Part shown: one piece after another, positions 1 to 64,000 of the stretch
How the letters are laid out: each line of letters starts with the position of its first letter
How positions within the stretch are numbered: the first letter of the stretch is position 1
Source of the DNA: Phyllosticta citribraziliensis
Lineage: Eukaryota
NCBI RefSeq assembly: GCF_038025025.1
Contig: NW_027117354.1
Location: 186,001 to 250,000, forward strand
Reading direction: 5' to 3'
Length of the DNA: 64,000 bases
Made by a program: the position numbers and the translations under genes
Notes under the pieces: model-generated
Databases searched by the model: none
What the model saw: the letters and a program-made list of their open reading frames with translations, nothing else
Told to the model about the DNA's origin: nothing

Positions 1-3000
1 TCCGCTCCTTGTGCATATCGGTCGGCGATGGCGGCAAGTCGTCGACTCGGTCAGGTACGCTTTCCGCAGGCGGGGTTTCTCTTGCCGAAGCTTCCGGGTG
101 GTGTTGTTCTGGTGGTGCCTCAGGCTCCTTTTCGCTTTGGGGTACAGAAACACCCAACGGAGCATCCTCAACTGGTGCAGGGCTAGGCTCTTTTGCGTTG
201 TCGATTGGTAATTCAGCCTCTGAAGTCGGTACTGGCTCCTCTTGAACAGCAGAGCTCATTCCGGGATGCTCTTCGGTCTGGACAGACTGATTCTCTCCAA
301 CGGGTGGTTCTTCAGCAGCGGGCACGTCGGGAGCAGCTTCATCAGAAGCAGGTCCGTCAGACTTTGGAGGGTCTTCAGTATTATCGGAGATGGCCGGTGA
401 GTCTTCGGGAAGGGCAGCATCCTCGATGGCTGTTTTAGGGGCCTTGTCTTTTGTGTCCAGATCTTCTGCATCTTGCTGTTGCTCAGCAATTGGAGCTACC
501 TGGTCACTCGCTTCCTTGACAAGCGCCGCGTCTTGACCAGCGCTCTCGACAGGCGCTGTAGCTGGCGCCTCGTCATGGGAAGTTTCTGCATCTTTACTTT
601 CTGGGCTGGCGGCCTGCTCGACGTCTTTCTCTTGGTCACTCTGGGAGACCTCATTCTCGGGGAGGTCGTTTGCAGCGATCTCAATTTGCTGCTTTTCCGA
701 GTGTGACGGGTCCTCAGAAGCGTCATCCTTCGTTCCCGACATGGCTTCGACACTGGTGGGAGCCTCTTCGCCCTCACTCTGTGGCGTGGACGTTGGGTCC
801 TCAGTCTCGGGCTCGCCAGGTACCTCTCCAGCTTCTTGGTCCACGTTATTGTCGCCAATTGTCAATTGCTGATGAGCCGTAGCATCGGACTTTCCAGACC
901 CTTGATCTGTAGTGCCGTCGTTTGCTCCATCCGAGTGCTCTGTCAGCGCAGTGTCTTCGCTACCGCCTTGGTCAAGGGACTCGCTGTCCTTTGGATCCGA
1001 CTCAGTGGTGGGCGAGCTCTCTTGCTCGTCACTGGGAGCGGCTTCGGGAGAATTTTCTCCGGCAACGCCTCCAGAGACTGGATCGCTGACCCCATGTCTT
1101 TCCGATTCGGGTGGATTGGTCGTAGTCTCACCGGCGGGAGGGCTTTTGCCTGAGTCCTGGGCAATGGACTGGGAGTCGCCTTCAGTTCCATTGCTTGTCT
1201 CTTGCGAGATCTCTTCCTTTTCGGTCGATTCGTTTACAGTCTCGCTCGACTCTTCGGGTACGACTTGTGTCTCTCCAGGCGTGGCCTCCTGACCTTCGAC
1301 CGAATCAACATCTTCCAGTTTTCCGTCATCGTCAGCAGTATTCGACTCCGCGACACTCTGTTCTGACGGTGAGGCCTCGGGCTCAGCGGAGTCGCCTTCA
1401 AGCGACATTGGCTTCTCATTTGTAGCAGCTGAGCAATCTTGTACAGCAGAATCAACTGCGTCGTCCCCAGCTTTTGACTCGGACGACTCCTTGCCACCTA
1501 CTGCACAGTTGGGAGCAGATTCGCCTTGAGTTTCGGCCTCGTCCTCATTTGGAGGCGAATCCGCTGAAGACGACAGCACGGTTTGACTTTCTAAGCCATC
1601 CGCCGCAGCATCATCGCCTCCAGATTCACTGGCAGACTCGTCCTCGCCTCCAACCGCCGCCGCCATGCTGCTGGCCACAGACATGGCGTCGTCCGTGTCG
1701 TCCAAATCGCTATCCTCTTCGTCCGAAATGTCCGAGTCCAGGTCTTGCGGCGAGGGTGATTGTCCTTCGGATTTGGCATCCGGAATGTTCGAGGACTCAC
1801 TGTCATGGACGATGTTGTTCTCGTCGTGACTTTCCGCTTCTCCTGCAGACGATGGATCATCAGAGCTACTTTGCCGATCCGCATCGATCTTTTCTGCTGT
1901 CTTATCTTGCATTACAGGCTCAAGAGGATCTTTGGCTGACTCGTCGTCTTTGTGCGCCGGGCTCGTGTTTTCTGGAATCGAGTCATCAGTGGGTTGATTC
2001 TGAGTCTCCAACCCAGAAACATCAGCTTGGTTGTCGTCTTGCTTCTCCGGGCTCGCGTTTTCCAGAGACGGTTCAGGCGGGGTGTCTTGATGAGCTGATG
2101 CAATGTCTTGTTCAGGCTCCGCATCATCATCGTCTGACGGCTCGGTATCTTCTGAGGAATCATCCTGCTCAATATCCTTGGCCTCTGTGGAATAGGACGC
2201 TTGAGCGTCGTCTCTCGCACTTTCGACGGATTTCGTACCATTATCGTTAGTGACGGAGTCGTCTGCCTCCATTTGAGCGTCTGGCTGCCCGTCGCTGCCA
2301 TTGCTGTCCTCTTGGCCGCTGGCCTCGGGCTGTTGTTCAACAGACTCACCCTTGCCGTCACCCTGGGCTTGAGACTCGGGTTTGGGCTCAGGCTCAGGCT
2401 CAGGCTCGGGCTCAGGCTCGGGCTCCGGTGGTGGCGGAGGTGTCGGATTCATAATCGCCTCCATGATCCTATAATCTGCCTCCGTATATTGCGGCTCCTC
2501 CTCCTCAGGCATCGGTTCTTCCTGAAGCTCACTTGAGGGCGCTTTGGCAGGAGGCTGTGGGTCTTCTTGAGGTTCTTGAATTGACTCCGGCTCCTTCACC
2601 GACTCGGAAGCTGGCTCTTCTGATGAGCTAGGTAGGTTTTCCGGTTCCTTGGCTGGAGGGGTAGCCTGCTGCTGCTCTGGTGAAGAAGTGGTGTCGTCAC
2701 TGGCATCGACTGTTTCTGGAACGGTTTCGTTGGAGTTTGCTTCTGCGGGTAGTGATGGGGCTGGATTGGCTTGGCCCAGTTCATTGTCGGTGGGTGTCTG
2801 GTGGTCTTCGGGACTGCTCTTTACTTTGGGCTCGTCTGGTCCAGGACTTTGTTCTATACTGTCCTTCGGCTCATCTTTCGGAGAGTTGTCCGCATCTCCA
2901 GGATCATCGCTCTTTTCCGCGGCTGCCGGCTCACTGTCCGCATTCTCATCCTCGGTGGCTGCTGCAGGCGCCGAGTCAACGTCTTCTGGCGCTGCCTGTG

Positions 3001-6000
3001 GACTTGCATCTTGTTGAGCATCAGGCTCAATTGACGAGAGATCCATCGACGTTTCGGTTGACTCGGGTGCGTTGGCGTCGTCGCTCTTGTCTTCTTGCGG
3101 GCTTGGGTCGACCGGGGAGTCACCAGATTCTACGGGCGCCTCTGTTGACTGAGATTCGATGGCAGAATCGTCGATCTTTTCCTGCAGCTGGTCATGTTCA
3201 GCACTCACCACCTCGTTGGCCTCGGCAGGTGCCTCCGCAGAATTCGTTTCATTGGGTGCACTTTCTACGCCTTCGGGATCCTCACTGAGTTCTTGCGAAG
3301 CGTTTGGAATATCGGCATCCTCAGCTGTGCCGGACGTTTCAGGTGGGCTTGAAGTCGATTCATCTTGTGCGGCATCAGGTGAACTTGCGCTTTGCTTATC
3401 GTCATCAACAATTGGTGTGTTGGCGTCGACAACCTCGTCGCTGGCGTCTGGGCTACTTGACGACTCCTGCGCCTTTTCATCTTGCAAGTGTCCGTCTTGA
3501 GATTCGCTGGCTTCGTCTACAACTTGGGATTCGGCAGCTTTCTCTTGGCTCTCGTCTTGTTCATCACCGGTGCTGCCGTCTTTCGAAGCGTCACCTTCGG
3601 GTGATTCGTCGCTGGCTTCAGTGGACTTCGACTCCTCCGGTGCGTCTTGACCCCCAGAACTGCTCTCTTTCACGTCTTGGGGCGTCTCCAGAGCTTCGTG
3701 AGTTTCGTTACTCGATCCACTTTCATCCTCGCTGGATTCATCGGTTGATTCATGTTCCACATCCTTGTCCTGGCTAGTTTCATCTGCACCTGACGCATCT
3801 GCGTGGTTTTGGGATGTTCCTTCCACATTTTCCGTCTGCTCAATCTTGGTTTCTGGCGCCGCTTCGTCCGCATCCACTTGACGGCTTTCCTCAAGCGAAG
3901 GGGCATCGGGAGCAGCCGGGGGGATGGTCCCATCGTGTCCACTTTCATTCGACTCAGCGGTCTGGTCGGAGTCATCGGGCGGTGGTTGTTTCGCCTCAAG
4001 GCTTCCTTGATCCACTGCTTGGCTCTCTGTATCGTCTGCGGGATGAGCTAGAGTATTCAAAGCCCCTGAATTATCATGTCCGCTCTGCTCTAAGTCGGGG
4101 TCACTAGTTGCGTCGTTTGTATCACGCTGCTCCAACTCTCCCTGTACTGGGGCAGAATCGCCATCTTTTTCGTCGGATTCGGTGGAATTTCCCTCTTCGA
4201 CTGGAGATGTCTGGCTTTCTGCGCAAGGAGCCTCGGGAGCAGGCGGTTGCGAAGAGCACTCGTCATCCTGACGGTCTGACTCATCGTTTTCGTCAAACCC
4301 ATCGGCAGAAGGCTGTTCTGAAATATCTCCTGGTGGCAACGAAGAAACGTCATTCTCGTCTAAATGACTCTGGTCGTCGATTCCAAGAACGTCTGGCGCT
4401 GGTGGTGGCACGAAATGGTCTCCATTCTGTTCGAAATGAAGTTGACCTTTGTCATCGTCCGATGGATAGTCATCGACTTCTTGCAGTGGCAATGCAGGGC
4501 TGGTAGCATCTTGGCTGTCGTTCGATTCCGGAGACGCCTCATCAAATGCAGGATTCTCTGGATCACCTAAGGGCGCAAGTTGGTTACAAGCGCCCTCCAC
4601 GTGTTCTGGACCTGGTGCATCACTGTCCGGAAGAGCTTGTTCTGGGACTACGCTCGAATCGGATGATTGTTCGTTTGGCGTCTCTGTCTCATCGTCTCCG
4701 GCTTGGTCGGAACTATCATGTGCACTCGGCAAATCGACTGGATTTTCGTGATGTTCAGAAACAATGTCCTCAGCACCTCCAACTGCGTCTTCACCACTTT
4801 GCGGCAAAACGTCGGACTGCGGAGTTTCGTGGTCGCCCGAATGATCCGACTGGTCGTTTGAGATATCTACGTTGTCGTGGCTGGGAGGCCCTGTCAGGAT
4901 ATCTGCACAATCAGGGCAGTCGGCGTGGAGTCCACCCTCATCTTGACTTTCTGCGGGTTCTGCAGATGAAGAGTCTTCACCAATGGTCTGTTCTTGATGC
5001 AGGACAGCGGCAGTATTTATTTCTTGCTCTTCGTTTGTGTCGCATGCGAGGTCCTGCAGGTCGTGACCACTCTCTTCAACAGTTGGCGTCACTGTTGGTG
5101 AATCCCGGGGGAGATTTTCAGCAGCCTCTGTCTCAACACTCGGTTCTTCAGAGTCTTTCCCACTATCATCAGGTTGTTCTGGTGGGCTTGTGTCTTCCAT
5201 CTTTGGACCCTCATCTGGAAGCTCGACATGCGACTGGGCAGGTTTCTCCATATTTTCACTCTGTCCTTCGGCTCCGGTTGAACCAGCTCCAACACTTTCA
5301 ATCACGGCCTCTGAGATTCCTGCCGCCTCAACACTTTCCACTTCTAAAACCTGATTCTCCAATCGACCTGGCTCGTCTTGGAATGGCTCCTCTGGGCTTG
5401 GCTCATCTTGACCTGGCTCGTCTTGACTTGGCTCTTCTTGACTTGGCTCGTCTTGGCCTGGCTCGTCTCCATGTGGCTCTTGACCTGACTCCTGACCCAA
5501 GCTCTCATGCTGGTCTGCGTCCGAATCGGGCGGACTTTCTGAACCTTGGGCGACAGTACAATCGTCGGGATTGAGTTCCGCTTGCGTTTCTTCGACTGCC
5601 TCAAGACTCGTTTCTGCAGGCGCATCAATTCGCTCGTCAGCTGGGTCAGCATCATGACACGCAGAAATATCAGATGGGGGAGGAACTTGAGCACTCTCTT
5701 CGTGGGCATCGCTGGGCAAAACAGACTTCGTAACTTCTTCTGATGCGGATGGTGGGTCGGGAGCTGGTGGCGGGACGCCATCCTCTGCTGCCACGTCTCC
5801 ATCGCCGCTGTTGGAGTCCTTGGCTTTGGGCTTTTTGAGAGCCGACTTTTTGGCTGTGAGCTTCTTTCTCGCTTCGTCGGCTTTCTTCTTCGCCTCCTCC
5901 TTCTTGGTCTCAAGCTCCTTCTTCTTCTTTGCTTCTTCGGCCTTTTTCTTCTTCAACTCCTCGGCCTTTTTTGCCTTTTCGGCCTCGAGCTCCTTTTTCT

Positions 6001-7078
6001 TCTTCGCTTCTTCAGCTTTCTTCTTGGCTTTAATGGCGTCTTCCTCGGCCTTTTTCTTGGCTTTTTCGGCGTCCTCTTCCCTCTTCTTCTTGGCTTTTTC
6101 TGCAGCCTCCTTCTTTTGCTGCAAGTCCAACTCCTTCTTCTTCTTGGCTGCTTCCATCCACTTGAGTGCTTGTTGTTTTGCAGCCTCTCGCCTCTTTTCG
6201 TGGTCTTGTCGTCGCTTTTCTTGTTGCTCTTTCCAGGTCAATCCTTTATGTTCACGCTTCTGGACCAGGGGAATAATGGGCTTGGGTGGTTCTTTTAGAT
6301 TCGACAAGGAAGCCTTTCGATTCAAAACTTTTTTGCCATTTCTAATTGACGTGCCCTTGGGATCCTCGAGTCCTTCTGGAAAGTGGACGCTCTTGCCACT
6401 GCTTGGAGAGGATGGGACGGTGATGCCTGGAGGAAGTTGGCCGGTTGTAATGACAATGGGTGCGACTGGAGGTGGCACGACCACGTCATTAGTAGGAGGT
6501 GCCGGAGCAGGGGGCGGTGGTGGCGGAACAGCTTCAGAAGGTCCAGATTCAGGCTCATCCTGGTCGAGGAAATGTGGGTTAGCATGGAATGAATCCTCAT
6601 CGACATATTCCATGCCGCTACTTGCATCTGTCTGGGTCAGCAAGACTGCAAGCGAATGGACAGCACTGCAGCGTATACAACACACATTCTTCATCTTGTT
6701 CCTCTTCTTCCTCCTGATAATCCCAGGCACTGTAACCGTAGGCAGGCCTTGCGCTTTGCTGATTTTGATATCGAAGCGAGCTTTGCCATGGGTTTTGCCA
6801 AGTAGAGTAAGACACTCGACTGAGATCTACTCTAACTTTGGGCTGAGGTGCGGGTTGGGCGTAAGGCTGGTAATGCAACATGGCAGACTGCTGAGGCTGC
6901 TGAGGCTGCTGCGGTGGAGGTGGAGGTGGAGGTTGATCGGCTAGGTATTCGGGCTCGTCGTAATACCAATCATCATCTTCGTCTGGATGAGGGGCGTGAT
7001 GAAAGCCGTTCCACTGATCGGAGGCTGACGAATTGAATTAGACAAGATGAATAGGTCAGCTAGAACGAGCCTACCCAT
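1..7078 (-). CDS. Giant low-complexity acidic (E/D/A/P/S-rich) protein, >2300 aa, with an N-terminal Pro/Gln-rich region and a K/A/E coiled coil; 3' end lies outside the window
   Basis: ATG at 7078 (atcATGg). Introns 7025-7074 and 6628-6685 give MASDQWNGFHHAPHPDEDDDWYY...PPPPPAPAPP...EAAEKAKKKREEDAEKAKKKAEE..., and the same frame reads ...DLPPSPTDMHKER at position 1. The ORF track reports no ORF in this frame over 1-6627, consistent with one stop-free exon running off the edge. Confidence 0.85.
2366..2427 (-). repeat. 6-bp tandem repeat encoding an (EP)n tract in the giant protein
   Basis: Plus strand reads ...ggctcaggctcaggctcaggctcgggctcaggctcgggctcc, i.e. GAG CCY repeats on the minus strand. 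Confidence 0.85.
5365..5470 (-). repeat. 15-bp coding minisatellite, about 7 copies of the pentapeptide Q-D/E-E-P-G/S
   Basis: Repeated (c/t)tggctcgtcttg-like units; translation GDEPGQDEPSQEEPSQDEPGQDEPSPEEPFQDEPG. Confidence 0.85.
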
Positions 7079-8642
7079 GATGTCTATATGTGTTGTCGGG
7101 CATCAATGACGGGCAAATAGGAGCAAAAGACGTTGCGGTTCGCGACTGAAGCAGGCAAATGATCCTCGGGAGTGCCCTCGGAGATGGAAAGAGTCGTGGC
7201 TCGAGAGCTTGACGAAGCAAAGGCATACGCAGTCAGCGTGGCTCCTGCAAGAGTCTTGAAGGGTGATGGAGAGAGGTTGGCAAAAGGCGGCTCATTGACA
7301 GCTGCAGAGATGCCGGGAGGTTGAGCATGACGGAAGTCGGAGCCAAGGCAGTGGAGCCACGTCGAGTCGTTACAAGCAGTTTGTACGGAATACCTCGAGG
7401 CGCATATGCAGGCCCCGGTCGACACGAACCAATTGGCTGCATTTGCCTCATTTTGGACCACCCGGTCGGCGCCCGAGAAGCCTGCAACGTGAGGCATGGG
7501 CTCAACTATCGCGAGCCGGCAATTTCTTGGTGTTGACCATCCATCGCTTGACACGCACCGACTCTTCTCCACTCTGATCAGCGCTCGACTTCGGCTCGGA
7601 CGATCCTCCACAACGAACAAAGCAGCCGTCACATGCACGGCCATTGACGCCGTGGACGAAATGCGGACCGGCGAGAATGCCGGCTGGTCAGTAAGCATTG
7701 TATCACTCGGTCGGGTGTTTGTCTAGGCCTGACGTGTACGACATGGTGTTGACCCCACGCTGTACCTGCCGGCGATTGTGGTAAGGGCGGTTGTGCCAGC
7801 AGATAAAAATAGGCCGACTCGACATTGAGGTGTTTGGACTCATGGCTTTAAGGGTTGAATTCTGCTGTTCCGCGGGTTTTGCTGTCTACGTCGTTTGTCG
7901 AGGTTTCGAGCAAGTAGTGGTTACCCAGCTGGAATCATCTCGTGCAAATAGGCTACGTAGCCCGAAATCCAGGTACAGCACCTGGAATGCACTGGCTTTG
8001 TGAGGTAGAAATCGCTGTTCCATCCAGTCTTCTGCGTTTGGCCTTGTCGAGCATCCCGTCCGTCGAATGGTCAAGCAGCTGCAGTTTCACCACGTCTTCT
8101 GGGCCCTGGAGGTGGAAAAGACGGATCAATGGACGAGCGGTCTAGAGATAGGGGTTGTGCATGCACTTGATCCAGACCAACTTGCCAAAATAGGCATCGC
8201 ATTGTTGAGAGCGGCGAGCGGCGATTCGTGACGTCGAAAGGACATATGAGATTCTTTTCTCCGCGGTGGCGACATTGTGGGTCAAAGGTTTGTCAGCTCA
8301 ACATCAATGCGACGAGAAGACGGTGCGATTCGTGGAACGGACAAGTCGAGAGCCCAAAAGGGTGTTGTTGAAGGGACCTGAGCCTCGGCCCACGGAATCC
8401 CTGCGGGCCGACGCCGGACTTGCAACCCTTCTCAACACCAACTCCACTCATCACCACCAATACGGCAATTCCCAAACCACCCTGCGACCCGTTCTGTGCG
8501 CCCGTCTTCACACCCACCATGCGATCCTTCCGTACGACTCTTCACGCTATGGCTCTTTCAGGTTGCCTCCGTCGCGCCCTCCTACAAAGAGGCAGCGAAG
8601 CCATGCCGCGGCTATGCTATCCTCAAAGCCTCCATTCCAAAC

Positions 8643-9738
8643 ATGTCTGTCCCTACCTCGACTCGCCAATGGGTTCTCTCCAGGCATCCCACCGGCCTGC
8701 CTGTCCTTGATGGTCCCGAGCCCACCTTCTCCCTCCAAACCGTCGACCTTCCCCCTGTCGGAGACAATCAGGTGCTCGTCCGCACGCGATACTTTTCCAA
8801 CGACCCTGCTCAGCGAGGCTGGATCGGCAATGTCAAGCCTGAGCGCATGTACATTGCTCCTGTCAAGCTTGGCGAGTTCATGAAGTCTGGCGGTATCGCC
8901 GAAATCGTCGAGAGCAAGGCTGCTGGCTTTGAAAAGGGCAAGCTCGTCACCGCGTTTGCTCTTGGTTGGAGAGAGTACGCCGTGCTCGACGCCAAGGACC
9001 TGTCCCTTGTCCCCGAGGTCGAGGGCATCAAGGAGACTCAGTACCTTGGAGCGCTTGGATTCACCGGTCTTACTGGATACTACGGCATCAAGGAGATTGC
9101 CGAGGCAAAGCCTGAACATGTCGTGGTTGTGAGCGGTGCTGCTGGAGCAACTGGCAGCATGGTCGTACAGGTTAGCTCAGCTCTCAGACAAATGGACGAA
9201 GCTAACCTTTCAGATTGCCAAAAAACTCATTGGCTGCAAAAAGGTCATTGGTATCGCCGGCGGCGACAGCAAATGTGCCTGGGTAAAGTCCCTCGGCGCC
9301 GACGAATGCCTCAACTACAAATCCCCTACCTTCCGCAAAGACCTCAAGGCCGCGACCCCCGACTACGCCGATGTCTACTTTGACAACGTTGGAGGCGAGA
9401 TTTTGGACATGACGCTTCCCCGGATGAAGCAAGGTGGTGTCGTCGCAGTTTGTGGCGCCATTTCTGCCTACAACTCGACAGAAGGTCAATTGCTGAGGAA
9501 CTGGTTCGAGGTCATTAGCATGAGGCTTCAAATCAAGGGCTTCATCCTGCTCGACTTTTTGGCCCAGGGCAAAGCCAAGGACACAGTAATGGAGCTGGCC
9601 ACCGCGGCAAAGCAAGGAAAACTCACAATCGGCGACGAGAACGAGACGGTTGTTGAAGCCAAGTTTGAGGACGTGCCAAAGACTTGGCTCACGCTGTTTG
9701 AGGGCGGCAACACGGGCAAGCTCGTGACGAAGCTATGA
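8643..9738 (+). CDS. NADP-dependent oxidoreductase, MDR superfamily (prostaglandin reductase / leukotriene B4 dehydrogenase / CurA-like)
   Basis: MSVPTSTRQWVLSRHPTGLP..., YFSNDPAQRGW, YLGALGFTGLTGYYG, VVSGAAGATGS nucleotide-binding motif, YFDNVGGEILD, CGAISAYN, C-terminal GGNTGKLV. Intron 9171-9213 joins the two ORF-track pieces. Confidence 0.93.
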
Positions 9739-10585
9739 AATCAAGTCGTCTGCGACTCGTCGCTCATCTGAATCGAAATTGCATGCTGCCCAACGTTGAA
9801 AGTTTCGTCAACGCACGTATCAGCTCCTGACAATCAAGCTCGTGTGTGCCAGAAGCACGTGCGTTCCATCTCATACCGCGTCGCAGTCGCTGTGTGACCT
9901 GCGGGAAAAGAAATGTCGGATGAAAATATTGACTGCCAATCAAGCAGACGTAACCATGGCTGTCCGACATGAAGGATCCCATGACCATTCACCGGGCGAT
10001 GAGATATTGCACAGCTACGACGCACCGGCCCGCTGCGGCCTTGTGTGTCTTGTCCGAAATAGTCGAGCAAGCGCCAATGCTTATGATGCATCATATAACA
10101 ACGGAGCTCATTCTGCCCAGGCGTGTTTGATGTGCTTTCGTGTCAGGCACAGGTTGATAAAAACCAGGGAAGCCAGTCTCCCGACAAAGAGGAACCTCTG
10201 CACCTGCATCACAGACCAGCTCGCTGGACAACAGGCTTCAGTTGGATGACTCTGAAGCGAGTTGACAACAGCGATTGACACCAACGATCGACAGGCAGCG
10301 CTCCGGACATTCAATACAAAAGAATCATCACGCCAGCGTCCACGACTCCTCCCTCTCGCTACGATCGCCTTATCTCACGATTCCGCCCGGAACCTAAACG
10401 GCTACGCTCCGAACTCTAAAACCTTTGGGAACAAAACTTCCCAATAAAGTAACGCGTGCGACTAAAAAAGCCTCACCACTCGCAACACCTCTTATACCTT
10501 GGAAACCAGCTCAATTCGTCTGTCGATCCTCCACTGGCGATCCCACTCGCATCCATTCGCTTCATCACTCGCTTCATTCACCGCC

Positions 10586-10777
10586 ATGTGCGAAGAAACC
10601 AAAGTCTATTACTCGTGCGGCCACTCGGGCGGTACACGCCAACGCTGGTGTACCCCAATTCGCAATCGCAAGGGGTTTTGCCTCGGAGTCAGCGTGGACA
10701 AGACGACCATCCCCCAAAAATGTGCCTCTTGCAAGCGCGCAGAGGATTGGGCCAAGTCGCAGCGAGGCCAGAGGTAA
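10586..10777 (+). CDS. Small (63 aa) Cys-rich putative zinc-binding protein
   Basis: ccgccATG context; MCEETKVYYSCGHSGG...WC...FC...KCASCKRAE. The MC-x6-8-CGH...CxxC pattern is typical of small Pezizomycotina hypothetical proteins. Confidence 0.65.
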   Translation: MCEETKVYYSCGHSGGTRQRWCTPIRNRKGFCLGVSVDKTTIPQKCASCKRAEDWAKSQRGQR

Positions 10778-12860
10778 TTACCATTCAAATTCCCGCGAAC
10801 CATTCTGACTCTGGCTAGTGCGCAAAGCGTTGCCTTGTAATCGTTCTGGCGTTGGCACTGGAGTCAAAAGTTGTTCGAAAGCGGACTTGGAGTTTCACTG
10901 GAGTTTCTGGATTTCGAGAAGCGGCAACGGCCTGCCTCTGGATATGATTATGATACCCCTCCTTTGACGGCCAAAAATAATACGGTCTGGATTGCAGACA
11001 TTCACGATGGTGGGCTTCTTGATGGACGAGGCGATACTTGTCTCTTTAATTTCTTACTATTAATGGGTAATATTATTCTGGCGTCTCAATCTTCAAGCAA
11101 GCCAATCATCACATGTCGACATCTGTACACTGTCAGCAGTATCACCTCCACACCCTGCTCTCAGCTCATCAACACCCCTTTCATCAACAGGGAGCATCCC
11201 ACCATGCCAATGTGGCGCTCGTACCGTGCAAATAGGGCCACGACATCCTCGGCTCGATCCAAGCACTACACTGCGGCTACCCGACGGGTGTGGCGCTCTG
11301 AATCTGTAGCTGTACCCTGAACAGATTCAACCATTCCATTGTGCAACGGCGGCAAGAGTGTCGATTACACGCGACATTTCCGCAGCTTGAACCGCGTCTA
11401 GCCTCCTGTTGCACCACTCTCTTCATGCGTCAAATGCAACGCGGTCTAGAGCCGTCGACGCAGGGAATATACGCGCCATACGGTTCGGATGATTGGCGGT
11501 GAGGCTGAGCGGCGTGCGTGTGCGGCTGTGTTGGGCGGAGCAGGGACAACGCTGCGTCGCTGAGTAGTGGAGCCGCATCAGCTGCTGCCGCTGCGTTCCG
11601 TCCCGCTGCGGCTAGCTGGGAGATTTGACTCGATACTGAAATAGAAGGGCAGGCGGCGCGGAGGCGGCTACGTTGCCTGTTCTGTGGACACGATCGATTC
11701 GGCCTGAGGTCATGCGGTGACGGTGCCGGAGTTGAGGCCAAGAAGTGGACGTCGGATGCCTGGATCTGGAGGCTTCATTGTTTTCGACAACGCGTTTGCG
11801 GCTTGCAGAGTCTGCCAGGCTTTGATCCAGTTTCCATCGCCGCTGCGGACAATCAACCCTCAAACGTCAACCTGTGCATCGATCAATCCATGCACCTGCG
11901 CCGTCTCGGGATAAATCTTGTTCCTCCGCTGCGTAGCCTCGTTGGGTCTTGTCCTCGCTTTCCTCCTTCATGAAACCGTTCCTGCGTATGTATTCAACCT
12001 TCTGTCGACGCAGCGTCCTGCAGGACCCTGATGCTCGGTACGGCCCGCACCGCTGCATCTTCTGACGCAGGCTGCCCTGCTGGCAGATGTCTTCTCTCTG
12101 ATGTACAAGTTGTTGTTCTTGTATCGTCGTATAATCGAAGAGCTTGGAATGTCGGGCGTCATGCCACGGGCAAAAAGTCTTGCGACCTAGAGACTTCCGG
12201 CGGCAGACAGAAGCTCAAATCGTGGCATATCATTCATACATCTCTTTTGTGGGCTTGAGATGGCTTACGGTCCATGGAACGAGCATTCCTACGTCAGTGG
12301 CTGATGAATGTGACCATGGCTCTGTCGCTTGTGACGCTAGCCGCATCTGGAAATTTCTTTAACCTCAACTCTTCTCATTCGATTGTTCTCTTGCAGAAAT
12401 CGACACCCGTGGGCAGTATGGCCTCTGATTCTCTTCATAAATATTTCGCTCGAGATGTCCTGCTTCTGGAAGGGAGAGAGATCGTGTTTCCACCAGACAT
12501 GCTGGTCGATTTCTATGCGGCCTTGTTTTGCTTGGAAGTTTTGGGAGTATGCTTCCTTGTGAGAACTTGTTTCTAGACTATGTTTCCCTACTAGGTGTTG
12601 TTTCCTTCTGAACATCCAGCAAAGGTTCATAAGAGGGCAGCGCTTGGTGAGCTCAGAACAGCGCAGTGTTGACAGCTCTCACACCTCACTCGGACTCCTG
12701 CTAAGCGGTCCATATCCGCACAAAACCCCCAGCCGCGTAAATATTGGGACAGACACCGGCCGCACTCCTCAGCCGCGACACCTCCACGATCACACCCTCA
12801 GCAAGCCGCAACCAAGCCGCACACACCACCGAGCCACGATTACATCGTCAACCAGCCGCA

Positions 12861-14293
12861 ATGTCGTCGCCCAGCCTCTACGAGGATGACTTTGCCTCTG
12901 CCTTTGAGAGATTCTACGAGAGCAGGCCCGCGTCTTCCATCCACAACTCCAACACCGAAGACCTCACCAGAGCTCGCACCCTCCATCGCACCGCCAACGA
13001 CCTCTACGAACCTGCTTCGCCGACGTACTCTGACGACGCAAGCTCGCAAGACCAGCCTTCGCACTACGAGCTCGCCGCTGAAGAACTGATTGCCTCTGAC
13101 GACGAAACCTCTCACAACAACTCCGACGCGTCTCGCTGTGAACACGAGCGCGCCTCCAACATTGCCTCTCACCACGAGCACACCTCCGACGACGAACCCT
13201 CTAACGGCACGACTCGCTGTGACCACGAGCGCGCCTCCAAGATTGAACCTCACGAGCACACCTCTGACGCCAGCTCCGTCTACTCTCAACTCGCCGACGA
13301 CGCCTCGAGCACCCAAGACGCGACCATCACCATGTCTCCTCCCAACACGCCCTGCCAGCACACGGCGATCTACCCCGACCCATCCGTCGACTACCAGGCC
13401 GAAGCGCGCGTCTTGGTCAACAAGATCCTTCGCGACCCACGCCTCGAGCAGGCCGACGTCCAAGTGCTGCTGGAACACCTCCCGATGGTCCTCGCGCGCG
13501 GTCGCACCCCTCTCGAGTCGGCCTACATGTACCACAAGCTCTCCGACATGTCCGAGGACATTTGCTTCGTCTTGGCGTCCACCATGGACAGCCGCAAGGC
13601 GTCGCGCCCGGCCCTGCTGCGCTCGCTCGCCAACCACCTGTTGGGCATGATGAACCTTTTCTTCATCGGCATGGTACGTCCTCTCCATTCTGCTACCTCC
13701 GCCCTCACTAACTCCTCTAGGAACCCATCACCACCACCACCATCGACCTGTCCACGCTCTGCCCGTGCAACGCGCTCGGCCACGTGTGCCAGATCCCCAG
13801 CTGCACCGCGCAGCAGCACGTCTGCGTCGCCGTCGGCCTCACGGCCAGAGACAGCCTCGCTCTCGACCTGGGCGGCGGCATCCGCGAGATGCCTCCCCCA
13901 ACCATCTGCCCGGGCTCGTGCCGCTTGCCGCACGGCCTGCGCGCCGCCGACATCGTCTGCGCCGCGTTCTTCGACGACAGCGCCGCCCACGCCGACAACT
14001 GTCTCTTGGGCCACGACCAGCCGGCCCTGCGCCGTGCCGTGCTGGAGAAGCACCGCCGTCTGTGCCCTGTCGCCCGCAAGGCGGAGGAGAAGAGGAGGGA
14101 GGAGGAGGAGGCGGTGGAGGAGGAGGAGAAGGAGCAGGAGGAGGGCAGGGAGCCTCCGTCCAGCTCGGGTCGCCGCAATCCCGTCGGCGCTGGCCTCGTC
14201 GAGGACGGCCCGGCGCAGGAGAACGCGCGCCCTGAGCTGGCGGAGAGCTCGAGGAAGCGGAGCCTCTGGAACCTGCGTGCTTTCCGCAAGTAG
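12861..14293 (+). CDS. Hypothetical protein with an acidic, repetitive N-terminus and a C-terminal Cys/His-rich region resembling tandem CCCH fingers
   Basis: ATG 12861; intron 13674-13720 (gtacgt...ctaac...tag) shifts into the ORF-track frame ending at 14293; strong C/G third-position bias; LCPCNALGHVCQIPSCTAQQHVC...ICPGSCRLPH...VCAAFF...NCLLGH. Confidence 0.75.
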
Positions 14294-14489
14294 GTGGGGA
14301 GGGGGAGGAGAGGAGGGGATGGATTCAATTCTTGTACATTAGTTACTGCATGAGGACCAAGGGGTCTATCAGAAATCAAAATTGATCATACGCCGCCCAT
14401 GTACCCGTGAACGCCGCCAGTCTCCAGTCTCCAGGACGGGCCATCGAACGCCATTATCCCATACAAACCACAAACGTCAAACAGAAAGA

Positions 14490-15248
14490 TCAAGTCCGCG
14501 CCATCATCTCCCCCGTCAACCACTCCCTCAACTCGACATACTGCTGCTCCTCCGTAACAGAATAATACCCAGCACTGTACGCAAAGCCCACAGGCAGCGG
14601 ATCAACGCGACCAAACCGCACATCCCTCAAGCCCTTCAACAGCGTCAACGGCTGCAGCAGCTTGCGCGCCATGTCGACCGTCGGCCGGCTGATGGGGAAA
14701 TTGGTGACGCCATTCTGCCACTCGACGCTGACGCGCAGCTGGTCCAACGGCGCGCCCTCGTCCAGCAGCCGCGAGACGAAGTACTGCACGTACGCGGCCA
14801 CCATGTCGAACAGGTTGCCCTGCACCCACGCCGTGATCCGCAGCTCCAGCCGCCGCACGTTGCGTAGTAGACCGTCCCATGCGCCCTCCACGCCGAAGAT
14901 CTTGGTTGGCCCGCCGTGCTTCCCAAAGTCGTAGGCTGGGTACGTCATGTACCGGCCGCCGCACAGCACGATGCCGCTCGGGGTGATGCGCACTTCGAAG
15001 ACGGTGCGCGCGTACAGGTAGGCCGACGCTTCGGCGTGCGTGTCGCGGTTCAGACAGAGGATCTTGGTGGAGGTGGGGGAAGCGTCGTGGCGGAGCTCGC
15101 CGTGGGTGATGGCGTGGTAAGGGACGCTTTTGGTCGGGAAGAGGAGGTCGTAGATTTGAAGGCGTAGTTCGACGGGAAGCCGTTGGAGGAGTGAAGTTTG
15201 GCTTTGCGGGGCCCCGCGGGAGTCGACGGCGTAGTGGGGAGGCTCCAT
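14490..15248 (-). CDS. Fungal F-box-like N-terminal domain protein
   Basis: SLLQRLPVELRLQIYDLL followed by ILCLNRDTHAEASAYLYARTVF, the common fungal F-box-like/2EXR-related pattern; intronless, GC3-rich. Confidence 0.8.
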   Translation of the reverse strand: MEPPHYAVDSRGAPQSQTSLLQRLPVELRLQIYDLLFPTKSVPYHAITHGELRHDASPTSTKILCLNRDTHAEASAYLYARTVFEVRITPSGIVLCGGRYMTYPAYDFGKHGGPTKIFGVEGAWDGLLRNVRRLELRITAWVQGNLFDMVAAYVQYFVSRLLDEGAPLDQLRVSVEWQNGVTNFPISRPTVDMARKLLQPLTLLKGLRDVRFGRVDPLPVGFAYSAGYYSVTEEQQYVELREWLTGEMMART

Positions 15249-15674
15249 CGTCTGCGCTTTGATTTTTTCCTCCACAAAATGGTCGAGAGAAGTGCTTGTC
15301 GTTTTTCAATGTATTCCGGAACAGCCGGTGTCAAATGTCAAGGAATCGCTGACGTCAGCGTTGGGCGCAAGCCGCAGGAATATGTAGAAACTGGCAGACG
15401 TATGCCTTGACAAACGAGAGTCTTTTGTCGTTGTTGTGGGAGCGCCTCTGAATTTCTCACACCACCGCCTTGTGACGAAAGGGCGATGTGGGTCGGACAG
15501 TGCATATCTGCAACTGTTGCACGCACCGGAGATTTTTCGTCGACTCTCGGGCCGCCGCGATGTGTCGCTCGCCCGACAGCGCGAGATGCCGCCCGAGCCG
15601 TGTGCCTGATGCTCACGAGTCTTGCCTTTGCGTGTCCTGCATCTTACAAGTGTCTTTTGCGGTCCTGTTTTCCA

Positions 15675-16031
15675 TCACTCTTCATCTTCGTCCTGTGTCC
15701 AAGAGGTGGCCAGCATCCCAATCGTCATTGCGACGCCGACAGGAAGAGCGAGGATCCAAACCACGCGTCGAAGGGCACCCTGCTGTCCCGGCATCGACCG
15801 CATTTCCCGTCGCAGCGTATTGATGGTGGCTCGCCAGTCCGTCCGGCTGATTTCGACAATGAGGTAGCCTAGCGAAGGGCGCGAGAGAGATAAGCGTTGG
15901 CTGTCTTGAGCGTCTTTGGACGGCTTGGGCGGACTGGACTTCGGCGATGTCGAGGCGCGAGCGCGATGCGGGGAACGGCGGAGGATGAAGTGAGGGCGGA
16001 GTCGATGGACCGGTCGCAGGGTGTGCAGCAT
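15675..16031 (-). CDS. Possible small single-pass mitochondrial membrane protein (118 aa)
   Basis: MLHTLRPVHRLRPHFILRRSPHRARAST is Arg-rich and free of acidic residues (presequence-like); C-terminal hydrophobic VVWILALPVGVAMTIGMLATSW then DEDEE. Confidence 0.4.
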   Translation of the reverse strand: MLHTLRPVHRLRPHFILRRSPHRARASTSPKSSPPKPSKDAQDSQRLSLSRPSLGYLIVEISRTDWRATINTLRREMRSMPGQQGALRRVVWILALPVGVAMTIGMLATSWTQDEDEE

Positions 16032-16325
16032 GCTGCAGTGTTGGACGGTATGTTGATTGTCGGTGACGAGCCCCTCACGACGTCCACTGCCGAGTTGCAG
16101 CGGACGGGAATTGATTGCCGAGGTCATGCTGGTGCAACGGTGAGGGTTTGACGAGGAAAAACAACCATTATCCAGCATTTCTGCCAGAGTGACGATGATT
16201 TTGTCGCGAATTTGGTGAAATTTTGGCCGTGGTGTCAGTAGGTATTCGCCCTGATGACGAGTAAAAAAAAGCTGGAAAGATATCGTCGTGGTGCTTCGTC
16301 TGCATGTCTACTCTATCATCTACGT

Positions 16326-19300
16326 CTAATTCATAATATCTGAAGGATGACCAGCAGCAATGACTCTCGAGGAGTCAAGGACAATGCAATAGTCTGCATC
16401 TTTGACTGCCTCAACGCGATGTGCAACTGTAATGACGGTGCTCTCGCGCAGTTCTTCTCGCAAAACTTCTTGTACCCAAAGTGCCGTCTCCATGTCTATT
16501 GAAGCAGTAGCCTGACAAGTTAGCGGATGATCTGTGAGTGGGAGAAGTAATTACCTCGTCTAGAATAACAACAGGGCTGCGTCTCAAAACGGCGCGTCCA
16601 ATTCCTACGAGCTGTCTCTGGCCTTGGCTGAGATTCTTGCCGCCCCCTTCGATGCGGGAGGACAGAGACCATTCGGGGCCGAGTATGCGGAGGATAATCG
16701 CGGCGCACTCTTCGTCCGAGTGATCGTTGATGGGGTCGAGGTTCTGGCGTAGCGTTCCAGGAAACAAGACGGGGTCCTGGGCAACAAAACTCTGCTTTTG
16801 TCAGCTGCTGCATAGAAAAAACAAAGGGAACACACAATCCGTTGACGCCACGCATGGACGTTGACCTTGGAAATATCCATGTTTCCAACTCGAATTTGAC
16901 CACCAGGTTGTGGAAGGACTGTAGACGTCAGCGATTGTTGTCGTAGTAGATCGATCTGCTTACTCGTAGCAAGAAGCGTCAACGCCAAAGTACTCTTTCC
17001 AGACCCTGTACGTCCAATGACGGCCGTAGTCGATCTTCCAGGAATGTGAAAGCTGACTTCCGACAAGGATGGCTCCAAATGAGGAGCGTACTTTACAGTG
17101 ACATTATCAAAAACAATGTCATCGCCGTACGCTGGCCACGAAGCTGGCGGATCAACCGTCCCCTCCGGCTCTTCTTCAATGTGCAGCAGTTCCACCACAC
17201 GTTCAACCGACACGAAGTCCATCTGAAGCTGGCCGTATTGCTTACACAGGGAGTGCGTGGCAACGACAAAGTTGGATGCAGTCGTCAGCATGAAGGCCGT
17301 CAAACCCGGCGAAAGGTTGTCGTAGAGCGCCAAAAGGGTGAGCGCAAAGGTTGAAAAGGCCGAAAGAGCATCGAATCGGTACATGAGCCAAGCTTGAAGA
17401 CTCCAGTAAAAGTGATCCATCTTTTGAAAGGCATCCGTAACTCGAATGACGCGGTCTTGAAAGTCGTGTTGGGCACGGAATGCGCGGATAGTCGTCAAGC
17501 CATCGAGCAGCACGCCAAAGTTGGACATGAGCGGGGAGAGAGAAACCATCTCAAGTCGACGCAGGCTCTGCGAGGTGGGCAAAAATCGAAAGAAGATGAA
17601 AACGAACCACGCCGTGAGAACGCAGGAAAAGACGAGAAAGACGGGAGTGACTGATGCAATGACAACGATGGAAGAAACCCAGGCGATAACGTACCAGGCC
17701 ACATTCTGTAGCTTGTCGCTGATTCCACCGTCCAGAGTACCAATGTCAGAAGTCAGCCTGTTCATCAAGCGTCCAACCGGGGTGACGTCGTAAAAGCGAA
17801 AGGTTGCTCGGCTGACGCGTTGCATGACTGCCTTGTAAAGACGCTTGCCCGCCGTGTATACAATGACGAGCAAGAGTCCGTCCGAAATGAAGTAGACAAC
17901 GGCTTGAATCAAGGCGATGACGAGGTAGGCCAGCAGCCAGGGATGGACGTTGGATTCCGGGAATGGAAATTTGTCAAACACTCCAGAAAGACCATTGTCA
18001 AACAGGCCGGAGAAGATGGAGTTGATGCGTTCGCGAGGGCGGTTGTAGGCTTCTCCCCAAGCTTTGAGGAACCAGTAGTTCAGCAGTCTGTTCACGCGAA
18101 ACAGCGCAAACATGAAGAGCAGGAGGAGCCACCACTTGAGTTTTCCTGCCTTGATGTATTGCCAGTACACCGAAGCGACGACTCCGCCTTCTGCTCGATG
18201 CTCTTCCTCAATGAATTTGTCGGGAACTGCAGCAAGCTGTTGCTCGTCGTGGAGTTTTATGTCTTCTTCGACGTGGGTCTCCTCCGTCTCAACAGTTTTG
18301 GACAGACTCGCTTTGGCCTCGGAATCGAGAATGTGAGCCTTGCCCTCGGAAATCTCCACGACGCAGTCTGCCAAGTGACAAACCAAATCAAGACGATGAG
18401 TGACCAACAAGACTGTCCTTCCTTCCAGCAGCGGAAAGCGGAAGAGCCGTTTGACAATGGTTTCGGCAGTGTTGTGGTCGAGAGCGGCCAGGGGGTCGTC
18501 GAGGAGAAGAATCCGAGCAGGACTGTAGATTGCTCTGGCTAGAGCCACTCTTGCGCGTTGGCCTCCTGACAAACCAATGCCATTCTCGCCCAGGTCCGAC
18601 AAGTCGCCGTGCTTGAAATTTGCAAGATCCGGAGTGAGCGCACAAGCCTCCAAGACTTGTTTGTAGCGACGTTCTTGAAAAGGCGAGGAAAAGAGAATGT
18701 TTTGCCGAATATTCATGTGCTGCAGCCAAGGAGACTGTGCGCAGTAAGCCATCATCTCATCTGGTAGCCTAGTCTCGCCACCAAGTGCATCAAGTTCCCC
18801 AAGAACAGCCTGTAGAAGAGCCGTCTTGCCAGCTCCAACCTTGCCGCAAATAATTGTCAGTCCGTTGGGAAATTCCATATTGACCTTGTCCAGCACTGGG
18901 CTGGTGTAGCCCGGCCAGGCAAACGACGCATTTTCAAACGAGATTTCCGACGCTCCATCATCAGAGTAGCGGTCTTGCTTGTCTGGCTCCTGCATGAAAT
19001 CCTCGATACGTCCCATGGCAACGGCGGCGTTGAGCAAGACGGTAATGAGTCCAGGAAGCTCCTTCAACGAGGTTGCCAGCAGATTGAAAAGCTGAAGCGC
19101 GGGGAAGGCAACGTCGACAGAAAGGGGAAGACCAGCAATGACGGTGTAGGCCCAAAAGGAGACAACCGGGAACAAAACCGTGGCAAGCATGTTGGTAGTG
19201 GCAATGGAAATGTTCCAAAGACTCGTCACAACTCGCAAGCGCAATTCTTTTCGTCGTGCATCCATGATTCTATCGAGCCACTTGGTCTGCCAGTCATACC

Positions 19301-20998
19301 AGCGGAGATGGCGGATAGCTTCGACAAACTGAGAGGTGACTTGGAGTCGGAGGTCTGTAGCAGCTCTGCGAACACGTTCCCATTTGAGAAGCATGCGAAC
19401 GAGAATTGCATTGAGCACCTGGACCACAATGACACATGCCATTCCCAGGAGACAGGGCCATCCAAGAATTTTCCAGACGAGAATGACGGAGAAGACGAGT
19501 TGCAGAGGTTTGGTGAAGATGTTGGGGAATTCCCAGAACCTATATCATTAGCTTCGGATTGAATGCATCTGGTATACATACCTCTGCGCGACCTCGTACA
19601 CGTCTCCCCTGTTGTTGTTAGCTTGGCTGGAAATCGAGAGGAGAAACGTACCTCAAAAGGTTCAAAATCTTGCCCATTGTAGCCGGCTGCTTCGGGGGCT
19701 TTTCTGGTGCCTTTATTTTGGATTTGCTGAGTGAAAAGATCAAGGAGATCTTGTTCTTGAGCCTCTGCAGCGAGGTTTTACCCTCGCCGTCGTCCACTAT
19801 CCCATTTTGCTTTTCTTCTTGCTTTTCGCTCCCATGAAAACCAAACGATTTTCTTGTTAGGGCTTTTTCATACACCATGGTAATCATCTCGCCTCTTGAT
19901 CTCTCATAACAGCGTCTGCAATACCAGAGAGAAAAGACAGACGACTGCGCGGCAACAAGTCGTACGACCAGAATGAGGGCAGCGTAAATGATGGCAGCCC
20001 GATTGGATCCATTTTCCAATTCGATTGAACGCAGAAGCTGTTGCAGAAGAACGGGGGTGGACAAATTGGCTACCAGCTCCACAAACCCAAGGGTAGAAGT
20101 AGTGATGAGATCAAGACCATTGGCTTTGAATAGTCGACGAACGACGGACCCTCGGAGATCTCGAAAGAGGAGATGTAGTCTGGTGTGTTGAAAATCAAAA
20201 GGCAGGTTCCACACATCGGCGTCATGAAGCTGTCTCTTGTAACCACGTGATATGAGAGGCGACATCCAAGAGACAGTCATGAATTGCCATAGCGTCAAGT
20301 TGTCTTCTGGACTGCGGAGCTCCGAGGTTGGTTCTTTGAAAGGTTGGCTGATTCCAGAGGATTCCAAAGTAGGATTGCGCATTGGCATGACCAGAATGAT
20401 GACTACAGCCAGCAAATTGACTCCGGCCTGGGCAATCAAGAACGGATCAAGAACCTGCCAATCGGACCAAAGGATTTGAGCGACATTGCAGCCAAGCGTG
20501 GAGAAAAAGAGGACCATGAGAAGCTTGGGAGTCGATCTCGGCCTGTCAATGGCCAGCAGAAGCAATGACACAACCTGATTCATGATTAGTGAACATAATT
20601 TCATAATGAGAAGGACGTACCCATGGCGAGATGTCAATAAAATTGGAAACTCTTGTACGAGCAAGACTGGCAGAAACAATGGCCAAGACAAGTCCAGCAG
20701 CAGAGAGGACAATCAAACTGATTGGCCAGAAGGATATCCGTTTCGTAGGTCTTGGAGGGTTTTGATCAATTTCCGAAGCAAAGGCTTTGCACCATTGCGG
20801 ACCTTTGGAGAGTATTGGAAGAAGACAACGAGACACGAAAACTAGAGCTGCAACGGCTGCTGGAGCAATGGACAGATACAGCTGCAGGCTTGATGTGGTA
20901 GCGGTTGATGTCGGGCCGATGGGCTTGGGCTGGTGACATGATGGAAAACAGGCGTCCCAGTAGAGAGCGGTAGAACCGTCAAAAGCAAGAGAATTCAT
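16326..20998 (-). CDS. ABC transporter, ABCC/MRP family (Ybt1/Bpt1-like), multi-exon
   Basis: NBD1: GKVGAGKT, GENGIGLSGGQ, LLLDDPLAALD. NBD2: GRTGSGKS, NLSQGQRQL, VILDEATASID, ITVAHR. Two TMDs plus an N-terminal TM extension; six short introns including a 27-nt exon at 19582-19608; stop TAG at 16326-16328. Confidence 0.95.
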
Positions 20999-21130
20999 CC
21001 CAGCGGTGACCTGGGAGAAGACAGCAGCATGCCGAGCGACGAGGAAGAGTGGTGGTGGTGAATGACGCGTGTCGAGAGAGCCGTCACGCAAATCAGGCAT
21101 CGACCCGCGCCGCCCACCTTAGGTTCCGCT

Positions 21131-21143
21131 CTTATCTCTTATC
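21131..21143 (-). promoter_or_regulatory. Tandem GATAAG sites in the 293-bp divergent ABC/SDR promoter
   Basis: cttatc-t-cttatc = two GATAAG on the minus strand, followed by the palindrome ccgatcgg. Confidence 0.3.
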
Positions 21144-21291
21144 GCCGATCGGATCTTTCTCGCGCCGAGAGCCGACACCAGAGCCCCACCCGACGATCCT
21201 GCGTCATGCCTCGTTTCCTCTCCAACTGAACTTTTCCATCCTCTCTCTCCACCACTCAATCCTTCCTCTCTCTCCACATCAATTCTTCAGC

Positions 21292-22155
21292 ATGCATCTC
21301 AATCTCGCCGGAAAGGTCGTCCTCGTCACTGGTGAGGTCTCCCCTCAGCAATGAAAGCTCCGCGTTGACGTTGTCAGGTGGAACAAAGGGCATTGGCCGC
21401 GCCATTGTTCAAACATTGTACGTCCTCCACCTCAATCCATCGATTCCACTGACCCTTCCAGCCTCTCTGAAGGCGCACACGTCCATCTCTGCTCCCGTAC
21501 GCAGCAGGATGTCACAGACACCGTCGAGAAGCTTCAATCCCAAGCTACTCAGTCTGGAGGCTTCGTCATGGGTGCCGCAGTCGATGTGTCAAACGAGAAG
21601 CAGATTGTCGACTGGGTAAAGTCGAGTGTCGAAGCCAGTGGCAAAATCGACGTCGTTGTCTCGAACGTTTCTGCTTTGTCCATGGGCAATGACACTGCCG
21701 CATGGTCCACAGCTTTTCAAGTCGACATTCTCGGTACCGTGGCCTTGGTCAACGCCGCTTTGCCCTATCTGGAAAAGAGCAAGGGTTCCATTGTGGGCAT
21801 TTCCTCCGTCTCTGGCCGCGACGTCGATTTCACTGCCCCCTCGCCGTATGGAGCTCTTAAGGCTTCTTTGACCCACTACATGGCCCAACTCGCCCGCACG
21901 CACGCGTCAAAGGGCATCAGGGCCAACACCGTCAGTCCCGGCAACATCTACGCCGCCGATGGTGTCTGGGGGAGCATCGAGAGAGGAAACCCCGAGCTCT
22001 TCAACTCGCAGCTGGCCAAGAACCCTACCGGACGAATGGGTTCCGTCGAAGAGGTTGCCAATGCCGTGGTCTTCCTTTCCAGCTCCAAAGCTTCCTTCAT
22101 CAGCGGCACGAATCTTTTGGTCGACGGCGCCTTGTGCACGGGTGTCCAGCAGTAG
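21292..22155 (+). CDS. Classical short-chain dehydrogenase/reductase (FabG/tropinone reductase-like)
   Basis: MHLNLAGKVVLVTG|GTKGIGRAIV (TGxxxGIG across an intron), GKIDVVVSN, SSVSG, YGALK (YxxxK), GIRANTVSPG, ASFISGTNLLVDGA; two short introns. Confidence 0.93.
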
Positions 22156-22852
22156 TTGACGTGGATAGCGAATCAATATGATCTGGCCGTCCCGATCTGG
22201 TGGCCATGTTTCAAGGCTATGAACGCGTCAGGGGACTGCTCAAGTCAATGACAAGGTGGATGCTCAAGTCAGGAACTGCCTCGAGAACCGGGTGCTCACA
22301 AATATCGCCGGCAGAGGAAACGCTATCAATCGTTCAACCGCCAATGAAATGTTGTCCGGGATTCTCCACATTTATTACCCCGGATCTGCACAGGGATCAC
22401 AATCAAGCCGAACCCAGGATTCTGCTCGACGCACAAAGCCTTCTGCAGACAAGTGGACTCGCAGTGGGTTGCCAAGGGCTTGTCGCAGGTTCTCGGCCCC
22501 AATTGATGAAGTCTTTCTGCTTGGAGAAAATGTGCAGCACTCGTGATGGCTGCAGCACTCCAAAACAAGCTGCGGGCAGCATTTCTTGATGCCGAAGCCT
22601 CAACTCAAAAGACGAATTTAAATCATTGATGCTGAGTCGCAGCGTCGGCAACCAATGAAACGAAACAGAGTTTCGCCAAACTTGATCCCATGGCCAAACA
22701 GTCACCACCTCTTCGGAAATACCCTGATCCGTTCCCTTCCCCTCCATGGGTGAATGTCGCTCGGCTTAACCCGAAGCCAAAGGAGAGGGGTTGGATATAT
22801 ATGGCTGATCGCCGGCGCATATTCTAGAGAGCGTAACGACCGCTCAACCACC

Positions 22853-24681
22853 ATGGGGCCAACGCAAGCGCAACAGCATCTCGCTCGAAGGTGAGTGGAG
22901 TCTGCGTTTGGAGATCGAGACTGACAATACCTAGCCATGCTCATGAAGAAGATATACCTGGGACTGTAAACCTCCAAGCGCAAGAGGGTGACGATACGGC
23001 CCTTGGTCAGGCACTTTTCCCAGTACCGGCAGACGACCCCAATGACCCTTTGCAGTGGCCCAACTGGAAAAAGACTACCATCTTGGTGCTCTTGTCTTTT
23101 TATTCGTTCCTCGGGAATTCAGCTCTTCTCGGACCCTCTGTCTACATTCAGATTTACTCGAAAGAGTTTGGAATCTCCCCGACCACCGCCTCAAACCTGA
23201 TTTCGTACCCAAACTTGATCTATGGCTTTGGGTCCCTCCTTTTGGTTCCCGCCTATCTCAAGTTTGGTCGTAGGCCTGTGATGCTAGTCTCCATGACAAT
23301 GGTTGTCCCCCATTTCGCACTTGAAATCTCTTCGCTGACTTGATCAGTACGTTTTTGGACTTCTGGGGGCATCTCGCGCCCATAGCTATGGCGGCTTGAT
23401 GGCAGCCCGTCTCGTCCATGCCCTGGGAAGTGGGGTCTGTGAAGCCCTCCCTGTCCAGCTTGTCAACGACATCTTTTTTCTCCACGAGCGCGGCAAACGT
23501 ATCGGCTACTACACCATTGCGCTATGTTGGGGAGCGACTGGACCGCTCTACGCTGGTTACATGTTGGCTGGCGGCTACTCCTGGCGACTTTATTTCTACG
23601 TGGAGCTCGCTTTCGCCGCCGCTCTATTGGTTCTCTCCTTCATCTTTGTCGAAGAGACCATGTACAAACGCGACACCGGTCAAACTTCATCCAACTCTTC
23701 TGACAAGGACGTCGGCGAGAAGATGACCGCCGTCGAGCGCCTCGAATCTGTCCCAGTTGTTCCACCACGCAAAACCTTCCGCGAGCAACTTAAAGTCTGG
23801 AGTGGCATCGACCACTCGGTGTCGTTTTTCCTCACTGCCGGTCGGTCCTTTACCTACTTCATGGTTCCCTCTGTGTTGTGGGTCATTACCAGCTTTGGAA
23901 TCTACATTGGACTCGGTGGACTCGCCTTCAACTACACTTTTCCGATCAAAATTGTCGCGCCTCCCTACAACTGGTCTCCGGAAAATTCGGGACTAATTGC
24001 TCTCGGTAACATCATTGGATATGGGTATGTCTCCCTTTCTACCTTTGTCTCTCCCCTCCTAACATTCTCAGGCTCGCAATTCCCTTCACGCCTACTTCAG
24101 ACTATCTTGCCGCCCGGCTCACACGGAAAAATAATGGCATTCGGGAAGCAGAGATGCGACTTGGAGTTATGCTCCCTGCGATGGTGGTAGGACCGATTGG
24201 CCTGATTGTGTATGGTATGGTTGCGCAGCGAAATTTGCACTGGGTAAGTTGCCTGTCTGAAGGAATTCCTAGTCTAATCCTAGCAGATTGGATACTTTGC
24301 TGGTGTCACCATGGTCGATTGGGCCAGCTACTTCTACTTTACCTTCGCTCTTGCATATTCCGTCGACTCTTACAACGCCAACACCTCGGAAATGCTTATT
24401 GCAATGAATCTCGGGAAGCAAGCCATAAGCTTTGGAATGGGGTGAGTTCTTTCTCTTGATTTGGGAATCCACTGACATCTGGTAGGTTCAAGCTCCTGGA
24501 CTGGATTTTGGAATCAGGCTATGCGAATGTGATTGCAGGGGCATTCACAGTGGTCCTCGTTCTCAACAATTTCGCTCTTCTTCTCTTCATGTGGAAAGGA
24601 AAGAGTATTCGCCGCTTCTTTTCGCAAACCTGGTTGGCTCGTATGCACAAAAAGACCATCAGGGCCGTCGAAACTGCGTAA
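22853..24681 (+). CDS. MFS transporter (Hol1/DHA1-like)
   Basis: LFPVPADDPNDPLQWPNWKK, KFGRRPVML, DIFFLHERG, SWRLYF, FIFVEETMY, AEMRL; multiple TM segments; five short introns; stop TAA at 24679-24681. Confidence 0.92.
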
Positions 24682-25235
24682 CGAGTTCTTTTGTCAGTCT
24701 CTACCGAACGGTGCCGAATTCCTTGTCGCACGACTGCTGTGTACATCTGTAATACATTCTTTCAGGTCGATCCTGCATCCAGTCGGGTTATTCTTTGCCG
24801 AGGTACCCCAGAAATTTCCAAACTGATTTGGACCCACGCGAATACTGACGCGTCTAATGACAGCCATTGACCAACAGGCTTCCGATCTTCACGTCCTCAC
24901 ATGTTGGGCCTGCAGTGGCGGCATGCCTTCCGCATGGATTAATTGGCCGGGAACAAAGAAGACGATAACACGAAAAGAAACCAACTATCCTGCTCGGTAA
25001 TGGTCAGACCTTGGCATTCAACCGCGCGAGTTGGGGCAACTAGCCCGGCGGTAGAGTCGATCGCTCCAGTTTCCCCGCCTCCCCGCATCAACTGTTCACG
25101 CGCCTCACCCACCAAACTAATCAGCCTGAAGACAACATGTCCTGAGCCTCCAACTCAAATGTGAGCCTCTTCCATATTGCATGGAGCACACATTTCCGTC
25201 GCTCATTCCGAAGTTTTGCTAATTATTCAGCGGTC

Positions 25236-27308
25236 ATGGGGCTCTGGTATACGCTTGGGGTCGCCTTTTTTGCCGCGATCGGCACTTTTCTCTTTGTGGG
25301 TGTCCCGTCAGATGCATGAATTCTCTAACGGGAGGATTAGGGATTTGACACTGGCATCGCGACGACTAGTGGGTAGACCCTGCAGGATCATTTCTTCGCT
25401 TATACCTTGTAGCCATTGCACACCAAAGCTGGATTGATTATATGGGCAATCCTTCCGATGGCCTTACTGGAGCTGTAAGTATCCAGTCGATTCGGAGAAT
25501 ATGGCTTACATCTTAGGTGGTTGCGGTCTACATTGCCGGAGAAGCCCTCGGGGCCTTGACGCAAACATTCATCGGCGACAGACTAGGACGCATCCGCTTC
25601 ATGCAACTCATGTGTGCCGTTGTCACAGTGGGTACCGCAATTCAGACAGGAGCCGTCAACATTGGCATGTTTCTTGCCGGCCGCGTTTTGGCAGGCTACG
25701 CTGTGGGGTAAGGATTTTCTCTTTGTCGACTCCCAGGCTGACTGGTACAGTGGCATGGTAGCAACTGTGCCTATCTATCTAAGCGAAATCTCCGACCCAC
25801 AACACCGCGGCCTGATTGGCGGAATCTCTGGCTGTGGCATCTCGTTTGGGACAATGATGAGCAACTGGGTTGGATTTGCCTGTGGCTACGCTGCCTACGG
25901 CCCAACACAGTGGCGTTTGCCCCTCGGCGTTCAAATTCCATGGGTGAATACATCTTCAAAACCAAATGGAGCTAGTCTAACAAGTACATGCAGGGCATCA
26001 TCATGTTTGCTGGGCTGGCATCCTTTATGCCAAACTCCCCAAGGCATCTCATAAGGAGTGGAAAGATTGATGAGGCAAAGATTGAGTTTGTCAGGATCCG
26101 GAGAGATTTGTCAAGCCACGAGGTCCAACAGGAATTTTCCCTTATGCGGGGCCAGATTGAGTTTGAGATGCGCCGCGAAATTAAGAGTATCAAGGAGATT
26201 TTGCGCCATTATCGCCATCCCGCCTTGGTGTGAGTGGGTCCATCAGACATGGACGCAGGGCTGATTTGGCCAGATCCATTGCGGTGCAGACCATGACGAG
26301 CCTTACGGGCGTCAACGTCATTCAGGTATGTTGGCCAAATGTTACCTGCGAATCGAGGCTGACGCTGCACAGTACTACCAAAGTAAGGCTACCTTGTGCT
26401 TGGAGGATTGACTGACACGTGTAGCAATCATCTACAAATCTCTGGGAATCGACTCCCACACCATTCTCGCTCTGGCGGCTGTATACGGAACAGTGGCCTT
26501 TATATCGAACGTCATCACGACCAAATATCTCACCGACCAATGGGGCCGCCGACCGTAAGTCCTCCTCCCTGGGTAGACTCTTCGCTGACCAGTGTAGCAT
26601 GATTTTGACGGGAATGGCTGGCATCATCGTAATTGAAATCTACGCCGCCATCATGCTGCATTTCTTCCAAAACACAGACAACAAGGTCGGCAAGGGTTTT
26701 GCCATTCTCGGAATCTACCTGTTTGTCGTCTGCTACAGTGAGTATTCCTGAAATGAGTAGGACAGGGCTGATTCAAGAAGATGGTCTGCTGAATAGCACA
26801 ACCTGGTTGTACGGCGCCGAAGTGCTGCCCATCGCGCTGCGAAGCAAAGTCATGGGTTTGGCCGCGGCGTCACACTTCATCGTCAACGTGGGAGGTATGC
26901 ACATCTCTTGCTTTCAACTGAATTCGAATTGACATGCCCAGTCACCGAGGCCGGTCCATCCGCTTTCGCAAATATTCACGAGAACTACTACTACGTCTTC
27001 GTGAGCTGCACGCTCTGCTTCCTGGTTATCGCCTATCTCTACTTTCCGTGAGTCCTTCCTGGCGCTGAGCCCACCCTGCCGGCTGATGTCTGACGGTGGA
27101 CAGGGAAACAAGACACAAAACTCTCGAGGAAATTGGCGCCGCATTTGGCGAGAGTGTCGTCAAGATCCACGAGGATGGTGTTGTTACGGAGCCGCTCCCG
27201 ACGACTGCAGCAGATGACGTGGAACGCGAGCAGACGATGCCGACAAAGTCGATGGTAGACGCTCTGGAAATTGTTGGGTCGGCCTCCAAGTCGAACGGCG
27301 TGGTGTAG
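25236..27308 (+). CDS. MFS sugar porter family transporter, highly fragmented (about 12 introns)
   Basis: AAIGTFLF|GFDTG, GDRLGR, GRVLAG, PIYLSEIS, WRLPLG, PNSPRHL, QTMTSLTGVNVIQ|YYQ, DQWGRR, WLYGAEVLP, P|ETRHKTLEEI. Confidence 0.92.
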
Positions 27309-27631
27309 GTGTCGGTGATGCGACAACCTCGTCTGCTTATCAAGGCGCTCTCAAAGACTGGCACCTCTTGGTACATCCGCAGTCCCAGGATGCCATCTTT
27401 GCCGCCCTGGCGTTTTCTCTCGCTAGGCGTTCTCTGGTAGCTGTTCCAACCAAAAGTGAATTTGTACACAGGATGGATTCTGGCCTGTCGAATAGCTTGA
27501 ACCCAGTCCGCGTCCATATCACCAGTGAGGTGTGCAACCATATTCCCGGCGTGTAATCAGGGCGCTGACGTCCCAGCTCTTCAACGCCGACTGGCCAAAA
27601 GTCGAAATGAATCTAATCAAAGCAACCCTCG

Positions 27632-29761
27632 TCACAAAGACATGATCAACCAACTCAACTCTTCTCCTCTCAACCCCTCAGCTGCATGCTCATTCAGCGC
27701 CGTATGGATCGCTCTCTTCTCCCACGAAGGCAGTTTATCGTTGCGCCAGAGCGCTGGGTAATCCGTATGCCGCACTCTTGCCCCACTCTGCAGCAAGAAC
27801 CTGACGAGATCGAGTGCTAGGTTTTGTCTTGAGCACGCTACGGAGAGTGGCGATTGGCCGCTTGCGCTAACGGTGTTGATATCTGCGCCGTGCTCTGCCA
27901 ATGCACGGATTAGAGCGATTGTGTCGTCAATCGAGTTGGCCGTCTGACACGCCTTCAGAATCAACGACTCTTTCGTCTTGGTCGACACATTAACGTCGGC
28001 GCCGTGCTTGATCAGTGCTTCCACGACGGCCACGTTGGGCTTCTCCAGTGCGAGGTGCAACGGTCGTTCGTCTTGAGCCGTCTCTGCTTCGGCATCTGCC
28101 CCCGCTTCAACCAAGGCTTCGACGACGCCGCTGTGAGAGTTCTTGACGGCGAGGTGGAGTGGTCGATTTTGGTTGTCCGCTGCTGCTTCTACGTTGGCGC
28201 CGGATGCGACCAGATTCTGAACGACCTGTGTGTGTCCTTGGCTTGCTGCGTGGTGCAACGGCGTCCACATTTGACTCGAGGGCGCTTCGATATCGGCTCC
28301 TGCACCAACAAGCAGCGGGACAAGCAGAGAATGACCAAACTTGGCGGCGTAATGCAGCGGTCTCATACCCGCAGCGTCCGGAGCATTCTTGTACGCTCCA
28401 GCTTCGAGTAGCGCCCGGACAGCTTTTGTTTGGCCGTGTTGACAGGCTAGATGGAGTGGCGTCTGGTTGTTTTTGTTGGCAGCATCTATCGCTCGCCCGC
28501 TTCTCACAAGAGACCAGACTGCATGTTCGTCTCCTCCCGTCGCGGCGCAGTGGAGTGGTATCGAGCCGCTGTCATCTTTAATCAGGGGATCCGCACCAAG
28601 CGATATCAGCAGCTCAATACATTCATTGCTGACACAGCAGTGCAGTGGCGTCTTTCCGGCGTCCGCTTTAGCATTGACGTTTGATCCAAGCGACACAAGT
28701 GTCCTGACGACGTCGAGATGGTTTGCCTCTACGGCCAGATGCAAGGGCGTGACTTCGGGTCTGCGCAAAGACTCAAATCGCCGCTTTGGAAGCGCTGTCC
28801 AGGACTTGATTGACGGGGACGAATCCTTTCGGTACCTGCTGTTGACATCTGTCCCTGATCCAGCAAGTCGAATCACTTCCGCGGAATCTCCTCGTTGTGC
28901 CGCATCGCAAATCTCCTTGGGAAACGTTGATCGTCGTCTTGAAAGCTTCCAAATTGACCGCTTTCCATCCGATTTTATCGAAGATCCGCTCGAGTTGGCC
29001 GAGCTTGAAGAAGCGAGCGATAATCCAGCCGTTGATGCTCTGGCGTCTGAGCTTGTCGTCCTTGAATGTCGTGTACTGTTTTGTGGAGATCGTTGGAACA
29101 CCGCTCGATATGCGCTGGAATCGATGACTTCGTTATCGAATCCGAATCGCGGCGAGTCCAAGGGCGATAGTTCATCTGCCGATTCCCCAAAGACAGTCGT
29201 GCTTTGTCGTATCGACGGAGTGTAAACTGATGCCTGGTCTTGGGCTTTCCTGAGTGTTGTTCGGTTCTCCAAATTCTCCAAAAGCACGCGCTGCTGGGTT
29301 TGCGACTTGCTGCATCAGCCGTTAGGCATGAAAGACTGACTGAAAGGTCCGACTTACAGGAGAATGACATTCAAAAGAATTCCAAGCGCAGCAGTCTGAC
29401 TGTCCAAACTCTGCTGGTGCATGAGGAACTGGCCCTCGTCCCAGATGAAACGGATCTTGCCCCCCAGCCAACCAGACTTGACGCGGAGGACATGGCTTTC
29501 GACCTCACGCACGACAATCTCACACGATTCGATGGCCGTCCTGAGATCCGTCACGACTTGTGGTGAGATGTTCTGATCCGAGTGCAACCATGACTGAAGC
29601 TGCGATATCGTCGCCCTTATGGTCCCCAGACGCGCCAGAATCAACGAGACTTGCTTGTCGGTGTGTTTTGCCTTGGCGATGATTTCATTCAACTCTCGAG
29701 ACGTTCGAACAATGGCAGTCAAGCAGGCGCCAGTGACCGAAATCACGGATGCGGGGTCCAT
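27632..29761 (-). CDS. HeLo-like (Helo_like_N/SesA-type) N-terminal domain plus ankyrin-repeat protein
   Basis: MDPASVISVTGACL...L..I...ISQLQSWL...L...IESC..V...KIRFIWDE...SLDSQTAALGILL. Intron 29310-29357 joins in frame (L|KSQTQQRVLLENL). A Ser-rich linker precedes about 11 ankyrin repeats (TPLHLA, TPLHCC, PLHCAA, RPLHYAA, TPLHHAA, RPLHLA). Confidence 0.88.
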
Positions 29762-30165
29762 GCTTGCTGCGACTTCATTTCGAAGAGTCGGATGTTGGAG
29801 AGCAGAGGTGGGAGCAAGGCTGCCGGCGCGTAGGTGACGACGGGCACCGAGAGTGACTGGGGGCGAGATTGGCCAATCAGCAGAGATATAATCACAACAG
29901 GATCCACAGGCTCGGGGTCCAGACAATTTGTCCAAACAGGGAGGTATATTGCTATTCCCGGTGATGCAAACGGATTGTTTCTGCGGAACTGGGTCCACAT
30001 GAGAGCTGCATCAGTCCCCGGAGCAGTCTTGACGCCGGTAGATCAAGCTTCAGTCCCAAAATGGAGAATGCTGTCGTCTTGGTCCAGAAATAGAGCACAA
30101 GGGTCAAGTCGATCAAGCGGAACCATACACGCGCCAATGGCGAGTAAATTCAATTGCACACTACA

Positions 30166-31923
30166 TCAAGTCCGCCTCCTCGCAAGGATTGGAACTGGAC
30201 CCCACGGTTGTTGAACTCCAAATCCGAATGTTCGCCAGTTCATCTGCATTGCTTCCCGACTCGCAAGCACTTGAATGTCAAAGTCACGCACAATAATGGC
30301 GCATGTCAGCAGTAACTGCTTCTTTGCCAAATGACGCCCCGGACACATGGACTCTCCGCCACCAAAGGGGATCCACGACCCCGCAAGAGATGGGCCCAGC
30401 TGAAATTGTGGCCCGTGCCGCTTCTCCGCTTGGTCGTTTGGCGCTGTTCGCTTGGTGGGTCCGCTGAATGGTTCGCCAGGGGAGACCAGAAACCTCTCGG
30501 CCCAGAAAGTGTCCAATGGATGCGCTTTGAGATAACCCTCGTTCCATACGGCTGGATCTCTGTGGGCTGGGGTGGATGAGATGAAAATAGTACTACCCTC
30601 TGGCACATGCCAGTCCTGGGTCGTGAGGCTGGCACCTCCACTTGACCGGCTAATGTACGTGTTGACGCGCAATCGCAGCGTTTCGGCAAAGATGGACTGC
30701 AGAAGAGGCTGGCGAACAAGCCTTTGCGTGTCAAAGCCTGATGCCGAGTCGCTTTGACAAACTGCAACCTCGTCACGCACGCGTTGCAGAAGGTCGCGAT
30801 CCCGAAAGATTTCGAGAATCGACCAAAATATGGCCAAGACAATGTTGTGGTTGAAACTGAGACGTCAGTTGGTTGGCGGTGTTTGACATTGGTAGACTTA
30901 CCCCCAAAGCGCAGCAAAGTCTTGTGCTGCAATCGCGTCGTGGTCGTAATTGTCCACTTGCAGCATTTCTTGGTGTCTCTCCCGGAAGAACTTGCAGCCC
31001 CACACCCTGTCCGTTTCCCCGTCGGCGGAGACGTCAGACTCTGTCCAAGACTCCCGTGCAATTCGATGCCACTCCTTGACAGATGCAAAGAGAGAGTCTC
31101 GAAGCGCGTGTGCCCTTGGGTTCATGAATCTTGGAAGACCCTTAGACATCCACGGGAGGCAGGAACTGTAGTCCCAGAATTTTTGAGCGAACCCGGGGTC
31201 GACAGAGAGAAGAATCGGGCCTGCCATCGTGTCCAGACAAGCATTTGTGACGTCAATCTTGAACCACTGCAAAAAGTCGTCGACGGCTGTCCATTTCTCG
31301 TTTACGTTGAGTTCTAGGATGCGATTGGACAGATTCTGTTCGAATCGTTGAACCAATGGTCCAAGTCCAGGACCAGTGAGTAGTTTGGCCAGTCCCCGGT
31401 GAGTGATGAAGTTGATTCGATTGTGGGGCTCAGTCGTGCTGGTTTCGCTCGGCTGAGGCGCGATCCCCGAGTCATCCACCACGTACATGTTGCTGGCCTT
31501 TGCTGGCATGGCGAAGAATTTGCGCAGCACAAAAATAAAGGTGGCGCTTGAAGACGATGAGGAGGACTGCTTCAAGACCTTTTTGATGTTTTCCACTCCT
31601 TGGATGAGAAAGATCTTTTGCGTAAAGAGGTTGACGCGGACGGGGTGTTGTTTGCCATCGTGCTCGCTGCGGAGGTCAGCTCGATTCCCGAATTTGCAAA
31701 AAGAAACTTACACAGCATCTGACACAAACTTTACTGGGTCCCACAAGAAAGAGAAACAGTTCCCAAGAAATGGAGTGATGTATGGCACTGTAGGTGGTAC
31801 CCGGGCCTTCTTCGAAGCTTTCAAAGCATACTGAAAGGCTAACCAAGTCACGGCATACTGCACTTGGAAGGGTATTGAGAGAAGAAAAAGAAAGCCGCAG
31901 ATGTCGCGAATGGTAACCGACAT
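30166..31923 (-). CDS. Cytochrome P450, CYP7/CYP8-like group (sterol 7-alpha-hydroxylase / prostacyclin synthase-like)
   Basis: N-terminal anchor then PPTVPYITPFLGN; ETLR (ExxR); FWAERF; heme motif FGGGESMCPGR; two introns. Confidence 0.93.
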
Positions 31924-32474
31924 GGTGGATGTTGTGGTGAATTGAGATGTCTTTTCCACTCTTTATATGCTCTGGCGCTCCATGCTGTTGTCCAGTCTGC
32001 ATTCCATTTTTGGTACGCACTCGACCTCAAGGCTGATCTCATGATTCTTGCCGATTGTGCCTGCACCCTGGCAAGATGGGGTGTTGCAGTCCGTCTAGGT
32101 ACATTGTCCGAGCTGACATCTTGGGGTCTGTCTGGCGCAGCAAGTCGATGTAGCTGAATGCGTGGGGTCCAATTCAAGAGTCGAGTATTCAACACGCGGT
32201 TGGTGTAGCAGCATCGGGACGACATGGAAGTGGGTCGAGGCGCGGTTCGTGCTGACCTGTCTCCTGCAAACAAGCGAATTCCGTTAGCGCGAGGCATGAC
32301 CACGCTTTGCTTTCATCGAGACAAGGCAGTGCAGTTGATTTTTGATTATGCACGTCTGACTGTCAAGCTGGAAATGGAAAAGAGTCCGCAGTCCACGATC
32401 GACCAGATGGGGCGGGATGGATAGTATAATGGACGCGACGGCTGACTTGTTCGTCCGATTTCAACTGTAGCAAA

Positions 32475-33664
32475 ATGTCGTTCTTCTCATCGATTCCAAC
32501 GGGAGGTGCTGTGACCGGGGCTGAGCGAGAGCATGTCATCAAGACGATTGGCTTCATCCACTATGATGGTTACTTGGTGAGTTTTTGGGTCGCGAGTTTT
32601 CAGCGCTAACGAAATCAGATTGGAGTCTCGGTCATGTGTGGCATCACCATCGCCACGACCATTGCGCGAATTGCAATCCGCTTCATGACTCGACGGAGAC
32701 TGTTCCTGGACGACTACTTTTTGATATTCGCCGCCATCTGCATCATCGTCGCAACGAGCATGCTTTGGTGGTGGGGAGAAGGCCTTTACCTGTACTGGGC
32801 CATTTCTCTCAAACCTCAAATCGGCATCGAACAAGGCGAGCTGTCCAAACTGCTGGATGGAAACATGATCATGTCGGTCTACGTTCCATTCGTTTGGACA
32901 GCGACATATTCCATCAAGCTTTCGTTCCTGTCGCTGTTCAAGGTCTTGATTCGCAACGTTTCCTCCCACCTGACGAGATACTTCTGGTTCGTCGTCGCCT
33001 TGACCATCGTCTCTTGGGCGTTCTCCGTCATCGAAAGGTTCCTCCTTTGCCATTATTACGGGGTGGATACTGGTAAGTGGATCAAAGACTGCAGGATGAA
33101 GCTGACTTGAGCAGTAAAATGCTGGAATCCAAGCTCTGCGCTTTATACGTCCTTGACGACGCTGGTGAATTTGCTTGACATTATCACCGACATCCTCGGT
33201 AAGAGTTTCCGTGTCGTGGTGATTTTTGCTAATTGGTAGTCGTCACTTTTCCAATCAAAATCCTGAGCAAGTCGCAAATGGACAGAGGCCAAAAGTTTGG
33301 CTTGGGCGCCTTTCTGTGTCTGTCGATTGTCATGATTCTCATCACCTTGGTACGAGTGCTAGGCGCCATCCGAAAAGGCGAGTCCCAGCTCGACGTCACT
33401 TGGGAAATCTTTTGGCAGTCGATGGAGGGATGCGCTGCAATCATTGCGGCCTCGGCGACTGTCTTTCGGACAGTGTTCTTGAGGAGCAAGCACGCATCTG
33501 AAGAGCGACGACGCTATCCAGAGGACAAGCAAGAAAGCGTCGAGTCCGGATCGGAATCGACTGAGCCCCCTCGGCTTCCCCCACCGACGATGCTAAGATC
33601 AACTCTGGGGGACGTGCGATCCTTCATCGAGAGAAGTGCGCGTGAGGACCGCGAGAGGCTATGA
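32475..33664 (+). CDS. PTH11-like integral membrane protein (fungal rhodopsin domain, no CFEM)
   Basis: ARIAIR...RRLFLDDYFLIFA, YSIKLSFL.LF, LDIITDIL, FPIKIL...QKFGL..FLCLSI, W..MEGC.AII.AS; three introns. Confidence 0.9.
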
Positions 33665-33860
33665 GGATGAATTAGGTCGACGGGTGGCTGGATGGCGGGA
33701 GGATGACGGGAGGATTCGGGGCAAATATGCAGCTGGAAATATGTTGTCAGCAGGGTGGATAAGTGGGACTGCATCGACAGGGGTGTGCGACTGCCCCTTG
33801 TCACTCACATAATTTGTTGAAAAGCAGACTTGACCCGTCAAATTAAGATGCAACATCAAA

Positions 33861-35565
33861 ATGTCTTTCATCCTATTTGCCTCGCTCGGGGCGTTGGTGT
33901 ACGTCTTTGTGACGGCGTACCGCTCGCGAAAAGTGGTGAATGATTTGCGCAAGCAGGGCATGGTAAGTTGAAGCTCTGGTTGATGAAAAATGCTGACTTT
34001 CTAGCCAATGCCAACATTCAGTTGGTTGTCTGGCCACATGCTCGTCGTCAAGGAGAATCTGGAAAAGTTCCCAATCGATGCCGTCCACAACTACAGTTTC
34101 GCGCGCATGTCGCAGGCGTTTCGCAAGGACAAGATGTTCTATCTCGATTTTTGGCCAATCAGTACGCCATTCTTGGTCATTACCAACCCGTATACTGCCT
34201 CGCAAATCACGCAGAACGTGAGCGCGGAAAAGCCAGAGGCAGTGACGAGCGCTTTTGTGGCCATGACGGGCGGACCAAATTTGTTGTCCATGCCAGAACA
34301 ACAATGGAAGAGATGGCGCTCCATTTTTAGCCCTGGGTTCAGTCCGGCACACATGCTGTCGCAAGTTCCAAAAATTGTCGAGCACACTGCCCTCTTTTGC
34401 AAAGGGTTGCAGGGCCTTGCGCAGGACGGAAAGCTGTTCCAACTGGAGGAGGCGACTTTCCGATTGACGCTTGACGTTATTGGAGCCGTGTCTCTGTAAG
34501 GATCTTGGAATCTCTGGCGAAGAGGAGCTGACAGTCGACAGTGATGCACACTTCAACTACCAAACCAGCGAGAATGAGTTTGCCGAAAGACTCCGATCAA
34601 TAGTCGAGTGGACCTCGTTCGGTGGCGAAATCAATCCATTCAAGAGGTGGAATCCTCTCCGGCCGCTGGCAATCTGGTACAATGGTCGTTTCCTGGACAA
34701 GCTCATCCACGCCGAGCTCGATAGACGTTTTGCAGAGCGCAAGGCCGCACTGGAAAAGCCCACTGAGACGGGAGCAAAATCCGTCGCATCCCTGGCCCTC
34801 GACAATTACATCAAGGACCATGTCAGTGCCGAAACCGAGTCGATTGATCCAACGTTCAAGTTGTACGCGACGGCGCAGATTCGCATGTTTTTGGTGGCAG
34901 GACACGACACAACTAGCAGCGCCATCACCTACGCCTTTCACCTGCTGTACACCAATCCGACAGCCCTCGCAAGCATCAGATCAGAGCACGATACGGTCCT
35001 CGGCGCTGATCCAGAAGTTGCGGGCGAGATGCTCTCTCAAGATCCTGGACTTTTGAACCAGCTTCCGTACACAGTTGCAGTCATTAAAGAGGTACTTCGT
35101 CTGTTCCCTCCGGCTGGCGGAATTCGAATGGGATCCTCCGATATTGTTTTGAGCACCGAGGATGGAAACCGTTACCCCACTGCGAATTGCAGTGTCTGGA
35201 TACTCCATGGTGCCATACAGCGGGACCCAGACTACTGGCCTCGACCCGAGGAATTTCTTCCGGAGCGATGGCTGGTAGGTCCGGATCACGAACTCTACCC
35301 CCGAGTCAAAGGTGCATGGAGACCGTTCGAACTTGGCCCCAAGAATTGCATTGGACAGACGCTGGCAATGACGGAGATAAAGACAGTACTGGCCATGACG
35401 GTGCGGCAGTTTGACATGAAGCCTGCATACGACGAATGGGATCGTCTGCATCCTCATGCGGGCATCAAAGCAGCAAACGCAGAGCGAGCTTACCAGGTAG
35501 ATGGTGGCGGAGGTGGCCTGCACCCTGCAAACCGATATCCGTGCCGCGTAGCCTGTCGGGGTTGA
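33861..35565 (+). CDS. Cytochrome P450 (StcS/AflN-like family)
   Basis: N-terminal anchor, PMPTFSWLSGH, FYLDFWP, FLVAGHDTTS (I-helix), KEVLR, FLPERW, heme motif FELGPKNCIGQ; two introns. Confidence 0.94.
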
Positions 35566-35973
35566 GTGGGGGCGATGTTGGTTTTGGCCCCAGGCAGGGG
35601 ATGTTGGCCCCCATGATGCACGTCTCTTGCATTTTGTATTGGAGTTGCACTAATTCGGCGTCTAAAATACTCCAATCATGTCGCAGTCGATCCCGTCCGT
35701 CTTTCTCTTGAGATATTTGTTGATAATGCAAGCCTTGGGCCCTGAGATGGGATTCTGGAAACATCCTGTTAGGCTCTGGACAGACCTTCGATAAGATGAT
35801 AAGCGTGGGTCCAAGGAAAAAAGGCAGCAATCGCCAGCACGTTGGCCACCTGTTTCAACATGAATGGCCCAATTCTGTAGGCAGCGATGGTGTCACACGC
35901 TGAATCCGAATAGAAATGCCTCCATCCACGACTTGGGAGGGTAACACGACTTGTTCTGAATCACCAATTCATC

Positions 35974-38218
35974 ATGGCCGGCCTCCCAGACTGGTTCGTC
36001 ACCAAGAATGCGAGGACTCCGAAAGACCTCGAGAATGAAAAGCCTCGTCTGTCAATTTTGAACCTCCAACGAAAGTCCAAGAAGGACGACGAAGCAAGCC
36101 CATCCCTGGAGTTCGGAGACGGATGTGAATATGCAGTCTCGCAGTATCTGTACGAAGAAGCGTACGATACGGTGGCGTCGACTTTCGTTCGCGATGCGCA
36201 AAATCATTTGCAGGCAAGCAAAGGCAGCATCCTTCTCAGCTCCAAGATGAAGGGCGGCATGGAGTTTCTCGACTCTTTTATCCATCATCTTGCCAAGGAT
36301 CTCGAGTCCAGCTTGATCATCATCGAATTGGAAGATCTCGTCGACTTGGGGTGGGAATTAGATCAGCGCGAGAACAGCTCCCTGGGATGGACCCTGGAGG
36401 AATCGACACTCGAATTTCCAGATCGTCAAATACCGTTCGGACCGGCATACCATTACTTTGCTGGCCGCAGTCATCGCAGAGCATCTAGCGAGTCTTGGAA
36501 CCGGAACATGAGAGTGCTTTCCACCATTCTTGATTGTTCCAGGGCTGAGGACTCATCTCGAGCTCCAGTTATCGTCCAGGTGCGGGATACGAAACGTATG
36601 ATGGACGCAGACAGAGGTCCCAAGATTCTTGCCAGACTGAGAGACTGCGTGGAGAGAAAACGGCAGTCTGGCGAAACCATCACAATAGTTGCCACGTTGT
36701 CCCATCTTGGAGCGCCGGAGGATGATTGTGACTGTTGGATATGCGAAGGGGCAGAGTCGAGCAGTAGCTGCAGCTGTTCTTCCTGCAGTAGCTCCGGAAC
36801 ATACGGAAAGTTGAAGCGGAAGATTGGCGCAACAAGGGCATCAACAATAATCGTTGACGCTTCGGATGTCTCTCCTGCGGGCGGAAAAGACTTGGGAGGC
36901 TCCGTCTCTCGCGTGAATGTTCGACAACTGAAGCGCTTGCTGCGATTGAGGATCTCGAATTGCTTTGCTCTCAAGACTCTGCTTCCGGATGCAGACTGGG
37001 AGGAATTGGGCCTCGAATCCTTGGGAAACTCAATCTGGACAGAAGGGGAGATGGAGAGAGCAGTGGCCCGCATCAAAGGAAGAGCATGGAAAAAGCCTTT
37101 ACTGGACCTTGATGATGTTCGAGTCGTCTTGAAGCGTCTTGAGATGGTTCATGATCCTGAAAACGACGGCAATCGACCAGATGCTGAAAAGGGCGGAGGC
37201 GGAGGTCCTCTTGGGAAAAAGTGGAAACAAAAGCTCGAGGACATCAAATCCACCTGCAATGAACACGAAAAAGAGCTTATTGACGGTGTAGTCAAGCCAG
37301 GTATGTTGACTGACAAGAATGCTTTATGGCCGCTGACATTCTGCAGAGGATCTCCAGTCCAAGTTCGACGACGTCATCATTGACGAAGAAGTCAAAGAGA
37401 CGATCAAGTTTTTGACCTCCATGTTCAAATTCCGAGCCGAGACGACGTCGCATTTCCTCCTTTCCCAGATCCAGATAAAGGGCGCACTGTTGTACGGGCC
37501 ACCCGGGACGGGCAAAACGCACTTCAGTCGCGCGATTGCCAAGGAAAGCGGAGCAAGCATGCTTTCGATTGATGGATCCCAAGTCACGTCGATGTGGGTT
37601 GGTGAGACGGAAAAGTATATCAAGGCGGCCTTTACTCTCGCCACCAAGCTTGCTCCGTGCGTCTTGTTCATTGACGAGGCAGACTCTCTCTTCAGGCGCC
37701 GATTATCTGGAGACAAGTCTTGGGAGCGCGGTTCAATCACCCAGTTCCTGACACTGATGGACAGTGTCAAACAAAAGCCAAAAGGAGACGCCCCTTTCGT
37801 GTTGGTCGCAACGAACAGGCCAATGGACTTGGACGACGCGTTTCTACGTCGCCTGCCCCAAAAGGCAATGATAGGATTGCCCTCGCAAGAGTCCAGGTCC
37901 AAGATATTGCGGTTGTTTCTGAAACGGGACGACTTGGATCCGGAGACCAATATTGACAGTATCGCCGAGCAGACTGACGGATACTCGGGATCAGATCTAC
38001 GCAGCCTTTGTGCTGAGGCAGCCTTGCTGTGGGCTATTGAGCAACAACAAACCAAGGACAGAGGACAAGAGAGCCCTGTCAAGGTTAAGCTGACCAAGTC
38101 CCATTTTGACCGAGCACTGGAAAGCATACGGCCGACAGTCTCCAAACAGTCGCTGAGAGAGCTGGAGGAGTTTGATCGACGCTTCAGCGCAAAAGCCCGC
38201 AAGGTGAGGCCGAATTAA
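35974..38218 (+). CDS. AAA+ ATPase of the Msp1/spastin (meiotic) clade; probably the N-terminal half of an AAA-HET fusion
   Basis: Intron 37301-37346; Walker A GPPGTGKT, pore loop SMWVGE, Walker B VLFIDE, ATNRPMDLDDAFLRRLP, GYSGSDL. The stop at 38216-38218 lies inside a predicted 47-nt intron. Confidence 0.9.
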
Positions 38219-38244
38219 GCTCCATCTCTTTCCAGTGCTGATGA

Positions 38245-40662
38245 ATGCAGTCAAAGCAGACCAAGGCGGAAAATACGCAGCCGGAAAACACGCAGCCTGA
38301 GAAAAACTCCCCCGAGGATGAAAGCGTCGCTATTGAGACCAGGACCGAACTGGTCTTGAAAGCTGTCAACGAGACGTCCCACGGTCCATCTCTGCCTCAT
38401 TCGGTCGCCGAATGCGTCGAATTCGTCTACGAGCCTCTGGAGACGACACAATTTCGCGTTTTGAAGATTCATCCGGGAGCCAAGGGGGCGCCTCTTGAAG
38501 CCGACTTGGTTCATGCGTCATTGACGGATGCTCCACAGTACCAAGCATTGTCGTACACGTGGGGATCTCTGGAGCCACCATTCTATATGAGTTGCAATGG
38601 TATCGAAATGCGAGTCACCAAGAGCCTGTATGACGCGCTCTGCAACGCTCGCAAAGAAGACGAGACTCTGACCATCTGGGCCGACGCTGTTTGCATAAAC
38701 CAGAAGGACGTTGCTGAGAAGTCGGTACAAGTTGCTCTGATGCGTGAGATTTACAGCAAAGCGGATAGCCTGTTCATTTGGGTCGGACAGCCTAAGGATC
38801 CCGACGATGCGACTTTGGTCTCGGACACTTTTGATCACCTGGAATCTCTGTTACTCCAGGCTCTGGACGCTGATGTTTGGCGTATCAAAGACTGCCTCTC
38901 TGATGAGATGAAGGATTACCTTGCGTTCATGATGACCGAAAAATTTGGTTGCAGCCCGAAAGAGCGTCTGGAATTCCTCAAACCATCCCAGTGGACGGTT
39001 TTTTTCCAATTTTTCCTCATGCCTTGGTTCACCCGGGTCTGGATCTACCAGGAAGTGACCTCCATTCGAAAGACGGCCGAGAAAAACATAACACTGGCTT
39101 ACGGCAACGCAAAACTATCTTGGGCCAAATTTGCTGTCGTAACCAGAGGCTTGATTTGCTTTTGGTTGGACATAGCTTTGGACTTGGCTGAGGTCCCGAG
39201 AGACAAATTCCCGATGAAGATCATCGAAATGATTGAGCTGGAGCGGACAACGCAATGGATAAACCTTCAGCTCCCGGACGAAACTCTCAGCGAGGAGAAG
39301 CTTCTCGAAATTATTGAATGCGCAGCATCCACCAATCTTCGCCCGATCATTATCGCCGAATATGACATGGAAGCATACAGAAAAATCCCGAACCTGGAGG
39401 CAGAAAAGTCCTGGCTCAAAAACACCACGCACGGCGTGTCCGAGCGATGCAAATCTTTCGGTTTTCGGATTCCTCCGATCATTTTAAAGTATCGAAACTT
39501 TATCCGCGGGAGGAAGACGAATGGTTCGGCGTCTGGAAGACTCTTTAAGCATCTTGATTTGTCTCGTCGACTTTCCAGCACCGATGCGCGGGACAAACTC
39601 TTCGCGTTTTGCGGCCTTCTTCACGACGAGATTGAAAGCGAGTCGAACCAAAAGCTAGCGCCAAATTACAGGAAATCGGTGGCGGATGTTTTCATCGATC
39701 TGACCTTGTACTTTGTGCAGGAGGAGCTTTGTCTCGACATTTTCGAGCTTCTTCCGGACCAAGTCGAGATTCCCGAGACTCTCAAGATTGAAGGTCTTCC
39801 TACTTGGACCGTTGACTTGACACAAGCGCCAAAAGCCGAGCTTATGATGCCTTCGGCGTCAATTTCTACCGATGGCAGTAACGACCGCGGACTTTCATCG
39901 TACGCGCTGGGTGTTGGTGTTTCTGCAGATCGACGCCAGCTTGGGCTGAGTGTGTATGCCTTGTGTCAAATACAGGGGCTAGTACCGCCAGCACCAGAGA
40001 CGCCCATTCCGTACAAAGAGCACCTACAAAGCTTGCGCGAGATGCCGAACTTTGTGCAAGTCGAAGGTGAAGACATTGTCAACGATCCACTCGTTTGGGC
40101 CAAGGAAGCAACATATGTTAGTGGTGGTTCCGTATATGAAGCATTCTGGCGCACTGCTGCAGGCAGCGCTCTCGCTTGGGGACCTGCTGGCGACGAGGAC
40201 TCCGAGTTTGTCTGGCGGACGTTTTTTGAAGGTTGGCACAAACGAATGTGGAATACACTGCATCATAGCGACGATGGCAGTGACGCTGACAGTATCTGTG
40301 AGAAGCATCCAGAGCTGAGTTTCGAAGAGCGGCATTGGCAACTTGAAGGCTCAAAGCCTTTTTCTGCGCATCGACAGTACTGCACCACGAGGCGCGGATT
40401 CATGGGCTGGGTGCCACAGCGCGCAAGAGTTAGGGACACCGTCTGCATCATCCCAGGCGCGCGAATGCCGTACTTGATCAGACCGACGGAAGTGGGGGAG
40501 CATTGGGAACTCGTTGGCCCTGCGTATATACACGGCGTGATGGAGGGCCTCTTCGATTCGGAACGGAACCGAACTGTACTCTCGCCAATACTCCCGACAC
40601 TCTCGACCAAGGGCGAGGAGCTTCTTAGCCCTGACTCAGTTTTGAACATTTGCCTAGTTTAG
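38245..40662 (+). CDS. Heterokaryon incompatibility HET-domain protein (HET-6-like); probably the C-terminal exon of an AAA-HET fusion
   Basis: YQALSYTWG, IWADAVCINQ.D..EK..QV.LM.EIYS.A, PWFTRVWIYQEV, STDARDKLFA, LPTW, C-terminal TRRGFMGWVP...DTVCII.GARMPYLIRP...LVGPAYIHGVMEG. Confidence 0.93.
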   Translation: MQSKQTKAENTQPENTQPEKNSPEDESVAIETRTELVLKAVNETSHGPSLPHSVAECVEFVYEPLETTQFRVLKIHPGAKGAPLEADLVHASLTDAPQYQALSYTWGSLEPPFYMSCNGIEMRVTKSLYDALCNARKEDETLTIWADAVCINQKDVAEKSVQVALMREIYSKADSLFIWVGQPKDPDDATLVSDTFDHLESLLLQALDADVWRIKDCLSDEMKDYLAFMMTEKFGCSPKERLEFLKPSQWTVFFQFFLMPWFTRVWIYQEVTSIRKTAEKNITLAYGNAKLSWAKFAVVTRGLICFWLDIALDLAEVPRDKFPMKIIEMIELERTTQWINLQLPDETLSEEKLLEIIECAASTNLRPIIIAEYDMEAYRKIPNLEAEKSWLKNTTHGVSERCKSFGFRIPPIILKYRNFIRGRKTNGSASGRLFKHLDLSRRLSSTDARDKLFAFCGLLHDEIESESNQKLAPNYRKSVADVFIDLTLYFVQEELCLDIFELLPDQVEIPETLKIEGLPTWTVDLTQAPKAELMMPSASISTDGSNDRGLSSYALGVGVSADRRQLGLSVYALCQIQGLVPPAPETPIPYKEHLQSLREMPNFVQVEGEDIVNDPLVWAKEATYVSGGSVYEAFWRTAAGSALAWGPAGDEDSEFVWRTFFEGWHKRMWNTLHHSDDGSDADSICEKHPELSFEERHWQLEGSKPFSAHRQYCTTRRGFMGWVPQRARVRDTVCIIPGARMPYLIRPTEVGEHWELVGPAYIHGVMEGLFDSERNRTVLSPILPTLSTKGEELLSPDSVLNICLV

Positions 40663-42086
40663 GTTGTCCAGGTGAAATGGTGCGGATGGAGGTTCCCTCG
40701 TTCTGAGGTGAAGAAAGGTCCGGACTTTGAGCCAAATTGGTGAGGGAGAATCATTTGAATCAGGCTGGAAACTGTGTGCAGCGGAGGTAGCGAGTTCAAT
40801 GGAAGATCTGCTCCAGACTCGAGGGTGGAGAGCTTGTGGCGTTGCTGGTTGCCGTCGCATGTTGCCGCCGCATGTTGCCGCGAGGTGCTGTACTGTGAGG
40901 GTCGTCGAGTCAGTATATATACCAATAAAACAGCCCAATTGTCAAGACAGGAGCATCAAGTGTAAACCGATACACTTGATGCTCCTGTCCGGTTTACTTT
41001 TTTGGTTTCAGCACCATATTGTGCATTTGCCAAGACCGGCCATAAGGATTCCACATTAGGAAGTGCGAAAACCGGTGTTCAAGTCCGCGGGTGCGCTTTG
41101 TTTTTCTTCTTTTGATGTCGAGACTGTCCCTGTGGGAGAGCTGCAGCCTTGCGAGTCTTTTTGCCGCTAAAAATCCCTCCACGTTACTTCAAGTCACCCT
41201 CAGTCTGTCCGTCTACCCAAAATCTGGCGTGCTTCCGCGGGTCCTTTGCATCACGTCGCTGATCTTCTTGACTTGTGATCGATTTCAGGCTTGCGCCATA
41301 CAGGAAACTTTGCGGCGAGGGGGCCGAGGCAATCAGTGCGACGTCCAGGAGGAGACGAGATGGGAGGACGGCGAATTCTACGCAGCGATGACGCCGGTGG
41401 ACCGTGTGCGAGAGTGCAGACCGGGTTTCGAGCGCCGCAATCGATTCCAAGGTTCTGGAAGTAAAGTTTTGGGCCAGTTGCTCGCTCAAGACGCTCTAGG
41501 GGCTTCGGTGGCACATTTTACGGTCAGGCAGTCCAGAACGTGTTTGCGGTCGACGCTGGCGGAGGGAAAGGAGGCTCGGTGGGACGCTGGTGGTGGGGTG
41601 GTTCCAATTGAACCCGAGAGGCTGTTTGGCCGCCATGGTTGGCTAGACCGGTACGGCAAAGCTTCGAATGATCAAGGGTTTCACTAATCGTCGTCGAGAG
41701 TTTGATGGTGTTTTGCGGGCGTTGGAAAGCGCGTGGACATCAAGGTGTGTGGCACAGCGCCGCCGGATCGGCCCGATGGCTTAGCCCACCAGCCACACGC
41801 CCTCCGCTACACCACCAAGCACTTTTCGCTCTCTTCTCGACCTCGCTGGATTTTGGGTCTTGCATCGATTGAATTGCTTTGGGCAGACGCATGCTGCGTA
41901 AAATAGATCAATTTGAGGCTGTGAAATGGCGCTGAAAAGACATCGTTCCATCATTTATTGTTGCACTATTTTCTTCGTTCAGTTCGTAATTCTTCACTCG
42001 ATTCTCTGCTGAATCCCCTTTCCCATTCACCTTCCTCCCTGAAAATGCTCATCTCCAAATATCAGACGTACTCCGCCGTCCAAAGC

Positions 42087-44626
42087 TTACGAAACAACAA
42101 TCTCGCCCTCGAGCCTCAAATCACGGCTACTAGCACCAACCCACAGCTTGTACGACCCCTTTTGCAACTCCCACTGCTGCTCCACAACGTTCCAAATGCT
42201 GAGGTCGCGTCTGCGCAGCTCAAAGACGGCAGTGGCCGACTCGCCGGGTGCAAGAGGTCCCACCTTGTCAAAACCGCGCAGCTGGCGCAAGGGAGCGTTG
42301 GGGATGCCAAGGTAGAGCTGGGCAACTTCAGCACCCGACGCGCCAGTGGTGCCATTGTTGGAAATGACGGCCGTAACGTTGTACAGCGTGTCCCAGAGCT
42401 GCGGGTGACCACCTTGGACGAGCGGGATGGAGGCATCGGGAAACGCAGAGACGCTGGTGTTGTCGGCGGACGACAGGTCCTCGATGTGCAGATTCGCATA
42501 CGAAAAGGTCGTGTAGCTGAGACCAAAGCCGAACTCGAAGCGCGGAGTGACGTTGAGCTTGGCATCAAAGGCGCGATAGTCAATGTAGAGGCCCTCGTCA
42601 AAGTCGGACTGCGGGAACCACTCGTCCGAGATGGTGTGATCGAGGAGGTTGCCATAGTCGGACTCTTGACGAGCAACCGTGTAGTGCAGCTTGCCAGAGG
42701 GAGAAGTGGCACCGTAGAGAACATCGACGAGCGAGTGCCCTGACTCTTGGCCTGGAGTGCCAGCGAAGATGACGGCGGTGACGTTTTCGTGGTCAATCCA
42801 GGGGTCGACGAGCCGGACACCGGCGCTGTGGATCACGACGACCGTGTTGGAGCAGTTCTTCGCGACATTCTTGACCAAGTTGTCGGAGAACTCGTCGACC
42901 AGAGAAGGTCTGTCGAACGACTCGGACGCGTAGGCGTTGATGAAGACCAAGCAGACTTGAGCAGTTGCCGAGACATGTGGCTGCTCACTCCAGAAATTCC
43001 AACGGACGATGCCGCCGTCCTCAATGACTTGGTCCTGGATCGCCTTGAACGGGCTGATGACGTACGGAGGGATGTTGCCTCCGCTGCCACCTCCAACAAT
43101 GAGCGTTCCGTTAAACGTGTTCCACCTGAAAGTAGAGTTAGTATCGGGACCAGGGCTTCAAACGAGGGTATTTCGAAGGCTTAAAACGCACAAATGGTTC
43201 ACTTCGTAGCCACCTCCATAGCGCGCTACGTTCTCCCAGGGTTCGGCTTTGATGTCGGCATCGTATCCGTAGATCGCGACAAACTGGGGGGCTTTCAGGG
43301 GCAGGGTGTTGTTAACATTTTTTACGAGAACGTGGCCGGCAGCACCAATCTCGCGAATAATCTTCTTGTGGTCTCTCTGCACATTGACAATAGGATGCTC
43401 TTCAGTGTCAGAAAAGACGCCGACATCCGGGTAGTCCTCCTGTTCGAGATAGTAGTAAGCAGCAAGTGTGCGGGTGACCATGTCGTCCAGGCGGTCGACG
43501 GCGACAGAGCTGTTGTTGACAGCTTGCGTCTGTAATACTGTCAGCACGTCTCTTGTTTGTCGAGATCATAGGACTTACAAGATTGGCTCCCCAGTAGGTA
43601 GACCCCAGGGGCATGACCACATCCAACCCAGCATTGGCGGACGCGATACCCGTGTGCTGGCCTTCCCAATCCGATACAACGAACCCCTCAAAATGCATCT
43701 CCGTCTTCAGGATGCCATTGAGAAGCTTCGAGTTCTGGCAGGCATACGAGTTGTTGGCCCTCTGGTACGAGCACATGACGCAGGCAGCGCCAGCTTTGAG
43801 CGCATCGTAAAAGGGGAAGGCGTAGAGCTCGTGAGCGGTCCGGTCATCCACATTCGCCGAAATGGCTTCTCCAATGGGGTCGTATGTCTGGTTTGGGCGG
43901 CGCCTCAACTCTTGCTCGTTGAAGAGAAAGTGCTACTGAATGTCAGTAATGCTCCGAAACTCAAAGCGAGGTAGTACCTTGGCCGTTGCAATTACACCGC
44001 TGCTTTGCATGCCAGTAGTGACTTGATACATGCCCCATCCCGCGAGGTACGGGTCCGAGCTCAGTCCTTCCCAATTGCGGCCTCCTTTGGCAATGCGACC
44101 AAGTGGCCCAGCAACAGGACCAAGAGCGACATTGATGCCTGTAATTACGTCAGAAGTGGGGGTGAAAGAGATGGATCGTCGTACCCTTGTCGTAATACTC
44201 CCTGCCAATTGCTTTTCCGTATGCCAGGAACAAGTCCTTGTCCCAGGTTGCGGCCAAATGGGACTGCGACGGAAAGGCAGAGACAAAGTCGCTGCCACGA
44301 ATACCATCAGGGGCATCCGCGAAGCACAATGGCTCAATGCCAAGACGAGGAACTGCTCCAGTGTTGCCGACGCATGCTCCTGTGTAGCCACCGGTGATGT
44401 TGACCTTTTCTTCCAACTCCAATTGCGCGAGAATCTCACGGGCTTTGGCGTAGGCGGCAGCCCATCTGGAAGAGGAGGTGCCGTTAGTCTGAGGAGAAGG
44501 GTAGACTGGCGGACTCTGCCCGTAGTAAGGCAGTTCTGAAGGATGGTTCGTCCAGGTGTAGTTCTGGGCAAAAGCTGGAGCACCAGCAGCCACTATCGAG
44601 GCCAAGTAAAGAGGAACGGACTTCAT
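42087..44626 (-). CDS. Secreted glycoside hydrolase family 3 beta-glucosidase
   Basis: Signal peptide [60 protein letters not shown] (nucleophile Asp), [21 protein letters not shown]-terminal Fn3-like LRGFDKV; four introns. Confidence 0.95.
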
Positions 44627-46071
44627 GGCTTGGTCTAGTGGCACCAGTTCTTGGAGCCTGTGAATCAGGCAATAGGTTTGTTAAATAGTGCAATCCTGCC
44701 GGTGATAGTTAATTCCGCCATCTTGGCAGCAGCTCATTCCACATTTCGTCTTGAGCGCCCTGAGCATCCACGATGGGAAAAGGCCCGAAGTTCCTGCATA
44801 CTGCGGTGTCACAGTGGGATGCGGTTCGTTTTCAACGCATTGAAGTCGTGCATCGTCGGTGTGCCGTCTGGTGGAGTGAGTACAAGATGCAATATTCAGA
44901 CAGAGACTGAAAGAAAGGGACAGGAGAGGTTGAACGCTTCAAGGACCAAGCAGTGAATTCAATCGAGGCCGATACCTCCTGTCATCGGCTCGGATCAGCT
45001 ACGCCGTGTCGGGGCACAGGCGAAGAGCCATGCGGTAATATCCGCGTGACGATTCAAGCCGGTTGTTGAGCCGCTCCCGGCGGCCTGATACCCGATCCGA
45101 GTAACAATCTGGATGACCACACACCACCTTACCATGATACCATTGGAGGTTCACGCTGGTCATGTGCAGCATCTATCCAATTGAATTGATCAAAACTTGA
45201 GCAAAGTTTGTGGCAGAAAGACACAGAAAGCATGCCTGGGGCAAAATCCAGGATACAAACATTCTCATCACCTACTCCGCACCCCAACTTCCACCCCACT
45301 CTCTGGTGCGGGGCCTGCACGGACCGTTTAGGGCCAGAGCTCGATGGTGTGAAAAGGCCGCATTTCTGCCGTCACTTTGCCGTTGGTGGAGTCAACCGTG
45401 CAGGCGTCACTCGAGATGGACTGACCTGAGGAGGTAAACCGGAAGAGCTTCGCATGAAGCTTGAGTTGAATCTTATGGCGTACGAGCTGTCAACCCGGGT
45501 CTGGTTAACCACCGGCCCGAATCTCGGAGGCCTCAAATAAGCTTTAAGTTATGCTTGCCATGATTCTTTCGACGACATGGGACCACAAAGCAGGCTCCTG
45601 GCGACGAATCATGAGAGAATCGGGCGCCATCCTTGTAAAGGGTTTCTGGGCAGTAAATCCGGGGAAAACATCGACACCATGAGCTGTGAGAAGGAGGTCC
45701 GCAGGGAAGGTCGATTGACTGGAGAAGAAACATCGTGAAATGATCTGTTGACATCAGGCACGCGATTGGCAGTCTGTCAGATGGAGCTGGTCAGCTCTGT
45801 TGGGCTGAGTGCAAGGCGTGGAGATTGGTAGTCGTCGAGTGGTCCACAAGATCATCCATGGCGAAAAGAAACGATAGCATAGAGATGCGTCGTTGGTGCG
45901 GTGGAGGTGTTGGTAGGTACCAACCGCCGGGGTCGAGCTCTTCGCGGAGCAATGTTTTGCCGTTCCGCGCAGGGTCCGTGCCGTGTTCGAGCTGCCCGCG
46001 GCCATGCCCGATTGACGACACCAAGCTGGCCATTGTCGTCAAACACATTTCCCTGTCACCGGATCAACAAA

Positions 46072-47309
46072 ATGGAGGGTCTCTACTACAATGTGCAGAA
46101 TGGGTAAGTCTCAGCCCGACCATGCAACACTTCAGCTGATTGCGAGACAGCTACATCGAGGGCATCGTACGCGGTTACCGCAACGCCCTTCTGACCGGCC
46201 AGAACTACGGAAACCTGACGCAGTGCGAGACCATCGACGGTATGCGCATCCATCCGTCATCTCCGCGAAGACGACTGACAACCTCTAGATGTGAAGCTTC
46301 AGCTCTCTCCGGCCTACGGCGACTTTCTCTCCGCTCTCCCTCCCAACCCGTCCACCTCCGCTTTGGCCAACAAAGCTACCGAGAAGCTAGTCTCCGAGTT
46401 CCGCTACCTGCAGTCCAACGCGACGGGCTCCCTCGCCAAGTTTATGGAGTACCTCACCTATGGATACATGATAGACAACGTCGCGTTGTTGATCACGGGC
46501 ACGCTGCACGAGCGCGACACTAGGGAGCTTCTGGAGCGGTGTCATCCCCTCGGCTGGTTCGAGACCATGCCAGTCCTGTGTGTCGCCACCAACATCGAGG
46601 AGCTGTACAACTCGGTCCTGATCGAAACTCCCCTGGCAGCCTACTTCAAGGGCTCGCTCAGCCACCAAGACCTGGACGAGCTCAACATTGAAATCATTCG
46701 CAACACGCTGTACAAGAACTACCTCGAGGACTTTCACAATTGGGTCAACACGGACGCAGAGATGAAGGGCAGCCCGACGGCCGAGGTCATGACGGAGGTG
46801 CTGGAATTCGAGGCCGACAGGAGAGCCATCAACATTACGCTCAACTCGTTCGGCACAGACCTGTCCAAGGCGGACCGCAAGAAGCTGTACCCCAGCTTTG
46901 GCCGGCTGTACCCCGAGGGTTCCCTCATGCTGTCCCGCGCCGATGACGTCGAGGGCGTTAGGATCGCAGTCGAGGGCATTTCGGACTACAAGACCTTTTT
47001 CGACCAAACAGGTCTCGGCGGCGGATCCGGTATTGGAAACATGGCTGGCGGCAGCGGTGGCGAGAGCAGGAGCCTGGAGGACATGTTCTATCAAAAGGAG
47101 ATGGAGATTTCGAAGTTGGCGTTTACGCGGCAATTCACGCATTCGGTCGTGTATGCGTGGGTGAAGCTCAAGGAGCAGGTAAGACAAGCATACTCTCATC
47201 CACGTCAGGAGCTAATCGCGCCCAGGAAATCCGCAACATCACTTGGATATCTGAGTGCATTGCGCAGAACCAGAAGGAGAGGATCGGCAACTACATTAGT
47301 GTGTTTTAA
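46072..47309 (+). CDS. vma6: V-type proton ATPase subunit d
   Basis: MEGLYYNVQNG|YIEGIVRGYRN..., YGYMIDNVALLITGTLHERD, CHPLGWF, EIIRNTLYKNYLEDF, FEADRRAINITLNSFGT, LKEQ|EIRNITWISECIAQNQKERIGNYISVF; introns 46104-46150, 46239-46288 and 47179-47225. Confidence 0.97.
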
Positions 47310-47583
47310 TCCTCGAGCGCTGGCCCGTCTTTTTGAATATCCTGTAGCATGCTTTTCAGGGCGTTTTGGGCTTGGTGTAAATATACGTTCTTGTCACGAC
47401 TTAAAACTGCTCGAGTCTACTGTCTTTGGTCCAATGAAGCCTGATGCCATGGAAATTTCGAGGATCTTGTCACGCCCACACGCCTGCCATGTAAAATGTG
47501 CCCCATGGGTATCAAGCTGAATGCAAGTTCAGCACGCCATCTCCGAGGCCATGCCTTTCAACTCCATAGCGAACGTCGCTCCC

Positions 47584-48345
47584 TCAGTCGCCCGTGTCAA
47601 GCTCCAGGTCCAGTTGAACCCCATTGCTCACGCCATAGTCCTCAAGCGTCAGCTGGTCCTTGAATGGCCGCTCGCCTTGTCTCTTCAACATGATTTCATA
47701 CGGCTGACGACCAATCCTAGCTGCAACTTGCGCCTTGAACAACTCTGCAAAGAAAGTCAGTCTCATCCTCCCAAACCAGGCAGAAGACTTACTGATAGGA
47801 TCGCTGGCCAAGCACGGTATCTGCGCCTTGGTGCCCAGCCGATCGTTGACCGTGACAATAATCATTGGCTCCGTCGTCGGCGCAATCTTGTGCTCAACCT
47901 TCTTCTCCTTCTTCTTGCCGTCGCCTCCCGCGGGCTTGTCCGGCGCGCTCGCCATGCCAAACTTGGACGCCACGTCTAGCGCCTCGTCCTTGTCGTTCTC
48001 GCGTCGCCGTTCACGATGACCTGGGCTACGCTCCCGCCGCGCTGGCCTTTGGCGGTCTCTGTCGCCGCGCGGGCTCCTCGAACGTCGTCGGTCGCCGTCT
48101 CGTCTGTTGCGGGCGTCATGGCGGTCGTCGCGGCGGGGCGGGGACCGGTTGGAGCGGTAGCCGCGCTGTAGACGGTCACCGCCGACTTCTCGCTCGCGCT
48201 CCTCTTCGAAGACGGCGCGAGAGGGCTTTTCTTTCCAACGGAAGCCTCCACCTCCACCTGTTTTGCGTGGGCGCTCGCGGCGGGGGGAGCGGGAGCCACT
48301 GCGAGATTTGTTGCGTGATTCCGGGGCCGGCGAGTCTGAAGGCAT
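47584..48345 (-). CDS. hub1: Ubiquitin-like modifier Hub1/UBL5 with a long N-terminal RS/RD-rich extension
   Basis: C-terminal MIIVTVNDRLGTKAQIPCLASDPI|KLFKAQVAARIGRQPYEIMLKRQGERPFKDQLTLEDYGVSNGVQLDL matches the Hub1 pattern; intron 47745-47792. Confidence 0.9.
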   Translation of the reverse strand: MPSDSPAPESRNKSRSGSRSPRRERPRKTGGGGGFRWKEKPSRAVFEEEREREVGGDRLQRGYRSNRSPPRRDDRHDARNRRDGDRRRSRSPRGDRDRQRPARRERSPGHRERRRENDKDEALDVASKFGMASAPDKPAGGDGKKKEKKVEHKIAPTTEPMIIVTVNDRLGTKAQIPCLASDPISKSSAWFGRMRLTFFAELFKAQVAARIGRQPYEIMLKRQGERPFKDQLTLEDYGVSNGVQLDLELDTGD

Positions 48346-48699
48346 GGCGGCTGTTGTAGGTGCAGGAAATCTGGCGAGATCAACTTGCGCCGAGGGTTGT
48401 TGGTGTAGCTTCGATGGCGCCAGGCGTTGTCAGGCTTGGGCCGAAGCTGGGACCGGGATGGCGTCGTCAACGGCAGGGATCTTAGCGCGCCGGAAATGTG
48501 CCGATAGGGCTGAACTTGGCCGGCTTCGATGCCGGTGGGTGCGGGCAGCTTGTCGACTCTCCCATTCCACCAACAAGTCGACGCGCGCTGGTTGCGCATG
48601 GCTTTCCGCGCGGAAGACTCGAGAGATTCATCTGGTGGTTGATCACTGGCTCTCTACTCCTTTGTCTATCCCAATTGTCCGGCGCGAATATCCGTCCAC

Positions 48700-49434
48700 A
48701 TGGACCACCCCACCGATATCCTGGGCATCCTCTACAGCCCCGTCCTCCGCTTGATGCGCATGTTTACGCGCACCACTCCTCCCGGTCTACATGTCGCCCG
48801 TCCCACATCGACGACCGTCTCCTTCACCGTCATGACCCGCCCGCCGGCGATTACGCTGTCACAAAAGATCCAAGTGTACTTCTGGTACTTGCTGAGGATA
48901 TGCCTTGGTGTGGTTATTCTCAGTCTGCTTTGGGCCAAGGCTCGCATGTACTACCCTCTGCCGGAGGAGGAAGGTTACGAACAATTGGTCTGGGAGAGTA
49001 GGGTTGGCTGGGGCTTGAGGAGTGCAGTCAAAGCCGTGGACGTGAGATTGCTCCTTGCGTTTGGCTTGTTCGGGCTATGGGCGGTGGTGAGGAGGGGCTA
49101 CACCGGTATGTTGTATCTGCTATGCTAGGATAGCCAGACTAACGGTAACCTAGAGGAGTCCTTGCTCGTTCTCAGCGGCCTTGGTATCCAAACGTCTTCT
49201 TCCTCCCCAACCTACCTTTCCACGGCAACGACTCGCTTCATTCCGACGGCTGCCATTCAAGATATCTTTATTCATGAGGCGTTCAAGGGCTTCGAGGTCA
49301 AATTCTATCTCGCCTTTGTGGTCGAGGGAGAGGAACATGCTGTTGTCGTATTTCCAAAGCTGTTGCCTTCGAGAAGAATCATTGAGGAGGTATGGAGGGG
49401 GGCGAAAGCTTGTCTATACGAGCCAAAATCATGA
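48700..49434 (+). CDS. gpi15: GPI-GlcNAc transferase complex subunit PIG-H/Gpi15 (start codon uncertain: 48700, 48754 or 48760)
   Basis: Two TM segments then RRGYT|EESLLVLSGLGIQT, RFIPT..IQDIFIHEAFKGFEVKFYL..VVEGE...VVVFPKLLP; intron 49106-49153. Confidence 0.9.
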
Positions 49435-49723
49435 CATCAATTCAAAAACACAATATTTAAGGCCAAATTCTGCATAGGAGCTGGTTAAGCCCAAATTCCA
49501 ATGCAAATACATCATGCCGTTGCACTTGATCTATCAGCCATCATATTACAAGAGTTGCACTTAGCACTCCAGTTGAATTGGAGTAAAGCAATCCAAATAT
49601 GGTCCATTTCTCGAACACGAATCCACCGGGGCTACGCACCGCCACAGCAGCTGCGCCACCCGAGTTCCGTGCGTGTCATTGCATCCGCGACACTTTTTTC
49701 TTCTCACCTATCATCCATCGAGC

Positions 49724-51666
49724 ATGAAGCGCGTCTTGCCGCGCTTCGTCCACTCGTTCTCTACCGCCCAGATTCGATCGACCAAGACCGTGAGCAACCG
49801 CAAGAAACGCATCATTGCCGCCACGAAATTCCGGATTTCCAACGACATCCGCAACAGCGAAGCCCTACACGCCATGGAGACCAAAGCCTGGACGGACCAA
49901 GAGTTCCTCGCCCGCCGAGACGAGATTGAACAGCGCCTAGCCCGAGTCTCTGAGCTTGAGCAAAAGCTTGCGCACAAGAACGCGGCATACGGCTCCGCTG
50001 CCACAGATTCGACCAACATTGTAGCTGCTGCTGCGACCGCTGCTCCTTCGGTGGCGCCGTTGAACCCTCAGATACTACAGAAGAAGCCGAAGCCTCCTCC
50101 GAAGCCATTCGATCCCTCTCGATACTCCACGCGCCTCATCGCGCTCAAGTTTGCTTACTTGGGCGGCAACTACTACGGCTTCGAACACCATGCCAATTCA
50201 GCCAAGCCGCTGCCGACAATCGAGGAGGAAATGTGGAAGGCTTTGAAGAAGACAAGACTCATATTTCCAACGCCGAAAGAGGGGCAAGGCGAGGGCGAGG
50301 TCAATTGGGACGGCTGCGACTATTCAAAATGCGGCAGGACTGATAGAGGCGTGTCTGCGTTTGGACAGGTCATTGCCATTAGGGTGAGGAGTAGCCAGCC
50401 AAAGCCAAAGCCAAGAAAACAGGAAGACGATTCAAATGGTCAAGCGGTGGATGATGTTGAGGAGGCTCCGTTTGATGACGTTCGTGACGAGCTGCCATAC
50501 ACGCGCATGCTGAATGCAGTCCTTCCGCCCGACATTCGCATCCTCGCATGGTGCCCGAACCCACCGGCCAACTTTTCCGCTCGTTTCAACTGCAAGGAGC
50601 GTCGCTACAAATATTTCTTCACCAATCCCGCCTTTGGACCCATGTTTGGATCTGCCGGAGTCTTTGATGGCTCAAATGGACGCAAGATGCGTGAAGGATG
50701 GCTGGACATTGAAGCCATGAAGGAAGCTGCCAGCTATCTGGAAGGATCGCATGATTTCAGAAATCTGTGCAAGGTCGATCCCGCAAAGCAAATCACCAAC
50801 TTCACTCGCCGCATCTTCCACACCTCGATTGAAAAATGGAGTCCGGGCTCGGGCTTCGCCAAGTACACAAACAGCCTGGGTCTACAAATACCAGGTGTGG
50901 TCGAAGAGCGCGAGAAAATCACGGGGCTATCGAGCGATTCTGCCGACGCGAATGGTCCTGGCGTCTTTGTATTCAATGTCCATGGATCCGCGTTTCTCTG
51001 GCATCAGGTTCGACATTTGATTGCTGTCCTTTTTCTGGTCGGCCAAGGGCTGGAAAAACCAACGATCGTCAAGGAGCTTTTGGATACAGAGACCAATCCC
51101 ACCAAACCAAAGTACGAAATGGCGGCCGATGCGCCTCTTGTGCTCTGGGACTGCCTGTTCCCAGACCTCGAGCAAGGAAAGGAGTCGGATCATCCTGAAG
51201 AAAGCAGACCTGACAGTCTCAATTGGATCTACGTTGGCGACGACAGAATAGCGGCCTCGCCTGGAAGCAACCGCTCCTCTGGAATTGGCGAAAAGTTTGG
51301 CAAGAAGGGCGTCATTGAGGACCTGTGGGAAGTCTGGCACAGTCGGAGAATTGATGAGGCGCTTGCTGGCAGTCTTCTGGATCTGGTTGCATCTCAGGGG
51401 CCTCAATCTTCAGCAGAAAACGAGGACGACGCTCCTGCAAAGATCACAAGGTAAGTCAAACCACCTTTTGAAATTCAATCCGGCTAACGCTTTACAGGAG
51501 CGACAGAGTCTACGACGGCAGTGATGGCGCTAGGCTAGTAGGGAAATACCTCCCAATCATGAAAAAGGAGCGCATGGAGCCCGTCGAGGTCATCAATGCG
51601 CGCTACTTGGCCCGGAAAGGACTCAGCCAAAGGGATGCCCCAGCGAATAACGAAGCAGACGAATAG
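49724..51666 (+). CDS. deg1: tRNA pseudouridine(38/39) synthase (TruA family)
   Basis: RLIALKFAYLG.NYYGFE, YSKCGRTDRGVSAFGQV (catalytic Asp), LNAVLPPDIRI, FSARFNC.ERRYKYFF, HDFRNLCKVD, GSAFLWHQVR; intron 51451-51497; stop TAG at 51664-51666. Confidence 0.95.
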
Positions 51667-51883
51667 AAGCGAGTCGCCAATTCTGCTTCGAAGTCTTTGT
51701 CCCAAGCAACTGTCTCGGCCCACGTGTGCGATTTCCTTGTCTTTGTCTCTGCAATTGGCCCAGACAAAGGAGATGAGGCGAGCTTGGCCTTCTAGAACCT
51801 TGAATTACTGGGTCAACAGTCTATATGATGTAGACCCTTGAATCTTTCCACTACTCACTTTGTACTTACCTCCCCGCTTCATC

Positions 51884-52303
51884 ATGGCGCACTCGAACGA
51901 AAGCGCAACCAACGTCCCCACCACGCTCGCCTACTCCCATCCAACGACGCCGCACCCGTCTCGCAGCCAGCCAGGCTCGCCATGGTCAACTTCGTCCGCA
52001 TCAACGCAATCGCCGCAAGCCTCGCGCCTCTCAAATGTGTACGCGCCGCGGACGTTGACTCCACAGCAGCAAACACCTTCGGCGGCAACTGCTTTATCAC
52101 AAAACGACCACTCAGCATCTTCTCCGGCGGCACCCGACCAAGCCGAGGGGGGAGAAATACCGACGGCATCGGCGTTGTCTCAGTTATTGCGGCTGGACGA
52201 GGTGCTGAGGGACGCCGAAGCATATTTGACGGCAAGGGACGAGTATTTTGGCGCTTGGCCTTCAGTTGCTGAGAAAGTGGAGGACTCGGCGAAGGAAGCG
52301 TGA
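51884..52303 (+). CDS. Hypothetical small S/T/P-rich protein (139 aa)
   Basis: atcATGg context; disordered N-terminus and a helical C-terminus LSQLLRLDEVLRDAEAYLTARDEYFGAW. Confidence 0.5.
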   Translation: MAHSNESATNVPTTLAYSHPTTPHPSRSQPGSPWSTSSASTQSPQASRLSNVYAPRTLTPQQQTPSAATALSQNDHSASSPAAPDQAEGGEIPTASALSQLLRLDEVLRDAEAYLTARDEYFGAWPSVAEKVEDSAKEA

Positions 52304-52548
52304 TGTGCATTACATCGTGCTGGAGGACAATTTCATCTATCAAATAGAAAACGTATGGATATCTTGAGTGGAAAAGAATAATGACCGCCGTACTACATGG
52401 GATTCGGGTGGTGGACAGGTTCCCTTGCTTGCTCTCCCGGCGTACACAGGTGAATCTGACAGAATTGCAAATGATGAAGTTTTCGTGCTTGAACCACAAC
52501 TCCTCGCTAACCAAGACCGACCGTTTCTTTCTTTTTCGTCTCTCGTCT

Positions 52549-52935
52549 TCACTTTTCGACGACATCGGCTTTGCGGCCGCGCGGGCTGACGGGTATCGGC
52601 TTATTGACAAACGGCTCTTCTTCACTGCTATTCCGCTGGGCATGGCGCTCCTCGTATTCTTTTGATGCGACTTTGATGTCTTCGATCTGGGCCTTTGTCA
52701 AAGAAGGACCGCTGGTGGTGACGAGAAAGCCGTCGCGGCCCTGAAAGATGCGGGTTAGCTGGAGGGGAGCTGATGACAGGGTTAGTCTCACTTGATGGGT
52801 AAAGGGTCTGACTATGGCATCGGGACCGCAGTGGTAGCGTATCTCGCTTTGGATGACGGCGCGCGAGATGCCATAGCCGGGGACAAAGTAGTTGTTCAAC
52901 GCCGCGGTGGAAGTGGTGGTGGTCATTCCGGGCAT
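52549..52935 (-). CDS. Small RfeG-like domain protein (about 110 aa)
   Basis: NNYFVPGYGISRAVIQSEIRYHCGPDAIVRPFTHQ|GRDGFLVTT...LTKAQIEDIK resembles the conserved N-terminal domain of fungal RfeG proteins as I recall it; intron 52741-52791. Confidence 0.7.
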   Translation of the reverse strand: MPGMTTTTSTAALNNYFVPGYGISRAVIQSEIRYHCGPDAIVRPFTHQVRLTLSSAPLQLTRIFQGRDGFLVTTSGPSLTKAQIEDIKVASKEYEERHAQRNSSEEEPFVNKPIPVSPRGRKADVVEK

Positions 52936-53148
52936 TTCGACTTGCAGCTGGAGAGAAAAAGAGCGGACAGGCCAGTCTTTTAAGATGCACGAGGCCAGAT
53001 GATTGCATCTGTCCCGCTCGCGCGCTCGTTGTGCATCGCGGCATCCCACGTTACTCGTTCGCTGAGCTGCGCGGACCTTTGGGCTCTGCCTCTCGCCTCA
53101 CTGGTTTCGCCTCGCTCTCTGCCCAACAGGCAGGCTGCTCCATGTCGG

Positions 53149-53172
53149 GCACCACCACCACCACCACCACCG
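53149..53172. repeat. (CCA)n microsatellite
   Basis: caccaccaccaccaccaccacc run upstream of the RfeG-like gene. Confidence 0.8.
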
Positions 53173-56143
53173 CTACCAACTACCTACGACTCCACCTGTA
53201 TCACGGCGGGCGGATCCTCCAGCCCTTTGCCAGCTGGCTCGCTCGCTCCACACTGCACCGCTTTAAAGCCCCATGTCGCCAATCGCCACCACCACCGCAC
53301 GCGCATCTCCACCGCGCCGGCCCGTCTGTACGCAGGTGGCATTCCCACTCTTTTCATTGACCCGTCATCGCGTCGTTCCACGATCCTCTTTCGCTCGGGT
53401 ATCGACTTGATGCTGCGAGTAATGCTCGGTAGAGGGCTGGCTGCATTTTGATGATACCTGGGGCGACACACCACAATCGTCCCTGAGAGGACCGGCAGAC
53501 CAGACCGGGTTCATGGGCACAAGGTCTGGATATCCTTCCCGCCCGCCCTTGGGAGCTGACGGACGGAAACGCCGTGTTCCTCCCTACCGCGCACGCGCAC
53601 GGCTGCAACATGAGGAACCAAAGCCGGATTGTCTCTGGGATCTCGGTTCACGTCTCCGCCGGCTCGCTCGCTGGCGACAGATCCACCAGTTTACCTGTCA
53701 CAGGGCGACATTGTCGGAGCCATGACTCGCACACAGCTCTCGTCTTTGTAGACCTTGGTTCGGTAGGTACAACAGCCTACAAACTCAATGCAAGGCCACC
53801 TCAGCACCTCGCTCCCAAGTCGGCATGGCCGTCGACCAACAACGGCGGACCAGCCATGCAAGCCTGACGCCGACTCGCATGCCGCACCAGGAGGGCAGGT
53901 CGTTGACAGACGATTGGACACACATCTCCGGCCTGTCTTGCAAACGACCGACGGCCGGTCAGCACGGTCAAGAAATGTTCCTTCTCCGGCTCTGGTCGTT
54001 TGTTGCTGAGGCGTCGTCGTCAGGCTGCACTACATCCTCCACCGTCGTACCACTTGGGCGGACAACTCATCCAGGTGTGGAAATGGTCCAGCAGAGTGCG
54101 CAAAGATCACCGGCCAGCTTGCTTGGCCATCCGGGAACTTGTATTCTCCGTGGTCGCACATGCCGCCAACGCTCACGAATGCCAGTCTTCCCTTGAGACT
54201 ACCACAGCCAGGTGTTTGCGGAATCATGGCCGCGTGGTGGCGAAAATAGTCCAACGCTGCCATTGCCGGCCCCGCAAAATTGGACCAATGCGGCTGTTTG
54301 TGGTTGCTGGAAAAGCAAAAGGTGAGAATGCACGCACGAAATAAACTTTCCAACTGCAGCAGAAACCACGCGAGGCTACCCGCCAACCACCAAACGCAAA
54401 CGAGGACGGCGGACCGGCATGCTCGCAGTAGCAGCTCGAGAGCTTGCTGCATGAAGAACTATCATGTACATGTAGGTGTGCGCTGTCAGAGCAACCGGAC
54501 CGACGGCCATGTATCAAATCGCTTCGACAAGTGGACGTGGTACGTATCTCAGAAGCATCCTCCATGTCTCCAGTCCTGTCTCGACGTCTCTCCTCTGACT
54601 TGATGTGACATGTCGACTCAATCTCCTCCGCGGGATCCAGGCGATGCCATTGGATGCTGCTCGCCGTCTGTCTGCGTGCTCGCTTGCCTTCTGCGACTGC
54701 CATGACGTGCCTGTCTTCGGCCGGCCCAACCGGGAAGACAACTACAGATGCAGCCGGTGCTCTTTTCTCGGAGAATCGAACGGGCGCAGCGGACCGCTCC
54801 AAGATGGAGAGGAGAAGCAGACGCGGCTGTGCTGTCGTTCTGCCATGCGCGCTGCTGACCGGTTGGTAGGGCTGGACGCGCACTGTACTGCGCTGCGCTC
54901 TCACGTCGTTGCAGAAGTGAGGCGGAGGGATCAACGAAGACGTCTTGTCTAGTCTAGTCCGTCGCGCACGCCTGGACATGCAAACTTTAATTTCTCGTCG
55001 AGCACTTCGCACGCGCAGCGCTCATCTCGACTTTAACGGTGAGATTTTTGCCTTGGAGTTTTGGAAGCGTAGTCTTTCTCATTCACGTGTATCCCTTCCC
55101 TATCTGTCTAGGTATTCATATCTTCTTCTCTCGCACGCCCAGTTTGGCAATCATATCGTCCATCTCCAGACTTTCATGCCGTTTGTTCCATCCTGCCTTG
55201 CTGCCCCGTCTATCAATACCTGGCTAGAGCTTCGCCTTGCTGATGGTTCAAGAGCTTGCCTTCCTTTGCCCGGCATGCCTGGTTGGCACAGCTTTTCGGT
55301 TCTTTGGGTCCTCTGCAAAGGCATGGAGGATGAATGAAATGACGTTGATCGACTGCCCAACCCAGCATATCTGCTGGACCCGTCAATCAGGCCAGGCTCG
55401 ATCTCGAGAGACGCTTTGCTTGGAAGTGGTTGCCATTCGCACCCTGTTACAACTGACCACATTCCAGGCTCGAGACAAAGAAGTGGCTAGCTGAGTGCTC
55501 GTGGACATGGTTCCAGAACCTTCGCGAGTCCCACCAGGTCCATCGGTCTCTGTATTGCCTTGGGTCGTCCGCGCGAAGTTGATTCTGGTTTGGGAGCTTC
55601 TGGGTGGACGCATGAGCTGTCTCCAAACGACCCGGACAACCCTCTTCTTGATTCAACAACAGTTAGTCGTTGGCACTCACGCCCTGATTCTGCCGATCTA
55701 CAAACGGTGAGACCGGTTTCTTGCAAGTCGCCACCGGCCAAAGCACGTGGCTGGAGAATTCTAGCCCTTGGATCTACGCTTCCAACGCCAACTCTCTGTC
55801 TCTTTTCCAAGTTTTTTGGCTGTTGCTACGGCGCTTTTTTGGTCATTCGCCATCTGCTGTCGGGCTGAGATAGGTCTGCTGTATGGAGAAAGACGCCACT
55901 GACGGGCGGCGACGACTCCGAGGAGGGCCAACACCCAAGGCGCTGTTTGGACATTGCTGATGATGTATCTGTGCAAATCATATAAAAGCCATCTACATAT
56001 CCTCCTTCTCCCGCTTTTCCTCGTCTTCTTTCCTTACCCACTCATTCTCATTTCCGCTCCTACAATCTCGACCAAATCTGAAATCAATCTACGTTCCTCT
56101 GATCCCACGACGCACTTGCTCAGTCCAGTCCCACAAAAGAGCC

Positions 56144-56929
56144 ATGACTCTTCTCCCCGTAGTGTTATTTTTCCTCTCGCTCGTCACGTACTCGCGTCTT
56201 CTCTTCGCGGCTCCGGCTCCGCTGTCGTCGGACGGCTCCCCTGACCAGGGCGGCACCGGCCAGACATCGATCCAGGACGCATCGCAGCCGTTTGTGGGCA
56301 CCAACGAGACGGACGGCACGATGCTGGGCGTGAGTGCCGCGCATCCCCTGCTGTGCTCTTATCCCCTTTTCCATCCTCCCCCGTGCGGATTGATTCAGTG
56401 CATACCACTGACGAGGCGGTGGTGAGCAGGTCTACTACTGCACCGCGCCCTTCTGGAACGCGCTGCCCAGCGTCGACGCCGCATGCGTGTACTCCTCATC
56501 AACCTCGTCTTCCTCAGACACAGACGGCGACAGCACCGCCGCAGTCACCGTGAGCGACCCCTGCGTCTCCCTCCGCGGCACGACTGCCGCCGCCCAGGGC
56601 AAGCCGCAGACCACGTGGTACCGCAATGTAGCCAGCTTTGCGCCGGATCAGGGCGTCGTTTGCATCGTCTATGAGTAGTTCTCCTCCGTCTTCTCCCTTT
56701 CTGCTACTATTCCAGCAGACTTACTGACGCTCGTGATAGTGGCGACAAGTGCACTGGCGCCTCTCTGCGCATCACCAACCCCGGCTTCCCAGATCTCGGC
56801 GTCGTTGGCTGGGCGAGGCGCGTTGCTAGCTACGCCTGCGTCGGTGCCTCAGCTGATGAGGAGGGCGACGACGACGACGCTGGAAAGACGGCGCAGGGTG
56901 GCAGTTGGTTCCTTGGTGATGGAGATTGA
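56144..56929 (+). CDS. Secreted Cys-containing protein with a beta/gamma-crystallin-like domain
   Basis: Signal peptide MTLLPVVLFFLSLV...; introns 56330-56429 and 56675-56739 give GVYYCTAPFW...CVSL...WYRNVASFAPDQGVVCIVYDGDKCTGASLRITNPGFPDLGVVGWARRVASYAC; stop at 56927-56929. Confidence 0.75.
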
Positions 56930-57543
56930 TCGAAGAAAGGCGTGAGTGGACGATGTTGTTGTTTTGGGCACTTTGCCTTTTTGTTTTGGTACTTTGTTCT
57001 ACTGTGCGTTTGCCTGTGGTGGTGCTGGTGTGTTGAATGTGCTGCTCTTCCTCTCCTCTAAGGCCTTGGGCCATCTGCTCGGGAGTGTGTCTCGACCTGG
57101 CTTCATTTGGCTTGATCTCTTTTAGATTGCTCTTCTGCGGGTACTTTTACTGTACCATACTCAGTCCTCAACGACGCCTCTGTGCGTCCTGCGTCGAAAT
57201 TGAAGCGCTAGGAAATGAATGAACCTTTGGGACAACACTGTCATTGGAGATGGAGTGAGAGGCAGGCAAGTCAACCAAAGATAGGCAAACCGAAAAGGGT
57301 GTCATCAATTCGTCCTAACCTCCATACCCGTCCGTCCATCCATGCCAGGGAATCAATCATGCAGCCAAACGGCCTTCCATACCTGTACCAATATAACCCC
57401 ACCCACCCAAACATACCTAGGAGTACCTGCGGCGTTAAAGACTAGTGCCAAGAAACAGACCTTTTCCACCCGAACCCCAGACCTTTCATGCGCCACATGC
57501 CGAGCATCCCTTAACACGTGCAACCAATCTATCCGTCTTGACA

Positions 57544-59111
57544 TCAATAAACCTCGCTGAAACTTTTGCGGCTGCGGTCTTTTGCCCGTTGAATCTTCTT
57601 CTCCAACTCTTCCTTGGTGGTTGATTCGCCGCTGCTCAAGCGCGCTTCCTCGTCGTCTGCATCGCAATATTCGGCGCCGTGATCCCCGTCTCCGAGGGCG
57701 TCGGCCCGCGCACCAGCACCCATGCCGCTCTCTTCTCGCCAGCTCCGCTCAGTCGTGTTTCGCCGTCGTGATTTGGATCGCTCCTTTTCGCAGCCGCTCT
57801 TAGGAGCTGAAAAATAGTCGCTATCCTCTGAAAAGCCTTCGACTGGAGTGCCGGCGCCGGAGCGAGATCCACCAAAATCGCGGCCTGGGTGTAGACGAGC
57901 GCGCACCTCGGGGCTCGAGTGGTCGTGATTGTTGTCTGCGTCGGATGAGGGCGGCGTGCCGTCCACGTCGGAAGTGTCGCCGCTGCCAGGAGTGTTCCCA
58001 TTTTGTCGAGAGCCGTTTGTCGTCGGGGATGGGTCGCCGGCAGGACTGTCAGATTGTTCTGGGGTGGGAATGACGGCCGGGGGCAAGGAGAGAATATCAG
58101 AAGTGTTTTGGCGCCGTGTTCGACGAGGAAAGTTTATCTTGTCGTGATCGCAGCCATCAGCACATCCACCCCATCGACGTGCTGGTATTGAGGGAGAATT
58201 TGGTTGTGGCGGAGGTGGCCCCGTCTCTATGGCCTTGTCGTTTCGTCCCTGCACTGAAGCAGCACGCCGCTTTAAATCCGACCAAGTACGCAGTTGATTT
58301 TGTAGAACGTATTTGCCGTTGTCCAGGTTTTGCTTCATGAGGATGAATTCGCAGTGGTTGATGTTGCGCAAGTCTTCGAAATACTCGACGGACCAGTGGT
58401 ACCTGGGCTGTTAGAGAGGCCCTCGATTTGCTTGTGGAAGCTCACCATTTCATGAGGAAAACCCTCGTCATCAAGCCATGCGTGACCAAGACGCAGACGC
58501 TTGGAAAGTCGTCCTCCCCAAATTGTCTCCATAGGCTCTCGTTGAAGCCGCTAATTCTGTCGTAGGCGTCTGCCGCACTCTCGCCGTTGGGTATGCGGTA
58601 GAAAAAGTGTCCGTAGTCGGCGCGCTCCTGCCACATGCGCTCCATCTCGGCAGAACATGGTTGAAAGTTGCCAAAGTCACATTCTCTCAAGCGGGGTTCT
58701 TCGTAGACTTTGATGTCGCTGCGAGGAAAGGGAGAAGGAGTCGGATCGTCGGCGGTCAGGGTGCGAAGGATGCCCTCGGTGGTCTCACGAGTGCGACGGT
58801 AGGGCGAGGTGAAGAACTGGACGGTGTCTTCGGGTTTGAGCAAAGATCGAAGGCGGCGGCCGGCCTCCTCTGCCTGTTGGAGGGTTAGCAAGGTGTGACT
58901 GTCGGCGTGTCGGGGCACCAACCTGCTGCCATCCATCTGGGGTGAGCTTCACGCGGTGGTCTGGGACGAACTGGTGTATATCGCGGTTCTTGTTACCCTC
59001 GGACTGGCCGTGACGTATCAAAATGATCATCTGCAGGGAAGCAGCGGGTTAGTTTTGAATTCTGTGGCAGACGCCAGAGGGACGGGAACGGCTCACCCGT
59101 GGCTTGCCCAT
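57544..59111 (-). CDS. det1: Histidine phosphatase, phosphoglycerate mutase superfamily (Det1-like broad-range acid phosphatase)
   Basis: MGKPR|MIILIRHGQSEGN (RHG motif), FTSPYRRTRETT, EEPRLRE, GHFFYRIPNGESAADAYDR, LVTHGLMTRVFLMKW; disordered C-terminal tail; three introns. Confidence 0.93.
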
Positions 59112-59321
59112 GATGAGTTGTGGAGACGGAGTGGGGATGGGGATGGTGAGAGGGGGGAGCTCTCAAAAAGCTGTTGGGACGTCCTTGGGTGACAGCATCG
59201 GATGGGGTGAAGGTCAGGTCAGGCCAAGCATCACTCCCTCACGTACAGTACCTGCAGAGGGCGGAGGGCGACACCGCACCGCACCGGCAGGGCAAGCGGG
59301 ACCGCGCCACCCTCTCCTCCG

Positions 59322-59354
59322 CCACCACCACCACCACCACCACCACCACCACCA
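59322..59354. repeat. (CCA)11 microsatellite in the divergent det1/PRKRIP1-like promoter
   Basis: Perfect trinucleotide run read directly from the sequence. Confidence 0.9.
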
Positions 59355-59586
59355 TCAGCATCCGCTTCATCTGCCGCCATCCGGCCCTGTTGCTTGCTCA
59401 TCACATTACACATCCGATCCACCCCGACTGAGCCCTCCACTCGACTCGTCCTCGTCGACCCGCCGTCGTCGCCTCGCCGCACGTCAGCAGTTTTCTCCCC
59501 GTCTTCATTCGCCGCCCCGCACGCACGCGCCGCTCAAACGAAACAAAACCATCCTCGACTCGCGCAAAGTTTGAACAAGCGCCAGC

Positions 59587-60153
59587 ATGTCCGAGCCCAT
59601 CCCCGAATCTGTTCCCACGAGCGCAGACCCGCGCACCCACCGTCCAACCAAGAAACGCGCCCTCTCGCCGGCAACCGCCCAAGCAAACCAACTGCAAGCC
59701 CTCTTCAAAAACGTCGACAAGGAAGTCAACCTCCCAAATGGTCCCAAGTCGAAGAAGCTGTCCGCTCCGCCTGAGATTGTTGCAAACGTGCAGGGTTCCT
59801 CGGCGGGTGCGGGCTCGGGCGAGTTTCACGTCTACAAGGCTTCGCGGAGGCGCGAATACGAGCGGTTGCGGATGATGGATGAGGAGAAGCGGAAAGAGGA
59901 TGAAGAGAGGGAGTTTGCACGAAAGCGCGAGGAGATGAAGCGAAAGGACGAGGCCAAGACGAACAAGAACAAGGCCAGGCGCGAAAAAGCCAAGGCGCGG
60001 AAGCAGAAGAAGGACGACGATAAAGTTGAAGAGAGCGGCACAAGCAAACTGGGACCCAATATCAACGCTCTGAAGAGGAACCGCGAAGACGAGCACGAGG
60101 TCGAGCACCAAGACAACCCTGAAGAGATTGGTATCGTCATCCACGATGACTGA
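59587..60153 (+). CDS. PRKR-interacting protein 1-like (DUF1168) protein
   Basis: PPEIVANVQGSSAGAGSGEFHVYKASRRREYERL signature followed by a charged coiled coil. Confidence 0.93.
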   Translation: MSEPIPESVPTSADPRTHRPTKKRALSPATAQANQLQALFKNVDKEVNLPNGPKSKKLSAPPEIVANVQGSSAGAGSGEFHVYKASRRREYERLRMMDEEKRKEDEEREFARKREEMKRKDEAKTNKNKARREKAKARKQKKDDDKVEESGTSKLGPNINALKRNREDEHEVEHQDNPEEIGIVIHDD

Positions 60154-61751
60154 GCGGGAAGATTGCTGCCTTCAAGAGCTGAAGTAGCATAAGAATTCAA
60201 GTTTGAGGCTGATTCGACGGCTTGAATTCCCCGAGTACGAAGTTTCTGCTTGTCGCAACGATTCCGACCCGATCGTAGCCTCAACTCAAGACGCATGAGC
60301 ATGGCTGAAAGGACCGGCCAAACATGCAAATACCGGATTCGTAAGTTAAATGGCGTCGAGGTTCCATCGAATGCATGGCGTGGCATGATCGAGCGGGAAT
60401 CTGCCGTGTGTCCTTGGACAGCATCTGAGACCCCGCTTTGATGGTCCACGTCCAGGAATTGTGGCAGCCGCTCATGCGCTCGCCAGATTGCAGACCTAGA
60501 TCGTGCAAAAGTCGAGATGCGGTCGCGGTCTGGTGATTTTCTCAGTCAAAAGATCGTCCTGGAGGAGTATGTCAAACCGAGTTTGTGGCATTTGAAGCTG
60601 TCGTGCTATCTGGGACAGCAGGTCCCAACACATGGCACCAACCGAGCGAACCTACTGCATAGAGCTCAATTTTCTTTTGACGTCTGTTGTTCATTTCTTT
60701 TCAAAATATCCTGCATTGAAATTCGTCCGTCGTATTGCTCGAATCATCGTGCCTACTGGTCACATTCTAAAGACACTAATTTACTGCAGCAATTTCCAGG
60801 CCAAGACCTGGCCTACCATGCCCTTTTGTCGTTGACGCCCCTACGACCTCTTTTATTGTTCATGGATCCCGGAAAATTCATGGCCAAGCCCGACTTCCTG
60901 GCTTGCGTTTTGCAACGGCGTTTTGCGGCCGGCATGAATGAACGGACCAGCCAAACCCCATCAGTGCGCAGCACGTGGAGACCCACAGAACCTGAGCTTT
61001 GACCGAGGCGCTGGACACGAAAGTCAAACTCGAGCAAGTGGCTGTCCGTGATACAATTGAACACTCGGAAATTTTGTCAGCCCGGTGGAAGCTGATACAA
61101 GCTTTGGCTGGACCGCGTTCCACGACATGACGGCCACCAGGCGAAGGATTCTGTGGATGAAGAGTCGACGATTCGAGATGGACTTCCGAGACAGGTAGGT
61201 GTCATGATAACAGTAGGGCGACGGAAGCAGGGGTAGTGCCGCGGCCCCCGGTGGTTTTTCCGCAAAAATGTTCCACCTCGACGGCGCAGCCGATAGCCAG
61301 CATTGATTAAGATCATCATGGCGAGAATCATCGTCTTTGTTGCCTCGTGGCTTACCCCTGCAGCCATCACTGTTGGTAGAGGCCAAGTGGATGCGGTGAA
61401 GAGAAACAAATCATGCGCCGGCCTCGGGGCGCGCCATTGGTCATGGACGGCGCAACGCAGGCCAAAACGAGCTGGGAGAGGCGTTTCTTTCGCCGCTTAT
61501 CAAAAGCAGCGGCTGGTCGACGTTGGACGAACAAGCATCCGCGTGATGAGCCCCTGCGGCGGACCCGACGACGATTCCACTCGCGTCCGCGTTTTCGTAC
61601 GCCTGCAGTCTGCGCAATATAATCCTGTACATGCTCGCCTCTGCCTCTGCCAGGTTGCTGCTCACGTACATCATTGCCCCACGCCAGATTGCATAAATGC
61701 ATACTATCCTCCGACACCTCTCCTCTGCCCCGACTCGACCACATCCGTGCC

Positions 61752-63844
61752 ATGGGCTCCCGCTCGTTACATCACGTCATCACCCAGAACTCGATAGCCT
61801 TTAATGCCTTTATTTATGGGTGAGTCGCTTTGGATGCCACTAGTCTGCCTGCTAATGAACAAGATATGCTGGCCACTCGCTTGTCACGCCTCACGCGCCG
61901 CTTTGCCAGATCTGGTGGACCCAAGAACGCATCGACGACAGAGTCACGGAAGAATACATCGCATCCCGCCTCCGCTACGAATCCAAGCAGAAACTCGTCA
62001 CACCGCTGGCCTTTGACGGATTGACCGACGACACGTACCTGGACTGGATTCTGGAAAAGGCAAAGCGATTCTTCCTGATTCTCTGCGAGATTGGCGTGCC
62101 GGAGCAGATTTTCCGCATCATCGACGACTCGTGGGACGACGATGAGCTGCCCATATCGCTGGACGCCGTCGACCGGCTGGGTTTGGACGAGGCGCTGAAC
62201 AAGAAGTTTTACCACACGCAATTCACCTTTCTGCTCCGGGAGCTACGGCAGGGCAGCCATGTCGACTATGGCGAGAACGAGGCGATTCCGCTCGAATACG
62301 TGCACGCTTTTCCGGCCGCGGCGAACCTCCAGCATTGGTCGAGGGTCCATCTTCCCGGCGGTGCGCAGAAATTTGTGCGCAGGCGCATTTCACTCGGGGA
62401 GGGCACGTCAGAAGCAGAATTTCGGAGGGAGGTCAGACTGGCGCAGGCACTGCAGCACGACCACATTGCGCCGGCATGGGCGTCATATACTTCGAAAGGA
62501 GATGGCTTTGTGCTATCGTCGTTTGTGGGTCACCACACGCTTCAAACCTTCATATACCACCGGACCGCTCCCCAGTACATGAGGCTGTCGAAGAAGGAAC
62601 GCCAGAAGCTGGTCCTGGACTGGATGCACTGTTTGGTCGACGCTGTCGCAACGCTACACGCATCTTTCCTCATGCATGGCGCCATTTATCCGTCCAACAT
62701 TCTCATCGACCACGACAACAACATTGCCTTTAGCGACATTGGCACGCTCCAAAGCTTTCAGAAAGACAAGCGCAACTCCTCCGAAGAAATGTACAACTAC
62801 GCCGCCCCTGAAACCCACGAATTCGCCCTGTTCCGTCTCCTCAGCCCCATATCCAGCCCCCGAGAATCGCGGCGGTCGTCAGTGGACAGCTCAATCTCCT
62901 CTCTCACATCGGAGAGTGGGCGCTCCAGAACGAGGAAGAAGCTGGGCCCGCGAAGTACTTCATTCTCCGGGAGGACCCCCGATTTCACCAAGCTCAACAA
63001 GACCAAGCCGCTCGACGACGATATTGTGCCATGGAGCAGTCCAGAAGCCGACATTTTCTCCCTCGGCTGCGTCTTCCTCGACATGCTCACCTTCATGCTG
63101 CGCAAAAAGCCCGGCGACTTTGTCAAGCACCGGACGACCAAGCACAAGACCGCAGCAGGCAACAAAAGCAACACGCGCACCGACGCGTCGTTCCACTCCA
63201 ATCTGGGTAAATTAGACGCATGGATGGAGTTGCTGGAGCGACTGGCCCTAGAACAAGACGACCGCCATTTTCGCGCCGTTGGTCCCTTGCTCCAGCTCGT
63301 CCGCGACATGGTCCACCGCGAGCCGTCGGCGCGTCCAAATGCCTACGTCGTGGCAGGACGCCTTCGCGACATTCTGTTCGACAGCGCCGCCCTCGTCTCG
63401 CTGCATTGTGAGGTCCGGCCGCGCGTGCTGCGCATGGAGCATCCGGGGCAGCCGTGGACGGCGCCGATCAAGACGAGACCGCGCAGTCCGTTGCCGCCGC
63501 CCCTAGTCCCGCAACCTCCAGACCTCAAGCCCATTCCGGAAGACGAGGCGGCGGAGGAGGAGCGCGCGCGTGGGGAGTTCGTTTCACATGACCAGCTTCA
63601 GTGTGGTTTTGGCGATGTGATACCACCGGAGATGTCGTCAGCAACGCTGCGCCATTCCATGGCCGACTCGATGATGAGCGAGGTGACAGAGGCGACATTT
63701 GTTGGGTCACTGAGCCCGCCGCGGCCCAAGTCGGTGCGCTCACTGAAATCGGTTTGGAACCACAGCTTCGCTGCCTCTCCGGGGAGTGGTGGGCGATGGA
63801 GCTCGCTCAAGGCGGCTGGGAGATTTGTCAAGGACGTGACGTGA
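61752..63844 (+). CDS. Protein kinase-like protein, probably a pseudokinase
   Basis: ATG 61752 with intron 61820-61863 leads in frame to IWWTQERID...LTDDTYLDWI; kinase landmarks HDHI, HGAIYPSNILID, FSDIG, YAAPE, DIFSLGCVFL, RP.A. Confidence 0.85.
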
Positions 63845-64000
63845 GCGTGAGGCCAGTGTGATGTGTCATTGTGGTGCGGGAAAGACTGATCCTACCTTCG
63901 GTTCGCCCCGTCCCGCTAGGTCATCAGGTGTGGGACAGCTTGGTCAGAGGCTGCCGTCCATCGTCGTTCTCGAGGTACCCGGGTCTTCCGTATGTACGTG

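Follow-up and report, generated by a model that had tools for sequence, protein, structure and literature searches.

Two annotated neighbour genes of Phyllosticta citribraziliensis are most likely one gene for an AAA ATPase-HET protein

The locus, its reading frame and the 47-nt junction

Within the window, by which we mean the whole 64,000-nucleotide stretch of DNA analysed here, two genes that are annotated as neighbours are most likely a single gene joined by a tiny intron. The features of the locus are as follows.

35974..37300, + strand: exon 1, the N-terminal 442 aa, a predicted AAA+-fold domain without Walker A and B (degenerate 'D1')
37301..37346, + strand: intron 1, 46 nt, phase 1, GTATGT...GCTGACATTCTGCAG
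37347..38203, + strand: exon 2, a classical AAA ATPase module that looks active, with large domain, lid and C-terminal helix
38204..38250, + strand: intron 2, 47 nt, phase 0, in frame, GTGAGG...GCTGATGAATGCAG, containing TAA 38216-38218 and ATG 38245
38251..38415, + strand: low-complexity linker (KAENTQPENTQPEKNSPEDES...), about 55 residues
38539..39054, + strand: HET domain (PF06985, 2.6e-28; residues 97-268, profile positions 1-146 of 146)
38839..38919, - strand: intron of an antisense transcript within the HET coding region, 81 nt, minus strand AAG/GTAATC...TTCCAG/G
39055..40662, + strand: HET-associated C-terminal region closed by the stop codon 40660-40662, aligning to a Jackrogersella protein (P0001, below) up to residue 1571 and to stand-alone HET proteins

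We consider it likely that one gene with three exons, spanning 35974-40662, encodes a 1531-aa protein in which a degenerate AAA+ domain, an AAA ATPase, a linker, a HET domain and a C-terminal region follow one another. This is the product that an earlier note on this DNA had put forward, and joining exons 35974-37300, 37347-38203 and 38251-40662 indeed gives 4596 nt with an open frame of 1531 codons and a single stop at the end. As intron 1 is in phase 1, the in-frame translation of exon 2 begins at 37349, and the spliced reading over this intron, VVKP-E-DLQSKFDDVIID, agrees with IVSPETLEVTYDDIVID in P0001. Retention of intron 1 closes the frame once 469 aa have been read, and retention of intron 2 gives a 732-aa product.

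At the second junction, the ATPase exon ends with ...GCC CGC AAG at 38203 and GTGAGG follows from 38204; GCTGATGAATGCAG ends at 38250 and TCA AAG reads on from 38251. The apparent ATPase stop (TAA, 38216-38218) and the apparent HET start (ATG, 38245-38247) lie 26 nt apart, exactly as the earlier note had it, and its 47-nt, phase 0, in-frame GT-AG intron is borne out by the sequence. The public annotation splits the gene because intron 2 carries a stop 4 codons past its donor and, 6 nt ahead of its acceptor, an ATG; the public Phyllosticta model gives HET as a separate 778-aa protein starting at ATG 38245. As a chance control, we counted the GT..AG pairs (donor 38000-38216, acceptor 38218-38600, length 35-400 nt) that bridge the ATPase and HET frames in frame and stop-free. 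There are 65 of them, so an in-frame GT-AG at the junction is not rare by itself and lends weak support when taken on sequence alone. The pair 38204/38250 is the shortest of the 65 and the sole one with a GTGAG donor.

Contigs from sequencing runs also bear on the junction. A contig of X1, a public run from the same organism whose kind is not on record, is missing precisely 38204-38250, an interval with GT..AG ends, and has at least 255 letters on each side of it (the skip was aligned as 38201->38249, with the cut set 2 places further right; no other letter differs). This contig is 7647 nt long at a mean word depth of 1221, keeps the joined form as its sole path, retains intron 1 and extends 4753 nt upstream through other genes. 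The spliced junction 38203/38251, which the earlier note had named as a check, is thus present in X1, whereas the X2 contig over 38092-38840 (depth 14.6) retains the 47 nt. The intron-1 joint is absent from all contigs of X1 and X2. In X3, a relative at 90-95% identity that covers 35900-40008, there are 274 substitutions and no indel.

The 81-nt minus-strand intron inside the HET coding region, which the earlier note had missed, is represented in each of X1 and X2 by a 56-nt joined contig and a 137-nt unjoined contig. The public model (P0275) lacks exactly the 27 residues of this interval, while P0001 retains the region. The coexistence of joined and unjoined forms at a minus-strand GT..AG interval, together with the same 27-aa gap in the public model, suggests that X1 and X2 probably hold RNA; for X1, 'RNA?' is the guess of the tool. 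The window's ORF is identical to a Dothideomycete protein. It appears that the public model is wrong twice, once in splitting the gene and once in removing 27 HET residues through the antisense intron.

Could the joint in X1 be something other than splicing, namely a DNA allele from which the 47 nt were lost, or else an artefact of assembly? The unrecorded kind of the run and the long contig, running through several genes with intron 1 retained, would fit such an origin. However, an exact GT..AG, phase 0 deletion in otherwise identical sequence would itself mark an intron, a DNA allele minus the 47 nt would encode the fusion directly, and both forms of the 81-nt interval within X1 are unexpected for a haploid DNA sample. 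We therefore regard this origin as highly improbable and retain splicing as the reading of the X1 joint.

Domains of the predicted protein

Exon 1 matched no Pfam family. Its AlphaFold model (pLDDT 85.7, pTM 0.82), when compared with known folds by VIA-align, retrieved AAA+ ATPases as all of the top 50 entries and 80 chains at Z>=8, the best being Rix7 (6mat, Z 11.8, rmsd 3.1, 166 aligned) and spastin (5z6q, Z 11.7). Foldseek returned 70 matches at E<=1e-3, those inspected being AAA+-type ATPases. Where the P-loop would be expected the sequence is SSKMKGGM, and in place of Walker B it is PVIVQVRD. As judged from the predicted model, exon 1 is an AAA+ domain in which Walker A and B have been lost, a fold that the earlier note had overlooked.

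Exon 2 carries AAA (PF00004, 4.4e-34, 118.2 bits vs cut-off 21.2), AAA_lid_3 (8e-11, 41.7 bits vs 27.2) and Vps4_C (2.9e-6, 27.6 bits vs 21.3, residues 244-279). Across 13 aligned sequences, G50-T57, D109 E110, N156 and R167 R168 are invariant; these are Walker A (GPPGTGKT), the Walker B DE, the sensor-1 Asn and the arginine pair, respectively. With all motifs intact, the ATPase is active-looking, and the claim of an intact AAA+ motor stands at the level of these motifs.

The sub-clade is less settled. The earlier label of Msp1/spastin has one specific hint in its favour, the Vps4_C match, and that stretch matches p97 D2, AFG2 and fidgetin-like 1 in the PDB too. In PDB sequence searches, p97/Cdc48 (1.5e-79, as two-domain sums) and AFG2 and Rix7 (e-60 to e-70) stand beside Msp1 (5w0t, 6e-48, single domain), so that Cdc48/p97, AFG2 and NVL/Rix7 rank at least equal. 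By BLAST, a plant protein that bears the name ATAD1 shares 45.6% identity, vs 33-38% for Cdc48-type proteins. Family-specific N-terminal parts are a membrane anchor in Msp1 and MIT in Vps4 and spastin. An N-terminal part of these types was not found here, exon 1 being without a Pfam family and folding as AAA+ in its model. Pfam likewise gave no NACHT or NB-ARC, with AAA_16 at 22 bits, short of the 32.6 that is its cut-off.

Downstream of the junction comes the linker (residues 1-55 of the downstream-ORF model), a predicted disordered stretch with pLDDT <50 and no alignment to P0001. In filamentous fungi, HET ranks with the commonest cell-death domains. Here, its match scores 99.6 bits vs a cut-off of 22.5, the blocks YQALSYTWG, WADAVCINQ and WFTRVWIYQE are present, and 30 homologues show no variation at F260, W264 or E268. 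The available part of one source speaks of the Glu of the W..QE block as a 'functionally relevant glutamate' (PMC9815663), and E268 would be the residue meant there. HET is the sole Pfam match in the downstream 803 aa, with no WD40, ANK or TPR repeats. The C-terminal region, 39055-40662, has no family in the Pfam copy used; its relatives carry PF26639 according to a precomputed list.

HET has been reported, in the available parts of three sources, to be sufficient for cell death and remotely TIR-like (PMC10197012, PMC9815663, PMC12881547). By VIA-align, the whole 803-aa downstream model resembles TIR folds weakly, at Z 5.1-5.9 with none at Z>=8: the SARM1 TIR (9hq0) at Z 5.9 (rmsd 3.4, 103 aligned), and MyD88 and TIR-1 at Z 5.2. 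With the same whole model, Foldseek gave 0 matches at E<=1e-3. As far as the available text of the two reviews goes, that of 2025 lists the biochemical mode of action of HET as not determined (PMC12881547), and that of 2023 notes no recent evolutionary analysis of HET proteins (PMC10197012).

AAA-HET proteins in other fungi

All three exons find a counterpart in P0001, the 1579-aa Jackrogersella minutella F4804DRAFT_322811. Its residues 34-497 match exon 1 (27% identity, 8e-49), residues 500-777 exon 2 (57%) and residues 831-1571 the HET ORF (37%), the parts following one another in the same order. Other predicted AAA-HET proteins include Fusarium poae FPOA_04028 (P0040, 1747 aa) and Coleophoma cylindrospora BP6252_13981 (P0079, 1613 aa). 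PF00004 and PF06985 occur together in 13 protein clusters among the matches listed, for which eight source species are named, one placed in Leotiomycetes and one in Sordariomycetes; AAA is N-terminal to HET in all 12 of the AAA+HET proteins from other fungi that were tested. The search for this domain order across fungi, which the earlier note had suggested, therefore bears out its claim of a fusion, along with the X1 skip and the collinearity with P0001. We conclude that the AAA-HET fusion is real, predicted in databases and uncharacterised. The earlier note knew of no characterised example, and our literature search found no paper on the architecture; the architecture is not unique, however, having already been predicted in public proteomes.

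That two independent genes exist as publicly annotated, with the joined RNA a rare and functionless read-through, seems very unlikely. Such a reading would draw on the 778-aa public model beginning at ATG 38245, on the 47 nt retained in X2, and on the existence of relatives with ATPase only and with HET only. It has to contend with a stop-to-ATG gap of 26 nt, with a joined form that is the sole path of the deep X1 contig, and with a three-part layout that matches P0001 collinearly and is seen again in 12 more clusters (order checked in 11). In addition, the public model has a strand-inconsistent CT..AC gap, which makes it a weaker witness.

Preferring the single gene, we would note that fusion is not universal in the family, as the fused state requires 7 changes on the AAA tree. 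In many ATPase relatives (e.g. P0033, P0042, P0059, P0068) the protein stops no more than 1-7 residues past the AAA module, and a HET match was found in 0 of 12 metagenome loci holding ATPase relatives, with flanks of differing length. On the HET side, a close relative, P0127, is annotated as stand-alone. It resembles the downstream ORF in HET and the C-terminal region, with 39% identity by BLASTP, in which 92% of the query is covered, and 44% over HMMER-matched stretches, but is without the ATPase part.

Another alternative, a splicing switch, holds that both junction forms are deliberate: the 47-nt intron kept would yield an ATPase without HET, its removal the HET-armed protein, and the antisense transcript may add control. 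The joined form in X1 and the unjoined one in X2 are consistent with it, as is the stop only 4 codons into the intron, through which retention yields a clean 732-aa product ending like the many relatives with 1-7 aa tails; antisense spliced RNA also overlaps HET in both runs. On the other hand, contigs retain the commonest path alone and give no ratios, the conditions of X1 and X2 are not on record, the X2 contig at depth 14.6 could be pre-mRNA or DNA, and intron retention is commonplace in fungi as a general background. We thus consider a deliberate switch unlikely, and keep to the single gene with intron 2 removed.

A sister protein that had escaped the earlier note, Botryotinia calthae BOTCAL_0660g00010 (P0048), has an AAA-TPR-CHAT layout, with TPR and CHAT where HET stands here. 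On the tree, its AAA module groups with that of the window in a clade of 32 rows with 98% support, whereas TPR_10/TPR_MalT and a CHAT protease domain replace HET. This layout, as predicted from sequence, fits a motor carrying exchangeable death-type effectors.

Proposed mechanism and comparison with known systems

By analogy, it is conceivable, though we hold it tentatively, that an ATP-dependent AAA ring clusters HET domains and that clustering activates cell death. The ATPase module would form an ATP-dependent ring, as in classical AAA proteins, and this ring would gather several HET domains, whose clustering would turn on a TIR-like cell-death activity. The protein would then act like a fungal NLR, with a classical AAA ring in place of the NACHT/NB-ARC module, and the trigger would likely be sensed at the N-terminal pseudo-ATPase domain or the pore. 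The functions that the earlier note had put forward, an oligomerisation switch or an integrated decoy, are likewise conjectural.

A broader and more doubtful proposal is that of an unrecognised class of immune-type fungal receptors, in which an AAA ring (pseudo-ATPase plus active module), not a STAND NTPase, would be the scaffold on which exchangeable death effectors (HET in this gene, TPR-CHAT in Botryotinia) assemble; an unarmed 732-aa form would arise when the 47-nt intron is kept, and an armed 1531-aa form when it is removed.

If true, HET on a classical AAA ring would be a second, non-NLR route to assembly-driven activation, and Walker mutants would offer a tractable test of clustering as the HET switch. 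Some 'stand-alone' HET and 'ATPase-only' public genes would be halves of one gene, and such split annotations would distort counts of fungal immune repertoires.

Several known systems invite comparison. First, with the predicted AAA-HET proteins of other Pezizomycotina, the window's protein shares the order of parts and the ATPase motifs, P0001 matching over all three exons; the identity is only 27-57%, however, and the gene is split in the public model here. In the Colletotrichum members, Pfam detects two AAA modules. Second, with Msp1/ATAD1, spastin, Vps4 and Cdc48/p97, it shares the AAA large domain, the lid, the C-terminal helix, Walker A and B and the RR pair. Unlike them, it has no Pfam match for MIT or a Cdc48-type N-domain and, on reading the sequence, no N-terminal hydrophobic anchor; a degenerate AAA+ domain precedes the module and HET follows it.

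Third, weak fold matches at Z 5.1-5.9 to the TIR domains of SARM1, MyD88, TIR-1 and SpbK recall TIR proteins that are activated as rings or filaments, and activation by clustering is the model proposed here for HET; no match reaches Z 8, however, and the window's protein has no SAM or ARM parts. Fourth, the Podospora proteins HET-E and HET-D as well as HET-R are described, in the available parts of the sources, as HET-NACHT-WD40 NLRs (PMC10197012, PMC9815663, PMC12881547). As portrayed there, they too couple a HET death domain to an oligomerising NTPase, and the logic proposed here, that assembly would activate HET, is the same; their HET is N-terminal, their NTPase is a STAND NACHT and their WD40 repeats sense the ligand. 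In the window's protein, by contrast, HET follows a classical AAA module on the C-terminal side, and by Pfam there is neither NACHT nor NB-ARC nor C-terminal WD40, ANK or TPR repeats, which places it outside the fungal NLRs of the STAND type.

Gene structure and the joint between the ATPase and HET frames

The earlier note had proposed that two adjacent plus-strand frames at 35974-40662 form one spliced gene for a 1531-aa protein. Read directly, the ATPase exon ends in ...GCC CGC AAG at 38203 and is followed by the donor GTGAGGCCGAATTAAGCTCC..., a TAA stop at 38216-38218, an ATG at 38245 and the acceptor ...GCTGATGAATGCAG, which ends at 38250 with TCA AAG next. The donor at 38204 and all the other claimed junction coordinates match the sequence. 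The layout is as follows.

Exons and introns of the locus
35974-37300, + strand, exon 1
37301-37346, + strand, intron 1 (46 nt, phase 1, GTATGT...GCTGACATTCTGCAG)
37347-38203, + strand, exon 2
38204-38250, + strand, intron 2 (47 nt, phase 0, in frame)
38251-40662, + strand, exon 3 (HET part)

The 3' ends of the two introns are built very alike. Joined, the three exons give 4596 nt, that is, the expected 1531 codons with a single terminal stop. With the 47 nt left in, the product would be 732 aa long, and retention of intron 1 ends the frame after 469 aa. An in-frame GT-AG pair has no significance by itself here, since as many as 65 GT..AG pairs near the stop would join the two frames in phase and without a stop codon. 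The proposed pair (38204/38250) is the shortest of the 65 and the sole one with a GTGAG donor; this is a ranking rather than a proof, and the case from the sequence by itself is weak.

The read evidence comes from contigs of three public runs (X1, X2 and X3), whose kind is not on record and none of which is recorded as RNA. These contigs retain the commonest path alone and thus carry no ratios of forms. In X1, from the same organism as the window, a 7647-nt contig with no differences from the window spans 35900-38201 and then 38249-38840. The interval it skips is 47 nt with GT..AG ends, exactly 38204-38250, in agreement with the claimed phase-0 intron. This joined form counts for the fusion in either case, as a splice if X1 is RNA, or as a precise intron loss that directly encodes the fusion if it is DNA. 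The X2 contig spans 38092-38840 without a gap, and therefore the unjoined form exists too. The X3 sequence, from a relative that is 90-95% identical, extends over 35900-40008 and takes in the complete ATPase, the two introns and the greater part of HET; it shows 274 substitutions but not a single indel, so a sister lineage has kept the two-intron layout.

Intron 1 is present in the X1 contig from which intron 2 is missing; this contig extends 4753 nt upstream over other genes, and the intron-1 joint is shown by no contig of the runs examined. Pre-mRNA, antisense reads or the path chosen in assembly are possible reasons. The sole support for intron 1 is that its putative spliced junction, KP-E-DLQSKFDDVIID, agrees with SPETLEVTYDDIVID of P0001, a fungal AAA-HET protein from Jackrogersella minutella.

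A second site in two forms lies inside the HET coding region.

Antisense feature
38839-38919, - strand, 81-nt interval, well-formed intron (AAG|GTAATC...TTCCAG|G; CT..AC ends on the + strand)

In X1 and X2 alike, two contigs represent it, one of 56 nt with the flanks joined and one of 137 nt without the joint; this suggests that a spliced antisense RNA runs across HET. P0275, a public 778-aa stand-alone HET model from Phyllosticta, differs from the window's 805-aa ORF solely by a gap of exactly 27 residues (window 38842-38922). The missing residues fall within the HET domain, and homologues, P0001 among them, retain them. The P0275 model has probably taken up the antisense intron, with CT..AC ends on the coding strand. 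A two-form site with intron ends fits RNA, and a haploid DNA sample would not yield one. Given such a site, its intron ends, its occurrence in two studies and its copying into a gene model, we judge with considerable confidence that RNA is present in X1 and X2. Apart from this interval, three antisense ORFs (36474-37148, 40266-40658 and 39118-39483) match no Pfam family and were treated as chance ORFs; a 296-codon antisense frame (about 37324-38214, - strand), opposite the whole AAA exon, likewise matches no Pfam family and has probably arisen by chance.

The ATPase and HET modules

The claim of an intact AAA+ ATPase holds for exon 2, which matches Pfam AAA (4.4e-34), AAA_lid_3 (8e-11) and Vps4_C (2.9e-6), and in which every catalytic motif is present and invariant over 13 sequences. 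Its assignment to the Msp1/spastin clade is tentative. The module is a classical AAA by Pfam. Nothing points to the Msp1/spastin group except the Vps4_C match and the names of relatives ('ATAD1', 'related to MSP1'), and in the PDB sequence search Cdc48/p97 (two-domain sums), AFG2, NVL and Rix7 all rank above Msp1. The C-terminal 85 residues match AFG2, p97 D2 and fidgetin-like 1 about equally. Since its N-terminal part differs from that of Msp1, spastin and Vps4, the locus protein is no orthologue of any of them.

That N-terminal part (442 aa, exon 1) matches no Pfam family. Its predicted fold (pLDDT 85.7, pTM 0.82) gave 70 Foldseek matches at E<=1e-3, and by VIA-align 80 chains at Z>=8, the best 50 entries all being AAA+ ATPases (Rix7 Z 11.8, spastin Z 11.7, PCH-2 Z 11.4). 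The P-loop position reads SSKMKGGM and the Walker B position PVIVQVRD. We read the modelled fold as that of a degenerate AAA+ domain that lacks Walker A and B and is non-catalytic. The domain is common to ATPase-only relatives of 870-1000 aa.

The downstream ORF carries the claimed HET domain (Pfam 2.6e-28, over the full profile length), with the conserved blocks kept and E268 invariant in 30 homologues. Disorder is predicted for its residues 1-55, in keeping with a linker. HET is described as remotely TIR-like, with a conserved glutamate, in PMC10197012, PMC9815663 and PMC12881547, the last of which gives its biochemical action as not determined. The HET-part model matches TIR domains weakly, at Z 5.1-5.9 with nothing reaching Z>=8, which is consistent with such a remote relation but no proof of it. 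With the 803-aa model, Foldseek gave no PDB match at E<=1e-3. Complex prediction for a pair of HET domains (residues 56-335 in each copy), run without controls, scored 0.00 against a mark of 0.32.

Relatives with and without the HET domain

Predicted fused homologues exist, which speaks for the single-protein reading. Used as a query against longer proteins, the HET ORF found P0001 (1579 aa; AAA, lid and HET), with which the three exons are collinear.

Matches of the three exons to P0001
Exon 1, residues 34-497, 27% identity, 8e-49
Exon 2, residues 500-777, 57% identity, 3e-106
HET ORF, residues 831-1571, 37% identity, 2e-148

A search with P0001 residues 500-1100 as query found PF00004 and PF06985 together in 13 clusters among the matches listed. 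AAA is N-terminal to HET in all 12 scanned (P0032 was omitted as a near twin of P0031), although in P0061 and P0066 HET is matched only in part. Those with a named source come from Jackrogersella, two Colletotrichum, two Fusarium, Paramyrothecium, Pestalotiopsis and Coleophoma; the lineages looked up are Sordariomycetes and Leotiomycetes, and the window's ORF corresponds to a protein of Phyllosticta, a Dothideomycete. The other five clusters come from metagenome or bulk assemblies, whose gene callers presumably do not model introns; if so, these five are uninterrupted ORFs.

Among named relatives, those closest to each of the two halves belong to Xylariales (Diatrype, Jackrogersella, Hypoxylon; 39-60% identity), while the locus matches Dothideomycete Phyllosticta. 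Patchy birth-and-death evolution or horizontal transfer could account for this.

The AAA-HET fusion is a subset of a larger ATPase family. Many ATPase relatives terminate 1-7 residues past the AAA module, and in a contig scan with P0067, a protein of this family, for an AAA-HET ORF without interruption, 0 of 12 metagenome loci (P0067's own contig not among them) had a HET match, all 12 matching the ATPase part only. A quick maximum-likelihood tree built from 49 AAA modules requires 7 changes of the fused state, at least 5 of these forced by well-supported branches; shuffling gave a mean of 12.3 changes, and none of 500 shuffles was as low as 7. Therefore, either gains or losses of HET have recurred, or some 'ATPase-only' models represent genes that annotation has split, as at this locus. 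In the same AAA clade, P0048 from Botryotinia calthae (1984 aa) has TPR_10/TPR_MalT and a CHAT protease domain in HET's place, an NLR-like layout on a classical AAA module.

Genomic setting and proposed mode of action

The genes on either side are listed below; no NLR, NACHT, NB-ARC or other immune-type neighbour was present among the window ORFs scanned.

Neighbouring genes
27635-29314, - strand, ankyrin-repeat ORF, upstream of the locus
30169-30864, - strand, cytochrome P450 gene or piece, upstream of the locus
34005-35562, + strand, cytochrome P450 gene or piece, upstream of the locus
42090-43157, - strand, GH3
46279-47517, + strand, V-ATPase subunit d

The AAA-HET layout is already predicted in public proteomes, and our literature search, supplements aside, found no published description of it. 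The one 'AAA' in PMC4540973 belongs to a primer sequence.

Established for the locus are a single frame, two intact modules, a flexible predicted linker and a recurrent layout. AAA modules of the classical type form ATP-dependent rings; such a ring, if made here, would keep about six HET domains together, and this clustering would switch on HET activity, as in NLRs and TIR proteins. We offer this tentatively, as a possible rather than a probable mode of action. As a refinement compatible with the ring model, splicing could switch the product between an unarmed form of 732 aa and a 1531-aa form armed with HET; we regard this as unlikely. An integrated decoy, the other role suggested in the earlier note, would be a speculative reading.

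Pfam places the locus protein in both the classical AAA family and the HET family. It finds no NACHT, NB-ARC or repeats in the protein, which is thus not an NLR. We propose, by analogy, that it would work in a mode like that of HET-NLRs, from which it differs in its assembly engine.
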